Origin: Vicinamibacterales bacterium
GTDB lineage: Bacteria > Acidobacteriota > Vicinamibacteria > Vicinamibacterales > SCN-69-37
Direction: 5' to 3'
NCBI GenBank assembly: GCA_030827135.1
Contig: JAURFE010000002.1
Coordinates: forward strand, 146,715 to 210,714
Length of the DNA: 64,000 nt
Part shown: positions 1 through 64,000 of the stretch, piece after piece
Position numbering within the stretch: position 1 is the stretch's first letter
How the letters are laid out: every line of letters begins with the position of its first letter
Notes under the pieces: generated by a model
Databases searched by the model: none
What the model saw: only the letters and a program-made list of their open reading frames with translations
Told to the model about the DNA's origin: nothing
Position numbers and translations under genes: made by a program

Positions 1-1
1 C

Positions 2-1726
2 ACCGGCACCAGGACATTGCAGGACCAGGTGTTCTACAAGGACATCCCCGCCCTCGCGTCCGCCCTCGGCACAGAAATCAAGGCCGCCTACATGAAGGGC
101 CGCACGAATTTTCTGTGCCGGCATCGCTTCACCCGCCTCAGCGAGATCGCCGACACCTTGCCCGGCGACGAACAACACTGGGTCGAGACTCTCCGGGAGT
201 GGCTGCCGGACACCACGACGGGGGACCGCGCCGAAATCGCGGACATGCCCGATGTACTGCCGTTCTGGGCGGAAGTCACCGCGACCAGTGAACAGTGCCT
301 CGGGCGCGAGTGTCCCGACTTCGCAGACTGTTTCATCACCCGCATGCGCGAACGCGCCGATCGCGCCGACATCGTCGTGGTGAATCATCACTTGATGTGC
401 GCCGACGCGTCCGTGCGTCAGGGCGACTTCGGCGAAGTGATTCCCGCGTGCGACTTCGCCATCATCGATGAGGCCCATCAGCTCGAGGACGTTGTCACCC
501 AGTATTTCGGCATCGCGCTGAGCACCCATCGCCTTGACGAGTTCTCGAGGGACGCGGCACTCTCGGTGGGCGCAGTGCCCGCCACGGAGGGGCGTTTCGC
601 GGTGGCGTGGCAACACGCCATTGGCGACGTGGACCGCGCGGCGCGCCGATTGTTCGACACAGCCCGGCTGGAGGTGCGGCAGTCGCGCAGCGGCGACCGG
701 CTCATGCTCACGCCGGACATGGCGGACCGCTTGAGTCCGGACGCCACGGCGCTGCGGGAGGAGCTGGACCGCCTGCTCGCGGTCGCGCGCGACCTGACTC
801 CGTTGCCCGAGGATCTGGCGGCCATTGTCGCGCGCGCCTCGGGCTTGCGCGACGACGTGCGGGTCCTGCTGGCCGCTGCGGACCCGTCGTTTGTCCACTT
901 TGTCGAAGTACGCGGGCGGGGTGTCACCTTCCGCGCCGCGCCGATTGATGTCTCCGCGCTTGTGCGCGAGAAGGTCATTGGAGAGCGTCTCGCCACCGTC
1001 CTCACCTCCGCCACGCTCACCGTCGGCGGCTCGTTCGCCTACATGCAGGCCAGGCTTGGGCTCGAACACGCCGACACACTGCGACTGCCGTCAGAGTTCG
1101 ACTTCTCGACTCAGGCGCTGCTGTATCTGCCACCTGACATGCCTGACCCGCGATCGCCGGAGTTCAACGCGGCCGCCGCGGGCGTCATCGCCGAGTTGCT
1201 GGAGCGATCGGCAGGGCGCGCGTTCGTCCTGTTCACGTCCTATGCGGCGATGCAGGATGTGTACGATCGCGTGGTCCCGCACCTCAGCTGGCCGACATTC
1301 CTCCAGGGTGATGCCCCGCGGTCGGCGCTGCTGCGTGACTTTCGTGCCACACCCCACGCCGTGTTGTTCGCCACCGCGAGCTTCTGGCAGGGCGTCGATG
1401 TCGCGGGTGACGCGTTGAGTTGCGTCATCATCGACCGACTGCCGTTTGCCTCGCCAGGCGACCCTCTGGTGGCCGCCCGCATCAGTGCCATTCAGGCCGC
1501 CGGGGGCCATCCGTTCCACGATTATCAGATTCCGCTCGCAACCCTGACCCTGCTGCAGGGCCTGGGGCGCCTGATCCGCACGCGCGGCGACCGCGGCGTC
1601 ATGGCGGTGCTCGACCCGCGCCTGACGAAGATGCCGTACGGCCGCCGGTTCCTCGCGTCCTTTCCGCCCGCCCCGGTGTCGCGGAACCTGCACGATGTCG
1701 CCACGCTGTTCAGGACCGAATGCTAA
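2..1726 (+). CDS. DinG/YoaA-family ATP-dependent DNA helicase, 5'-truncated by the window edge
   Basis: Frame is open from base 2 (TGTRTLQDQ, motif Ia). Fe-S cysteines NFLC...CLGRECPDFADC, DEAH box, LTSATL, FWQGVD and QGLGRLIRT motifs are present. Confidence 0.92.
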   Translation, partial: TGTRTLQDQVFYKDIPALASALGTEIKAAYMKGRTNFLCRHRFTRLSEIADTLPGDEQHWVETLREWLPDTTTGDRAEIADMPDVLPFWAEVTATSEQCLGRECPDFADCFITRMRERADRADIVVVNHHLMCADASVRQGDFGEVIPACDFAIIDEAHQLEDVVTQYFGIALSTHRLDEFSRDAALSVGAVPATEGRFAVAWQHAIGDVDRAARRLFDTARLEVRQSRSGDRLMLTPDMADRLSPDATALREELDRLLAVARDLTPLPEDLAAIVARASGLRDDVRVLLAAADPSFVHFVEVRGRGVTFRAAPIDVSALVREKVIGERLATVLTSATLTVGGSFAYMQARLGLEHADTLRLPSEFDFSTQALLYLPPDMPDPRSPEFNAAAAGVIAELLERSAGRAFVLFTSYAAMQDVYDRVVPHLSWPTFLQGDAPRSALLRDFRATPHAVLFATASFWQGVDVAGDALSCVIIDRLPFASPGDPLVAARISAIQAAGGHPFHDYQIPLATLTLLQGLGRLIRTRGDRGVMAVLDPRLTKMPYGRRFLASFPPAPVSRNLHDVATLFRTEC

Positions 1727-1748
1727 AATGCCCGCGGAGGCTTTCTGT

Positions 1749-2753
1749 ATGACCCGTCACTCGTATCTTCGCGGATTCGTTGCGCTGGCCCTGACGCTGA
1801 CCTCGACCCTCGCCTTTGCCCAGGCCATGGGACAGGTCCGCGGACGGATCGTCGACGACAAGGGCCAGGGCGTGCCCGAGGCCGAAGTCGTCATGGAGTA
1901 CGTCGGAGACGTCCAGTTGGCTGTGACGTTCAAGACCAATGTGCGCGGCGAGTTTGTGCGCTCGGGTCTGCGGACCGGCACATGGCGGTTGCAGGCGACC
2001 AAGGGTGACCTGGTGGGCCGCAACAACTCCGTGCAGATCACCATCAGCAACATGACGCAGCTCGAACCGATCGTGCTCAAGGTTCCGGTCGCCACCACCA
2101 CAGGCACCGTCGATACCGCCGGCATGACAGCGGAGGAGATCGAGGCGCGCAACAAGCTCATGGAATCGCTCAAGGCCGACTTCGCGGCCGGCGACGCGAT
2201 CATCACGTCGGACCCAGACGGCGCAATCGCCAAATTCATGGCCGTCGCGGAGAAGGTGCCGGGCTGCGGCGTCTGTTACAGCCGCGCCGGAGACGCGCAA
2301 CTGGTCAAGAAGGACGATGCCGCTGCGGAAGCCGCGTTTCTGAAGGCCATCGAACTGGACCCCAAGACGGTGGAGGCCTACTCGGCCCTGTCGGGAATCT
2401 ACAACCGCCAGAAGAAGTTCAAGGAAGCCGCGGCGATGAGCGCGAAGGCCAATGAACTGCAGGGCGCAGCCGGTGGCGGCGGCAGTGCGGCCGACGTGCT
2501 GAATCTCGGCATCATCGCCTGGAACGCCGGGCAGTTCCCGGAAGCCAAGGGGCACTTCGAAAGAGCGACGCAGCTCGACCCGAAGCTGGCGGACGCGTTC
2601 TTCCGCCTCGGCATGGCGAACATCAATCTGGGCCAGCTGCCCGCCGCGGTCACGGCGTTTGAGGAATACCTGAAGCTCGCCCCCACGGGTGAACACGCCG
2701 AAATGACCAAGGGCATTCTGAAGAGCATCAAGGGCGACCGCCCCCGCGCGTGA
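1749..2753 (+). CDS. Secreted protein with a carboxypeptidase-regulatory-like N-domain and C-terminal TPRs
   Basis: Signal peptide ending AFA-Q, GQVRGRIVDDKGQGVPEAEV beta-sandwich start, TPR repeats (AFLKAIELDP, FERATQLDP, YLKLAP). GGAGG SD lies before ATG 1749. Confidence 0.8.
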   Translation: MTRHSYLRGFVALALTLTSTLAFAQAMGQVRGRIVDDKGQGVPEAEVVMEYVGDVQLAVTFKTNVRGEFVRSGLRTGTWRLQATKGDLVGRNNSVQITISNMTQLEPIVLKVPVATTTGTVDTAGMTAEEIEARNKLMESLKADFAAGDAIITSDPDGAIAKFMAVAEKVPGCGVCYSRAGDAQLVKKDDAAAEAAFLKAIELDPKTVEAYSALSGIYNRQKKFKEAAAMSAKANELQGAAGGGGSAADVLNLGIIAWNAGQFPEAKGHFERATQLDPKLADAFFRLGMANINLGQLPAAVTAFEEYLKLAPTGEHAEMTKGILKSIKGDRPRA

Positions 2754-3445
2754 TCAGTCAGCACGTGCACGCGGTGCGCCGCCGCCTTGAAGCGGCGGCG
2801 CACCGCGCGCAGTCTCCGACCGTCCCCACCCTCATCGCCGTTTCCAAGACCTTTCCGGCCGGCGACGTACGCGAGGCGGCTGCGGCGGGCCAACGCGACT
2901 TCGGCGAAAACCGTGTGCAGGAGGGCCTCGACAAGGCCGCAGCCACGGCTGATCTCGGATTGACGTGGCATCTGATTGGCCATCTGCAGACCAACAAGGC
3001 GCGCAAGGCAGCCGCAGCATTTCAGTGGATTCACTCGATCGACAGCCTGGACCTGCTGCGGAAAGTGGACGCCGGCGCCGCTGAGGCCGGGACGTCACCG
3101 AATCTGCTGTTGCAGGTAGACCTCGCGGGAGAAGAGACCAAGTTCGGCGCTCCCCCCGAGGCGCTGCGTGCGCTGGCCGCGGCCGCACTGGAGTTGAAGG
3201 CGGCGCGCCTGCGCGGCCTGATGATTATCCCGCCGGCGGTCGACGACCCGAACGACGCGCGACCCTGGTTCCGCCGGCTGCGCGACGTCCGGGACCAGCT
3301 GGTGTCGGACGGGATTCCGGCTGAGGCGCTGCGCGAACTGTCAATGGGCATGAGTCACGATTTCGAAGTCGCGATCGAAGAAGGCGCCACAATGGTCCGC
3401 GTGGGCACCGCCATCTTCGGCGGCCGGCCACCGGTGACACCGTGA
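2750..3445 (+). CDS. yggS: YggS-family PLP homeostasis protein
   Basis: LIAVSKT, FGENRVQE, WHLIGHLQTNK, LSMGMSHDFEVAIEEGATMVRVGTAIFG. Confidence 0.95.
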   Translation: MISQHVHAVRRRLEAAAHRAQSPTVPTLIAVSKTFPAGDVREAAAAGQRDFGENRVQEGLDKAAATADLGLTWHLIGHLQTNKARKAAAAFQWIHSIDSLDLLRKVDAGAAEAGTSPNLLLQVDLAGEETKFGAPPEALRALAAAALELKAARLRGLMIIPPAVDDPNDARPWFRRLRDVRDQLVSDGIPAEALRELSMGMSHDFEVAIEEGATMVRVGTAIFGGRPPVTP

Positions 3446-4677
3446 TGACCACGCTGCTGATTGAACACCTGGACCAGTTGTTCACCGTCGCCGGTCCCGG
3501 ACCACGCGCCGGTGCCCGGCAGGGCGACCTCACGGCCATCACCGATGGAGCCGTCGCGATCAACGGTGCCACCATCGTCGCCGTCGGCACGTCCGCAGAC
3601 GTGCGGGCCGCTGTCACCATCACGCCGGCCACCACCGTCGTTGACGGCCGGGGCCGATCACTGGTGCCTGGGTTTGTGGATCCCCACACACATGTGGTGT
3701 TTGCCGGGGACCGACGGGATGAACTGCGCCGCCGGTTGTCCGGAGCCGGCTACGCGGAGATCGCGGCCGCTGGTGGCGGCATCCTCTCGACCGTCCGGGC
3801 CACACGGGCCGCAACCGAAGAGGAACTCGCCGCGCAGACGCTCGGACGGCTGAAGGAGATGCTCAGGGCGGGCACCACCACTGCGGAATCCAAGAGTGGA
3901 TACGGCCTGGACACCGGGACCGAGGTGCGCATGTTGCGCGTATCGCACACGTTGTCCGGGATGCAGCCGATCGAACTGGCCACCACGTTCATCGGCGCGC
4001 ATGAGGTGCCGCCCGAATATCGCGGCAGGCAATCCGAGTACGTCCGGCACGTCATCGCGGACATGCTGCCGGCGGCGGCGCCCCATGCCGAGTGGTGTGA
4101 CGTGTTCTGCGACAAGGGCTTCTTCACGCCGGACGAATCACGGGCGATTCTTGAGGCCGGCACGGCGTTGGGGCTGAAGCCCCGCATCCACGCCGACGAA
4201 CTGGCCGCCAGCGGCGGCGCGGAGGTGGCCGCGGCCGTTGGCGCGCGATCGGCAGACCATCTCATCCACGCCACCCCGCATGGCATCGCCGCGATGGCGG
4301 CCGCCGGCGTGATCGCGACACTACTGCCGTGTGCCGCCTTCTATCTGAAACTCGGACAATTCGCCCCGGCGCGCGCATTCATCAACGCCGGAGTGCCTGT
4401 GGCCCTCGCGACTGACGTGAATCCTGGTGGCGGGTTTTCCCCGTCGATGCCGTTCGCGATGACGCTGGCGTGTTTCGCGATGGGCATGACGTTTGAGGAA
4501 GCCCTCGTGGCCTCCACCATCAATGCCGCCGCGTCGCTGGATCGGCAGGATCGGATCGGCAGCCTCGAACCCGGCAAACAGTTTGATGCCGTGTTGATCA
4601 GTGGCCCCGCGATCAACCTGCTGCGCGCCAACGCGTCGCCCATTCTCACGGTGTACAAGAAAGGTATCCCATGCTGA
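3442..4677 (+). CDS. hutI: Imidazolonepropionase
   Basis: PGFVDPHTH, GGGILSTVRATR, ESKSGYGL, DVFCDKG, IHADEL, ALATDVNPG. Confidence 0.93.
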   Translation: MMTTLLIEHLDQLFTVAGPGPRAGARQGDLTAITDGAVAINGATIVAVGTSADVRAAVTITPATTVVDGRGRSLVPGFVDPHTHVVFAGDRRDELRRRLSGAGYAEIAAAGGGILSTVRATRAATEEELAAQTLGRLKEMLRAGTTTAESKSGYGLDTGTEVRMLRVSHTLSGMQPIELATTFIGAHEVPPEYRGRQSEYVRHVIADMLPAAAPHAEWCDVFCDKGFFTPDESRAILEAGTALGLKPRIHADELAASGGAEVAAAVGARSADHLIHATPHGIAAMAAAGVIATLLPCAAFYLKLGQFAPARAFINAGVPVALATDVNPGGGFSPSMPFAMTLACFAMGMTFEEALVASTINAAASLDRQDRIGSLEPGKQFDAVLISGPAINLLRANASPILTVYKKGIPC

Positions 4678-5276
4678 TCGACCGCACGTTACCGTCATTC
4701 CTTGATGCGATCTCCAGCGCCGAGCCCACGCCCGGGGGCGGATCCGCCGCGGCGCTTGCCGGCGCCACGGGTGCGGCCCTGCTCGCGATGGTGGCCGGCA
4801 TGCCGAAGACCCGTACCAATGCGATCGTCGAACGCGAAGCGCTCGATCAGGCTCACACGGAACTCCTCGCGCTCCAGGAGACACTCGTGCAGCTCATCGA
4901 TCGCGATGCGTCCGCGTACGATCTGGTCGTGGCCGCCTTCCGCAAGCCCAAGGCGACCGACGAGGACAAGGTCGAGCGCAAGGCGGCGATCCAGGACGCC
5001 ACACGCGTCGCCACAGAGGTGCCTGTCGACACCATGCGGGCGTGTGTGGCCGCGATGCGGGCAGGACTCGCGTCAGTGGCGCACGGCAACCCATCGGCCG
5101 CGTCCGACGGCAAGGTGGGGTTCAGGCTGCTGATGGCCGCAGCCCTCAGCGCCAAGGACAATGTCGATATCAACCTTGGCGGCCTGACCGACCTGGCGCT
5201 GCAGGCGCGTCTGAAGGAAGAGTCGGAACAGCTGGCCGCGCAGGCGGTGGCGCTCCACGCCGACGTCCTGGGCTAG
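4671..5276 (+). CDS. Formiminotetrahydrofolate cyclodeaminase / cyclohydrolase (FTCD_C) family protein
   Basis: SSAEPTPGGGSAAAL, LIDRDASAY, GNPSAASD, NVDINL motifs; follows hutI. Confidence 0.88.
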   Translation: MLIDRTLPSFLDAISSAEPTPGGGSAAALAGATGAALLAMVAGMPKTRTNAIVEREALDQAHTELLALQETLVQLIDRDASAYDLVVAAFRKPKATDEDKVERKAAIQDATRVATEVPVDTMRACVAAMRAGLASVAHGNPSAASDGKVGFRLLMAAALSAKDNVDINLGGLTDLALQARLKEESEQLAAQAVALHADVLG

Positions 5277-5874
5277 CGGACGGTGTTCAGCAGGCGCTCC
5301 CACCGGAGTCCCGCGTCGAACGAAAAATAGATGAAGAGGGCCCGGCCCTTGACGTACGTGGCTGGCAGGAAGCCCCAGTACCGGCTGTCCTCGGAGTTGT
5401 CCCGGTTGTCGCCCATCATGAAGAACTGCCCGTCGGGTACGGTGATGGGACCGTAAAACTCGCGCAGATCGCCGCTGGCCCCGAACGACTCCGTCGACGC
5501 GGGGCTCGCGTAATGCGCCCACGACTCCTCAAGCGGCTGGCCGTTGATGTACAGCACCTTGCGGCGCAGCTCGAGCCGGTCTCCTGGCAGGCCGATCACG
5601 CGCTTGATGAAGTCCCGCTCCGGCGCCTCCGGATACTTGAAGACCACAATGTCGCCGCGGCGCACGTCGCGTCTGGGGAGCATCAGACGCTCGGCGCCAG
5701 TCGCCGACGGCGAGAAGATCATCTTGTTGACGATCAGGTGATCGCCGATAAGCAGGTTCGGCTCCATTGAGCCGGTGGGAATCTTGAAGGCCTGAAACAC
5801 GAAGGTGCGGACAAACAGCGCAAGCACCACTGCGATAATCAGTGATTCGGCGTATTCACGCACCACCGACTTCT

Positions 5875-5878
<4 letters not shown>
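5273..5878 (-). CDS. lepB: Signal peptidase I
   Basis: [10 protein letters not shown] (catalytic Ser), [11 protein letters not shown] (catalytic Lys), [14 protein letters not shown]; downstream of lepA. Confidence 0.96.
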
Positions 5879-7680
<1,802 letters not shown>

Positions 7681-7695
7681 GTCACTCCAGGACGA

Positions 7696-8850
7696 TCAGC
7701 GCTGATCAATCGGCAACACCTGTTGCGGGTACGCGGGGCCGATGTACTCCGTCCGCGGACGGATCAGGCGGTTGTTCTGATACTGCTCAAGCACGTGGGC
7801 GGTCCATCCCGAGATGCGGCTGACTGCGAAGATGGGCGTATAGAGGTCGATGGGAATGCCGAGCGAATAAAACATCGACGCCGAATAGAAGTCGACGTTC
7901 GGGTTGAGCTTCTTCTCGGCCTTGACGACGTGCTCAATCCGATCGGACATCGCATACCACTGCGGCTGCCCGGCCTTGTCGCCGATGGATTTGGAGAACC
8001 GGCGCAGGTGTGTCGCGCGCGGATCCTCCGTGCGATACACGCGATGGCCGAAGCCGGAGATCTTCTCCTTGCGCGCCAGCTTGGCACGAATGAACTCTTC
8101 AGCGCGCTCGACACCGGCATCCTGGCCAATCTCGAGGAGCATCTTCATCACTTCCGCGTTTGCGCCGCCGTGCAGCGGGCCCTTGAGCGCGCCGATGGCG
8201 CCGACGATGGCCGAGTGCAGGTCGGTCAGGGTCGCAGCTGACACACGCGCGGCAAACGTCGAGGCGTTGAGTTCGTGGTCGGCGTGCAGTACGAGCGACA
8301 CGTCAAACGCGCGCGCGGCCAGCGCGGACGGCCGCGTGCCGGTCAGCATGTAGAGAAAGTTGGCCGCGTGACCGAGCGCCGGATCGGGGTCGATGTGGCC
8401 GCCGCCAGCCTGTATCCGGCCCCACGTCGCAACCAGCGAGGACAGCTGCCCGGCCAACCGGATCGCCTTGCGGTAATTGGCCTCGGGCGTGGAGAGGGCG
8501 GTCTCGGGATCGAAGTGGCCCAGCATCGACGTCAGCGTGCGAAGGGCGTCCATGCCGTCCACATGCGGCATCGACTTCATGGCCCGCAGAATCGGCTCCG
8601 GCAGGATACGCGCGGCCGCGAGCTGCGTCTGCAAATCCCCGAGTTCGGCGCGTGACGGCAGCCGTCGATGCCACAGGAGGAAGCAACACTCCTCAAACGA
8701 CACGCCGTGGTCCATGTCCGCAAGGTCGTGGATGTCGTATCCGCAGTAGGACAACACCCCGCGATCACCGTCGATGTAACAAATTGCGGATTCGCCGGCG
8801 ACGACGTCCTCGAGTCCGGCCTTGGGTTTCACGGGTGTTGCGGTCGACAT
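7696..8850 (-). CDS. Citrate synthase / 2-methylcitrate synthase family (short dimeric type)
   Basis: LHADHELNASTF, GPLHGGANAEV, GFGHRVY, NVDFYS, RLIRPR. Confidence 0.92.
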   Translation of the reverse strand: MSTATPVKPKAGLEDVVAGESAICYIDGDRGVLSYCGYDIHDLADMDHGVSFEECCFLLWHRRLPSRAELGDLQTQLAAARILPEPILRAMKSMPHVDGMDALRTLTSMLGHFDPETALSTPEANYRKAIRLAGQLSSLVATWGRIQAGGGHIDPDPALGHAANFLYMLTGTRPSALAARAFDVSLVLHADHELNASTFAARVSAATLTDLHSAIVGAIGALKGPLHGGANAEVMKMLLEIGQDAGVERAEEFIRAKLARKEKISGFGHRVYRTEDPRATHLRRFSKSIGDKAGQPQWYAMSDRIEHVVKAEKKLNPNVDFYSASMFYSLGIPIDLYTPIFAVSRISGWTAHVLEQYQNNRLIRPRTEYIGPAYPQQVLPIDQR

Positions 8851-8874
8851 GGGTCCGGCAGTCCTTACGTGTAA

Positions 8875-10365
8875 CTAGTCCGCAATCTGCGGCGCCTTCA
8901 ACAGCGCATCGTCACCAAACTGCTGCAGCAGCGACATGACGCCTGTGTAGAGGAAACCAAACTGGAACAGCACCAGAAACGGCAGCGTCCCGTAGATGCC
9001 GTGAGTCAGGGCGTAGATCACGGTGTAGGTGAAGTACAAGCCCAATGCGACTTCGATCATCGGCTGCACCGCCATGGTCTGGTGGTACTTCTTGCCCTGC
9101 CAGCCGTCCTTGTTGTTGGCGATGCCGTACTTCGCCGTGCGGGCGAACTCGCCGGGGCCGCCAAACAGGGCTTCGAACACCGCCTTGGTGTTGTTGACCG
9201 CGAGTCCGATGCCGATGGACATGACAATCGGCAGGAACTTCACGCGCGACTTCCAGTCGGTATAGAGCTCACGCTGCGACACGAGGTAGAAATTGGCGAC
9301 CGACGCCGTGGCCGCCATGAACAGCGGCACGTCGATCAGCAACATCTCGGTCCAGCCCATGTTGTAGCGCACCACCATCGCCGGGAACATGAGCACCGAC
9401 AGCACACACATCAACACATAGTTGAAGTTGGCCGTGAGATGAAAAAATGCTTCGATCTTGACCTTGCGCGGCAGGTCCGAGGCGAGGATGGCAGGCAGCA
9501 CCTTTTTGCACGTCTGAATGCTGCCCTTCGCCCACCGATGCTGCTGCGACTTGAACGCGTTCATTTCCACCGGCACTTCCGCCGGCGTCACCAGGTCGGG
9601 CAGGAACAAAAACTGCCAGCCGCGCAACTGGGCGCGATAGCTGAGGTCGAGATCTTCGGTCAGCGTGTCGTGCTGCCAGCCGCCCGCGTCGCCAATCGCG
9701 GCACGCCGCCACACGCCGCCCGTGCCGTTGAAGTTGAAGAAACACCCGGCGCGGTTGCGTCCGCCATGTTCGAGCACGAAGTGTCCGTCGAGCAGAATCG
9801 ACTGAATCTTCGTCAGGAGCGAATAGGACCCGTTGATGTGCCCCCACCGCGCCTGCACCACGGCGACTTTCGGATTCTGGAAATGGCCGATGGTCTTCAT
9901 CAGGAAGTCCGACGGCGGCACAAAGTCCGCGTCGAAGATCGCCATGAATTCACCGCGCGCGACTTTCATCGCTTCATCCAGCGCGCCGGCCTTGTACCCG
10001 GTGCGATCAGTGCGATGGAGATAGTGGATGTCAAACCCGAGGGCGGCGTAGCGCTGAACGGCGGCGGCCGCAATCTCCCTCGTTTCGTCGGTGGAGTCGT
10101 CGAGCACCTGGATCTCCATCCGATCCTTCGGGTAGTCGATCTCACACACGGCGTCGACCAGGCGATCGACGACGTACATCTCGTTGAAGATGGGCAGCTG
10201 AATCGTCACCACCGGCAGGTCGGCCATCGGCGGAGGCGGCCCGGGCACCCGGTGTTTGTTCTTCATGTACTCGTACACGAGGTAGTACCGATGCCACCCG
10301 TAAATACCCAGGATGCTCAGTACGAAGAAGTAGGCGACAAGAATTCCGGTTTCGAGTTCTGACAT
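8875..10365 (-). CDS. Membrane GT2 processive glycosyltransferase (cellulose-synthase-like / CslA-like)
   Basis: QLPIFNE, DDSTD, GYKAGAL, FDADF, TLTEDLD and QQHRWAKG (D,D,D,QxxRW); N- and C-terminal TM segments. Confidence 0.9.
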   Translation of the reverse strand: MSELETGILVAYFFVLSILGIYGWHRYYLVYEYMKNKHRVPGPPPPMADLPVVTIQLPIFNEMYVVDRLVDAVCEIDYPKDRMEIQVLDDSTDETREIAAAAVQRYAALGFDIHYLHRTDRTGYKAGALDEAMKVARGEFMAIFDADFVPPSDFLMKTIGHFQNPKVAVVQARWGHINGSYSLLTKIQSILLDGHFVLEHGGRNRAGCFFNFNGTGGVWRRAAIGDAGGWQHDTLTEDLDLSYRAQLRGWQFLFLPDLVTPAEVPVEMNAFKSQQHRWAKGSIQTCKKVLPAILASDLPRKVKIEAFFHLTANFNYVLMCVLSVLMFPAMVVRYNMGWTEMLLIDVPLFMAATASVANFYLVSQRELYTDWKSRVKFLPIVMSIGIGLAVNNTKAVFEALFGGPGEFARTAKYGIANNKDGWQGKKYHQTMAVQPMIEVALGLYFTYTVIYALTHGIYGTLPFLVLFQFGFLYTGVMSLLQQFGDDALLKAPQIAD

Positions 10366-10414
10366 AGGCTGGGGTCCAGACCCAAACTGCGACCCACTAT
10401 TCTAACCGGCTTCT

Positions 10415-10502
10415 CGAGGTTCCGAAGTCCCGAGGTGCCAAAGTCCCGAGGTGCCGAAGTCCCGAGGTGCCGAAGTCCCGAAGTCGCGAGGCTCCGAGGT
10501 GC
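10415..10502. repeat. Tandem array of 11 octamers (consensus CGARGTSC)
   Basis: cgaggttc cgaagtcc cgaggtgc caaagtcc cgaggtgc cgaagtcc cgaggtgc cgaagtcc cgaagtcg cgaggctc cgaggtgc, between the divergent GT2 and yceI genes. Confidence 0.92.
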
Positions 10503-10581
10503 TCGGGGCTTGACAGGTTCAAGGCTAGTCGTGCAGACTATATTCGTTTTAACGACTTGCCTCTAACCAATGGAGCCCCCA

Positions 10582-11133
10582 ATGACCACCCTTACCGCGC
10601 CTGCCACCACAACCTGGGCCATCGACGCCTCCCACAGCGAAGTGGGCTTTGCCGTCAAACATCTCATGATTTCGACCGTCCGCGGGCGCTTCGCCGGCGT
10701 GACAGGCACCGTCACGTTCGCGGACGGCGACTTCAGCCAGGCCACCGCCGAGGTCACCGTCGACGCCGCCAGCATCGACACCCGCGAAGAGAAGCGCGAC
10801 GCCCACCTGCGTTCCGCCGATTTCTTCGACGTCGAGAAATTCCCGGCACTCACCTTCAAGAGCCGCCGCGTTCAGGCCATCTCCGGCGACACCTTTCAAT
10901 TGGTTGGCGACCTGACCATCAAGAACATCTCAAAAGAAGTGGTGCTCGACGTCGAGTTTGCCGGCGCTCAGAAGGATCCGTGGGGCAACCAGAAGAGCGG
11001 GTTCACGGCAACCACCAGAATCAGCCGGACCGCATTCGACCTGACGTGGAACGCGGCGCTTGAAACGGGCGGCGTCCTCGTCGGCGACGACATCAAGATT
11101 TCGCTCGACGTCCAGCTGCTGAAGACGACGTAG
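10582..11133 (+). CDS. YceI-family lipid/polyisoprenoid-binding protein
   Basis: WAIDASHSEVGFAVKHLMISTVRGRF, RDAHLRSADFFDVEKFP, GDLTIK, DPWGN; GGAG lies before ATG 10582. Confidence 0.93.
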   Translation: MTTLTAPATTTWAIDASHSEVGFAVKHLMISTVRGRFAGVTGTVTFADGDFSQATAEVTVDAASIDTREEKRDAHLRSADFFDVEKFPALTFKSRRVQAISGDTFQLVGDLTIKNISKEVVLDVEFAGAQKDPWGNQKSGFTATTRISRTAFDLTWNAALETGGVLVGDDIKISLDVQLLKTT

Positions 11134-11149
11134 ACCCGAGAGTGCCGGC

Positions 11150-11609
11150 GCGGGGTGGCCACTCCGCGTCGGCCTGACGCGCGAACGGATTTCGCGCACA
11201 CGCCGGCCCCCGGATCAAAACACTCGAGATACGACACGTCGCGTGCCTCATCGGCACCGTGATCAAAAAAGTCGGTCGACAGCAGCTACGTGCCGAGAAC
11301 GGTGTCATCAAGGCGTCTGAACGATTCGCTGACACCTCCACCCCACTGATGCGGGCGCACCCATTGCAGCGGTCCGGCGACCATTGACGCGATCGAGAGT
11401 CTCGACTCATGGCGAGGAATACGCTGGATGTACGACTGGGCAAACGTCCGAAACGTCGTGCGGTCCACCCGCAGAAAACCGACACGGCGCTCGAGAATCG
11501 CGACGATAAGGTCGGCCGCATCGCGGCGCCACCAGGCCCAGGTGCCCAGCATCGCGAGCCCGCCTGTGGCCAATCCCCACCGCACGAACGCACGCCGCGA
11601 CCACGTCAT
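11150..11609 (-). pseudogene. Disrupted small Tat-like partner of a GMC oxidoreductase
   Basis: MTWSRRAFVRWG... (twin-Arg-like). In-frame TAG at 11286-11288, after which the frame continues LLSTDFFDHGADEARDVSY...C; an apparent frameshift precedes NPFAR. The 3' end is approximate. Confidence 0.6.
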
Positions 11610-12330
11610 GCCGCCCCCCTGAAACAGCCGCTCGGCTGATCGCACGGCCAGCGCCGACAGTGTCAACGTGGGATTGCCGGCAGGACAGGTCGGGAACACG
11701 CCGGCGCCGAGCACCACGAGATTGCGAGTGCCATGGTGCCGCAGGTCGGCATCCACCACACTGTCCTCCGGGTCCGTGCCCATCCGCGTCGTGCCCTGGA
11801 TGTGCCAGCGGCCCCAAGGTCGGCCGGGGGCAGCACCCGGAAGGACTCGACCGGCAGTCCGTCGATCAACTCCTCCGTCAGGCGGGTCACCGCGTTCAGT
11901 CCCGCCTGCATGTAGGCACTGTGCGCCGCGTAACTGATCGCGGGGTGGGAGGGATCCTCCGCGGCGATCTCCACCGCGTTCTGCGACTCGGGAAGATCCT
12001 CAAACACGAACGTGATGTGCGCCCGCTGCCGCCATCGGCCGCGTTCCGCACGCAGGACCGGCACGTTCCAGCTTTCGATCAGACACCCGGGTCCAAGCGC
12101 GGCATGCTTCCGCCAAACCCAATCATCTGGGTCCACGTCTTCTGCGGCGTTCGATTGACGAACAAGGGATCCGGGACGGCCGCCCCGGCTTCCGGCGGCG
12201 CGGAGCCCCGCTGCCCCCACTCCAGTACCAGAACGCGGTCATTTGGCGCGGCGTGCCTGAGATACTCCTGCAGAAAAAAGCTCGAAGCAAATCCGGTGCC
12301 GACGACAACTGTCGCGTAATTTTCGTTCAC
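11606..12330 (-). pseudogene. GMC-family (choline dehydrogenase-like) flavoprotein, internally deleted and frameshifted
   Basis: N-terminal VVVGTGFASS...VLVLEWG...GFGGS, middle FEDLPESQN, and C-terminal HIQGTTRMGTDPEDSVVDADLRHHG.RNLVVLGAGVFPT..AGNPTLTLSALA.R lie in three different frames; only about 240 codons in total. Confidence 0.8.
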
Positions 12331-12422
12331 CGTCACCCTGCCCCCAGCATCATGCCGGAAGTAGTATCCCACGCACTCCGTGCGATAATTACAGGCTCCC
12401 TGGCTGACCGGGACACCTGCCC

Positions 12423-14939
12423 ATGCAACCCGCTCTCCTCCGCGCGCTCGAGTTCGATCGCATCCGGGAAGCGTTGGCGTTCCAGACGCTGACGCCCCTG
12501 GGACGTTCGGCTGCGCTCGCGCTCGAACCGTCATCAGACGCCGCCGACGTCCGGGCGCGGCTCGATACGACCTCGGAGGCCGTTCGCCTGCTCGCCGACG
12601 GCGGCTCGCTCTCCATCCAGGCGCCCGAGGCGTTGCTCGACATTCTGGACGCGCTCGCGGTTGCGGGACAGCCTCTGGATCCCGTGTCGCTGGTGGGCCT
12701 CGCAACGTTTGTGGACTCGGTGGACGATGCCTGCCAGACGATTCGTCGCCTCGGCACAGCGGCCCCGTTGCTGGGCGATCTGGTGTCGGCCGCCGCGTCA
12801 TTTGCCGATGAAGCCGCGCGCACGCGGCGCGCGATTACACCATCGGGCGACGTCACTGACGACGCGAGTACGGCGCTGCGCGACATCCGCGACGCATTAC
12901 GCCGTCATCGCGCGAGGTTGCGTACCACGCTCGAGGGACTCACCCGCGGCCGCGACACGGCGAAATATCTGCAGGACCAGATCGTCGCCGACCGCGGTGG
13001 CCGGTACGTGGTGATGGTGCGCGCCGAACATCACCATGCGATCCCAGGCATCGTGCACGGCAGTTCCGCGAGCGGCGCGTCGTTGTACCTCGAGCCGATG
13101 GCGACCGTGCAGACCAACAACGAGATCGTGGCGCTGGTTGACCGCGAAAAAGCGGAAGTGTTCCGCATCCTCCTCGCGTTGACGGATGCGTACCGAGTTC
13201 GGGCCGCCGACCTTGAGAACACGCTGCAGGTCGCGGCCGAACTGGACCTGATTCAGGCCAAGGCGCGGCTCGCACAGCGGTATCAGGCCATCCCGCCGGC
13301 GCTCACCACCGACGGGCGGCTGGAATTCCGAGGGGCGCGCCATCCGCTCCTGACGGAAAAGACGTCGGGAGGTGTTTTCGCGTCCGTTTCGGCGAATCAG
13401 GCCGAAACCGTGACTGACGGCGCAAAAACACCTCCCGACGTCTTTTCCGTCGTCGCCAACGACATCGTGCTCGTGCCGCCGATGCGGGCGCTGGTGATCT
13501 CGGGCCCCAACACCGGCGGCAAGACCGTCGCGCTCAAAGCGGCGGGCCTCCTCGCGCTGATGGCACAGGCGGGCCTGCATATTCCCGTCGAGGCCGGGAG
13601 CGCGTTTACGCCGTTCACGTCGATCTTTGCGGACATCGGCGACGACCAGTCGATCGCGGCGAGTCTCTCCACCTTCTCCGCCCGCATCGCGCACCTTGTG
13701 GAAATGGAACGCGCGCTGGAGTTGCCGGCCCTCGTGCTGCTCGACGAAGTCGGCGGCGGCACCGATCCGATCGAAGGCGGCGCCCTCGGCACAGCCGTGA
13801 TCGATCACTTCCGACGCCGCGGCGCGCTGGTCATTGCGACGACACATGACGACGGGTTGAAGACGTTTGCGGCGACGACCGAGGGCATTCAGGCGGCCGC
13901 CATGGGGTTTGTCTCCGGCACGTACGCCCCCACCTACCGGCTCCTGTACGGCGCGCCCGGCCGAAGTCTCGCGCTGGAGATTGCCGAACGCCTGGGGATG
14001 CCCCCGGATGTGATTGCCGCCGCAAGGGCGCGGCGATCGTCGCGCGAGACACAACTGGCCGAGCACCTCGCCCGGGTGGACCAGGAGCTCGCAGTCATCG
14101 ATCGCGAGCGGCAGCACCTCGCCGAGGAACGGAAGCGCGTCGCGGAGGAGCGCACGAAGATCCTCGCGCGTGAGTCACACGTCACCGAGCGTGAAGCCGT
14201 CCTGCGCAAGCGCCTCGACGATCGCCTGAACGAGAAGCTGCGAGAAGCGAGAGCCGAAGTGGATCGCGTGGTCGCCCAGGTCAAGACCAGGGCCGAGGCG
14301 CTCGTGCACAAAGCCGAGCAGCGGCCGCTCTCCACCGGAGAGATTGGCCACCTGCGTGTGCAGGGCCGCGCGGCGCTTGAGTCCGTCGCGCAGCCGATGG
14401 TGCCGGCTGCAGCCGACGCGCATGTCGCACTTGACCGCGCGCCGGATCCCGGCGACGAGGTCTTCGTGCCGGCGTTTGGGTCAAGGGGTACCGTGACGTC
14501 CGCCTCAGGGAAACATGCCGAGATCGATGTGCGGGGCAAACGGATGAAAGTCGCGTGGCGCGATCTTCAGCGCCCCGCTCGGGCTGACGCGCGCACACCC
14601 AGCGCGTCCTACGGACCACGCGCGGGCGGACGGGAGACGCCGTCGCGAGCGGGTGGCGGCGTCACCATGCCGGCCAGCGTGGGCATGGCTTCCGCCGTGC
14701 GCGAGCTGATGGTCATCGGCAAGACGGTGGATCAGGCCACCGACGAGGCCGAGAAGTTTCTGGATGCCGCCTTACTCTCCGACAGCCGGCGCCTGCGCAT
14801 CGTCCACGGCCACGGCACCGGCAAATTGCGCGAGGCGATGACGAAGTTCTTTCGCGAACATCCACTCGTCGCCGCGGTGAGTCCGGCGCCCGACAATGAA
14901 GGCGGCAACGGCGCCACCATCGTGGAGCTGAAGGACTGA
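12423..14939 (+). CDS. mutS2: MutS2 with C-terminal Smr domain
   Basis: LRALEFD, GIVHGSSASGASLYLEP, ISGPNTGGKT, DIGDDQSI..SLSTFS, LLDEVGGGTDP, KOW-like segment, IVHGHGTGKLR. Confidence 0.95.
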   Translation: MQPALLRALEFDRIREALAFQTLTPLGRSAALALEPSSDAADVRARLDTTSEAVRLLADGGSLSIQAPEALLDILDALAVAGQPLDPVSLVGLATFVDSVDDACQTIRRLGTAAPLLGDLVSAAASFADEAARTRRAITPSGDVTDDASTALRDIRDALRRHRARLRTTLEGLTRGRDTAKYLQDQIVADRGGRYVVMVRAEHHHAIPGIVHGSSASGASLYLEPMATVQTNNEIVALVDREKAEVFRILLALTDAYRVRAADLENTLQVAAELDLIQAKARLAQRYQAIPPALTTDGRLEFRGARHPLLTEKTSGGVFASVSANQAETVTDGAKTPPDVFSVVANDIVLVPPMRALVISGPNTGGKTVALKAAGLLALMAQAGLHIPVEAGSAFTPFTSIFADIGDDQSIAASLSTFSARIAHLVEMERALELPALVLLDEVGGGTDPIEGGALGTAVIDHFRRRGALVIATTHDDGLKTFAATTEGIQAAAMGFVSGTYAPTYRLLYGAPGRSLALEIAERLGMPPDVIAAARARRSSRETQLAEHLARVDQELAVIDRERQHLAEERKRVAEERTKILARESHVTEREAVLRKRLDDRLNEKLREARAEVDRVVAQVKTRAEALVHKAEQRPLSTGEIGHLRVQGRAALESVAQPMVPAAADAHVALDRAPDPGDEVFVPAFGSRGTVTSASGKHAEIDVRGKRMKVAWRDLQRPARADARTPSASYGPRAGGRETPSRAGGGVTMPASVGMASAVRELMVIGKTVDQATDEAEKFLDAALLSDSRRLRIVHGHGTGKLREAMTKFFREHPLVAAVSPAPDNEGGNGATIVELKD
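13352..13451. repeat. 100-bp palindromic element inserted in frame in mutS2
   Basis: Perfect 27-bp inverted repeat gacggaaaagacgtcgggaggtgtttt (13352-13378) / aaaacacctcccgacgtcttttccgtc (13425-13451), with inner hairpin gtttcggc/gccgaaac. Confidence 0.88.
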
Positions 14940-16711
14940 TGGCGCTGTTCCCCCAGGGCTTCCTCGACGACCTCAAAGCCCACACCGACATCGTCACCAT
15001 CATTGGAGAAGTGACGCCGCTGAAAAAGGCCGGCGCCAACTGGAAGGGACTGTGTCCGTTTCACACGGAGAAGACCCCGTCCTTCAACGTGCTCAAGGAC
15101 AAGGGCATCTTTAAGTGTTTCGGCTGTGGTGTCGGCGGCGATGTCCTCAAGTTCATCGAACTGCACCAGAAGATCACCTTTCCGGAAGCCGTGCGGCTCC
15201 TCGCCCAGCGCGCGAGCCTGACGATCCCGGAAGGTGTGGACGGCGCGGAGGATCGCGTGGCCTCGGCCGAGCGCGAAGCCCTGGTCAAACTGCACGAGGA
15301 CGCGCTGGCGTTTTATCGTGAGCAGTTGGAGACGCCGGGCGGAGCACGCGCGAAGCGGGAACTCGAGAAACGCGGCCTGACGGCCGCCACGGTCGAGATC
15401 TTCGGCTACGGATTCGCGCCGGCCGCAGGGCGCGACACGTTGACCAGCCTGTTTGCGGACCGGAAGGTGCCGCTGGCCCTCCAGACCAAGTCCGGGTTGG
15501 TGATGCAGCGCGACGACGGCCGGGTGGTCGACCGGTTCCGGAACCGTCTGATGATCCCGATTCGGCGGGATACTGGGTCCCTGGTGGCCTTCGGGGGCCG
15601 GGCCATGGACGAGGGGCAGGTCCCCAAATACCTGAATTCGCCGGAAACCCCCATTTATTCGAAGGGCCGGACCCTGTACGGGTTGGACGTGACGAAAGGG
15701 GCCATTCGGAAGCACAATTACTGTGTGCTGGTTGAGGGCTACTTCGACCTGGCGCAGGTGTGGCAGGCGGGGGTGCAGCCAGTGGTGGCGTCCAGCGGAA
15801 CAGCGCTGACGGTGACGCAGGCGCGACTGTTGAAACGGTTTGCCCCGAAGATCGTTCTAAGTTTTGACCCGGACGCGGCCGGACAGGGGGCGGCGGCGCG
15901 GACGTCCGAGTTGTTGGTCGCGGAAGGATTCCAGGTCAATGTGGCCCTGCTGCCCACGGGCAGCGACCCCGATACGTTCATCAGGAACGAAGGCGGGCGT
16001 GCGTATGTCGAGCGCCTGAAGGGGTCTCGCTCCTATCTGGAATTCCTGCTCGACCGCGCGGCGGAACGGGTGGACCTGAACCGGCCTGATGGCCGGCGGA
16101 CGTTTATCGGCCAGATGCTGACGGTGGCGGCGACGATTCCCGACCCGGCAGCGCGCGATCAGTTCGCGGATCGACTGGCGCACAAGGCGCGGATCACCGA
16201 GAGCGTGGTGCGCGACGAGATTCGGAAAGCGGCGGCCCAGAAGAAGACGGAGCCACCGGCAGTCGCACTCCCCTCGCGGATGCGGGTGCTCGACGCGGAG
16301 CAGGGGTTGTTGTGGGCGCTGGTCCATCGGCCCGTGGAAGGACTCGGCGCGCTCGCGCAGCTTGAGCCGGATGACCTGACTGGCCTGGTGTCGGCGCCCG
16401 TGTTCGCGCTGGCCCGCAGTCTGGCGGACGTGCCGGCCGATGGACTGCCTGAGTTGCTGAAAGAGCGGCTCAGTGAGGGAGAACAGGCGCTGGTGGCCAG
16501 GGCCGCCGGCGCAGAAGCGGCGGCCCCTCCGTCGGATTGCGTGAACGCCCTCAAGCGCCGTCGCCTCGAACGCGAGCGCACCGAGGTGCAGGACGAGATT
16601 GACCGGCTGCAGGCCGGGACACGGGCGGGCGACGACACCGATCGCCGGCTCGGCGCATTGTGGGCGAAGAAGTTGGAGCTGCTGCAGCGGCTCGAAGCGT
16701 TGAAGGAGTAG
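14939..16711 (+). CDS. dnaG: DNA primase
   Basis: CPFH.EKTPSF zinc-binding domain, [36 protein letters not shown] motifs; TGATG overlap with mutS2. Confidence 0.97.
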
Positions 16712-16716
16712 GGACC

Positions 16717-18408
16717 TTGTCGATTGAGGAAAAGTTTGACGAAATCCGGGCACTGATGGCGATGGGCAAGGAGAAGGGGTATCTCCTGTACGAGGAGATC
16801 AACGAACTCCTGCCCGCCGATGTGACGTCCGCCGAAGAACTCGATGACCTGTTCAGCGCGTTGAACAGTGCCGGCATCGAGGTCGTGGACTCCGAAAAAA
16901 GCTACCGCGACGACAAGGGCGGCAGCGATGAACCCGAGGGCGGCGGCGGGGGCGACCTCGACCTGACCCCGGGCGTCCTTGACAAGACGAACGATCCCGT
17001 CCGGATGTACTTGCGCGAAATGGGTACGGTGCCGCTGCTCACCCGCGAGGGAGAAGTCGCCATCGCGAAGCGCATCGAGCGCGGCAAACTCACCGTCATG
17101 AAGCTGATTTCCCGGACGTCGAAGGTGACCCAGGAGGTCATCGAGATGGGGGAGCAGCTCAAGCGCGGCGAGCGCACCATCCGTGAACTGGTGGTCTTCA
17201 ACGAGGAAGAGATCACGGACGAGAAGCTCGAACGCCGTCGTAAGCAGCTTGAGAAGCAGATCGACGCCGTGCGCATCGCACAGGAAAACGCCGTCAAGGT
17301 CGCCGAGAAGTTCGCCGACGTGGCGAAGACCGACAAGAAGAAGTACGTCAAGGCCAGCTGGAAGATCCGCCGGGCCAAAGTGGCGGTGACCATCGCCATC
17401 CGGAAGATCGAATTCACCGAGATGGTGAAGCGACGGCTGATCGACGGCCTCAAGTCGGCGGTGGAAGACATCCAGTGGAAGCAGCGCGAAGTGCGCCAGA
17501 TCGACCAGAAGCTTGATCCGAAGAGCAAGAAGAAGCTGCGCGAGGAAGAGAAGAAGATCCTCCTCAAGCACAAGGAAGAGCTGAAGAAGGAGGTCAAGGC
17601 GATGGCGCTCAAGCTCGAGCAGCCGGCCGACGACCTCACGCTGATGCTGCGGACGATCCTCGAAGGCGAGGCGCAGGCCGAACAGGCGAAGAAGGAACTG
17701 GTCGAAGCCAACCTGCGCCTGGTCGTCTCCATCGCCAAGAAGTACACGAACCGCGGCCTGCAGTTCCTCGACCTGATTCAGGAAGGCAACATCGGCCTGA
17801 TGAAGGCGGTCGACAAGTTCGAGTACCGCCGCGGCTACAAGTTCTCGACCTACGCCACGTGGTGGATCCGCCAGGCGATCACGCGCGCCATCGCCGACCA
17901 GGCGCGCACGATCCGCATCCCGGTCCACATGATCGAGACGATCAACAAACTCATCCGCACGTCGCGCGCCCTCGTCCAGGAACTCGGCCGCGAGCCGTCG
18001 TCGGAAGAAATCGCGCAGCGCATGGACATTCCCGTGTCGAAGGTCCGCAAGGTCCTGAAGATCGCGCAGGAACCCATCTCGCTCGAAACGCCGATTGGCG
18101 AAGAGGAAGATTCACACCTTGGGGACTTCATCCCTGATACGAACGTCCTCTCCCCCGCCGAGTCGGTGATCAACCTGAACCTCAAGGAGCAGACCGACTC
18201 CGTGCTGCGCACGCTGACGCCGCGTGAAGAACGTGTAATCAAGATGCGGTTTGGGGTGGGTGAAGGTTCGGAGCACACGCTCGAAGAAGTCGGCCAGAGC
18301 TTTGCGGTCACCCGTGAGCGCATCCGGCAGATCGAGGCCAAGGCGCTCCGCAAGCTGCGTCATCCGTCGCGGTCACGCCGGCTCAAGCCCTTCCTGGAAG
18401 GCCGCTGA
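16717..18408 (+). CDS. rpoD: Primary sigma factor RpoD
   Basis: [59 protein letters not shown]. Start placed at TTG 16717 behind AAGGAG. Confidence 0.97.
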
Positions 18409-18424
18409 GGGCGCGCCGGCGCTG

Positions 18425-18555
18425 TTATTGAGGATTGAGGATTGGCAATTGTTCAATTGCGGATTGAGGGATTCAATTCCACAATCAGGCAATCAATCCT
18501 CAATCCCCCAATTGAACAATGGCCAATCCTCCCTCCTCAATCCTCAATCCTCAAT
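18425..18555. repeat. Gene-less inverted-arm element of ATTGAGG/CCTCAAT heptamers (empty relative of the 24701-25379 cassette)
   Basis: Starts ttattgaggattgaggattggcaattgttcaattg and ends caattgaacaatggccaatcct...cctcaatcctcaat; followed by GC hairpin gcagcgcc/ggcgctgc (18556-18574). Confidence 0.88.
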
Positions 18556-18577
18556 GCAGCGCCGCAGGCGCTGCTTC

Positions 18578-18653
18578 GGGCCCTTAGCTCAATGGTTAGA
18601 GCGGCCGGCTCATAACCGGTTGGTTCCAGGTTCGAGTCCTGGAGGGCCCACCA
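18578..18653 (+). tRNA. tRNA with CAU anticodon, most likely tRNA-Ile2 (lysidine-modified); elongator Met not excluded
   Basis: 76-nt cloverleaf GGGCCCT...AGGGCCC-A-CCA, anticodon loop CTCATAA, GGTTCGAGTCC T-arm. Paired G1-C72 argues against initiator; position after rpoD matches ileX-type tRNAs. Confidence 0.93.
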
Positions 18654-18678
18654 GTACTGCTGGCCTTCGGCCAGACCG

Positions 18679-18716
18679 TTATTGAGGGATTGAGGATTGG
18701 GGATTGAGGATTGGGG
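18679..18716. repeat. Half element: left arm only of the ATTGAGG repeat family
   Basis: ttattgagggattgaggattggggattgaggattgggg directly after hairpin ctggcc-ttc-ggccag, downstream of the tRNA. Confidence 0.8.
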
Positions 18717-18752
18717 CCTGCCTGGGCATCAGGCACTGTAGACTACTGGCTG

Positions 18753-19484
18753 ATGCTCGAAGCTCTGACTTCTCTGATCGCGCTGCAGGCGCTTGACACT
18801 GCGGCGGATGTGGCGCGGAAGCGCGTAGCCGAGATGCCGGCCCTCGAAAAGAGCATCGACAGGACCATTGCCGCCGCCCAGGCGGCTGTCGACGCGGTGA
18901 AGGCGCGACAGGCCGAGAACGCCTCAGCCGTTCGCGCACTCGAAAAAGAGACCGCCATCATCGACGGGCGGATGGCCAAGTTCGAGGATCACAAGGCCGC
19001 CGTCAAGACCAACCAGGAATTCCACGCACTCAACCACGAGATCGAAGTCGCGCAGGCCTCCAAGGCCGCGCTCGACGATCAAATCCTGGCGTTGATGGAA
19101 GCGGCCGAGGTGCTGGCCGCCGAAAAGACCGCTGCAGACGCCGCCCTGAAAGACACGACCGCGGCCGCCGAGAAAGACCGCGCTGCCCTGCGGGCCGAGC
19201 AGACCGCCCTTGAAGCCGAGTTGACCCGCCTGGCCGGTGAACGCGCGGCCGCGATTCCTGCGATTCCGAAACCGGTGCTGGCCAAATACGACCAGATCGC
19301 CAAAAACCGTAAGGGCATCTCGGTGTCAGCAATGGTGAACGGCATCTGCACCGGCTGTCACGTCCGGCTGCGACCCAACGTGGAACAGCAGGTCCGCAAA
19401 GGCGATGCGATCACGCAGTGTGACTCCTGTCAGCGGATTCTGTACTACGTAGCGCCTGAAAAGAATGAGGCACTTGGCCAATGA
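18753..19484 (+). CDS. Coiled-coil protein with C4 zinc ribbon (DUF164 / CT398 / HP0958 family)
   Basis: LIALQALD, VKTNQEFHALNHEI, long coiled coil, CTGCHVRL...CDSCQRILY. Confidence 0.9.
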   Translation: MLEALTSLIALQALDTAADVARKRVAEMPALEKSIDRTIAAAQAAVDAVKARQAENASAVRALEKETAIIDGRMAKFEDHKAAVKTNQEFHALNHEIEVAQASKAALDDQILALMEAAEVLAAEKTAADAALKDTTAAAEKDRAALRAEQTALEAELTRLAGERAAAIPAIPKPVLAKYDQIAKNRKGISVSAMVNGICTGCHVRLRPNVEQQVRKGDAITQCDSCQRILYYVAPEKNEALGQ

Positions 19485-19621
19485 GGCCACGGGCCGGTGA
19501 ACGCGCCTTACGGCCCGCGCGAACGAATCGTGAACTCCGTCCCGCGCTGGAACTGCGTCTGATTTGAATCGCCGCCGATGAGCACCGTGGCAGCCGCGCA
19601 GCCGCTACCGACCACCGCGCC

Positions 19622-20497
19622 ATGAACGTACACCTCGTTGACGGTACGTACGAGTTGTTCAGGCACTACTACGGCGCACCACGCTCGCAATCCGTGGACG
19701 GCATGGAGGTCGGCGCCATTCGCGGCGTGCTGGGTTCGATGCTGGGGATGCTCGGCGATGGCACCACGCATATCGCTGTGGCCACCGACCACGTCATCGA
19801 GTCGTTCCGCAACAGCCTGTGGCGTGGCTACAAGACCGGGGAGGGAATCGAGCCCGAACTCTGGGCGCAGTTTCACCCGCTTGAGGACGCGCTCGAGGCC
19901 ATGGGCATCACCGTCATGCGGATGATCGACTTCGAGGCCGACGATGCCCTGGCGGCGGGGGCGGCGAAGGCGGCCGCCGACCCGCGCGTGAGCCGCGTGT
20001 TCATCTGCACCCCGGATAAGGATCTCGCGCAGTCCGTGGTGGACTCGCGGGTGGTGCAGTTCGACCGGCGCGCACGAGTCATGCGCGATGCGGACGGGGT
20101 GCGCACGAAGTTTGGCGTGCCGCCGGCGTCCATTCCCGATTACCTGGCCCTGACAGGTGACTCCGCCGACGGATACCCCGGCCTGCCGGGGTGGGGTGCG
20201 AAATCAGCGGCTGCCGTGCTGGCGCACTACGGCACCATCGAGCAGATTCCTGATGACCATCGTCAGTGGGCGGTGCAGGTCCGCAGTGCGGCGCACCTTG
20301 CCGCCACACTCGCTGAATATCGCGCGCAGGCGAACCTGTTCAAGGAACTCGCCACGTTGCGGCTTGATGCGCCGGTGTTCACCTCCGTCGATGCGATTCG
20401 CTGGACGGGCCCTCAGGCGAACTTCCCCAATGTGTGCGAACGCCTCGGCGCGAAGAACCTGGCCCTGCGCGCAGCGGCGATTCGCGGCGCCGCCTAG
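19622..20497 (+). CDS. Stand-alone 5'-3' exonuclease / flap endonuclease
   Basis: HLVDGT, FEADD, PDKDLAQ, ALTGDSADGYPGLPGWGAKSA (H3TH); no polymerase domain. Confidence 0.9.
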   Translation: MNVHLVDGTYELFRHYYGAPRSQSVDGMEVGAIRGVLGSMLGMLGDGTTHIAVATDHVIESFRNSLWRGYKTGEGIEPELWAQFHPLEDALEAMGITVMRMIDFEADDALAAGAAKAAADPRVSRVFICTPDKDLAQSVVDSRVVQFDRRARVMRDADGVRTKFGVPPASIPDYLALTGDSADGYPGLPGWGAKSAAAVLAHYGTIEQIPDDHRQWAVQVRSAAHLAATLAEYRAQANLFKELATLRLDAPVFTSVDAIRWTGPQANFPNVCERLGAKNLALRAAAIRGAA

Positions 20498-20507
20498 GTC
20501 CATCGGG

Positions 20508-21593
20508 TCACCTGGTGCCGGAGGCGGTCGGATGGCGAATCATCATCACGACCAGTGTGATTACCGTCAGCGGCACCACAAACCCCAACATGACGCCCGA
20601 AAAGGCGGGCAACGCGTCGTGCTGCTGCGTGGCCAGGAGCAGATACCCGACGTACGCCACGAAGTAGCCGAGAAACACGCCACCCTCCCACCGTGCGATC
20701 TCGCGGCCGGTTATGAACACGGGGAGGCACGCCAGCGCCACCGCCAGCATCACCCAGATGTCGAAGGCGAGCACTGACGGGGCCACCACCAAACCGAGGT
20801 GGCCCGACACAAGACCAGACAGGCCCAGACAGCCCAAAATGTTGAACGTGCTGCTGCCGACCACGTTGCCCACCGCGATGTCGCGTTCACCCTTGATCGC
20901 CGCGGCGAGACTGGTCGCCACCTCGGGCATGCTGGTGCCCGCAGCGACGATCGTCAGGCCGATGACCACGTCGCTGACGCCCAGAGCCTTTGCGAAGTTC
21001 ACCGAGGCCTGCACGAGATAGTCCGACCCCAGAACAAGGGCCGTCAGGCCGACGACGATCAGTCCCACTTGTGACGCCCAATGACTATCCCAGGCGCCGG
21101 GTTCGGCGGGCTGGATCTCGTCGGCGAACTCCTCTTTGGCAGCCTCGGTCTCGCGGCGCGACTGAATCACCAGAAATACGGTGTAGGACACGAGCGACCC
21201 GAACAGCCAGATGCCGTCCATGAACGACACATTGCCGTCGAAGGTAAACACCAGCAGCAGCAGACTGGCGCCCAGCATGATCGGCACCTCCTGGCGGATC
21301 AACTGGATGTTCACGACCAGGGGCGCGATCAGCGCGCTGATGCCAAGAATAAACAGCACGTTGAAGATGTTGCTGCCCACCACATTGCCGATGGCGATGT
21401 CGGTCGTCCCGTCGAGCACCGCACTCACGCTGACGGCCACCTCCGGCGCACTGGTCCCGAAAGCGACGATGGTCAGCCCGACCACCAGGGGGCTGATGCC
21501 GAACGACAACGCCAGCTTCGACGCGCCACGCACCAGCGCGCTGGCACCACCCACCAGCAGGATCAGGCCTGCAAGAAATAAGAGAAGATCCAT
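20508..21593 (-). CDS. Calcium/sodium antiporter (YrbG/CaCA family)
   Basis: Two alpha repeats GLTIVAFGTSAPE...GNVVGSNIFN and GLTIVAAGTSMPE...GNVVGSSTFN. Confidence 0.93.
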   Translation of the reverse strand: MDLLLFLAGLILLVGGASALVRGASKLALSFGISPLVVGLTIVAFGTSAPEVAVSVSAVLDGTTDIAIGNVVGSNIFNVLFILGISALIAPLVVNIQLIRQEVPIMLGASLLLLVFTFDGNVSFMDGIWLFGSLVSYTVFLVIQSRRETEAAKEEFADEIQPAEPGAWDSHWASQVGLIVVGLTALVLGSDYLVQASVNFAKALGVSDVVIGLTIVAAGTSMPEVATSLAAAIKGERDIAVGNVVGSSTFNILGCLGLSGLVSGHLGLVVAPSVLAFDIWVMLAVALACLPVFITGREIARWEGGVFLGYFVAYVGYLLLATQQHDALPAFSGVMLGFVVPLTVITLVVMMIRHPTASGTR

Positions 21594-21623
21594 GACTGCT
21601 CGCCTCTATGGAATCACCGCGCC

Positions 21624-22385
21624 TCACGCCCTCAGCTTAATCGCAGCCACCATCCGGCCCGTGCCTTCACCCTCGGCCCGGTGAGAAAAACATCGGTCCA
21701 GGTTGTCGGCCGTGCAGATGCGTGACACGTGGATGGACGACGTGGGCACGCCGGCCGCGATCAGTTGGTCCGTGTTGGCTTTCCACAGGTCGAGCTTCCA
21801 GCGCTCGATGCCGTCCTCAGTCATCCAGTCTGCGGCCTCAGGGGTCATCGCGAGGAACGCATTCCGCACGCGACCATCCACCTGATAACAACACGGGCCG
21901 ATGCTCGGACCAATCGCAGCGACCAGTTCAGTGGCCCGAACCCCGAGTTCCTCTATCGCGGCAACCGTCGCCAGGGCAATCGCTGCGCACGTGCCCTTCC
22001 ATCCGGCGTGTACCGCAGCCACAACGCGACGGTGGCGGTCGGCAATCAGCACCGGCACACAGTCGGCGATGCGGACGGAGGCCACCCGCGCGGGATCGGT
22101 TGAAATGACTGCGTCGGCTTCCAGGTCCGATGCCACGGGCGCGCCCGGACGCACATGGACGATGACGCGACCGTGCACCTGCTTGACGCGCACGACATCG
22201 GTCTCACGCACATCAAAGAGCGCCGCGAGTTTCGCGTAGTCGCCCACCGGCTCGCGCCGGAATTCCAGCGATCGGCTCGAAAAGGCGTGCCGCGCCACGG
22301 CCGCAAGATTCGCCTGCTGCAACACGTCACCTACGGTTGTCGGATTCCAGGCCCAGTCGGGCGATGGGTCAACCACGGTAGGCAT
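21624..22385 (-). CDS. pgeF: PgeF/YfiH purine-nucleoside phosphorylase / laccase-domain protein
   Basis: [43 protein letters not shown]. Start uncertain (22385 or 22421). Confidence 0.88.
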
Positions 22386-22535
22386 TCCTGTGGCCGGCTG
22401 GACGCCGCGCGGCTGGTACAACAGACATAAGCGCCACTCTATCCGAGGTTTCTGATGACACAGCGATCCGCGGCCGACCTGGCTTTACGTTTGCCTTGAA
22501 CGGGGTGTCCGGACATTCCGGCGGAGACACACAGC

Positions 22536-22835
22536 ATGACCATCAAATTCATTCCGAACGACAAAGGCAATCCCCCAGGCAAACTCGCCGACGCTGAGCT
22601 GCACTTTTCAGGCGGCCCACTCGATGGACTGAAGCTCATCGGCTTCGGTATCTGGGAACGCAAGACCGGCGGCCGCAACGTCACGTTCCCTGCGCGCCAG
22701 TATTCGATGAACGGTGAACGCCGGAGCTACTCGATCCTGCGCCCGATCGCGGATGCCTCGTCGCAGAACGCGCTTCGAGACATCATCCTCGAGGCGTACA
22801 AGGAGCACGAAACGGAACTCGCAGAGGCGGTGTAA
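22536..22835 (+). CDS. Small SpoVG-like nucleic-acid-binding protein
   Basis: GKLADAELHF...LKLIGFGIWE..GGRNVTFPAR...ILRP...LRDIILEAY resembles the SpoVG pattern; GGAG SD. Assignment by eye. Confidence 0.6.
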   Translation: MTIKFIPNDKGNPPGKLADAELHFSGGPLDGLKLIGFGIWERKTGGRNVTFPARQYSMNGERRSYSILRPIADASSQNALRDIILEAYKEHETELAEAV

Positions 22836-22859
22836 GGCAACCTGGTTTTGAGGCTGCCG

Positions 22860-24620
22860 CTATGCCCTTCGCGGTTGCATCGTGACTTCGGCCCGCAGGC
22901 TCTTATCGAGTTCGGTGCGGAAGAAGGACTCCTTCATGCCGCCGTCGATGATCTGCCAGGGCAGGAAGGGGTCGGCTTCCTTGTTGCGGTAGAGGTACGC
23001 GTCAGCGTCAAGGCCCGACTCGGCCACTGCGGCGCGCCAGTTGCCGCCATTGGCTTCGGCACGTTCGATGACATCGGAGACGCGGCGGTCACCCAGGGAG
23101 AGCAGCCCCTGATAATACGAATGCCGCTCGGACTTGATGTTGAAGTAGACGTTGTCGATGCCGGCCACGAGTTGCCGCAACCGCTTCGACTTCTGGTCAA
23201 TGGTCGCCGTGTCGGTCATCGGCATCCACTGATAGGTCGTGCCCGGCTTCGGCACCAGCGGGTTGACGGAGGCCACGATACGCCCGACAGCGCCGCGCGC
23301 CCTGGCGTACACCATCATGCGGTCGCGCATGGCGACCGTGAGATCACGGATTTCGACGAGGTCGTCATCGGTCTCGGTCGGAATCCCGATCATGTAGTAG
23401 AGCTTCAGGTTCTCAAACCCGGCGGCGAACACCATGTCCGTGCGTTTGAGGATTTCCTCGTTGGTCACGGTCTTGTTGATGACCCGGCGCAGGCGATCGG
23501 ATCCGGTTTCTGGTGCGATGGTGATCGACCGTTCACCGCTCTCACGCAGCAGGCGCAACACGGGTTCGGTCAGGTCGTCCATGCGCAGTGAGGCGGGACT
23601 GATGCCGTAGCCCATGCGAACCAGGCCCTCGAGAATCGGCACGATGTCGGGGTGATCACAGAGGGCGATCGACACCAGACCGGTGCGAGTCGCAAAGGGC
23701 CTGGCGGCCTCGGCAAGTTCGAGGATGCGCGCAGTGTCGAACGGACGCACGGGCAGATAGTTGTAGCCGGCCCAGCAGAAGCGGCACATGTTGGCGCAGC
23801 CGCGCACCACTTCGATGAGGAACCGCGCGCCGAACTCCGTGTCGGGCGTGAAGATTCGTGTGCAGGGAGGATCCACATGGTCCGTCGCCCGGATGGCGGC
23901 CTTCCGGACCGTCGCCGGCGCCCGCGTGCCCGCCTTCGGCGTAATCGCTGCGACGCGCCCAGGACCGTCGTAGGTGACGTCGTACAAACTCGGGATGTAG
24001 AACCCGCGTTCCTGGGTGAGCCGGTCGAGCAGGTCGTCCCTGTCCGAGGCGCTGTGCCACGCCTCGACGAGGGCCGGCACCAGCATCTCCCCTTCCCCTG
24101 CCGCGATGACATCGGCAAAGGGCGCGAGCGGTTCGGGATTCACGAATGTCACGGCGCCACCGACGATGATCAGCGGGTCACGATGGTGCCGGTCGGACGC
24201 CCGCGCTTTGAGCCCTGCCATGCGCAGCATGGTGAGGACGTTGGTGTAGTCCCACTCGAAGGAGACCGAGAACGCGAAGACATCGAAGTCCGAGACCGGC
24301 GTCTGCGATTCGATGGTGACGAGGGGCTGCCGGCGGACACGGTCGTCCGCGAGGTCCTGTCGCCCGGGCAGGAACACCCGCTCACACACCACCCGGTCGT
24401 CCGCGTTCAGCAGCTGATAGACCGTCTGCAACCCGAGGTTCGACATCCCGACGAAGTACGTATTCGGAAACGCGAGCGCCACCCGCATCCGGCCCCCATG
24501 GGGTTTCCGGATGACGCCGACTTCCTTGGCGAGCGTCTCGAGCGCCTCGGCGCGCCGATCCCCGGCAGCACCGGCGGACGCTTTGCCGCCGTATCGACGT
24601 GGGGGGGGACGTTTGGGCAT
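22860..24620 (-). CDS. Radical SAM protein with B12-binding-like N-domain
   Basis: ALAFPNTYFVGMSNLG, IEVVRGCANMCRFC (CxxxCxxC), TIAPETGSDRLR, PLVPKPGT. Confidence 0.88.
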   Translation of the reverse strand: MPKRPPPRRYGGKASAGAAGDRRAEALETLAKEVGVIRKPHGGRMRVALAFPNTYFVGMSNLGLQTVYQLLNADDRVVCERVFLPGRQDLADDRVRRQPLVTIESQTPVSDFDVFAFSVSFEWDYTNVLTMLRMAGLKARASDRHHRDPLIIVGGAVTFVNPEPLAPFADVIAAGEGEMLVPALVEAWHSASDRDDLLDRLTQERGFYIPSLYDVTYDGPGRVAAITPKAGTRAPATVRKAAIRATDHVDPPCTRIFTPDTEFGARFLIEVVRGCANMCRFCWAGYNYLPVRPFDTARILELAEAARPFATRTGLVSIALCDHPDIVPILEGLVRMGYGISPASLRMDDLTEPVLRLLRESGERSITIAPETGSDRLRRVINKTVTNEEILKRTDMVFAAGFENLKLYYMIGIPTETDDDLVEIRDLTVAMRDRMMVYARARGAVGRIVASVNPLVPKPGTTYQWMPMTDTATIDQKSKRLRQLVAGIDNVYFNIKSERHSYYQGLLSLGDRRVSDVIERAEANGGNWRAAVAESGLDADAYLYRNKEADPFLPWQIIDGGMKESFFRTELDKSLRAEVTMQPRRA

Positions 24621-24700
24621 GGTGGGGACCCGGTCGTCCTCGCGCCGCGGCTCAGACGGAAGCGCAGCGAGAGGCGGTGGGTGTTTCGATTGTACCTGCG

Positions 24701-25379
24701 TTATTGAGGATTGAGGATCGAGGATTGAGGATTGGCAATTGCGCAGTCAATTCTGCAATTGAGGATTGCGAGATTGATTGAGGGATTGACCGATTGGGGG
24801 ATTGGGGGATTGGGGGATTGAGGGATTGACGATGACGCTGCCGAACAACACAACTTCGCCGGAAGTTCTGAAGGACCGCCTGGAGAAGTTCGCCTTGGGC
24901 GTACTGCAGCTGACCGCACCGATGTTGCGCGAACTCGAAACTCGGGATATTGCGCTTCAACTCAGACGATCTTCGTCAAGCGCCTACTCAAATTACGGTT
25001 CCGCATGCGTCGCCAGGTCGCACGCGGATTTCACATCCAAAGTCGGTATTGCCTACGAAGAAGCCGACGAAAGCCGTCGGTGGTTGCGCTTTCTCAAAAA
25101 CGCGAACTTGGCGAATGACGACGACACCGCCCCTCTGCTCGCGGAATCTCTGGAACTGCGTGCGATACTCTCGGCGTCACACCTTACGGCGAAGCGGAAC
25201 CGTCACACCAGACGAGCCCGCTAGTCCGCTGGTCCCACAATCCCACAATCCCACAATCCCGCAATCCCGCAATCCATCAATCCGTCAATCCGTCAATCCG
25301 TCAATCAATCCCACAATCAGCAATTGCAGGATTGGCAGCCCAATTGCCAATCCTCAATCCTCCATCCTCAATCCTCAAT
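24701..25379. mobile_element. Putative cassette: four-helix-bundle gene enclosed by long inverted arms of 7/8-nt repeats
   Basis: Left arm 24701-24831 (ATTGAGG then GATTGNNN units) and right arm 25233-25379 (CAATC-core octamers then CCTCAAT) are reverse complements, 54/59 identical over the outer part. The structure is seen directly; mobility is inferred. Confidence 0.6.
24832..25224 (+). CDS. Four-helix-bundle protein (23S rRNA intervening-sequence protein / Avd-like family)
   Basis: LKDRLEKFA...IALQLRRSSSSAYSNYGSACVARSHADFTSKVGIAYEEADESRRWL...ESLELRAIL matches the QL.RS..S..AN..E...S..DF..K..IA..E..E...WL family pattern. Confidence 0.88.
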   Translation: MTLPNNTTSPEVLKDRLEKFALGVLQLTAPMLRELETRDIALQLRRSSSSAYSNYGSACVARSHADFTSKVGIAYEEADESRRWLRFLKNANLANDDDTAPLLAESLELRAILSASHLTAKRNRHTRRAR

Positions 25380-25406
25380 GCCGGCGGCAGCACCGTCGCC
25401 GCCGGC

Positions 25407-26720
25407 CTATCCTTCCTGCCGCCGGAGAAACGCCGGCACATCCAGCGCCGACGCGTCCTCGTCGAGCGCGTCGAGTGAGAGGTCACCGAGGCTGGCGGCG
25501 GTGGCGTCAACGGGCGGCGCGGCGGGCGCCGGCGCCGGAGCAAACGCCGGCAGATCGAGGCCGGGACGCCTCGAGACGGCCAGGGCCGGTCGGAGCGCGC
25601 TGAGCGGCGATCCGTTCACGACCTTGCGTTCCTCCTCGAGGATGCGGTGCGCACTGTACGCCGTCAGGTCGATCGGCGTGGGGATCGACGACTGCGCCAT
25701 TGGCGCGACGGCGTTGCGCGCCTTGTCAAATCCGGTCGCGATGACCGTGATTTTGATCTGGCCTTCCATCTTCGGATCCACGACGGCCCCGAAGATGATG
25801 TTCGCGTCTTCGTGCGCCGCGTTGTAGATGATTTCCGACGCCGCGCTGACCTCGGCCAGCGTCAGGTCCGGTCCGCCCGTGATGTTGATGATCACGCCGC
25901 GGGCGCCGTCCACCTTGGCGTCCTCGAGCAGCGGGCTGGACACCGCCGCCGTGGCCGCAGCCGTCGCGCGCCCCTCACCCGACGCGATGCCGGTGCCCAT
26001 GATGGCGATGCCCATGCGCGACATGATGGTCTTCACGTCGGCAAAGTCGAGGTTGATGATGCCGGGCACCAGAATCAGATCCGAAATGCCCTGAATCGCC
26101 TGCCGCAGCACGTCGTCGGCCGTGAGAAACGCGTCGGACATGCTTGTGTCCCGGCCGACGGTCGTCAGCAGACGCTCGTTGGGGATCGTGATCATCGTGT
26201 CGACGGCGTCCTGCAGTTCCTTCAGCCCACGCTCGGCCTGGGTGGCGCGGCGACGCCCCTCGAACTTGAAGGGCTTGGTCACGACGGCAATCGTCAGCGC
26301 GCCAATCTGATTGGCGAGGCTGGCAATCACCGGCGCGGCGCCAGTGCCCGTGCCGCCGCCGAGGCCTGTGGTCACGAACACCAAGTCGGCGCCCTGCAGC
26401 GTCTCGACAATCTTGTCCGTATCCTCAAGGGCGGCGTCCCGGCCGACGTTGGGATCGGCGCCGGCGCCGAGTCCCTTCGTCAACAGACGGCCCAGCTGGA
26501 TCTTCACCGGGGCCGGGCTGTTCGCCAGCGCCTGCTGGTCGGTGTTGGCGACGATGAACTCGACGCCGCTCAGACCGGCCTGGACCATGCGGTTCACGGC
26601 ATTGCTGCCGCCGCCGCCCACGCCAATCACCTTGATACGGGCGCCGGCACGCGCCTCGTCGTCGAGAAGGATTCTCAATTTGTCATCTCCCTGTTCCAGC
26701 AACGTCAGTGGATTCATCAA
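25407..26720 (-). CDS. ftsZ: Cell division protein FtsZ
   Basis: [35 protein letters not shown]-terminal [10 protein letters not shown]. Confidence 0.98.
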
Positions 26721-26735
26721 CCGATCTCCTCCGAA

Positions 26736-27968
26736 TCAGAAAAACTCTTTGAACAACGTGCGAAGCCGGCCCGTCAGCCGGCCAATGGCCCCGGCGCCCA
26801 CGCGCTCCGGTTCCTGTTGCAGATTGCGATGGGCGTACATCACGAGCCCCACCGACGTCGCAAACGCCGGACTGTTCACGTGGTCGGCGAGACCGCCAAC
26901 TTCCTCGGGCGCTCCGCGGCGCACGGGCAGGTCGAAAATCTGCTCGGCGATTTCGACCATGCCTTCCAGCATCGAACCGCCGCCGGTGAGCACGATGCCC
27001 GAGTTGAGCGACTTCTCGAATCCGGCCTTGCGGATCTCGTCCCAGAGGAGGTGACAGATCTCCTCCGCCCGCGGCTGGAGGATCTCGGAGAGCACACGCC
27101 GCGGCATCATCCTGGAGCGCCGGCCGGCAATACTCGCCACTTCCATCGTCTCGTCTTCGGGCACCAGGGACGTCAGCGCGCATCCGGAACGGCGCTTGAG
27201 TTTCTCCGCCTCTGGAATCGGCATCCGCAGGCCGACCGCGATGTCGTTCGTGAAGTGGTCGCCGCCGACGGCCAGCACGCCTGCATGCCAGAGACTGCCC
27301 CGCTCGAAGACGGCAAAATCCGTCGTGCCGCCACCGATGTCGACGACGCAGACACCGAGTTCTTTCTCGTCAGGCGTCAGCACCGCTTCGCTGGCCGCCA
27401 ACTGCTCCAGCACGGTGTCGCCAACTTCCACACCCGCGCGGTTCACGCAGGCAACCATGTTCTGCATCGACGACGAACTGCCGGTGACGACATGGACGTT
27501 CACCTCGAGTCTCGAACCCGTCATGCCGACGGGTACGGCGATGCCGTCCTGATCGTCCACCACGAAGTCCTGCGGCAGCACGTGGAGGATGTCGCGGCCG
27601 GCGGGCAGGGCCACGGCCCGTGCCGCATCAATCGCGCGCTTCACATCCTCGCGGGCGATCTCCCGGTTGCGCCCGGCGACGGCGACGACGCCGCGGCTGT
27701 TGAACGCCTTGACGTGTGCGCCGGACAATGCGAGATGAACCGTGTCGATTTCGACGCCGGCGGTCAATTCGGCCTCATCGAGGGCCTTCTTGATCGCCTC
27801 CGCGGCGGAGTCGACGTTGTTCACCACACCCCGCCGGATGCCCTTCGAGTCGGCGAGCCCGATGCCGATGATGTCGACCGTCCCGTCGTCCATCATCTCG
27901 CCCACAATTGCCGAGATCTTGGACGTCCCCACATCGAGTCCGACCAAGTACCGCTCTCTTCGTGCCAT
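26736..27968 (-). CDS. ftsA: Cell division protein FtsA
   Basis: [37 protein letters not shown]. Confidence 0.97.
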
Positions 27969-27989
27969 GCGCTCTCCCGTACGTGTCTG

Positions 27990-28832
27990 TTACTTCCGGT
28001 CTTTCAGGAACACCCGGTTGCCAAACCGGAGGTCCACGTAATCCACAATCCGCCCGCGTTCCTCGATCGTGGGCGTCAAATCCAGATAGGTCTGCAGGCG
28101 ATCCACAAACTGCCGATCGCCCAGATGCAGCGCCGTCGTGTCATCGGCCAGCATGACCACGACGTTGCCGTCGATGGCCACGTTGACCTGCGACACCACA
28201 CGCCTGAGTTCGGGGCGGACCTCGAGTTCCCTGAAGAAGCGGGCCACCAGTTGCGCGCGGCCGGGGTCAATCGGGGGACCGTCCTCGGATCTCGGTGCCG
28301 CCATGCCGTCGACAATCGATAAATCAAAATCCCGGTACTGCGGTCCGTATTCGTCCATGATGACGCCCGCATCGTCGACGAGATACAGCTGCTGTCCAAG
28401 CCGCGCGATCGCAATGGGTTCGCGCTCCACGATGTGCACGTCCACCGTGGAGGGCAGGACGCGCCGCAATGACACGTCCGCCACCCAGGGCGAATCGAGC
28501 AGCGCTGCACGGAAGCGATCGAGATCCACCAGCAGCAGGCTCTCGCCCCGCATGTGGCCGATCAGCGCCTCGACCTCCCCGACCGTCAGGCGGCGATGTC
28601 CACTGACCGTCAGATCGTGGACCGCCAGGATGCGGGCGCCCACCGCGCGGGTCGAAACAAAGACGCCGGCGGCGGCAAGTACCGCCACAAGCACCACCAC
28701 ACGTCCCACCTGCCAGGCGCTCAGCCACGTGCCGCGCCGGCCGGGCCGGACATCTGCGCGCCGGAAGCGCTTGTCGGCCACCGCGGCCGGGCCGGCCGGC
28801 AAGCCTCGTCGCGGCGTCGGCGACGCACTCAC
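27990..28832 (-). CDS. ftsQ: Cell division protein FtsQ/DivIB
   Basis: Single TM, POTRA (PWVADVSLRRVLPSTVDVHIVEREPIA), C-terminal YVDLRF; position before ftsA. Confidence 0.9.
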   Translation of the reverse strand: MSASPTPRRGLPAGPAAVADKRFRRADVRPGRRGTWLSAWQVGRVVVLVAVLAAAGVFVSTRAVGARILAVHDLTVSGHRRLTVGEVEALIGHMRGESLLLVDLDRFRAALLDSPWVADVSLRRVLPSTVDVHIVEREPIAIARLGQQLYLVDDAGVIMDEYGPQYRDFDLSIVDGMAAPRSEDGPPIDPGRAQLVARFFRELEVRPELRRVVSQVNVAIDGNVVVMLADDTTALHLGDRQFVDRLQTYLDLTPTIEERGRIVDYVDLRFGNRVFLKDRK

Positions 28833-30259
28833 GAGACCACCTCCCCGGCGCCGGCCGACGTCGCCATCTGCTGGAGCAGCGACACCACCCGATCCGCCAC
28901 GTGACCAATCGACCCGGCCCCAAGGGTGACAATCAGGTCACCCGGTTGCGCCATCAGCGCCAGATGCCCCGCCAGGTCGCCCACGGCGGGCACCAGCACG
29001 AGATCCTTCACGTGCGGGCGCACGGCGGCCGCCAGGCGATCAAGGGAGATGCCGGGAATCGGCGCCTCGCTGGCGGCATAGATGTCGGTCAGCACGACGA
29101 CATCGGCCAGGCCAAGCGCCGGTCCGAATTCAGCGAGCAGATCCCGTGTGCGCGAATAGCGATGCGGCTGAAACGCCACCACCAGCCGCCCTGGCGCCCC
29201 CTCGCGCGCGGTGCGCAACACGGCGGCGATCTCCGTCGGATGGTGTCCGTAGTCATCCACCACGGTGACGCCCTCGACGGAGCCGCGCAGCTGGTAGCGG
29301 CGCTCGGCTCCGTGGAAGCTGCGTAACGCCTCGGCGATACGCTCGAACGGCACGCCGAGCTCCCGGCCCATCGCGGCGGCGGCCAGCGCGTTGAGCAGGT
29401 TATGGCGTCCAGGGACGCCGATGACCAGCTCGCCGCGATCAGGCGCCGACCGGTCGGGTCCGGTAAATGTTCTGACCTGACAACGGGCGAGCCGGCCGTC
29501 GCTGGTCGCCCCTTCGCCACGCACGTCGGCGGCATCTGAGAAGCCATACGTGATGACTCGTCGCGTCAGCCGCGGCAGGAGCCCAGCCACAACCGGGTCA
29601 TCGATACACGCAATCACGGCGCCGTAAAACGGCACCTTGTTGCCAAACTCCACGAAAGCGTCAATCAGATTCTCGAACGTGCCGTAACTCTCCATGTGCT
29701 CGTGATCGATATTGGTGATTACGGCAAACGTCGGCGAGAGCAGCAGAAACGATCGGTCACTTTCGTCCGCTTCGGCCACCATGTACTGGCTGCTGCCGAG
29801 CCGGGCATTGCTGCCGAATGCCGACAACCGCCCGCCGATGACGGCGGTGGGGTCGAGTCCGGCCTTCTCAAGCATGAGCGCGACCATCGACGTCGTGGTC
29901 GTCTTGCCGTGCGCGCCCGCGATCGCAATCCCGGTGCGCAGGCGCATGAATTCCGCCAGCATTTCGGCGCGCGGAATCACCGGCACGTGGGCCGTCCGCG
30001 CGGCCACGACTTCGGGATTGTCTTTCGCGACAGCCGACGACGTCACGACGACATCGGCGCTGCCGAGGTTCGCCGCCGCGTGTCCCACGGCCACGCGGAC
30101 GCCGAGTTCCACGAGCCGTTCGGTGATCTCCGATCGCTTCGTATCGGACCCGGACACCTCAAAGCCGAGGTTGGCCAGCAACTCGGCAATGCCGCTCATG
30201 CCGATGCCGCCAATCCCCACGAAGTGAATGCGCCGTGTGCGCCCCAGCATCGTCGTCAT
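28829..30259 (-). CDS. murC: UDP-N-acetylmuramate-L-alanine ligase
   Basis: IHFVGIGGIGMSG, GAHGKTTTT, EADESD, DDYGHHPTE, FQPHRYSRT. Confidence 0.97.
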   Translation of the reverse strand: MTTMLGRTRRIHFVGIGGIGMSGIAELLANLGFEVSGSDTKRSEITERLVELGVRVAVGHAAANLGSADVVVTSSAVAKDNPEVVAARTAHVPVIPRAEMLAEFMRLRTGIAIAGAHGKTTTTSMVALMLEKAGLDPTAVIGGRLSAFGSNARLGSSQYMVAEADESDRSFLLLSPTFAVITNIDHEHMESYGTFENLIDAFVEFGNKVPFYGAVIACIDDPVVAGLLPRLTRRVITYGFSDAADVRGEGATSDGRLARCQVRTFTGPDRSAPDRGELVIGVPGRHNLLNALAAAAMGRELGVPFERIAEALRSFHGAERRYQLRGSVEGVTVVDDYGHHPTEIAAVLRTAREGAPGRLVVAFQPHRYSRTRDLLAEFGPALGLADVVVLTDIYAASEAPIPGISLDRLAAAVRPHVKDLVLVPAVGDLAGHLALMAQPGDLIVTLGAGSIGHVADRVVSLLQQMATSAGAGEVVS

Positions 30260-31356
30260 GCGGCCAACTCCAGGAGTCGCGTCACGATGATTTCTGCCGC
30301 TTCGGGCTTCGCCATGGTGCGCATCGCCGCGCGCATGGTCGCCCGCTTGGAAGCATCGGAGGTCAGGGACACGAGCACGTCCACAAGCGCCGTCCGGCCC
30401 GGCTCGGTTGCCAGTGTCCGTTCATCCACCAGCACGGCGGCGCCCTGCCGCACGAGCGCCAGCGCGTTGTGCCGCTGATGATCATCGGCGGCGTCGGGGA
30501 ACGGCACGAGCACGGCCGGCACGCCGAGGGCGGCCAACTCTGCCAACGTGGTGGCGCCGGCGCGCGACACCACCACGTCGGCGCGGCTCATCTCGTCGGC
30601 GACGGTGTCGAGGAAGGGTTCAGCCCGCGCCGACAGACCGGCGTCGCGGTAGACCCGACGGACCATTTCCAGGTCCCGGGCGCCGGTTTGATGGAGGATT
30701 TCGATCCGAGGGCACCGTCGTACCAGCTCCGGTGCCGTCGCCACCATGGCCATGTTGAGTGCGTGCGCGCCCTGGGAGCCGCCAAGGATCAGCACCCTGG
30801 GCGGACGGTCCGCCCCGTGACGTTCCGTCCGAGCGTGAAGGAATTCCGGACGCACTGGGTTTCCCGCAACAAAGCCCCTCCCGCGAAAGTAGGTCAGCGT
30901 GCTGTCATAGGTCACGGCCGCCGCCCGTACGAACGGCGCCAGCCATCGGTTGGTCAGTCCAGGTATCGCATTCTGTTCAAGCACCATCGTCGGCACGCCG
31001 CGCAGTGCGGCCATCAGCACGAGCGGGCCGGAGCTGTAGCCCCCGACGCCAACGACCACGTGGGGGTGACGGCCGGTGACGACGCGCCAGGCGTCGACGG
31101 CGCTGACGGGCAGCATGGACGCCCCACGCAGACGCGCGATCAACGACTTGCCCTTGATGCCGGCACTCCGAATCAGGTCGAGCTCGAATCCTTCGGCGGG
31201 CACGACGCGCGCTTCGAGACCGCGGGCGGTGCCGGCAAAGGACACGCGCGCGTCGGGCCGGCGCGCCAGCAACGCACGCGCCACAGCGAGACCCGGGTAG
31301 AGGTGTCCTCCCGTGCCGCCGCCGGCGATCACCACGGTCAACGGCCGCGGCGTCAT
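30256..31356 (-). CDS. murG: Lipid II GlcNAc transferase MurG
   Basis: AGGGTGGHLYP, GVGGYSS, EQNAIPG, GGSQGA, SRAGATT, DDHQ.HNA. Start at ATG 31356 overlapping the ftsW stop. Confidence 0.96.
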   Translation of the reverse strand: MTPRPLTVVIAGGGTGGHLYPGLAVARALLARRPDARVSFAGTARGLEARVVPAEGFELDLIRSAGIKGKSLIARLRGASMLPVSAVDAWRVVTGRHPHVVVGVGGYSSGPLVLMAALRGVPTMVLEQNAIPGLTNRWLAPFVRAAAVTYDSTLTYFRGRGFVAGNPVRPEFLHARTERHGADRPPRVLILGGSQGAHALNMAMVATAPELVRRCPRIEILHQTGARDLEMVRRVYRDAGLSARAEPFLDTVADEMSRADVVVSRAGATTLAELAALGVPAVLVPFPDAADDHQRHNALALVRQGAAVLVDERTLATEPGRTALVDVLVSLTSDASKRATMRAAMRTMAKPEAAEIIVTRLLELAA

Positions 31357-32519
31357 GCACGCACCCCCAGTGGATCTTCGGTGGTCACGGCACTCGCCAC
31401 GCTTTGCACACGACCGTCCGCGTCCACGGCCGATGCGTGCTGGGTGATATTGAGCAGAATGCCCATCGCGAACAGGCTCACCAGCATCGACGACCCGCCG
31501 TTGCTCACAAACGGCAGCGGAATCCCCTTGGTCGGGAGCAGGCCAATCACGACGCTGAGATTCACGAATGCCTGCGCGGCGAGCATCGCGGTCAGCCCGA
31601 GGGCCAGCAGCGACCCGAAGCGGTCCGGCGCGCGCATCGATGCCCGCACGCCTCGCAGCGCGATGACGACAAAACACGCCAGAATGACGGTGGCGCCGAT
31701 CAGGCCGAGTTCTTCGGAGATCACGGCATAGATGAAGTCGCTGTGCGGCTCGGGAATGTAAAAGAGTTTCTGGACCCCGTCCATGAACCCCCGGCCGAAC
31801 GGGCCGCCGGACCCGACGGCGATCAGGGACTGCCGAAGCTGGAAGCCGGCGCCGAACGGGTCCCTTTCGGGATCGAGAAAAATCGTGAAGCGGGTCCAGC
31901 GGTAGGGCGCGAGATAGATCATCACCCCGGCCAGCGGCAGCAGCACGGCGCCGGTGACCGCGAGATACCGGAACGACAATCCGGCGGCAAACACCATGGC
32001 GAGGACGACGCCGGTCAGGGCGGTAGAGGTGCCGAAGTCCGGCTGCAGCAGAATCAATCCCGAGAGGACCCCGACCAGGACCCCGATCGGCAGCAACGCG
32101 TACCGGAGGTCATTGATGCGATGCATCCGTCGCTCAAGAATGGCGGCCGTGAAGCACACCGCCGCCAGCTTGGCGATCTCGGACGGCTGCAGTGTGAATC
32201 CCGGAACCGAGATCCACCGACGGGTGCCGTTGATGGGCGCGAACGCGAATACGGCCAGCAGCAACACGACCGTCGTGCCGACCAGCGTCCAGATGACCGC
32301 CGGCTTCCTGAAGAGGTGGTAGTCGACACGCATGCCGATGAGCAGCAACAGCAGCCCGCCGCCGACAAACGCCGCCTGCTTGATCAGGAGGTGATACTGC
32401 GAGTCAAAGCGTTCGTCGGACCACCGAGCGGAGGCGGAGAACACCATCACCAGGCTGAAGCCCAGCAGAATCAGTGTGGCCCACAACAGCCACTTGTCAG
32501 ATTTCAGCGTTCTCGCCAT
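31353..32519 (-). CDS. ftsW: SEDS peptidoglycan polymerase FtsW
   Basis: MVFSAS, NGTRRW, QPSEIAK, QPDFG, PEPHSDFI, PTKGIPLPFVSNGGSS. Confidence 0.96.
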   Translation of the reverse strand: MARTLKSDKWLLWATLILLGFSLVMVFSASARWSDERFDSQYHLLIKQAAFVGGGLLLLLIGMRVDYHLFRKPAVIWTLVGTTVVLLLAVFAFAPINGTRRWISVPGFTLQPSEIAKLAAVCFTAAILERRMHRINDLRYALLPIGVLVGVLSGLILLQPDFGTSTALTGVVLAMVFAAGLSFRYLAVTGAVLLPLAGVMIYLAPYRWTRFTIFLDPERDPFGAGFQLRQSLIAVGSGGPFGRGFMDGVQKLFYIPEPHSDFIYAVISEELGLIGATVILACFVVIALRGVRASMRAPDRFGSLLALGLTAMLAAQAFVNLSVVIGLLPTKGIPLPFVSNGGSSMLVSLFAMGILLNITQHASAVDADGRVQSVASAVTTEDPLGVRA

Positions 32520-32703
32520 CGCTTCCCATCACTTCCCACTTCTGCACTCACCCTGCAGCACGTCCGCCTCCGCCCTACAGGACGGGGCCCCCGACGCCGA
32601 CAATAGCGGCGGCGCCTGAGCGATCGACAGTCATCAGCCGGGCCTCGGATAGAGACACCAACCTCACAGGCCGGGGCGGCCTGTGTTCCCAGCGGCTGGC
32701 TCT

Positions 32704-34089
32704 TTACCGCGGTGCCAGTACTGATGACTGCCCATCACTCAGTCGCCGAACCTCCTCCACAAACGCCTCGCCGCGCGCGGCGTAGTCCCTGAACATGTCG
32801 AAGCTGGCGCACGCCGGCGCCAGCAACACCGTGCCGCCGACCGGCGCGAGGCCCCAGGCCTGCCGTACGGCGTCTGCCATCGACGTGGCCTGCCGCACGG
32901 GTACGACGTCCGACAGCGCGGCGTTCACCAGCGGCGTGGCCTCGCCCAGGGCCACCACGGCGACACACCGCGCCTTCACGACGTCGCGCAAATCCTCAAA
33001 CCGGCCGCCTTTGTGTTTGCCGCCGAGAATCACCACCACGTCGCGCTCAAAGCTTTCGATCGCCCGGGTCGCCGAGACGATGTTCGTGGCCTTCGAATCG
33101 TCCACGAATGTCACGCCCTGCACCGTACCCACGCGCGCGAGCGCATGCGCCAGCCCCTGGAAGCCCTCGACCGCGCGCACCATCGCGTCGGCCGGCACAC
33201 CGGCCAGGCACCCGACAGCCGTCGCGGCCAGTACGTCACTCAGCAGGTGCCGACCAGGCACCTGAATTGCGGACAGCGGCACAAGCGGCGCGCTGGTGCC
33301 TCGGTCGCGCCGCACAATCGCCTGCCCTTCCACGGTGACGCCGTCGACCACTGATGCCTGCAGGCCGAAGTCGAACCGCCGTGCGCGAGCACCAGCCGCG
33401 AGGGCCAGGGCCGCCGGATCGTCGGCATTCACCACGGCCCAGTCATCGGCCGTCTGGTTTTCGAAGATGCGCGCCTTCGCAGCGGCATACGCCTCGAACG
33501 TGTGGTGGCGATCCAGATGATCCGCTGACAGATTCACCAACACCGCGATCCACGGGTGGAACGTATCGATGGTCTCGAGCTGAAAGCTGCTCGACTCGAC
33601 CACATGAACTGTCGCATCGGTGGACGCGTCCACCTGCGCCGACAACGCCGCGCCGATGTTGCCACCGGCCGGCGCATCCAATCCGCCCTCCGACAGCATC
33701 CGCGACGCCAATGTGGTTGTCGTGGATTTGCCTTTGGTTCCGGTGATGGCCACGAGGCGTCCCTTGAGCCACCGCGACGCCAGCTCCAACTCGCCGATCA
33801 CCGGCACGCCCGCCTGCCGTGCGCGCGCCATCGCCTCCTGATCCGGAGGCACGCCCGGGCTCAGCACGATCAGATCCGCGCGGAGGAACTGGTCCGGACG
33901 ATGAGGCCCGAGGTCGACGGCAACGCCGCGCACCCGCAGGGCCTCTGCGCCGTCGAACATCGGGGCCGCGTCAGCCAGGGTCACGCGGGCCCCGCGCGCC
34001 TGCAGCAGGTCGATCGCCGCAAGCCCGCTGCGCGCCGCACCGACCACGATCACGTGTTGCCCCTGGACGCTGAAGGGAGTCGCCATCAC
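32704..34089 (-). CDS. murD: UDP-MurNAc-L-Ala-D-glutamate ligase
   Basis: VVGAARSG, ITGTKGKSTTT, ESSSFQL, DHLDRH, DDSKATN, LAPACASFDMF. Confidence 0.96.
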   Translation of the reverse strand: MMATPFSVQGQHVIVVGAARSGLAAIDLLQARGARVTLADAAPMFDGAEALRVRGVAVDLGPHRPDQFLRADLIVLSPGVPPDQEAMARARQAGVPVIGELELASRWLKGRLVAITGTKGKSTTTTLASRMLSEGGLDAPAGGNIGAALSAQVDASTDATVHVVESSSFQLETIDTFHPWIAVLVNLSADHLDRHHTFEAYAAAKARIFENQTADDWAVVNADDPAALALAAGARARRFDFGLQASVVDGVTVEGQAIVRRDRGTSAPLVPLSAIQVPGRHLLSDVLAATAVGCLAGVPADAMVRAVEGFQGLAHALARVGTVQGVTFVDDSKATNIVSATRAIESFERDVVVILGGKHKGGRFEDLRDVVKARCVAVVALGEATPLVNAALSDVVPVRQATSMADAVRQAWGLAPVGGTVLLAPACASFDMFRDYAARGEAFVEEVRRLSDGQSSVLAPR

Positions 34090-35162
34090 CGCACCTTCAG
34101 GGTGGCCAGGCTCAGGAGCGCAAAGATGATCGCGAGAATCAGAAATCGCGTGACCACCTTCGACTCGGCCCAGCCGATGAGTTCGAAGTGATGATGGAGC
34201 GGGGCCATCTTGAAGATGCGTTTCCCCCGCAGCTTGAACGAACCGACCTGCAGAATGACCGAGAGGCCTTCAAGCACGAACACCCCGCCGACGATCGGCA
34301 GCAGCAGTTCCTGCTTGATCAGAATCGCGACCGTGCCGAGCGCCCCGCCCAGCGCGAGGGATCCCACGTCCCCCATGAAAATCTCCGCCGGGTGGCAGTT
34401 CCACCAGAGGAACCCCAGGCTCGCGCCGACCAGCGCACCACAAAAAATCGTCAGCTCCCCAACCGGGAACCGCACGAAGAGCAGGTACTCGGACAACTCA
34501 CGGTGGCCCATGAGGTAGGCCAGCGCCGTGAACGCGACGGCCGAGACGGCGAAGACGCTGATGGCGAGCCCGTCGAGCCCATCGGTGAGGTTGACCGTGT
34601 TTGAGGCGCTCACCAGGACGAACGCGGCAAACGGCACGTACCACCACCCCAGATCAGGAATCCACTGTTTGAAGAAGGGGAAGACCAGCCGCGTGTTGTA
34701 GGCCGCCGGCTCCTGGCTGGCGAGGTAGATCAACGACACCCCGACCAGGATGCCGACCACCACCTGTCCGAGCAGTTTGTAGCGTGCAAACAGTCCGTGG
34801 TGGGAGCGGCGGGTGACCTTCAGGTAGTCGTCCAGGAACCCGATCAGCCCGAACGCCGCCGTGGACAGCACGGCGATCCAGATGTAGGGATCCGTCAGGT
34901 TCGCGAGCAGCAAGGTCGGCACAAAGACCGACGACAGAATCAGCAGCCCGCCCATGGTCGGCGTCCCGGACTTGGCCTTGTGGCTCGCGGGGCCGTCCTG
35001 ACGCACGATCTGCCCGATCTGGAACTCGCGCAGGCGCCGAATCATCCACGGCCCCAGCACGAGCCCGATCACGAGCGCGCACAAACTCGCGAGCGCCGCC
35101 CGGAACGTGATCGACCCGGCGAGCCGAACATCAAACACCTGATAGACGAGGTGGTACAGCAT
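34086..35162 (-). CDS. mraY: Phospho-MurNAc-pentapeptide transferase
   Basis: GTPTMGG, GFLDDY, NLTDGLDGL, FMGDVGSL, MAPLHHHFE. Confidence 0.97.
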   Translation of the reverse strand: MLYHLVYQVFDVRLAGSITFRAALASLCALVIGLVLGPWMIRRLREFQIGQIVRQDGPASHKAKSGTPTMGGLLILSSVFVPTLLLANLTDPYIWIAVLSTAAFGLIGFLDDYLKVTRRSHHGLFARYKLLGQVVVGILVGVSLIYLASQEPAAYNTRLVFPFFKQWIPDLGWWYVPFAAFVLVSASNTVNLTDGLDGLAISVFAVSAVAFTALAYLMGHRELSEYLLFVRFPVGELTIFCGALVGASLGFLWWNCHPAEIFMGDVGSLALGGALGTVAILIKQELLLPIVGGVFVLEGLSVILQVGSFKLRGKRIFKMAPLHHHFELIGWAESKVVTRFLILAIIFALLSLATLKVR

Positions 35163-36592
35163 CAGGCCACCTCTCGCAGTCGCGCCGCAATGATGTCCGT
35201 GCGCGTGCCGCGTGACCCCTTGACCAGGACCAGATCGCCCGCCCGGACCATCGCGGCAACCGCATCGGCCGCGAGGGGACTGGTCGAGAACCGGTGCAGC
35301 TGATCCGCCGACAAGCCGCCCGTGCGCGCGCCGTCGATCAATCCGTCAGCGGCAGCACCACCAACGGCGACGAGCACATCGACCCCGGCGTCGGCAGCCG
35401 CGCGTCCAGTCGCCTCGTGCCACGCCCGCGCGTCGTCGCCCAGCTCGAGCATCTCGCCCAGCACCACGATCCGGCGTCCCTCGCACGGCGTCGCCATGAG
35501 GGCCTGCACAGCCGCGGTCACGGCAGCCGGGCTCGCGTTGTAGGAATCGTCGAGCAGCCGCGCGCCGCCGGCGAGCCTCTGCGACGCACCCCGCCGATCG
35601 ACGGGCTGCAGTCGAGCCGCTTCCCGCTCGATCTCCGCGATCGACACGCCGCAATCGAGCGCCACGGTGGCAGCCGCAAGCACGTTCAGCAGGTTGGCCC
35701 GGCCCGGCAACGGGACCCGCAGGGTCATCGGACCCCAGGGGGTCGTCACCTCCGCCACGGTGCCGTCAAATCCGCGGTCCTCAATCCGGCGCGCCTCCAC
35801 ATCCGCGCGCGCGGCGATCGGGTTGATGCCGAACGTCAGCGTGCGTCCACGGAAACGGCGCACATGACGCATCACCAGTGCGTCATCCGCGTTTGCGACA
35901 ACCCGTGTCGCCGGGGTGGCGGTTTCAAGAATCTCGGCTTTCGCGTCAGCGATGGCGTCCGCAGTGCCGAAATGGCCGATGTGGGCGTTCCCCACGTTGG
36001 TCCAGACCCGCACGTCAGGCGCAGCGAGCTGCACGAGTGTGCGAATTTCACCCGCGTGGTTCATGCCCAGTTCAACGACCGCGATCTCCGGTCCGTGGCG
36101 AAGTTCGAGGAGTGACAACGGGAGGCCGATGTGATTGTTGAGATTGCCCTCGTTCTTAAAGACGCGGTATTTCGTCGCGAGGAACGTCCCGGTGGCTTCC
36201 TTGGTCGTGGTCTTGCCTGCGCTGCCCGTGATCGCCACCACCTGCGCCCCCGAACGCACGCGCACGCTGTGGCCGAGGCGCTGCAGCGCCTCAAGGGTGT
36301 CATCCACAAGGATGACGGCCGCCTCACCGCTCACGGCCGGCAGCGTGGACACCAGCACTCCGGCGGCGCCGTTGGCGATCACCTGCGTGACGAAGTCATG
36401 GCCATCAAAGGTCGGCCCCTGAAGGGCGATGAACAGCGGGCCTGGCGCGCGAGGCGATGTCAGCGCGGGGGGCATCGTCCGACTGTCCGTCGTCACACGG
36501 TCGAAGACACGGGCGGCGTCGCCAGTCAGTAACCGGCCTCCGGTGGCGTCGGCCACCAATCCGGCGGTGAGCAGGAAGGCACTCACCGTCAC
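35162..36592 (-). CDS. murF: UDP-MurNAc-tripeptide-D-Ala-D-Ala ligase
   Basis: TDSR, FDGHDF, ITGSAGKTTTKE, GNLNNHIGLP, DDSYNASP, GEMLELG, VKGSRG. Confidence 0.96.
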   Translation of the reverse strand: MTVSAFLLTAGLVADATGGRLLTGDAARVFDRVTTDSRTMPPALTSPRAPGPLFIALQGPTFDGHDFVTQVIANGAAGVLVSTLPAVSGEAAVILVDDTLEALQRLGHSVRVRSGAQVVAITGSAGKTTTKEATGTFLATKYRVFKNEGNLNNHIGLPLSLLELRHGPEIAVVELGMNHAGEIRTLVQLAAPDVRVWTNVGNAHIGHFGTADAIADAKAEILETATPATRVVANADDALVMRHVRRFRGRTLTFGINPIAARADVEARRIEDRGFDGTVAEVTTPWGPMTLRVPLPGRANLLNVLAAATVALDCGVSIAEIEREAARLQPVDRRGASQRLAGGARLLDDSYNASPAAVTAAVQALMATPCEGRRIVVLGEMLELGDDARAWHEATGRAAADAGVDVLVAVGGAAADGLIDGARTGGLSADQLHRFSTSPLAADAVAAMVRAGDLVLVKGSRGTRTDIIAARLREVA

Positions 36593-38121
36593 ACCCGTGG
36601 CGCCGTCCGACGCTGCGTCAACGCGGCGCGCGCCACGTCAACATCGTCAAACGGCGTGACGTTCACGCCGATGGTTTGTGTCTTTTCGTGGCCCTTGCCG
36701 GCAATCAGCACGACGTCACCGGCGCGCGAGGCGCGGATCGCCTGTTCGATCGCGACACGGCGATCGAGGTGGACGAGCAGGGGGGTGCCCGTCCGCTTCG
36801 GCGCCGACGGATCGGCGGGCATCACGATGCCACGTTTGATGTCGTCAATGATCCGCGCCGGATCCTCCGACCGCGGATTGTCGGACGTCAGCACGACCAG
36901 ATCGCTCAGGCGCGCGGCCACGGCACCCATGAGGGGGCGCTTGGTCTTGTCGCGATCCCCGCCACAGCCGAACACCGTGATGAGGCGCCCGTGCGTCAGG
37001 GGACGCGCCGTTTCCAGCAGATTTTTCAGCGCATCATCGGTGTGCGCGTAATCCACGACGACCCGCACGTCATCGGTTGATCCCGAGACCACCTGGAACC
37101 GTCCGGGTACGCCTTCAAGATTCGAGAGACCAGCCTCAATCGCTTCGCGCGGCACACCAAGCGCCGTCGCCGTCGCGATCACTCCGAGGATGTTGTAGAC
37201 ATTCGGCCAGCCGACCAGCGATGAGCGTACGGCCAGCGTGCCCGACGGGGTGGTGACGTCGCAGGCAATCCCGTCGAGTGAGAGTTGCACGGCTTCGGGG
37301 CGCACATCGGCGGTCTTGCTGATCCCGAAGGTCACCGGATGCGCGACGCGGCCGGCCAGTTCAACGCCTCGTGGATCGTCGATGTTGATGATGGCGGGTG
37401 CGCCCGGCGGCAGCAGATCGAACAACCGCCGCTTGGCTTCGAAGTACGCGTGCATGTCGCCGTGGAAGTCGAGGTGATCACGCGTCAGATTCGTGAAGAT
37501 TCCGGCGGCAAACCGGGTGAAGGCCACGCGATGCAGCACCAGCGCGTGTGACGACACTTCCATGGCGCAGGCCCGACAGCCGCGCGTGACCATCTCCCGG
37601 AGCAGCCGCTGCACCTCGCTCGATTCCGGCGTCGTGTGTGACGCGTCAACTTCGTCGGAGGGCCGGGGCCCGGTACGCACCGTGACGGTGCCCAGGCGGC
37701 CACACGGCCAGCCGGCCGCATCGAACACCGAGGCCAGCAGATACGTGGTGGTCGTCTTGCCGTTGGTCCCGGTCACCCCGACGACCGTGAGCGCTTCACT
37801 CGGATGGCCGTGCAGAATGGCGGAAAGGTCGGCGAGCGCGAGGCGGGCGTCCGACGTGAGCAGCCACGGTACGCGCACGCCGGTCGGCGCCTTGCGCTCC
37901 GAGATGATCGCGACGGCCCCGGCTGCCTGGGCGGCGTCCACAAACGCGGCGCCGTCGGACTTCAGTCCACGAATCGCGACGAACACGGCCCCCGGGGTGA
38001 CCGCGCGCGAATCGTGGGTGACGGCCGACACGGAGCGTGACGCGGCGTCAGCCTCGGCTACCCGGTGGCACGCGTCCGGTGCAAGCGCACGTGCCGCGGC
38101 CACAAGAGCGCCAAGCGTCAC
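36589..38121 (-). CDS. murE: UDP-MurNAc-dipeptide-meso-DAP ligase
   Basis: VTGTNGKTTT, TTPE, MEVSSH, DYAHT, FGCGGDRD, DNPR (DAP-type motif), AGKGHE. Confidence 0.96.
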   Translation of the reverse strand: MTLGALVAAARALAPDACHRVAEADAASRSVSAVTHDSRAVTPGAVFVAIRGLKSDGAAFVDAAQAAGAVAIISERKAPTGVRVPWLLTSDARLALADLSAILHGHPSEALTVVGVTGTNGKTTTTYLLASVFDAAGWPCGRLGTVTVRTGPRPSDEVDASHTTPESSEVQRLLREMVTRGCRACAMEVSSHALVLHRVAFTRFAAGIFTNLTRDHLDFHGDMHAYFEAKRRLFDLLPPGAPAIINIDDPRGVELAGRVAHPVTFGISKTADVRPEAVQLSLDGIACDVTTPSGTLAVRSSLVGWPNVYNILGVIATATALGVPREAIEAGLSNLEGVPGRFQVVSGSTDDVRVVVDYAHTDDALKNLLETARPLTHGRLITVFGCGGDRDKTKRPLMGAVAARLSDLVVLTSDNPRSEDPARIIDDIKRGIVMPADPSAPKRTGTPLLVHLDRRVAIEQAIRASRAGDVVLIAGKGHEKTQTIGVNVTPFDDVDVARAALTQRRTAPRV

Positions 38122-40181
38122 TGGCGTCCTCCCGCCGGCCCGGGGCGCACGCGATCAAGCTGAAGATGAGTTACGCCGCCGGCGTCTACCGGCTCGCCGG
38201 CCGCGGGACTCTGCGTCGTCACGATGCCGTCGCCCTGCACGCGCACGGCGAGGCCAGACTGCGTCAACACGCGCATGGCTTCGCGAGCGCCCAGGCCGAT
38301 CACGTCGGGCATCCGCAGTTGCCCGTTCACCGGCCTGACCTGACGCACGGTGTCCGCGCCCTGCATGGCATAGCGGGTCGGCACAACGGGCGTGGCCTGC
38401 AACACGACCGGCGTCGTTGGACCGATGGTGGGCGGCACCCCGAGGTGGCGCAATGCCGCCTCGGAGAACTTCTGGAAGATGGGCGCCGCGACCGCGCCCC
38501 CGTAGTACCCGCCGGCGCGCGGCGAGTCCACGACCACCAGCACCGCCAGCGCGGGCCGGCGCGACGGGAGGAAGCCCGTGAACGATCCAACGTGGACCGA
38601 AGATGAATAGAGTCCGTTGATCAGCTTCTGCGAGGTGCCTGTCTTGCCCGCCACCTGGTAGCCGGGCACCTTCGCGGCCTTGCCTGTGCCGCGCTCGACA
38701 ACGCCCTCCATGATGGTGGTCAGCGTGGCGGCCGTCGTGGCATTGATCGCCTGCCGAATCGGGCGTGGCGCAATGACTTCGCGCACGCCGTCCTTGATGA
38801 TGGCGCGCAGCAGCCGCGGTTCGTACAACGTCCCGCCGTTGGCAACGGCAGCGGTGGCGGCCACCATCTGCAAGGGCGTGACCGACACCTGATAGCCCAT
38901 CGACACCGACGCCAGGGCCGATGCATTGAGATTCTCCGGCCGCCACACAATCCCGCCGCTGACGCCACGGAAGTCGGGCGCGTGAATTTCACCGAACCCG
39001 AACCGGCGCACGAACCGGCTCAACCGTTCCGCGCCAATCTGCCATCCGGCCTTGATCGCGCCGACGTTGCTCGACTTGATGATGACGTCTTCAAACGACA
39101 ACACGCCGTAGTGATGTTCATCGTCGATCGGCTTGCGGCCCGGAATCTTGATGTAGCCGGGATTGGTGTCGATCAAATCGGACGGCGCAATGATGCCTTC
39201 TTCGATCGCGGCGGCGGCCGTCACGATCTTGAACGTCGAGCCGGGCTCGTAGATCTCCTGCACGGCGCGGTTGCGCCGCAAATCGGGATCAAAGGCCCCA
39301 GGCGTGTTCGGGTTGAACGTCGGGTAATTGGCCTGCGCGAGAATCTCCCCCGTGTTGGGGTCCATCGCTACCAGCGTGATCGCATCGGGGCGATGCCGTT
39401 CCGCGCCAGCGAGCACTTCGCGCTCTGCAATGTGCTGGAGATACTGATCGATTGTGAGTTCCAGCGTAGCGCCGGCGGTCGGTTCGGATTCCACCCGGCT
39501 CTGCACGGCCTGATGCCGCGCATCGGTCAGCATCAGCACGCGGCCCTTCTTGCCGCGAATCAGCGAGTCGTAGGCCTGTTCAACGCCGCCCTGCCCGTTG
39601 TTGTCGCGCCCGACGTACCCGAGCAGATGGGCCCCCAATTCCTTGTTCGGGTAGTACCGGCGGGATTCGGCGCGCACCTCGACGCCGTGCAGTTTCAGCG
39701 CGGCCACCCGCGCCCCGACGGCGGGAGACACGCCGCGTCGGACAAAGGCAAACGCGCTCTTGTTGGCGGCAGCGGTGGAAATGGACGCGATCAGGTCGGC
39801 GCGTTCGGTGCGGCTGCAGTCGCCAAACACCGCGCACAGTGCCGTGATCGTCTTCGCGACATCCTTCAGCGCGCGGGGGTTGACCGTCACATTGTCGGCG
39901 TCCACCGAAATGGCGAGCACTTCCCCGTTGCGATCGAGCAGGTCGCCCCGTTTCGCCGCAGGTTCATACACGCGCATCTGCTGGTCGTTCGCGACGTCGA
40001 GGTAGTGCGGATGCCGCACGACCTGCAGGTACACCAGACGGGCCTGGATGCCGGCCGTCCACACCACAAAAGCCACGGCGACAAGCAACAGACGCCGCCG
40101 GAACGCGCGGCGCCACGAGGTCTCGAACGCGGCATCGGGCCGGTCGTCGGTGTGCAACGGATCAAGTTCCCGCGTCGCCAT
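38118..40181 (-). CDS. ftsI: Class B penicillin-binding protein FtsI with C-terminal PASTA domain
   Basis: RGDLLDRNG, RYYP, EPGSTFK (SxxK), SSN, GKTGT, MPDVIGL (PASTA). Confidence 0.93.
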   Translation of the reverse strand: MATRELDPLHTDDRPDAAFETSWRRAFRRRLLLVAVAFVVWTAGIQARLVYLQVVRHPHYLDVANDQQMRVYEPAAKRGDLLDRNGEVLAISVDADNVTVNPRALKDVAKTITALCAVFGDCSRTERADLIASISTAAANKSAFAFVRRGVSPAVGARVAALKLHGVEVRAESRRYYPNKELGAHLLGYVGRDNNGQGGVEQAYDSLIRGKKGRVLMLTDARHQAVQSRVESEPTAGATLELTIDQYLQHIAEREVLAGAERHRPDAITLVAMDPNTGEILAQANYPTFNPNTPGAFDPDLRRNRAVQEIYEPGSTFKIVTAAAAIEEGIIAPSDLIDTNPGYIKIPGRKPIDDEHHYGVLSFEDVIIKSSNVGAIKAGWQIGAERLSRFVRRFGFGEIHAPDFRGVSGGIVWRPENLNASALASVSMGYQVSVTPLQMVAATAAVANGGTLYEPRLLRAIIKDGVREVIAPRPIRQAINATTAATLTTIMEGVVERGTGKAAKVPGYQVAGKTGTSQKLINGLYSSSVHVGSFTGFLPSRRPALAVLVVVDSPRAGGYYGGAVAAPIFQKFSEAALRHLGVPPTIGPTTPVVLQATPVVPTRYAMQGADTVRQVRPVNGQLRMPDVIGLGAREAMRVLTQSGLAVRVQGDGIVTTQSPAAGEPVDAGGVTHLQLDRVRPGPAGGRQ

Positions 40182-40193
40182 GATCCCTTCCTG

Positions 40194-40583
40194 CTACCGC
40201 ACCTGCGCCACGGCCGCCTTCGGCGCCGTGGCGGCTCGCACGCGCTCGACCAGCAGCGCCTCGGCTGACGTCGGATACACCATCTGCAGTTCGCGCATGG
40301 CCCGGCGCTCGATCACGGCCGGCGCGCGGAGCGCTTCCACTTCCAGTCGCAGGCGGCGGTTGAGCGCCTCTTCCGCGACGTATTCCTTCGCCATGCGCTC
40401 GACCTGGTACCCGGAGTCGATGATTTCGTCGTGCTGCCACGCGGAGAACAGCAGGATGCTGACCAGGACGAACCCGCCGCCCAGCGTACGCACCAGGGCA
40501 CGGCGCTGCTTCTCGTCCACGCCACGGACCACCGGATTGTTCCGGACGTCCTGCTTGATTGCGTATTCGACGTCGATGCTCAT
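40194..40583 (-). CDS. ftsL: Cell division protein FtsL
   Basis: MSIDVEYAIKQDVRNNPVVR, one TM, coiled coil, LRAPAVIERRA; between rsmH and ftsI. Confidence 0.82.
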   Translation of the reverse strand: MSIDVEYAIKQDVRNNPVVRGVDEKQRRALVRTLGGGFVLVSILLFSAWQHDEIIDSGYQVERMAKEYVAEEALNRRLRLEVEALRAPAVIERRAMRELQMVYPTSAEALLVERVRAATAPKAAVAQVR

Positions 40584-41467
40584 GCCACCCTCTCCACCAC
40601 TCGCAACCGCGCACTGCGGGCCCGGGGATTGCGGTCCGCCTCGGCCTCGCCCGGCACCACGGGCCGCTTCGTCACGACCCGCACGATCGCGTCGTCGGCC
40701 TGTGCCATCCGTCGCCAGGTGTGCTTCACGATCCGGTCTTCCAGGGAGTGGAACGCAATCACGGCCATCCGGCCACCCGGCGCCAGGCACCCTGCCGCCT
40801 CGTCCAGAAACGCCTCAAGCCCGTCCAGCTCACGGTTGATGAAAATCCGCAGCGCCTGGAACGTTCGCGTCGCTGGATCCACCCGCTGCCATCCACCGCC
40901 CACCGCCCGCCGCACCACCGTCGCCAGTTCACCCGTCCGCACAATCGGCGCCACGGCCCGCGCATCGACAATCGCGCGCGCGACCCGTCGCGACTTTCGC
41001 TCCTCGCCGAACTGATAAATCACGTTCGCGAGTGTCTCCTCGTCCACCGTCGCCAGCCACGACGACAGCGGCTCTCCGGACGACCGGTCCATCCGCATGT
41101 CGAGCGGACCGTCCTGCCGGAAACTGAATCCCCGCTCCGCGTCGTCCAACTGCATCGACGACACGCCCAAATCCACCAGCACCCCGTCGACTGTCGTCCG
41201 CCCGACGCCCGCGATCACCTGGCGCAGCGAGCGATAGTCCGCATGGACGAACGTGACGCGTTCCCCAAACCCCGCCAGACGCTCCCGCGCAATCGCCAAC
41301 GCGGCCTCGTCCCGATCGATCCCCACGACGTGCCCGGCACCCGCTTCCAGCAACGCGGCGGTGTGCCCGCCAAGCCCCAACGTGCCGTCCACATACCACC
41401 CGTCGGCCTTCGGCGCGAGCAAGGCGACGACGTCGTCGAGCAGTACCGGCGCGTGGGTGGGCGTCAG
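40580..41467 (-). CDS. rsmH: 16S rRNA m4C1402 methyltransferase; probable CTG start
   Basis: HAPVLL, DGTLGLGGH, DLGVSSMQLD, GPLDMRMD, ATRTFQALRI, FHSLEDR, NPRARSARLR. No ATG/GTG/TTG near the conserved N-terminus. Confidence 0.93.
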   Translation of the reverse strand: MTPTHAPVLLDDVVALLAPKADGWYVDGTLGLGGHTAALLEAGAGHVVGIDRDEAALAIARERLAGFGERVTFVHADYRSLRQVIAGVGRTTVDGVLVDLGVSSMQLDDAERGFSFRQDGPLDMRMDRSSGEPLSSWLATVDEETLANVIYQFGEERKSRRVARAIVDARAVAPIVRTGELATVVRRAVGGGWQRVDPATRTFQALRIFINRELDGLEAFLDEAAGCLAPGGRMAVIAFHSLEDRIVKHTWRRMAQADDAIVRVVTKRPVVPGEAEADRNPRARSARLRVVERVA

Positions 41468-41904
41468 ATGCCGAACTCCGCCAGCGCTCTGGCGTCGTCG
41501 TCGGTAAACGGCTCGCGGTCGAACTTCGCGAGCAACCGCTCGTGGTTCCACACGTCGAGGTAATCCACCTGGCCCAGCACATCGACGTCGCCGGCCATGC
41601 CGGCGGTGGCGCGCAGTCGCGCGGGCAGCGAGACCCGCCCCTGACTGTCGAACTCGCCCAACTGGCCGAAATAGTTCACACGGTCGAGAAACCTCAGACG
41701 GGCCGGATGCGTACTCGGCATGCGACGGAGCCGTTCTTCGACGCCCATCCACACGGGCATCGGGTAAATGCGGACCGATTCGCCGGTAACGCTGGTGACG
41801 AACAGAGCGGTGCCGTGTTGCTCCTCCACGAGCGCCCTGAAGGCGTTCGGGATCTTGAGCCGCCCCTTGTCGTCGATCCTGGCGGAATAATTTCCCCGAA
41901 GCAT
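41464..41904 (-). CDS. mraZ: Transcriptional regulator MraZ
   Basis: IDDKGRLKIP and FDSQGRVSLP repeats, LDVWN; first gene of the dcw cluster. Confidence 0.95.
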   Translation of the reverse strand: MLRGNYSARIDDKGRLKIPNAFRALVEEQHGTALFVTSVTGESVRIYPMPVWMGVEERLRRMPSTHPARLRFLDRVNYFGQLGEFDSQGRVSLPARLRATAGMAGDVDVLGQVDYLDVWNHERLLAKFDREPFTDDDARALAEFGI

Positions 41905-41910
41905 TATTTA

Positions 41911-41936
41911 CTCCACTTTGCTCCAGATAGGTCCAC
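41911..41936 (-). promoter_or_regulatory. Three MraZ-binding boxes with 10-bp period, overlapping the mraZ SD
   Basis: Minus strand GTGGAC-n4-CTGGAG-n4-GTGGAG (41936-41931, 41926-41921, 41916-41911), like known GTGG(A/G)G MraZ repeats. Confidence 0.75.
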
Positions 41937-41940
41937 ACGG

Positions 41941-41969
41941 ATAGTAGGAGCGTACAGGGTGCCTGTCAA
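41941..41969 (-). promoter_or_regulatory. Sigma70 promoter of the dcw operon
   Basis: Minus strand TTGACA (41969-41964), 17-nt spacer, TACTAT (41946-41941). Confidence 0.85.
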
Positions 41970-42077
41970 CTGCAAACTGTGGCAGGAATTAGGCTTACGC
42001 CTTATATTCGCCATCCACAGACTCGCTATGTTAGGGCATACACCTGCAGTGACGCGGCTTGCGGTACGATTCGGGTG

Positions 42078-42938
42078 ATGGCCACCCCCGAGCAGGTCTC
42101 GGTCGTTCTTCCCGCGTTCAACGAGGCTGAGGCCATCGGTGACGTGGTGCGCGACCTTGCGGCGTCGGCCCCATGGCACGAAATTCTGGTGATCGATGAC
42201 GGATCAACCGACGACACGGCGGCCGCCGCCACCGCTGCGGGTGCGCGCGTCATTCGGCAGCCGTACAACAAGGGGAACGGCGCAGCCGTGAAGGCCGGTA
42301 TCCGCGCCGCGACCGGCGAATATCTGCTGATCGTTGATGGGGACGGACAACATCAACCCGCCGATGCCGTGAGGCTTACGGCCTTCCTCGGCGAGTACGA
42401 TCTGGTGGTCGGCGCGCGAACGTCGGAGACCCACGCGAGTCTCACGCGACGCCTGGGCAACGCGGCCTTGAACGGACTCGCCGGTTATCTCACCGGCCAG
42501 CCGATTCCGGATTTGACGTCGGGCTTTCGCGCCGCACGACTCGACTATCTGCGCGAGATCCTGTTTCTGCTGCCAAACGGCTTTTCGACCCCCACGACCA
42601 CCACACTCGCCTTCATCAAGGCCGGGCACAGTGTGCGTTTTGAACCGGTCGAGGCGCGGCAGCGCACCGGCCTCTCCAAGATTCGGCTGTCGAGTGACGG
42701 CGTGAAGTTCCTCGTGATTATGCTGCGCGTCATCACCATCTACAGTCCGATGCGTGTCTTCATGCCCGTCGCGGCGACGGCCTTTGTCCTGGGGACCGGC
42801 TATGCCGCATGGACGATCGCGACGCAGGTGCACGTGACCAACTCGTCGGTCCTGCTGATCATGTTTGCGGTCGTGGTCTTCCTCGTCGGCCTGGTCTCTG
42901 AGCAGATTTCGACGCAACGTTTCGATGGCCGTCGCTAG
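42078..42938 (+). CDS. GT2 glycosyltransferase (DPM/ArnC-like) with C-terminal TM pair
   Basis: VVLPAFNEA, DDGSTD, NKGNGAA, DGDGQH, DLTSGFR. Confidence 0.88.
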   Translation: MATPEQVSVVLPAFNEAEAIGDVVRDLAASAPWHEILVIDDGSTDDTAAAATAAGARVIRQPYNKGNGAAVKAGIRAATGEYLLIVDGDGQHQPADAVRLTAFLGEYDLVVGARTSETHASLTRRLGNAALNGLAGYLTGQPIPDLTSGFRAARLDYLREILFLLPNGFSTPTTTTLAFIKAGHSVRFEPVEARQRTGLSKIRLSSDGVKFLVIMLRVITIYSPMRVFMPVAATAFVLGTGYAAWTIATQVHVTNSSVLLIMFAVVVFLVGLVSEQISTQRFDGRR

Positions 42939-43698
42939 TCCAGCCTCAGGCGCCCCGCCGCCAGCCATGCTGGTGGTGATGCCGACGTACAACGAACGCG
43001 CGAATCTCGAACCGGTCGTTGCCGGCATCCTCGTGCATCCGTTCACCCGTGTGCTGATCGTCGACGACGGGTCGCCCGACGGCACAGGCGCGCTGGCCGA
43101 CGAACTGGCCGTGCTGCATCCCGGACGTGTCGAGGTCATGCATCGCACGGGACCGCGCGGTCTCGGCCTGTCGTACATCGACGGGCTGCGGCACGCGATC
43201 GCCGGCGGCGCCGAGACCATCTGCCAGATGGACGCTGACCTGTCGCACGATCCGGCGGCCCTGCCGCAGTTGTCGGCCGCGCTGCAGCATCACGACCTCG
43301 TCATCGGATCGCGCTATCTCAATGGCGCGATCAGTGTCGTGAACTGGCCACTGCACCGCATCATGTTGTCGGCGTTCGCCAACCGCTATATCCGCGCGGT
43401 CACTGGCCTGGCGCCGCGGGACTGCACCAGCGCCTACCGCGCCTGGCGCCGGTCTCTGCTCGCCCGGTTGCCGCTGCAGCACGCCCGCACGAGCGGCTAC
43501 GCATTTCTGCCGGAAATGCTCGTGGAAGCGGCCCGCCTGGGCGGCCGTATCGGAGAGGTGCCGATTCTTTTTGTGGAGCGACGGGCCGGTGTGTCGAAAC
43601 TGTCGCTGCCTGTCCTGCTCGAATCGTTGCTGGTGCCGTGGCAGCTCGTGCTGCGCGGCGGCCGCGTCCGGCGCCCTGGCCGACCTCATCGCGGATAG
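42925..43698 (+). CDS. Polyprenol-phosphate mannose synthase-like GT2
   Basis: MPTYNERANL, DDGSPDGTG, MDADLSHDP, GSRY, DCTSAYR, EVPILFVERRAGVSK. Start 42925 or 42967. Confidence 0.88.
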   Translation: MAVASPASGAPPPAMLVVMPTYNERANLEPVVAGILVHPFTRVLIVDDGSPDGTGALADELAVLHPGRVEVMHRTGPRGLGLSYIDGLRHAIAGGAETICQMDADLSHDPAALPQLSAALQHHDLVIGSRYLNGAISVVNWPLHRIMLSAFANRYIRAVTGLAPRDCTSAYRAWRRSLLARLPLQHARTSGYAFLPEMLVEAARLGGRIGEVPILFVERRAGVSKLSLPVLLESLLVPWQLVLRGGRVRRPGRPHRG

Positions 43699-43715
43699 AA
43701 TGTCATCCGTCCGCC

Positions 43716-44441
43716 ATGGCTCACGGTCTCAGCATCTTCTTTCCCGCCTACAACGACTGCGGCACGATCGCCAGTCTGGTGATCACCGCGCGTGCCTCCG
43801 CGCAGAAATTGACGGACGACTTCGAGATTCTCATCATCAACGACGGCAGCGCCGACTACACGGCTGCAATCGCGGACGAGCTCGCGTATACCTATCCGGA
43901 AGTCCGGGTGATCCACCATCCCGTCAATCGCGGGTACGGCGGCGCATTGCGCAGCGGCTTTTCGCAGGCGCGCAAGGACTTCGTGTTCTACACCGACGGC
44001 GACGCGCAGTACGACCCCGCCGAGATGGAGTTGCTCTGGCCGAAGATGGTGGACGGCGTGGACGTGGTCAACGGCTACAAGATCAGCCGGTCCGACCCAT
44101 TGCACCGCATCATCATCGGGCGGGTCTACCATCACACGGTCAAGATTCTGTTCGGCTTGTCGGTGCGCGACGTGGACTGCGACTTCCGGCTGATCCGGCG
44201 CTCGGTGTTCGATCGCATCTCGCTGGAACACAACAGCGGCGTCATCTGCCTGGAGCTGATGAAGAAACTCACCGACGCCGGATGCCGGATCGCCGAGGTC
44301 CCCGTCCACCACTACCACCGCGCCTTCGGCAAGTCGCAGTTCTTCAACGTCCCCCGGCTCGTCCACACGCTGCAGGACGTCTTCAGGCTGTGGGTCAAGC
44401 TGGTGGTCGTCGGGGCGCACAGAAAGCGGACCGCCGCATGA
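43716..44441 (+). CDS. GT2 glycosyltransferase (DPM-like)
   Basis: FFPAYND, NDGSAD, NRGYGGALRSG, TDGDAQYD, DVDCDFRL. Confidence 0.88.
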   Translation: MAHGLSIFFPAYNDCGTIASLVITARASAQKLTDDFEILIINDGSADYTAAIADELAYTYPEVRVIHHPVNRGYGGALRSGFSQARKDFVFYTDGDAQYDPAEMELLWPKMVDGVDVVNGYKISRSDPLHRIIIGRVYHHTVKILFGLSVRDVDCDFRLIRRSVFDRISLEHNSGVICLELMKKLTDAGCRIAEVPVHHYHRAFGKSQFFNVPRLVHTLQDVFRLWVKLVVVGAHRKRTAA

Positions 44442-45460
44442 GCGACTACCGTGCGTTCTACCGGCACCGCCGGGTGATGATCACCGGCGGACTCGGCTTC
44501 ATCGGGTCCAACCTCGCGCGGCACCTGGTGGATCTGGGCGCCGACGTCCTGCTCGTGGATTCGCTCATCCCCGACTACGGCGGCAACCTCTTCAATATCG
44601 ACGGGCTGGAATCGCGCGTGCGCGTAAACGTGGCGGACGTTCGCCAGGCCACGACCATGAACTATCTGGTGCGCGACCGCGAGGTCATCTTCAACCTCGC
44701 CGGCCAGGTCAGCCACATCGACAGCATGCGGGACCCCGGCACCGATCTCGACATCAACTGCCGCAGCCAGCTGACGCTGCTCGAGGCCTGCCGGCGCCAC
44801 AATCCTGACGCCAAGGTCGTCTACGCCAGCACGCGGCAGATCTATGGGCGGCCCGAGCGACTCCCCGTCGATGAGACCCACCTCGTGCGCCCGACCGACA
44901 TCAACGGCATCAACAAAGCCGCCGGCGAACAGTACCACCTCGTCTACAACAACGTATTCGGAGTGCGCGCCTGCTCGCTCCGTCTCACCAACATCTACGG
45001 ACCACGCCAGCTCATTCGCCACAACCGCCAGGGGTTTATCGGCTGGTTCATCCGCCTCGCGCTTGAAGGCGGCGAGATCGAAATCTTCGGCGACGGCTCC
45101 CAACTCCGGGATTTTGTGTATGTGGATGATGCCGCGGATGCGTTCCTGCGGGCCGGGGCCACCGACACCGTCAACGGCGAGGCGCTCAACGTGGGCGGAA
45201 ACGAGCCCATCGCGCACAAGGACCTGGTCGCGATGCTGCTGGACGTCGCCGGCGGCGGGTCCATGCACCTGGCGCCCTGGCCGCCGGAGAAGAAGAAGAT
45301 CGACATCGGCTCCTTCTACTCGGACTCCACCCGGTTCGCGACCGCGACCGGCTGGCAGCCGACGGTGTCGCTGCGTGACGGCTTCGGCCGGACACTCGCA
45401 TTTTATCGCGCGCACCGCGCACACTATGTCGGTGGCGAGGAAGGCAGCCCTGCGGCATGA
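44438..45460 (+). CDS. NAD-dependent nucleotide-sugar epimerase/dehydratase
   Basis: ITGGLGFIGS, FNLAGQ, RLTNIYGP, GDGSQLRDFVYVDD. Catalytic YxxxK appears as NGINK. Confidence 0.88.
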   Translation: MSDYRAFYRHRRVMITGGLGFIGSNLARHLVDLGADVLLVDSLIPDYGGNLFNIDGLESRVRVNVADVRQATTMNYLVRDREVIFNLAGQVSHIDSMRDPGTDLDINCRSQLTLLEACRRHNPDAKVVYASTRQIYGRPERLPVDETHLVRPTDINGINKAAGEQYHLVYNNVFGVRACSLRLTNIYGPRQLIRHNRQGFIGWFIRLALEGGEIEIFGDGSQLRDFVYVDDAADAFLRAGATDTVNGEALNVGGNEPIAHKDLVAMLLDVAGGGSMHLAPWPPEKKKIDIGSFYSDSTRFATATGWQPTVSLRDGFGRTLAFYRAHRAHYVGGEEGSPAA

Positions 45461-46545
45461 GCCCGCCCATCCCCTTCATGTCGCTGGCGCCTGGAGAAGA
45501 TGCGGCCGAGATCCGCGCCGGCATCGATCGCGTCATCGCGCGCGGGTGGTACATCCTCGGCCCGGAACTTGAGGCGTTCGAGGCCGAATTCGCGGCCGCC
45601 GCCGGCGCCACGTATGCGGTCGGGGTGGGCACCGGCACCGATGCCATTGCGCTGACCCTGCGCGCCCTCGGCATCGGCCCCGGCGACGAAGTCATCACCA
45701 GTCCGCTCTCCGCGGCGTACTCCGCGCTCGCGATCATGATGGCCGGCGCGACGCCGGTGTTTGCAGATCTCGACCCGGATCGGCTCACGCTGGATCCGGG
45801 GCGCGTCGACGCGGCCATCACGCCGCGCACCGCGGCCCTGCTGCCCGTCCACCTCTACGGCCAGCCGGCGGACATGACGGCCCTGTCGGCGATCGCGACG
45901 CGAAGAAATCTGGTCATCGTCGAAGACGCGTGCCAGGCCCATCTCGCGACTGCTGCCGGACGCCCTGTCGGGACAATCGGGGCCGCCGGGGCGTTCAGCT
46001 TCTATCCGACAAAGAACCTCGGCGCGCTGGGTGACGCCGGCGCGGTGATCACCAGCGACACGCAGCTCGCGGATCGACTGAAGCGCCTCCGCAATGGCGG
46101 CCAGACGACGCGCTATCTCCACGCAGAATTCGGCGTCAACACCCGGCTCGATGAAATCCAGGCGGCGATCCTCCGCGCCAGGCTGCCTCGACTCGCGGGC
46201 TGGACGACGCGCCGCAGAGCGCTCGCGGCCCGGTATCGGCGGGCCCTGCACGGCGCGCCCGTCATCGTGCCGCCCGAGCAGGATCCTGGACACGTCTACC
46301 ACCTGTTCCCGATCAGGACCAGCCGTCGGCAGGCGTTGCAGGACCACCTGCGGCATCGGGGGATCGAGACACTCATCCACTATCCGATTCCCATTCCGCT
46401 GCAGCCGGCCCTGGCCGGAATCCCGGGTTCCCGGTGCCCGATTGCGGAGCAGGTCTGCGGGGAAGTGTGCTCCCTGCCGCTGCATCCGGCGCTCACTGAC
46501 GCCGACGTCGACCAGGTTGCAGCGGCCGTCCACGCATTTCGCTGA
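45457..46545 (+). CDS. DegT/DnrJ/EryC1/StrS aminotransferase
   Basis: FEAEFA, GDEVIT, PVHLYGQ, EDACQAH, FSFYPTKNLGALGDAG, NTRLDEIQAA, SLPLHP. Confidence 0.93.
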   Translation: MSPPIPFMSLAPGEDAAEIRAGIDRVIARGWYILGPELEAFEAEFAAAAGATYAVGVGTGTDAIALTLRALGIGPGDEVITSPLSAAYSALAIMMAGATPVFADLDPDRLTLDPGRVDAAITPRTAALLPVHLYGQPADMTALSAIATRRNLVIVEDACQAHLATAAGRPVGTIGAAGAFSFYPTKNLGALGDAGAVITSDTQLADRLKRLRNGGQTTRYLHAEFGVNTRLDEIQAAILRARLPRLAGWTTRRRALAARYRRALHGAPVIVPPEQDPGHVYHLFPIRTSRRQALQDHLRHRGIETLIHYPIPIPLQPALAGIPGSRCPIAEQVCGEVCSLPLHPALTDADVDQVAAAVHAFR

Positions 46546-46607
46546 CCGGCCACCCGCCCCGACGCCTCGTCCAAACAGGCGTACAATGGAACGGACGGGA
46601 GTCAACC

Positions 46608-47339
46608 ATGACCATTCAGCGATTCGGCGTTGTGCTTGCGGCCGGTGTGTTCGCGTGGGGTCTTGCTGCGGTTGGCCCGGTGTCTGTGGCCGCGCAGGCG
46701 CAGGGCCCGCGAAAACTCGACGTCTCGTTTGACAAGGGGTTGGTCACGATCGAGGCCCAGAACGTCACGGTCCGCGAGATCCTTCTGGAGTGGGGCCGCA
46801 AAGGCGGCAGTCGCATCGTCAACGCCGAAAAACTCGCGGGGCCGGTGCTCCCGTTCGTGGAGTTCCGGGCGGAACCCGAAGTCGTGGTGCTGCGCAGCCT
46901 GTTGCGCGACGTCCCCGGTTATGGCGCCGCCCCGCGGCTGACCGACGTGGCCGGTGCCTCGACGATTGAGGCGGTCTTCATACTGGCGACGCGATCGGTG
47001 CCAGTGTCCAGTGCCTCGCCGGTCGGCGCGCCGACGCAGAACAACTCTCCGGCGCAGCAGTTGATGCCGCAGCAGCCCCAGCCGGCGCCGCGCCCGGTGG
47101 AAGGTTCTGTCGATTCCGAGATTCCGCCCGTCCGGCCGATGCAGGGCGAACTGCCCCCGACGACGCCTGGCGCAGCCGCCGCGAATCCGAATTTGCGCAC
47201 CGGTCCGGGCGGCACCGTGACGTCGACGATTCCGGGTGTGGTGATTCCCGGCCCGGCGGGCCCGCCGGCCGGCGGCACAACGCCCCCTCCCACCGGCGGT
47301 CGAGGCCGCGGGGGTGGCGGCGGCGTCCCTTCCGTATAA
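46608..47339 (+). CDS. Secreted protein with a secretin-N0/STN-like domain and Pro/Gly-rich tail
   Basis: Signal peptide, VTIEAQNVTVREILLEWGRKGG, low-complexity C-half; TACAAT and GGGAG upstream. Domain call by eye. Confidence 0.6.
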   Translation: MTIQRFGVVLAAGVFAWGLAAVGPVSVAAQAQGPRKLDVSFDKGLVTIEAQNVTVREILLEWGRKGGSRIVNAEKLAGPVLPFVEFRAEPEVVVLRSLLRDVPGYGAAPRLTDVAGASTIEAVFILATRSVPVSSASPVGAPTQNNSPAQQLMPQQPQPAPRPVEGSVDSEIPPVRPMQGELPPTTPGAAAANPNLRTGPGGTVTSTIPGVVIPGPAGPPAGGTTPPPTGGRGRGGGGGVPSV

Positions 47340-47384
47340 TTCACGGAGAGGGCGCGGCGTCACCATCGTCGGCCTGTCACAGTT

Positions 47385-48428
47385 ATGGCCGACGTCGATT
47401 GTTACCGCCCTGAAGACCGCCGCCACGTCGACGCACTCTATCGTCGCGTCTTCGGCCGTGATGCGGCCGACGCCAATCGTTTGCGTTGGGACTGGCAGTA
47501 CAAACGCAATCCCCATATGCCCGCTGACCGGCCCCTGATTTGGTTGGCCCGCGAAGGCCAGACGGTCGTCGGCCACTGCGCGAGCATGCCGGTACGGCTG
47601 CAGGTGCAGGGCCGCGAAATCGACGCGGCGTGGGGTACCGACGTGATGGTCGCGCCCGAACGCCAGCGACAGGGGCTGGGCGAATTGCTGTTCCGGACCT
47701 GGGATCGGGAGGTGGGCGCCGCACTCGGCCTCGGCCTCTCCGCGTCGTCGTCGCAACTGTTCGCCAAACTTCGATGGCACAACGTCGGACCCGTGCCCTG
47801 CATGGTGAAGCCGCTCACCCGCCGCGCGCTCCGGCGTCCGGGGTGGTCGGTCGGCGCCAATCGACTGCTCTCGGCGCTGACGCTGCCGTGGGTGCGACTG
47901 GTCGCCCGATCGCGCCCGCTTCAGGGCGAGGTGCGGATCGTCCGGCAGTTTGATGGGCGCTTCGATGCGTTCTGGTCGCGGGTGTCGCCGGCATTCGGCC
48001 TCGTCGTCAAACGCGATGCGGCGTACCTCAACTGGAAATTCGCGCAGGCCCCGCACGTGCGATACACGGCAGCCGTGCTGGAACGCGACGGCGAGTTGTC
48101 CGGGTACATCGTGTACCGCCATCTCCAGGAGCCGCGGGGCAAGGTCACGCTGGTGGTGGACTGGCTCACGGCCCCTGACGACCAGGCCGCGTTCCTGACG
48201 TTGCTGCGATGGGTCGACCGCGAGTCGCGCGCCGCCGACTCGGACAAAATCCGTGTCTACGCGACCCATGCCGGCTACCGCAGGGCCTTGCGGCAGTCGG
48301 GCTACTTCGCGGTGAAGTCGGCGATGGAGTTTGTGGCGAAGATCTCCGCGATTGATGTGCCCTCCGCCTTCTATGCGAACACCGACACCTGGCACGTCAC
48401 GCTCGGTGACTCCGATCAGGATCGATGA
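47385..48428 (+). CDS. GNAT-family N-acetyltransferase (two-domain)
   Basis: WQYKRNP, DVMVAPERQRQGLG acetyl-CoA motif, RDAAYLNWKF, TLGDSD. Confidence 0.8.
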   Translation: MADVDCYRPEDRRHVDALYRRVFGRDAADANRLRWDWQYKRNPHMPADRPLIWLAREGQTVVGHCASMPVRLQVQGREIDAAWGTDVMVAPERQRQGLGELLFRTWDREVGAALGLGLSASSSQLFAKLRWHNVGPVPCMVKPLTRRALRRPGWSVGANRLLSALTLPWVRLVARSRPLQGEVRIVRQFDGRFDAFWSRVSPAFGLVVKRDAAYLNWKFAQAPHVRYTAAVLERDGELSGYIVYRHLQEPRGKVTLVVDWLTAPDDQAAFLTLLRWVDRESRAADSDKIRVYATHAGYRRALRQSGYFAVKSAMEFVAKISAIDVPSAFYANTDTWHVTLGDSDQDR

Positions 48429-48447
48429 TCGCGGTATGCTTGGCGCC

Positions 48448-48903
48448 ATGACTCTCGCAGAACGGATCACTCACGACATCACGGACGCCATGCGGCAGCG
48501 CGATCAGGTCGCGTTGGGGCCGCTGCGCATGTTCAAGGCCGCCCTGATGAATCGCGAGGTGGAGAAGGGCCGGGCCCTGGACGAGAGCGAATCGATTCAG
48601 GTCCTCAATCAGCTCGTGAAACAACGTCGCGACTCCATCGAGCAGTTCACCGCCGGGGGCCGGACCGACCTGGCCGACAAGGAACAGGCCGAAGTGACGT
48701 TCCTTGAAAAGTATCTTCCGCCCTCAGCCGACCCGGCAGCCATTGCCGCCGCAATCGAGGCTGCGGTGGTCGAGACCGGAGCCGCGTCCGCCAAGGACAT
48801 GGGCAAGGTGATGAAAGCCGTGACTGCGGCCCTGGCGGGCCAGACGGTGGACGGCAAGGCGCTGGCCGACGCGGTCAAGCGCCGGCTCGCCGGATCCAAC
48901 TGA
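48448..48903 (+). CDS. GatB/YqeY domain protein
   Basis: LAERITHDITDAMR, VKQRRDSIEQF..GGR.DLADKE, KDMGKVM, VDGK. Confidence 0.92.
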   Translation: MTLAERITHDITDAMRQRDQVALGPLRMFKAALMNREVEKGRALDESESIQVLNQLVKQRRDSIEQFTAGGRTDLADKEQAEVTFLEKYLPPSADPAAIAAAIEAAVVETGAASAKDMGKVMKAVTAALAGQTVDGKALADAVKRRLAGSN

Positions 48904-49000
48904 ATGCCTGTGGCCCCCAACACCCGCCAAACTATTTCTCAGGGGCCCGAGTCTAAACCGGGTGAAGGGCACGCAAGTGCCTCTCATCCATCCTCCGGGC

Positions 49001-49038
49001 AGGGGCATCAATCGCAGGGGTTGATGCCCCTTCTTTTT
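49001..49038 (+). terminator. Intrinsic terminator-like hairpin immediately upstream of murJ
   Basis: aggggcatcaa (49001-49011) / ttgatgcccct (49021-49031) followed by tcttttt. Confidence 0.7.
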
Positions 49039-49045
49039 GCCACGC

Positions 49046-50629
49046 ATGTCTGATCGACTGGCGAAGTCGGCCGGCCTGAACAGCCTCGCCACCTTGTCGA
49101 GCCGGCTGCTCGGGGTGGTCCGCGACATGGTGATGGCCGCCCTGTTCGGCACGACCATGGCCGCCGACGCGTTCAACATCGCGTCGCGCATCCCCAATCT
49201 CGTCCGGGACCTCTTCGCGGAGGGCGCGATGAGCGCGGCGTTTGTCCCGACGTTCACGCGCCATCTCAAGACGCACGGCCGCGAGGCCGCCTGGCGGCTC
49301 GGCAATCTGGTCATCAATGCGCTCATTGTGGTGACGGGGGGCCTGGTGGTGCTGGGCCTCCTCTTCACCGAGCCGATGCTCCTGCTGCTGGGCGATGACT
49401 TTGCCGCCGCCGACGGCGGTGAAAAGCTGGAACTTACGGTGCTGCTGGCGCGCGTGGTGATGCCGTTCCTGACGCTGGTCGCGGTAGCAGTCGCGCTGGC
49501 GGGCATGCTGAATTCCCTGCGGCGGTTTTTTATTCCCGCGCTGTCGCCGGCCCTCTACAACGTCGCGGTCATCGTCAGTGCGATCACGTTTGTCCCGATC
49601 GCCCAGTGGCTGGGGTGGCATCCCATTCTCGGAATCGCGATTGGCTCGCTGGTCGGCGGGGTCCTGCAGATCGCGGTGCAACTGCCCTCGCTGTATCGGG
49701 AGGGATTCCGGTACCGTCCGATTTTCGATTTCCGTGATCCCGGCCTGCGGGAGATCCTGTTGCTGATGGGACCGGGCACCATCGGCGTCGCTGCGGCCCA
49801 GGTGAATCTGCTGGTCAACACGGCGCTGGCCGCGGGCATCGAGGGGGCCGTCACGTCGCTGCAGTACGCCTTCCGCCTGATGTACCTGCCGATCGGCCTG
49901 TTCGGCGTGGCCATCGCCACGGTCTCGCTGCCCGAGGTGGCGCGCCAGGCCACCGCCGGCGCCTTTGGCGACATGCAGCGCACGATCTCGCGGAGCCTGC
50001 GGATGATGCTCATGTTGAGTGTGCCCGCCACCGTGGGCCTGATGGTGCTCGCCACCCCGATCGTCGCGCTCGTGTTCGAACGAGGCGCGTTTGATGCCAC
50101 CAGCACGCAGGCGACGGCAGCCGCGTTGTTGTTTTATGCGCCGGGCATCCTGGGGTACTCCGTCGTGAAGATTGCGTCGCCCTGCTTCTACGCCATGCGT
50201 GATGCGCGCACGCCGGTGATGGTCAGTCTCGCCACGATTGCGATCAACCTGGTGCTGAACGTGACGCTGGTGCGTGTGATGGGATTCACGGGGCTTGCTC
50301 TCGGCACGGCGATCGCCTCGATGTTTAATGCGACTTTGCTGCTGATGCTGTTGTCGCGGCGACTTGACGGGCTTGAGAACGCCCGCGTTGCGCTGGCGTT
50401 TGTGAAGATTCTCCTGGCGTCTGCAGTCATGGGGGGCGCATCGTACGGCGTCTCGCAGTGGCTGCCTGGCGTGCTGCCTGTCAGCTGGCCTCAGGCTGTG
50501 GTTGAGGCTCTGCGCGTCTTCGCCGCGATCACCGCGGGACTGCTCGTGCTCGCCCTTGCGGCCTGGGCGCTCCGGCTTCGGGAATTCATGGACGCGTGGA
50601 GCCGTGTCCTCGGCCGGCTGCGCCGCTAA
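49046..50629 (+). CDS. murJ: Lipid II flippase MurJ (MviN)
   Basis: SRLLGVVRD, ADAFNIASRIPNLVRDLFAEGAMSAAFVP, YAFRLMYLPIGLFG, FERGAF, DARTP. Confidence 0.96.
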   Translation: MSDRLAKSAGLNSLATLSSRLLGVVRDMVMAALFGTTMAADAFNIASRIPNLVRDLFAEGAMSAAFVPTFTRHLKTHGREAAWRLGNLVINALIVVTGGLVVLGLLFTEPMLLLLGDDFAAADGGEKLELTVLLARVVMPFLTLVAVAVALAGMLNSLRRFFIPALSPALYNVAVIVSAITFVPIAQWLGWHPILGIAIGSLVGGVLQIAVQLPSLYREGFRYRPIFDFRDPGLREILLLMGPGTIGVAAAQVNLLVNTALAAGIEGAVTSLQYAFRLMYLPIGLFGVAIATVSLPEVARQATAGAFGDMQRTISRSLRMMLMLSVPATVGLMVLATPIVALVFERGAFDATSTQATAAALLFYAPGILGYSVVKIASPCFYAMRDARTPVMVSLATIAINLVLNVTLVRVMGFTGLALGTAIASMFNATLLLMLLSRRLDGLENARVALAFVKILLASAVMGGASYGVSQWLPGVLPVSWPQAVVEALRVFAAITAGLLVLALAAWALRLREFMDAWSRVLGRLRR

Positions 50630-50686
50630 AGACGTCGGGTGTCTATTTTCGGTTTCAGCGATGCAAAAAAGACACCCGACGTCTTT
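50628..50686. repeat. Intergenic palindrome related to the mutS2 insert
   Basis: Perfect 17-bp IR aaagacgtcgggtgtct / agacacccgacgtcttt, overlapping the murJ TAA; shares AAAGACGTCGGG...CCCGACGTCTTTTC with 13352-13451. Confidence 0.85.
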
Positions 50687-50706
50687 TCATCGGATAGCAT
50701 CCACCC

Positions 50707-51396
50707 GTGAGCCGCTTTCCCTCACCACCCATGTCGTACTCGATCGGCCCAGGTCCGCTGACGCCGGCCGTCCGGGCGATTATCTACATCAACGTCGGTG
50801 TATACGCGGTGCTGCTGATCCTGAGCGGCTTCGTCACGTGGCTCGGGTTGATTCCGGAACTGGTCGTGACACGCGGCTTCGTGTGGCAGGTCGTCACGTA
50901 TCAGTTTGTGCACACCGAGGTCTTCCACATCCTCTTCAACATGTTGTGGGTCTGGATGTTCGGCGTGGATCTCGAGCGGCGATGGGGCACGGTGCCCTTT
51001 GCGAAGTATTACCTCATCGTGGGCACCACGGCCGGCGTGGCGACGGTGGTGGTCTCGCTGCTGCCCTTTGCCTGGGCCCAGTCGTCGTACTGGGCGGTCA
51101 CCATTGGCGCCTCCGGTGCCGGCTACGGACTGATGCTCGCCTGGGCCATCGTGTTCCCACACCGGTCGATCTACTTTTTCGGGATCGTGCCGATACCGGC
51201 CCGCGTCTTCGCGCTGATTACCGGCGCCATTTCGCTGTCGATGGCCATTTCGTCCGGAGGCAACAGCAATATCGCCCATGTGGCGCACCTCGCGGGCCTG
51301 GGGGCCGGGTGGCTGTATCTGAAGACACCGCGCCCGACATTCCCCTCTGCGCCGCCGCGCCCGCCGCGGCCCGATTACATCCGCCGCGTCCACTGA
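50707..51396 (+). CDS. Rhomboid intramembrane serine protease
   Basis: WQVVTYQFVH, HILFNM, IGASG, AHLAG. Confidence 0.92.
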   Translation: MSRFPSPPMSYSIGPGPLTPAVRAIIYINVGVYAVLLILSGFVTWLGLIPELVVTRGFVWQVVTYQFVHTEVFHILFNMLWVWMFGVDLERRWGTVPFAKYYLIVGTTAGVATVVVSLLPFAWAQSSYWAVTIGASGAGYGLMLAWAIVFPHRSIYFFGIVPIPARVFALITGAISLSMAISSGGNSNIAHVAHLAGLGAGWLYLKTPRPTFPSAPPRPPRPDYIRRVH

Positions 51397-51432
51397 TCGG
51401 CCCTCTCGGCCGGTATAGAATTGAAGCCCGAG

Positions 51433-53547
51433 ATGCACACTGCCGCTTCCACAGACGCTGCCTACGAGGGCCTGACGCGCACGGACCTCCTCAAGGTGTA
51501 CCGCACGATGCTGACGTCACGTCGCATCGACGACAAGGAAATCCAGCTCAAGAATCAGAGCCTCATCTTCTTCCAGATCAGCGGCGCCGGCCATGAGGCG
51601 GTCCTGACCGCCACGGGCATGCAGATGAAGCCCGGGCACGACTGGTTTTACCCGTATTATCGCGACCGCGCGTTGTGCCTCGCGATCGGCATGACCCCGC
51701 TCGAGATGTTCCTGAGCGGCGTGGGCGCGGCCGACGATCCCAACAGTGGCGGCCGACAGATGCCGTCGCACTGGGGACACAAAGCGCTCAACATCGTCTC
51801 GCAGGCGAGCCCCACCGGCACCCAGTGCCTGCAGGCGGTCGGCTGCGCTGAAGCGGGCCGCCTGTACGAGCAATTGACGGACATCCCAGGCCGCGAACCG
51901 AAGTTTCAGACGGACGAAGTCGTGTACGTCTCACTCGGTGACGGCACCGTCAGCGAAGGCGAGTTCTGGGAATCGCTCAACGCGGCATGCGTCGGCAAGC
52001 TCCCCGTCCTTTTCATGATCGAGGACAACGGCTACGCGATCTCGGTGCCGGTTGAAGTGCAGACGCCTGGCGGCGACATGTCCAGGCTCGTGGAGGGGTT
52101 CCCCGGGCTCAAGGTCCTGCGCTGTGACGGCACGGACTTCCTGGAGAGCTATCGCACGGCGGCCGAAGCCCTCGCGTACTGCCGCTCTCGCAAGGGCCCG
52201 GCCCTGATTCACGCCAAGGTCGTCCGCCCCTACTCGCACTCGTTGTCGGACGATGAGAAGTTGTACAAGACGCCGGCCGAACGGGCCGCCGAGGCGACGC
52301 GGGATCCGATCACGAGGTTTGCGGCGTGGCTGCAGGCAGAGGGGCTGGCCACCGAGGCGGACCTGAGCGCCATCGCCAGGGACGTGGACGCTGAAGTGCT
52401 CGCCGCGTCTGACGCCGCGGTGAAGGCGGCGAAACCCGGCAAAGAAACCGCCGGCTGGTACGTGTACTCACCCGACGTGGACCCGACCAGCGCGGCGTTC
52501 GACACGCCGCCTGTTCCGGAGGGAAAACCCGACACGATGGTGGCCGCGATCAATCGCACGATGAAGGACGAAATGGCGCGCAATCCGCGCATTGTTGTCT
52601 TCGGCGAGGACGTGGCGGACGCGACGCACGAAGAGAAGCTCAGCGAAGTGCAGGGCAAGGGCGGCGTGTTCAAGGTGACGCACGGTCTGCAGAAGGCCTA
52701 TGGCGGCACACGCGTATTCAACGCGCCGCTGGCCGAGGCGAACATCATCGGTCGGGGCATCGGCATGGCGACGCGCGGGATCAAGCCCGTCGTGGAGATC
52801 CAGTTCTTCGACTACATCTGGCCGGCCATGATGCAGCTGCGCGACGAGATGTCGATGATGCGGTACCGCTCGAGCAACTTCTTTGCGTGCCCGATGGTGG
52901 TACGCACCGCGATCGGCGGGTACCTGCGCGGCGGCGCGCCGTATCACAGCCAGTCGGGCGAGAGCATCTTCGCACACTGTCCCGGGATCCGGATCGCGTA
53001 CCCGTCGAACGCCCAGGATGCGGCCGGGTTGCTCCGCACGTCCATCCGGTGCGATGACCCGGTGTTGTTCCTCGAACACAAACACCTGTACCGCCAGACG
53101 TACAACAAAGGCGAGTACACCGGGCCCGACTACATGATTCCGTTCGGCAAAGCCGCGGTGAAGCGTGACGGCACGGATGTCACCGTGGTGACGTGGGGCG
53201 CACTCGTGCAGCGGACGTTGCTCGCCGCGCAACAGGCCGAGAAGGAAGGCATCAGCGTGAAGGTGCTCGACCTGCGCACCATCATGCCGTACGACTTCGA
53301 CGCCATCGCGGATGCCGTGAAGGCGACCAACCGCCTGGTCATTGCCCACGAAGATCAGTTGACCTGCGGCTTCGGTGCGGAACTGGCCGCCCGCACGGCG
53401 AGCGATCTCTTTGAGTATCTCGACGCTCCGGTGAAGCGCGTCGCGGCGATGGACTGCCCGGTCGCGTACTGCCCCGACCTTGAAGAAGTGATCCTGCCGG
53501 GTTCTGCCGATGTCCTCGCCGCGATTCTGGAGACGGCGAAGTACTAG
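51433..53547 (+). CDS. 2-oxoacid dehydrogenase E1, fused alpha/beta (branched-chain type likely)
   Basis: [22 protein letters not shown]...[11 protein letters not shown] motif, [32 protein letters not shown]. Confidence 0.92.
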
Positions 53548-53562
53548 CGCGCACGCAGGGCC

Positions 53563-53634
53563 CGCCGTCCTCGTAGGGCGCGCTGAACTTGAGCGCGCCG
53601 TCCTCGTAGGGCGCGCTGAACTTGAGCGCGCCGT
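53563..53634. repeat. Two tandem 33-bp units, each with a GTAG-type REP-like hairpin
   Basis: cgccgtcctcgtagggcgcgctgaacttgagcg x2 plus partial; each reads GTAG-ggcgcgct-gaacttg-agcgcgcc. Confidence 0.85.
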
Positions 53635-54646
53635 GACGCTGGCGTGGGTGGCGTTGGCTGCGACCGCCTTCGCCACAGCCGCGAGCGCCAGCCAATCCAC
53701 AGAGATCCTTCGTCCGACTGGCGGTCTATCGCAGCGTGTCTGTGACTCCCTCTACGAACCCATCGCGCTGACGCAGGCGAGCGACGGCCGGTACCTCCTG
53801 CTCGACCGCCGTGCGCACACGGTGTACGCCGTGGATCGCACCGGCGCGAGACTCACCAAGGTGCTTGAGGCCGGCATGCAGAAGGGTGAAGTGCTGCAAC
53901 CGGCGGCACTCAGTCTTGCCCCGGACAACGCGTATGCAATCTCCGACGCACCGTTCGGCCAGGAACGCATCCAGGTCTTCAACGGTGCGGGGTCGCAAAT
54001 TCGCGCGTTTCTGCGACCGGGCCTGACAACGCCGCGATTGACGATGGGGCCGTTGATTCTGAACGGGGTGGGGTCGCTGCAGTTCACCGGGACCTCGTTC
54101 TTCATCAACGCCCCTGAGTCAGGCGCGTTGATTTCGGAACTCGATCTGAGCGGCGATCCGGTCCGGCAGTTTGGCACGCTCCGCGCCACCGGACATGAAG
54201 GCGATCGGAACGTCCATCTGGCCCTCAACATTGGTCTCGCGCTGCCCGGTCGCGACGGCAGCGTCACGTTTGTGTTCCAGACCGGCACCCCACAGTTCCG
54301 GAAGTACGACGCGACCGGCACACTCGTGTTTGAACGCCACATCGAAGGATCGCAGCTCGATCCGTACCTGCACCTGCTGCCCACTGTGTGGCCCACCAGG
54401 AAGATTGGCGACGGCACGTACCCGGTCGTACCGCCCACCGTCCGGACAGCCGCGCTCGATGTGAACGGGAACCTCTGGGTCAGCCTCGTCGCGCCCTATA
54501 CCTATGTCTACGACACGCGCGGGGATCGGCTTCGCACCGTGCAGTTCGACGGCACCGGCGGGGCGGCACCCAGCAGTCTCTCCTTCAGCCGTGCCACGGG
54601 CCGCGCACTCGTATTGCCGGGGTGTTACGAGTACGACGTCAAGTAG
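53633..54646 (+). CDS. Secreted beta-propeller-like (NHL/6-bladed) hypothetical protein
   Basis: Signal-like N-terminus and repeated blade-like segments (LLDRRAHTVYAVD, QPAALSLAPD, RIQVFN, ALDVNGNLWV). Start uncertain. Confidence 0.65.
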   Translation: MTLAWVALAATAFATAASASQSTEILRPTGGLSQRVCDSLYEPIALTQASDGRYLLLDRRAHTVYAVDRTGARLTKVLEAGMQKGEVLQPAALSLAPDNAYAISDAPFGQERIQVFNGAGSQIRAFLRPGLTTPRLTMGPLILNGVGSLQFTGTSFFINAPESGALISELDLSGDPVRQFGTLRATGHEGDRNVHLALNIGLALPGRDGSVTFVFQTGTPQFRKYDATGTLVFERHIEGSQLDPYLHLLPTVWPTRKIGDGTYPVVPPTVRTAALDVNGNLWVSLVAPYTYVYDTRGDRLRTVQFDGTGGAAPSSLSFSRATGRALVLPGCYEYDVK

Positions 54647-54658
54647 GGCGCGCCCTAC
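54643..54658. repeat. Perfect 16-bp palindrome GTAGGGCGCGCCCTAC holding both convergent stop codons
   Basis: TAG at 54644-54646 (+) and TAG at 54657-54655 (-). The first 10 nt (GTAGGGCGCG) match the REP-like unit at 53573. Confidence 0.75.
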
Positions 54659-57027
54659 CTCGGCCTGAGCGTGAGCGTGTGGGCCCGTTCCTTCTCCACG
54701 CGTGGGCGCGAGTACACGAGGGGGAAGAACTCGTCGCGCGCCCACGGCCCGTGCAGGTTGCTGAAGAACGGGCTCTCGGGCTGGGCTGACTGGCCCGGGA
54801 CGTTCGTGATGAGCGACCGGTCCCAGTCGGCGACGTCGAGGATCTCTCGGTAGCTGGCACCTGGCGCGGCGACAGTGCCGGTGCCGCCGGGGCGTTCGAC
54901 GGTTGGCAAGCTGTACGCCGGCACGAGTGGAAACGGGAACGGTCGCGTGTGAATCCGCCCCCAACGCCACTGCACCCAGTCGGCGCCTTGTGACGACACG
55001 AGTTCGGCCACGGCCTTGGATAAGGTCGATTCGTGCTCGGCCTTCCGCGCATCTGCGGGGCGAGAGGCGTCGCGCTCGGTCGCCGTCGACAGGCCTCGCC
55101 ACACGTCGTACACCGCGCCGGCCGCAGAGTCGGTCGTCAGCACCGCGTCCCACGCGGCCAGGAGGCGCCGCGCGCGCTCAACGTCGGCGTTGGCGGATGT
55201 CCACCCGCGAAACAACACGAGTTCCGCCTCGGCGCGCAGATGCTTCGCGTCCAGCTGCATGCGCTGGTGGTCTTCCAGGGTAAACGCCTTCGGCGTATCG
55301 AACAGCTGCAGGAGCCGCGTGATGCGGTCGTACGGAAGATTCGCCGACGACTTGAACATGAGGGGCGGCGTGTAGTCCTTTGGCTGCACGTTGTGGTTGG
55401 CCGTGACGATGAATCCGCGCTCCGGATTGAATTCCTGCGGCAAGTCACGACGAAAGCCATTCCACTCGTACGCGCCGGTCCCCGGGACAGGCAGCCGCCC
55501 CACCCAGGATCGGCCATCGGGTCCCACGGCGCGGCGATCAGGCGTCAGGGCGGCGGCCATCCAGGAAATGTTGCCGTCCACGTCGCCGCAGATCAGGTTT
55601 TCGCTTGGTGCCTTCCAGTACATCGCCTGCGTCTGAAATTCCTTGCAGTCCTTCGACTGCGCGAGACGCAAGCCGCCGAGGTACGGCGCCGTGCCCGGCT
55701 CCAGAAGCGAGGACCGCAGGACGTAGGCCTTGTGCCGCGCCGTATCCTCGTGGAACACGGGACCGTGGCGGGTGAACCTGAGTTCCACCGTCTCAGTGGC
55801 GCCTCCCTTCACGCGCACAGCCTCCCGCACGATGCGCACGGGTTCCCACCGCCCGCGGAACCGGACTTCATTCGGGTTGGCCGGGTTGACGTCCTCGACG
55901 TATACGTCTTCCATGTCGGTACCCACGATCGTGAGTCCCCACCCCAGGCGATCGTTGTGCCCGATGGCGACGCCGACAAACGGCACCTCGCCCGACCCGA
56001 TCACATTCCAGCCCGGTGCGTTGAGGTGCACCACGTATCGAAGCGACGGATGCGTCACGGCTCGGTGCGGGTCGTTCACAACGACCGGCTTGCCGGTCAC
56101 AGAGAGACGGCCGCTGACAACCCAGTTGTTCGACCCCGGCGGGTCGGGCGGCGTGGACGGGCCCGGCACCGGGAGATCCAATCCCCCCCGCCCACGCGCG
56201 GCGCCGACCAGGTCGAGATACTGCGGCAGGATCTCCGGCGTGTTGCCTCCACGCCCACCACGTCCCCCACCACCTGCTCCACCCACACCACCCGGCATGC
56301 CGGTTGTCGTCACGGTGTCATCGATGATCGACAGATCGAGCCCTTCGGGTACGGTGAGGTCGTCCCACGGATCGGGAGCGCGCTGCCTGTTGGCGGCCTC
56401 CCGCCCGAGGCGGACGACGGCTCTGGCCAGATTGAGTTCCGCGCTGGCGTCCCCGAACGTGGCCGTCCGCAGCACGACGGTCTCCGCGGTCCAGGGCTCA
56501 GGCGTGATGCCGGTGAGTTTGAACTCCAGCGGCAGGTTGGTCCGATGCGCGGAGATGAAGGCGTTCACGCCGGCGGCGTACGCCTCGAAGATGCGTTTAC
56601 CATCCGGGTGGTAACTCGTCCATTCGCGATCGTCCATCGGGCCTCGGTACCGGAGCAGCCGCGCCTGCCGATCGCGGCCCACGGCCTGCGGACCAAGGAT
56701 CTCGGCCATCCGGCCCTCCTTGTCGCGGCGCCACATCTCCATCTGCCACAGACGGTCCTGGGCCATGACATACCCCTGCGCGAAAAACAGGTCGTCCGTG
56801 TTCGTCGCATAGATGTGGGGAATCCCCCACCGGTCACGAATCACTTCGACGGATTCGCGCAGGCCCTGCAACCGGTGCTCGCCATCGAGCGTGGCCAGCG
56901 ATGCGCGGGCCAGCTCGCGCAATCCGGGGTCGGGCGTTTGCCGCGCCTGCGGTGCGATCGTGATGACAAGGAGAACGGTGACCATCCCGGCCAGAGTGCC
57001 GACGAGCGAGGGTTTCAGTCGCGCCAT
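54655..57027 (-). CDS. Penicillin acylase family (Ntn hydrolase)
   Basis: RDRWGIPHIYA, AQGYVMAQDRLWQM, GSNNW nucleophile, NDPH, FTRHGP, TANH, PGQS. Confidence 0.93.
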   Translation of the reverse strand: MARLKPSLVGTLAGMVTVLLVITIAPQARQTPDPGLRELARASLATLDGEHRLQGLRESVEVIRDRWGIPHIYATNTDDLFFAQGYVMAQDRLWQMEMWRRDKEGRMAEILGPQAVGRDRQARLLRYRGPMDDREWTSYHPDGKRIFEAYAAGVNAFISAHRTNLPLEFKLTGITPEPWTAETVVLRTATFGDASAELNLARAVVRLGREAANRQRAPDPWDDLTVPEGLDLSIIDDTVTTTGMPGGVGGAGGGGRGGRGGNTPEILPQYLDLVGAARGRGGLDLPVPGPSTPPDPPGSNNWVVSGRLSVTGKPVVVNDPHRAVTHPSLRYVVHLNAPGWNVIGSGEVPFVGVAIGHNDRLGWGLTIVGTDMEDVYVEDVNPANPNEVRFRGRWEPVRIVREAVRVKGGATETVELRFTRHGPVFHEDTARHKAYVLRSSLLEPGTAPYLGGLRLAQSKDCKEFQTQAMYWKAPSENLICGDVDGNISWMAAALTPDRRAVGPDGRSWVGRLPVPGTGAYEWNGFRRDLPQEFNPERGFIVTANHNVQPKDYTPPLMFKSSANLPYDRITRLLQLFDTPKAFTLEDHQRMQLDAKHLRAEAELVLFRGWTSANADVERARRLLAAWDAVLTTDSAAGAVYDVWRGLSTATERDASRPADARKAEHESTLSKAVAELVSSQGADWVQWRWGRIHTRPFPFPLVPAYSLPTVERPGGTGTVAAPGASYREILDVADWDRSLITNVPGQSAQPESPFFSNLHGPWARDEFFPLVYSRPRVEKERAHTLTLRPR

Positions 57028-57036
57028 GCGCGAAGC

Positions 57037-58050
57037 TTATCCGACCAGCGGACCTTCAGTGTTGATGACCAGCACCGTGTGGCCGGCCAGATGCGGCAGG
57101 CCCTGCCTGGCCAGCAGCGCCGCCACCCCGGCGGCACCCGAAGGTCCACTTCGCACCACGGGGTCGCCCGGCAGCGGCCGCGCGAGCCGATCGATGGCGG
57201 CGTCCACCTGCGCGTCAGTCACGGTCACGGCGGCGTCGACCGTGGCCTGCAGGACGGGCCAGGCCACCGTGCTGACTTCGGCGCAACGCAATCCGACCAT
57301 CGACGTCGGTGCGGCCTCCGGCAGCGCGGTCCTGACGCCGGCGCGCAGGGATACGCCCACACACGCAGAGCCCTCCGCTTCGGCGACCACCAGTCGCGGC
57401 CGATGGGCGCCAAAGGTCACATTCAGCCAGCCCGCGACGGCGCCCGCGAGGGAACCGACACCGGCCTGCACGATGACCACCATCTTCCGAAGATCCCCCG
57501 CAAACCCACCGGCGGCCGCGACCTCATCGAGGACGTGCGTGTACCCCGCCATGATCCAGCGCGGCACATCCTCGTAGCCTGGCCACGCGGTGTCGGACAC
57601 GATCGTCCAGCCGCGGGTCTGCGCATCGGCGGCCAGCATGCGAACCGTGTCGTCATATGCCACCGGCGTCACGGTCACGTCCGCGCCTTCGTGGCGCAGG
57701 GCATCGATACGAACAGGGTTCGTTCCTGCGGGTACAAAGATGTGCGAGGTCAACCCGTGGTCGCGCGCCGCACGCGCGACCGCCCGCCCGTGATTGCCGG
57801 CCGTCGCAGCGGCAAGGGCCGGCACCGGCGCTTGCGCCGACGCGAGCACCCGGGCGACCGCGTATCGAACGCCGACGATCTTGAACGCGGGCAGTCCGAA
57901 CCGCGCCGACTCATCCTTGACGAGGATGCGGCCGGCGCCGACTTCACGCGCCAGTGCGGGAAGTTCCACCAATGGCGTGGCCGGGGCCTGGGTCTGGCTG
58001 TAGAACCGGCGAACCTCAGTCAAATCGTCAGGCGCAAACAAGGGGCGCAT
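57037..58050 (-). CDS. Diaminopropionate ammonia-lyase-like PLP (fold II) enzyme
   Basis: TPLVEL, VKDESARFGLPAFK, ATAGNHGRAVA, VSDTAWPGY, IMAGY, QAGVGSLA, INTEG. Confidence 0.85.
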   Translation of the reverse strand: MRPLFAPDDLTEVRRFYSQTQAPATPLVELPALAREVGAGRILVKDESARFGLPAFKIVGVRYAVARVLASAQAPVPALAAATAGNHGRAVARAARDHGLTSHIFVPAGTNPVRIDALRHEGADVTVTPVAYDDTVRMLAADAQTRGWTIVSDTAWPGYEDVPRWIMAGYTHVLDEVAAAGGFAGDLRKMVVIVQAGVGSLAGAVAGWLNVTFGAHRPRLVVAEAEGSACVGVSLRAGVRTALPEAAPTSMVGLRCAEVSTVAWPVLQATVDAAVTVTDAQVDAAIDRLARPLPGDPVVRSGPSGAAGVAALLARQGLPHLAGHTVLVINTEGPLVG

Positions 58051-58055
58051 CGTTC

Positions 58056-59375
58056 TCAGCCGGCGAGCACGATCCCAATGAGTCCGACGATCGCCACCAG
58101 CAGGGCTCCGGGAAGCGCGAACCGCAACCACCGCCCGTAGGTGATCTTCGCGCTCAGAATCATCGCGAGCAGCGCCCCGTTGGTTGGCGTCAGCATGTCG
58201 CACAACCCCGCGCCTGTCTGAAACGCGATCACGGACGCGTCGCGCGAGAACCCGAGCAGGTCAGCCAGGGGCGCCACGACCGGCATCGTCAACACCGCCT
58301 GCCCGCTCATCGTGGGCACGGGGATGTGCAGGAGGGCCTGCATCGGTACCATCAGCACCGCAGCCGTGACGCCAGGCACCTGTGTCAGCGGTGTCGCCAG
58401 ACCGTGGAGAATCGTGTCGAGCACCTGCCCGTCGGCAAGCGCCACGCTGATGCCGCGGGCCACGCCCACGAACAGCGCGGCGCCGAGCATGCCTTCCATC
58501 CCCTTGATGAAACTCGCGGCACTGTCCGAGGGCGTCTGCCCCGAGACGAGACCAATCGCAAACGCGGCGACCAGAAACAGCGCCGGCAATTCGTTGAAAC
58601 CCCACTCGTGGCGAAGCACGCCTATGACATAGGGCACAAACGGCAGCAGCACCAGCGCAAGCAGCACGAAGTCACGGCGTTGCACAGGCTCTGCCGCTAT
58701 GGCGGACTCCCCCGCGACCCGCTCGTCCTTCGCACTCATGACGAGCGTCCACCCGACCCACACCGACACGGCCGCGACGAGCAACGAGAACCGCAGGGCC
58801 GGCTGGCTCATGGGAGGCAACTCGGCAAACTGCAGCGCGATACCTGTCTGAAACGGATTGGTGGGACCAAACGCCGCCGCGACCACCGCCGCGCCGAGAC
58901 TCATGGCGAGCGCCGTGAGGGGGCCGAAGCCAAGGCCGCGACTCAACACGAGCAGGACCGGCACCAGCGCGATGATCTCCTCGTGCATGTTCTCGAGGGC
59001 GCCAAGTGTCGCAAAGACCACGCTGACCAGCACCACGACAAGCCATGGATGTGGGCTGTGTCCGACGAGTGCACCGACGAGCCTCGCCAGGGCTCCCGTC
59101 CGCTCGAGCATCGCGAAGGCGCCGCCCACAAACAGGATGATCAGAATCACGTCCGCGCCTTCGACGATGCCGCGGGGCACGGCGAGGAGGCCGGGCATCA
59201 GCCCGACCGGAGTCGGGTCCACACGGGCGTACGTGTCCGGAATGACGACCGAACGACCGGTCGCATCATCGACGCGCCGTTCGAACTGCCCGGCCGGCAG
59301 GACCCAGGTCAGCAGGACCGCGACGGCCACGCCGCCCAGCAGCAGCACAAGCGGATGCGGAAGTTTCAGACGCAC
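58056..59375 (-). CDS. YfcC / C4-dicarboxylate anaerobic carrier-like transporter
   Basis: LPHP, LTWVLPAGQFER, NPFQTGIA..AELP, SGQAVLTMP, PTNG; multiple TMs. Confidence 0.88.
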   Translation of the reverse strand: MRLKLPHPLVLLLGGVAVAVLLTWVLPAGQFERRVDDATGRSVVIPDTYARVDPTPVGLMPGLLAVPRGIVEGADVILIILFVGGAFAMLERTGALARLVGALVGHSPHPWLVVVLVSVVFATLGALENMHEEIIALVPVLLVLSRGLGFGPLTALAMSLGAAVVAAAFGPTNPFQTGIALQFAELPPMSQPALRFSLLVAAVSVWVGWTLVMSAKDERVAGESAIAAEPVQRRDFVLLALVLLPFVPYVIGVLRHEWGFNELPALFLVAAFAIGLVSGQTPSDSAASFIKGMEGMLGAALFVGVARGISVALADGQVLDTILHGLATPLTQVPGVTAAVLMVPMQALLHIPVPTMSGQAVLTMPVVAPLADLLGFSRDASVIAFQTGAGLCDMLTPTNGALLAMILSAKITYGRWLRFALPGALLVAIVGLIGIVLAG

Positions 59376-59956
59376 AAGTGACCCGCTGCCGTCTGTTCAT
59401 CGATGATGCGCAGGACCGTCGGCCACAGCGCCGGCAGCCCTTCGCGTATCGGGTCCATGCGCCGCAGAACGGCATCACGGGAGATGTTGTGTGCGCGCCA
59501 TGTGCCGCCATCGTTGACGGCGGTGTTCTGCAGCAGCGCCGCAAATCGATCCAGGGCGTTGGCCATGCGCGCATCCGGCGTGTCGCCGGCCTCGAACTCA
59601 TCCCAGAGACGCCGGAAGTCAGGGCCGGGCCCGGCGGCGATCAGGCCGAACAACCGGTCAGCCGCCGCGCGTTCACGGTCGGCCTTGTCGTGGTTCGCGG
59701 CCGTATCGAAGGCAAACGTATCTCCGGCATCAATCTCCACAAGATCGTGAACCAGCAGCATGCGGATCACGCGATCGACGTCAACACCCGCCGGCGCGTG
59801 GCCGGCCAACGTCAGCGCCATCAGGGCAATGTGCCACGAGTGCTCCGCACTGTTTTCGCGCCTGGAGCGATCGCCAACGGTCGTCATCCGCAGGACGGAC
59901 TTGAGGCGGTCCACCTCCCGCAGGAAGGCCACTTTGTGCATCAACACGTCGGACAT
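59366..59956 (-). CDS. HD-domain phosphohydrolase (YfbR/HDDC2-like)
   Basis: EVDRLKSVLR, RENSAEHSWH, LVHDLVEIDAGD, LWDEFE, ALDR. Confidence 0.9.
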   Translation of the reverse strand: MSDVLMHKVAFLREVDRLKSVLRMTTVGDRSRRENSAEHSWHIALMALTLAGHAPAGVDVDRVIRMLLVHDLVEIDAGDTFAFDTAANHDKADRERAAADRLFGLIAAGPGPDFRRLWDEFEAGDTPDARMANALDRFAALLQNTAVNDGGTWRAHNISRDAVLRRMDPIREGLPALWPTVLRIIDEQTAAGHLCV

Positions 59957-59993
59957 GACGTGCAACCGTATACGAAGTCGTCTCCCCGGGGAA

Positions 59994-61556
59994 CTACCGG
60001 CCCTGCAGCCAGCGAGCCAGTGCGGTCATCTGCTCAGGCGTGAGTTTGTCGCCGAACGCAGGCATATCGCCGTCCGGCTTGAGTTCTCTCGGCACGGTCA
60101 TCTGTCGCACAATCATGGCGACATCCTGCTCCATGCCGATGCCGGTGAGGCCGGGACCTTCAGTGCCGCCAACGGGTCCAAGCACGTGGCAACGCAGACA
60201 GTGACGATTAAACAACACCGCCAGGTCCCCATCGTCATTCGCAGCGGGCAGGGGACTGCCTGATCGGCCGCGCGCGAGCGCGGCAAGGATCGCCGACACA
60301 TCATGTGGGTCGGTCGGAGGTACCGGGCGCAGACCTGGAGCAATCATCTCCGGGTCGGCCAGATGCGAGGCCACCCAGTCGCGCGGCCGTGTCACTCGCA
60401 CCGGCTCAATGGGACCGGCGACACCCGCAGCGGTGTGGCACGTGGCGCAGGTGCCTGTCTGGATCAACACGGCACCGGCCTGTTCCCGAACGTTCCACTC
60501 CGCGCCCGATGACGGAGGTTTGTCCATGGCGCCGAGGACGGTCAGGGTGGTGATCGACACGAGACCGGTGGCGAACACGCCCAGCAACACGCGGCGTTCA
60601 CGCAGTCCGCGCGTCCGGGCCCGGTCGAGCCACGGCAACAGCGCGAGCAGCGTCATCACCACGCCGGGGATGATGATGGCGCCGACGATTTCAAGTCTGC
60701 CCGGGAAGTACTTCAGCAGTTCAAACAGTCCGAGGAAATACCACTCCGGCCGCGGAATGTAATCGCTGGACGTGGGGTCGGCCGGCGGCTCGAGCGGCGG
60801 CGCGCCCTGCCACGCGAACACGGCCAGCGCGATGCCCGCAACGAGGGCGACCGTCAGATCCCGCGCGGCCTGATAGGGAAAAAACGTCTGCGCGTCGCCG
60901 GCCTTCGGTGTAATCGGACCCGAAATGCCATGGCGGCGCATGAGGTAGAGATGCAACCCTGTCAGCCCGAACAACACGGGCGGCAGCACGAGCACATGCA
61001 CGGCGTACCAGCGCGTCAGCGTCAACGCGCCGATGTCCGGTCCTCCCCGCAGCAGGCCCGCGAGCCACTCGCCGACGACGGGGGTCAGTTTGGAGATGTT
61101 GATGGTGACAACGGTGGCCCAGTAGGCACGCTGATCCCACGGCAGCAGGTAGCCGGTCAACCCGAACGCGAGGATCACATGGAGCAGCACCAGTCCGACG
61201 ATCCAGTTGAGCTCACGTGGCGCCCGGTAGCTGCCGAAGAAGACCACGCGGATGAGATGCAGGACCGCGGTGACGACCACGAGGCTCGCGCCCCAGTGGT
61301 GCAGGCCCCGCAGCAGTTGCCCGCCGCGCACCTCGGTCGTGATGTACCGCACGCTGTCCCACGCGTGGTCGGGTGTTGGCGCGTAGAACATGGCGAGCAG
61401 TGTGCCGGTCACCACCTGCAATGTCAGGCCGAACAGCAGCAGACTGCCGAAGGTGAACCACCACCCGGTGCCCGCTGGCAATTTCTCGTCGAGCAGATGG
61501 TGGCGGATGGTACGGAAGCCGGCGCGATGGTCGAGCCAGTCGAACACTGCGCGCAT
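59994..61556 (-). CDS. Cytochrome b (b6 plus subunit IV) fused to a di-heme cytochrome c domain
   Basis: RGLHHWGAS, LHLIRV, GYLLPWDQRAYWA, AVHV..LHL, PEWY, then CATCH and CLRCH. Confidence 0.9.
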   Translation of the reverse strand: MRAVFDWLDHRAGFRTIRHHLLDEKLPAGTGWWFTFGSLLLFGLTLQVVTGTLLAMFYAPTPDHAWDSVRYITTEVRGGQLLRGLHHWGASLVVVTAVLHLIRVVFFGSYRAPRELNWIVGLVLLHVILAFGLTGYLLPWDQRAYWATVVTINISKLTPVVGEWLAGLLRGGPDIGALTLTRWYAVHVLVLPPVLFGLTGLHLYLMRRHGISGPITPKAGDAQTFFPYQAARDLTVALVAGIALAVFAWQGAPPLEPPADPTSSDYIPRPEWYFLGLFELLKYFPGRLEIVGAIIIPGVVMTLLALLPWLDRARTRGLRERRVLLGVFATGLVSITTLTVLGAMDKPPSSGAEWNVREQAGAVLIQTGTCATCHTAAGVAGPIEPVRVTRPRDWVASHLADPEMIAPGLRPVPPTDPHDVSAILAALARGRSGSPLPAANDDGDLAVLFNRHCLRCHVLGPVGGTEGPGLTGIGMEQDVAMIVRQMTVPRELKPDGDMPAFGDKLTPEQMTALARWLQGR

Positions 61557-62029
61557 CAGATCTCAACCTCGAGGTCTGCGGTCTCCGGATTGAGCCGGAC
61601 GGGAATCCTGTGGAGGCCGCTCGGGGGCGGCCCGGAAACGACATCACCGGCGCGGTTAAAAATTCCGCCGTGGCACGGACACTTGTACTGGTCGCCCGCG
61701 GCGTCCCAGGCGACGCGACACCCGAGGTGGGTGCAGGTGGCTGAGAGGGCCTGGTAGTCCTCGCCCACCTTGTCGATGAACACAACGGTCTGTTTCCGCG
61801 TGGCGTGCCAGCCGTCCGCGTGTCGTTCCGTCAGGGTGGCGACGAACGGCCCTTTGGGCGGCAGGTCAAACATGGACGCGGCAGGACGCCAGCGTTTGGC
61901 GGCGTCCCTGGCGCGCGGTGTGATGACTGCGCCGGCCAGGCCGGCCACTCCGGCGCCGATCAGGGCGGCCCCGGCGAGCACGAGGCGGGTGAGAAACGAA
62001 CGACGGGCGTCAGGATGGGGGCTGCTCAT
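61556..62029 (-). CDS. Rieske iron-sulfur subunit
   Basis: RRSFL Tat motif plus TM, CTHLGC and CPCHGG, GPPP. Confidence 0.93.
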   Translation of the reverse strand: MSSPHPDARRSFLTRLVLAGAALIGAGVAGLAGAVITPRARDAAKRWRPAASMFDLPPKGPFVATLTERHADGWHATRKQTVVFIDKVGEDYQALSATCTHLGCRVAWDAAGDQYKCPCHGGIFNRAGDVVSGPPPSGLHRIPVRLNPETADLEVEI

Positions 62030-62684
62030 GATGGTGGTGGTCGGGGTGAAGCCCGTCGAAACACGACGGGCAGATGCTGTGCGTGAACTCGGCCGATGAG
62101 TGCGCAGAGACGTACGCCTCGACCTGCGTCCAGTAGCCGTTGTCGTCACGAATTTTCTTGCAGGACGCGCAGATGGGCCACAGGCGCTTGAGTGGCTGGG
62201 TCTGCGCCTCCACGAGGCCGATGCTGTTGAGCGGCACGGCGATGGCGTGCATGTCGTCAGCCCTCTCGCGAATCGCGAGGCCCCGCTGAAACGCGGCCAG
62301 CGCATTCGCAAAATCATTCATCACGAAATACACCAGGCCCAGCGTGTTCAGGCCCTGGGCCTCCCCATAATCGTCCCCGGCCTGGGCGAACAGCCGACTG
62401 GACTCGGTGGCGTGTTTCCTGGCCAGCTCCAGCTGACTCTGGTTGCGATAGGCGTAGGCAATCAAGTTGAGGGCCTCGGCCTCTCCCCGGAGGTCTTTCG
62501 CTGCTCGTGCGGCCGCCTGGGCCTGCTGGGCGAGACTCAGCAAGCGCGCAGGATCGGTTTCGCTGAGGGCTTTGGCCTCCGCATTGAGCTGGGCCACCGG
62601 TCCTGTCGCGCCACGCTGGGCTGCCGCGCCCACCGGCGCCAGGCAGACAAGGCAAAAGAGGCCACCAGTGAGCAGGACGCGCAT
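62010..62684 (-). CDS. Signal peptide + TPR + C-terminal CxxC...CxxC domain; possibly internally deleted
   Basis: [24 protein letters not shown] TPRs run straight into [39 protein letters not shown]. Confidence 0.65.
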
Positions 62685-62708
62685 CGCGCAAGAATGTATC
62701 ATCGTGGG

Positions 62709-64000
<1,292 letters not shown>

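Follow-up and report, generated by a model that had tools for sequence, protein, structure and literature searches.

A four-helix-bundle gene enclosed by inverted arms of a dispersed short-repeat family at the ftsZ–radical SAM gene junction of a Vicinamibacterales bacterium

Described systems closest to the cassette

To our knowledge, the protein family encoded in rRNA intervening sequences (IVS) has been without an assigned function since the early 1990s, and we know of no partner protein for the dispersed tandem heptamers of Xanthomonas, cyanobacteria and Beggiatoaceae. The IVS of Coxiella burnetii carries tandem heptamers, in variable number, directly ahead of an S23p ORF, and the ORF has been proposed in older work to serve mobility; Xanthomonas S23p is described as a homopentameric toroid (PMC4990558). 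With respect to dispersed repeats, the GGGAATC heptamers of Xanthomonas include 70-75 that occur as close convergent pairs capable of forming stem-loops (PMC4692102), and such G-rich heptamer repeats vary in length between relatives and have no known protein partner (PMC4692102, PMC4679880). In the REPIN-RAYT partnership, repeat populations are smaller wherever the gene is lacking (10.1101/2021.07.10.451892; PMC3337134). Avd is a pentameric, nucleic-acid-associated accessory protein of diversity-generating retroelements (PMC10053308). The literature found covers IVS biology, the homology of PF05635 to Avd and the presence of IVP ORFs in rRNA insertions of CPR bacteria; no paper linking the four-helix-bundle (4HB) family to dispersed tandem-repeat hairpins was found in a search that lay outside subscription journals and supplements.

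The cassette described here lies in a window of 64,000 nt (the whole stretch of DNA that was analyzed) from a genome of 3.24 Mb in 80 contigs with 65% G+C. It shares with the ORF-bearing 23S rRNA IVS of Coxiella burnetii and Leptospira the protein family, the position of the ORF in a stem loop, and terminal inverted repeats which enclose an S23p-type ORF. Unlike the 23S and 16S rRNA IVS, it is located outside any rRNA gene, in the gap that separates ftsZ from a radical SAM gene. Its 126-nt arms are built of tandem 7- or 8-nt units, compared with the 28-bp stem of Coxiella, and are members of a dispersed family of which dozens of copies have no gene. As in the REPIN-RAYT system, a single-copy gene sits within its own inverted repeats, gene-less inverted doublets are dispersed at mostly intergenic sites, and several gene-repeat pairs occur per genome. 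The gene product, however, is a 130-aa helix bundle with no HUH or tyrosine transposase motifs, unlike RAYT, and the arms are tandem arrays rather than the one palindrome of a REPIN. Intergenic tandem heptamers are also the form taken by the G-rich heptamers of Xanthomonas and Nostoc, the TAACTGA repeats of Beggiatoaceae and the cyanobacterial STRR, but the papers on these repeats name no gene that goes with them, whereas the cassette families have a gene-bearing copy. The 4HB protein, known here from its sequence, has a fold homologous to that of Avd. In contrast to Avd systems, the genome (rated 100% complete) gave no match to the reverse transcriptase profile PF00078 and no template or variable repeats were found, and a link to diversity-generating retroelements was rejected on these grounds. 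With respect to transposons and MITEs with terminal inverted repeats, no transposase is known for the cassette and no target-site duplication was evident at the two filled-versus-empty comparisons (the junction and a tRNA-Met site).

The ftsZ–radical SAM locus

The features of the locus, together with two gene-less copies elsewhere in the window, are presented in Table 1. The 130-aa product matched two families above their curated cut-offs in profile search, PF05635 (E 2.5e-13, 50.6 bits versus a cut-off of 33.8), which was its sole Pfam match with no Y1 (HUH) transposase domain, and TIGR02436 (E 2.7e-17, 62.9 bits versus 24). The nearest solved relative of the protein was PDB 2RLD (E 1.6e-8), and 2RLD and 2GSC, the closest solved homologs, each have 5 chains in the deposited entry. 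The gene runs antisense to both of its neighbors, and the radical SAM gene additionally gave a TIGR03960-like match which fell under the family cut-off.

Table 1. Coordinates of the cassette, its host flanks and the gene-less copies near tRNA-Met (positions in the window).
Feature	Position	Strand	Basis or context
Gene-less F1-family hairpin	18427..18555		Between a gene stop codon and tRNA-Met
Solitary GATTGAGG array	18681..18715		Downstream of tRNA-Met
B12-binding radical SAM gene, one host flank	22860..24620	-	Radical_SAM_N2 and Radical_SAM domains
Outer left arm, ATTGAGG x4.6	24703..24734		TRF; terminal block common to the dispersed GATTGAGG (F1) family
Left spacer, GGCAATTG / CAATTG motifs	24735..24775		Sequence; inside inverted pair I1
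Inner left arm, GATTG-core octamers x6.8, up to the ATG	24776..24831		TRF
4HB protein gene	24832..25224	+	130-aa ORF; 23S rRNA IVS protein / Avd-like family
Inner right arm, CAATC-core octamers x10.2	25233..25318		TRF; inverted pairs I1-I7
Right spacer, CAATTG motifs	25319..25347		Sequence; inverted repeat search
Outer right arm, CAATCCT heptamers x4.6	25348..25379		TRF
GC-rich hairpin	25380..25406		Fold; adjoins the right arm on one side and the ftsZ stop codon (as complement) on the other
ftsZ, other host flank	25407..26720	-	Tubulin and FtsZ_C domains

The inverted arms (24703-24828 and 25254-25379) are 126 nt long and 87% complementary. They consist of ATTGAGG heptamers and GATTGNNG octamers, arranged from the outside inwards as an ATTGAGG block, a spacer with CAATTG motifs and GATTG-core octamers. 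The left spacer is collinear with its right-arm partner, and gene-less copies keep the identical module order. The octamer array called by TRF in the left inner arm spans 24776-24829; the right inner array is its complement and begins 8 nt past the stop codon of the 4HB gene. The outer left arm gave about 49 BLAST matches elsewhere in the genome. When arm pairing was scored by one common scheme, the locus reached 167, and at random sites of the same genome 0 of 599 positions reached a score of 40, with a maximum of 32. A stem of approximately 130 bp was predicted on either strand (z -14.8 for the plus strand and -12.9 for the minus strand), closing at the 4HB start codon. The GC-rich hairpin was found only together with the cassette, in this genome and in the related genome G014, and was absent from the empty site of the closest relative (L008); a similar GC hairpin adjoins the gene-less copy at window positions 18556-18575. 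No match to Rfam families was obtained between 24300 and 25800, ruling out a known RNA family as the identity of the locus, and a search of the arms for a sigma-70 promoter or an intrinsic terminator found none.

Conservation of the junction was examined in relatives. FtsZ was found in 28 of 30, with the radical SAM gene adjoining it in 26 of the 28, and the comparison covered 16 congeners and 12 relatives from other families. The 4HB cassette was present at the junction in 6 of the 16 congeners, missing in 10, and 0 of the 12 other-family relatives had a 4HB gene there. In L008, the closest relative (FtsZ 96%), the junction is a spacer of 117 nt that lacks the 4HB gene and holds just a mini-hairpin of GATGGAG units at the equivalent point, and the junctions of 9 of the 15 other congeners likewise carry no 4HB gene. 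Gene-less arm remnants were detected at three of the ten gene-free junctions (L019, L021 and L023); these keep one outer arm end, and L021 keeps both. Among the junction 4HB genes, that of L009 has 88% protein identity, the identical outer arm type and a shortened left arm, those of L015, L018, L020 and L022 have 58-67% identity and ATTGAGG-type outer arms, and that of L010 has 57% identity and GATGGGG arms. The left arm of the ortholog cassette in G014 is much shortened. The cassette is a discrete insertion at the ftsZ–radical SAM junction.

These results bear on an earlier note on this DNA, which had described a 130-aa gene of the IVS-protein family lying antisense between ftsZ and the radical SAM gene, enclosed by long reciprocal arms that run up to the ATG and to near the stop codon, with a GC hairpin at the right end. 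Each of these elements was recovered, the hairpin being real and present in the fold, and the long duplex proposed for the arms was predicted on both strands. The repeat itself had been placed from 24701; it is present, with its actual start at 24703. The notion of a transposase-free cassette agreed with the gain and loss seen at the junction and with the existence of empty sites in relatives. The further suggestion of an invertible segment held for a related cassette, which is inverted relative to both flanks in L059 as compared with L083 and L086 and has its breakpoints within the arms; at the ftsZ junction itself the cassettes have a uniform orientation (7/7).

With respect to transcripts, the 4HB ORF was fully covered by contigs of two metatranscriptome runs from different studies and partially by contigs of a third. 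Contig depth at the ORF was like that of the ftsZ and radical SAM pieces, these contigs having no RNA ends and leaving transcription uncertain. One contig of run X17 contained one extra TCCCACAA octamer unit at 25232. RNA contigs end inside the arms, and records of "joints" and of the "opposite strand" fit other copies of the repeat, so that no processing, excision or inversion was inferred at the locus.

Arm families in the genome, the genus and other phyla

Six TIGR02436 genes were identified in the genome, all of them inside inverted short-repeat arms, and the arm unit differs for each of the six. BLAST of each cassette against the genome indicated that the gene bodies are essentially single copy. 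Arm matches numbered approximately 50-60 for GGTTCAT/GGTTCTG and likewise for GGCAATGR (GGCAATG), 49 for GATTGAGG (F1, the junction cassette), 45 for GGTCCAGG, 10 for GAATCGG and 4 for GGTGGGC. In all but one of the six families, about 10 to 60 arm copies occur elsewhere, mostly without a gene, and the gene-less copies carry the composite terminus of the cassette arms. For three of the six paralogs, a search with PADLOC profiles returned 0 defence families, and an anti-phage defence system was discounted on this basis.

TRF reported 404 arrays of period 7 or 8 in the genome, of which 341 fall in seven unit families. A gene-bearing copy for the seventh family, TTCGGA, was searched for as a possible master and not found in this assembly. 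Arrays formed 59 close inverted pairs, with the G-rich arm 5' in 55 and the reverse in 4, and with a loop of at most 125 nt in 52 of the 59. Array density, estimated from rough gene calls, was highest in gaps between convergent genes (0.50 per kb) and lowest in gaps between divergent ones (0.23 per kb). Of 295 array loci, 96 overlapped called ORFs, partly owing to over-long ORF calls, and some arrays sit directly ahead of start codons. Other cargo was looked for in long-spaced pairs, but the enclosed genes (SOD, L1/L10, DUF72, an aldolase-like gene and a secreted protein) were ordinary genes flanked by separate arrays in neighboring gaps. A GntR gene between GGTTCAT arms (G000:C2:28805-29436) was similarly rejected as cargo, being a syntenic host gene that is without arms in G011 and G016.

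Gene-less copies were also compared between genomes near the tRNA-Met gene of the window. The F1-family hairpin at 18427-18555 is present in G014 and cleanly absent from G011 and G010, whose empty site has a distance of about 5 nt from the stop codon to tRNA-Met. At the spot of the 18681-18715 array, the units are GGTTCAT in G011 and GATGGAGG in G010. Since two orthologous spots carry arrays of differing families in differing genomes, array sites point to shared hot spots with fast turnover.

The association was followed in a genus set of 20 genomes, our own included, all but one of which had TIGR02436 matches, 74 in total. Loci were fetched for 60 of the 68 matches from other genomes, the 8 weakest being left out, and arm scoring was restricted to the 57 genes that had 300 nt or more of flanking sequence in both directions. 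An arm score of at least 40 was reached by 46 of the 57 genes and a score of at least 60 by 36, as compared with none of the 599 random sites reaching 40. The arm units were very diverse and included AGTGCGA, GTGCTCG, AGGGAAT, GGCGGAACT and a 10-mer. The clades of a maximum-likelihood tree built from 66 proteins matched unit families, and neighboring clades had similar units (GGTTCAT and GGTTCTG; AGTGCGA and GGTGCTC; GATTGAGG and GATGGGG). The tie between arms and 4HB genes that the earlier note had put up for checking was borne out in the genome and across the genus, and the other long-spaced pairs were found to enclose ordinary host genes only. That the arms are a dispersed family, with one family per paralog, was absent from the earlier note.

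Arrays were then counted as matches to three tandem units per genome, overlapping windows included. AGTGCGA counts were 141, 159 and 99 in the three genomes with the cognate gene and at most 15 in the other 17; GGTTCAT counts were 16, 9, 36 and 8 in four cognate-gene genomes and 0 in the other 16. For ATTGAGG, counts of 40-117 were obtained in the six genomes with the junction cassette as compared with 0-31 in eleven seen without it, a comparison that omits G003 (91), G004 (1) and G031 (22), in which the junction was not seen, that of G003 not being assembled. Our own genome had 103 ATTGAGG matches and its closest relative 8, and G016 had 31 without the gene. GGCAATGR counts were 105, 93, 74 and 66 in four cognate-gene genomes, 126 in G018, 59 in G015 and at most 33 in the remaining 14; G018 and G015 are array-rich with no GGCAATG-armed 4HB gene found, leaving the cognate gene in four of the six richest genomes. 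Array abundance followed the cognate gene cleanly in three families and with two exceptions in the fourth, and with reversed patterns as controls none of the 20 genomes gave a match. These counts come from related genomes, most of them fragmented MAGs, which readily lose a gene that lies between repeats, and the four GGTTCAT-bearing genomes are each other's closest kin; since GGTTCAT, like AGTGCGA, may be restricted to a single clade, the counts for these two families are not independent.

In a wider sample, the 4HB family was detected in 66 of 121 genomes of the phylum (a tally which includes the unpublished G078 and G054, on which nothing else here depends). Among 29 loci from 29 genomes with a G+C content of 29-70%, 26 could be scored; 14 of these reached a score of at least 40, compared with 0 of 26 shifted controls, and most loci had 7-8-nt arrays on both sides. 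In a cross-phylum scan with a single protein as the query, the same layout was found at all four scoreable loci from Verrucomicrobiota and another member of the Acidobacteriota.

Both gene and repeat units were constrained in sequence. The 4HB proteins are under purifying selection, with dN/dS of 0.02-0.19 between orthologs (8 of 10 pairs being computable) and 0.07 between our 4HB gene and its G014 ortholog, where 62% of synonymous sites differ. The outer right arm was identical to that of the G014 ortholog at about 74 of 78 nt (approximately 95%, by hand count on the printed alignment). Repeat units consist of a near-invariant core followed by 1-3 variable positions. In the octamer unit the GATTG core is 93-100% conserved and the next three positions 78-81%; the GGCAATG core is near-invariant as against 54% for the last base of the unit, and the GGTTC core as against 50-62% at the positions after it. 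Mismatches in the arms of 36 cassettes were compatible with wobble pairing 71 times on the sense strand and 63 times on the antisense strand (p 0.55), and transversions (195) outnumbered transitions (134). The lack of a wobble signature argues that the unit core has been preserved and not the pairing of a particular RNA. The number of units per array has its peak at 4-5 in all families; this agrees with a pentamer, but common descent and the threshold of TRF would account for it as well, and it was not used as evidence. A conserved protein-to-unit code across phyla was considered and found no support, the paralog with AATCGG units matching 2RLD and not Xanthomonas 2GSC.

A candidate protein-repeat partnership and its alternatives

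On balance, we consider it probable that the junction unit is the gene-bearing master copy of a protein-repeat partnership like that of REPIN and RAYT, in which a ring of the 4HB protein would read the cores of its own repeats. The master copy of a hairpin-forming dispersed family would have been inserted between ftsZ and the radical SAM gene. The protein would be a pentameric ring, judging by its homology to S23p and Avd-type proteins, and would recognize the invariant 5-7-nt core of its own unit, the cores being spaced by 7-8 nt and read in phase along the G-rich arm, probably in single-stranded nucleic acid. Recognition would maintain or multiply the gene-less hairpins through host replication or repair, by analogy with a single-copy RAYT which serves its REPINs, minus a recognizable nuclease or transposase. 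We infer core reading from the core-plus-spacer design of the units, the conservation of cores past synonymous saturation, the co-divergence of units with the protein and the lack of a wobble signature. The consequence of such putative binding could be copying, protection from loss or regulation. The same arms can recombine as DNA, an inversion being seen in the related cassette, and as RNA would form a stem of about 130 bp, of the kind that is cut by RNase III in rRNA IVS. The TRAP ring protein of Bacillus, which is wrapped by spaced (G/U)AG repeats, offers a model for this kind of reading, in which invariant short cores with 2-3 variable bases between them are read by ring subunits; the 4HB fold is unrelated to TRAP and the likeness extends only to the model of array reading.

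Other explanations were weighed against the same observations. The arms might only form a double-stranded RNA stem for RNase III, the sequence of the units being irrelevant, as in an IVS. Both strands do fold into a long stem closing at the start codon, RNase III is encoded in the genome, and in Coxiella this enzyme cuts a terminal stem of 28 bp whose loop contains the S23p ORF (PMC4990558). Against it speak the arm mismatches, which are rich in transversions and carry no wobble signature, the unit cores conserved well past synonymous saturation and the much shortened left arm in G014; solitary arrays and gene-dependent array counts are left unaccounted for. We regard it as unlikely that a stem is all that the arms provide, and give no greater weight to the corresponding effect, by which the cassette would be removed or insulated from an ftsZ read-through transcript and 4HB expression would be controlled. 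Excision by RNase III as in the 23S rRNA IVS is, by analogy, possible for the junction cassette, and the IVS picture, which fits the anatomy of the cassette and leaves the unit-level constraints unexplained, may hold in addition to the partnership. Equally improbable in our view is a regulon, in which the 4HB protein would be a sequence-specific regulator of transcription or translation and the arrays operators spread by slippage and selection, not by mobility. The core-plus-spacer layout and the arrays directly ahead of start codons would suit it, as would the Beggiatoaceae heptamer arrays proposed as regulator sites ahead of start codons (PMC4679880) and the Nostoc repeats, for which no partner has yet been identified (10.1101/2022.06.06.494920). 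Array density, however, is greatest in convergent gaps and least in divergent ones, paired hairpins of fixed polarity are in the majority (55 versus 4), copies are gained and lost as whole blocks between close relatives, and differing families occupy one spot in differing genomes.

That the hairpins are moved by an unrelated enzyme, RAYT or other, with the 4HB gene riding in the loop, we hold to be distinctly improbable. Two RAYT-like Y1 transposase genes (PF01797) are encoded elsewhere in the genome and a GntR gene is also found between arms, but each Y1 gene lies between classical REP palindromes of its own and not between heptamer arrays, on which ground a RAYT link was rejected, and the GntR gene is syntenic host sequence. 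Passive carriage would also yield neither one gene per family (6/6) nor the match between protein clades and units. Plain microsatellites, arising by slippage in place and lying beside the gene by chance, would account for the varying number of units (the extra octamer in the X17 contig; the differing arm lengths of orthologs), but composite termini common to dozens of copies contradict an origin in place, no random site paired as well and reversed-pattern controls were empty throughout, so that this explanation is hardly credible. Against the partnership itself stands a source-copy model: if gene-less copies arise from the master by deletion, the counts are explained with no action of the protein. 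The array-rich G018 and G015, the 31 ATTGAGG matches of G016, the TTCGGA family with no gene-bearing copy found and the lack of an evident target-site duplication at the two sites compared also count against it.

Returning to the partnership, a broader form of it may apply to the S23p/IVP 4HB family as a whole. Its members would be sequence-specific rings that read 5-7-nt cores every 7-8 nt, each spreading and maintaining its own hairpins without a transposase, and rRNA IVS and the heptamer repeats of many bacterial phyla would be two forms of a single protein-repeat replicator. We offer this extension tentatively, as something short of probable.

The association described here ties an orphan 4HB family to bacterial repeats that have been unexplained, and offers a testable parallel to REPIN-RAYT, minus a recognizable enzyme. 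One genome of 3.2 Mb provides six natural protein-repeat pairs, a ready specificity matrix for binding assays. If recognition proves true, it would explain the breaks of short-read assemblies at array sites, and small proteins able to read short nucleic-acid words in phase would be obtainable from the 4HB family.

Repeat families at orthologous positions

At the spot in two close relatives orthologous to the GATTGAGG array of the window (see table), GGTTCAT units were found in G011 and GATGGAGG units in G010. Similarly, the junctions between ftsZ and the radical SAM gene in the closest relative (L008) and in a congener with a GATGGGG-armed four-helix-bundle gene (L010) carry different unit families. 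That orthologous spots in close relatives hold different unit families suggests either that insertions favour common hot spots or that one array has taken the place of another. Arrays of distinct families also nest within one another, as in the G001 ftsZ junction (L018), where a long GGTCCAG array is embedded in the right-hand arm of a cassette of the ATTGAGG type and brings the junction to 1127 nt.

Arms, orientation and neighbouring elements

One syntenic four-helix-bundle cassette was observed in flipped orientation against both neighbour genes in one congener, when L059 (G001) was compared with L083 (G016) and L086 (G031). The central part (351-1077) gave a collinear alignment and the two flanks a reversed one, and the breakpoints of this inversion lie inside the arms of ~100 nt.

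GGTTCAT arms of G-type and C-type enclose a GntR-family gene in the window's own genome (G000) and likewise in G014. The syntenic gene is without arms in G011 and G016, and in G010 a full hairpin is present only upstream of it. Separately, copies of the REP with core CCAGCGCGCCCTAC, which flanks one of the two RAYT-like genes of G000, often adjoin GGTCCAGG arrays.

Coordinates of arrays and associated genes
Feature	Location	Strand	Remark
GATTGAGG array	window 18681-18715		
Extra TCCCACAA unit	window 25232		right inner array, in one contig of run X17
GGTTCAT-family four-helix-bundle gene (L001)	G000:C11:1370906-1371166		
Y1 transposase (RAYT-like) gene	G000:C11:1080581-1080919	-	own REP-type palindromes on flanks
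Y1 transposase (RAYT-like) gene	G000:C51:143181-143504	+	own REP-type palindromes on flanks
GntR-family gene, 134 aa (L148, L155)	G000:C2:28805-29436		one G-type and one C-type GGTTCAT arm

Gene ends, assembly breaks and unit number

The profile match of the L001 gene ends at position 89 of 109, and since its open frame continues into the repeat array downstream, the C-terminus of the protein may be repeat-encoded. Several four-helix-bundle genes in relatives lie <100 nt from a contig end and several small contigs of G000 start with arrays; many assembly breaks are probably caused by these repeats. One contig of metatranscriptome run X17 carries an extra TCCCACAA unit, which indicates unit-number polymorphism in natural populations.
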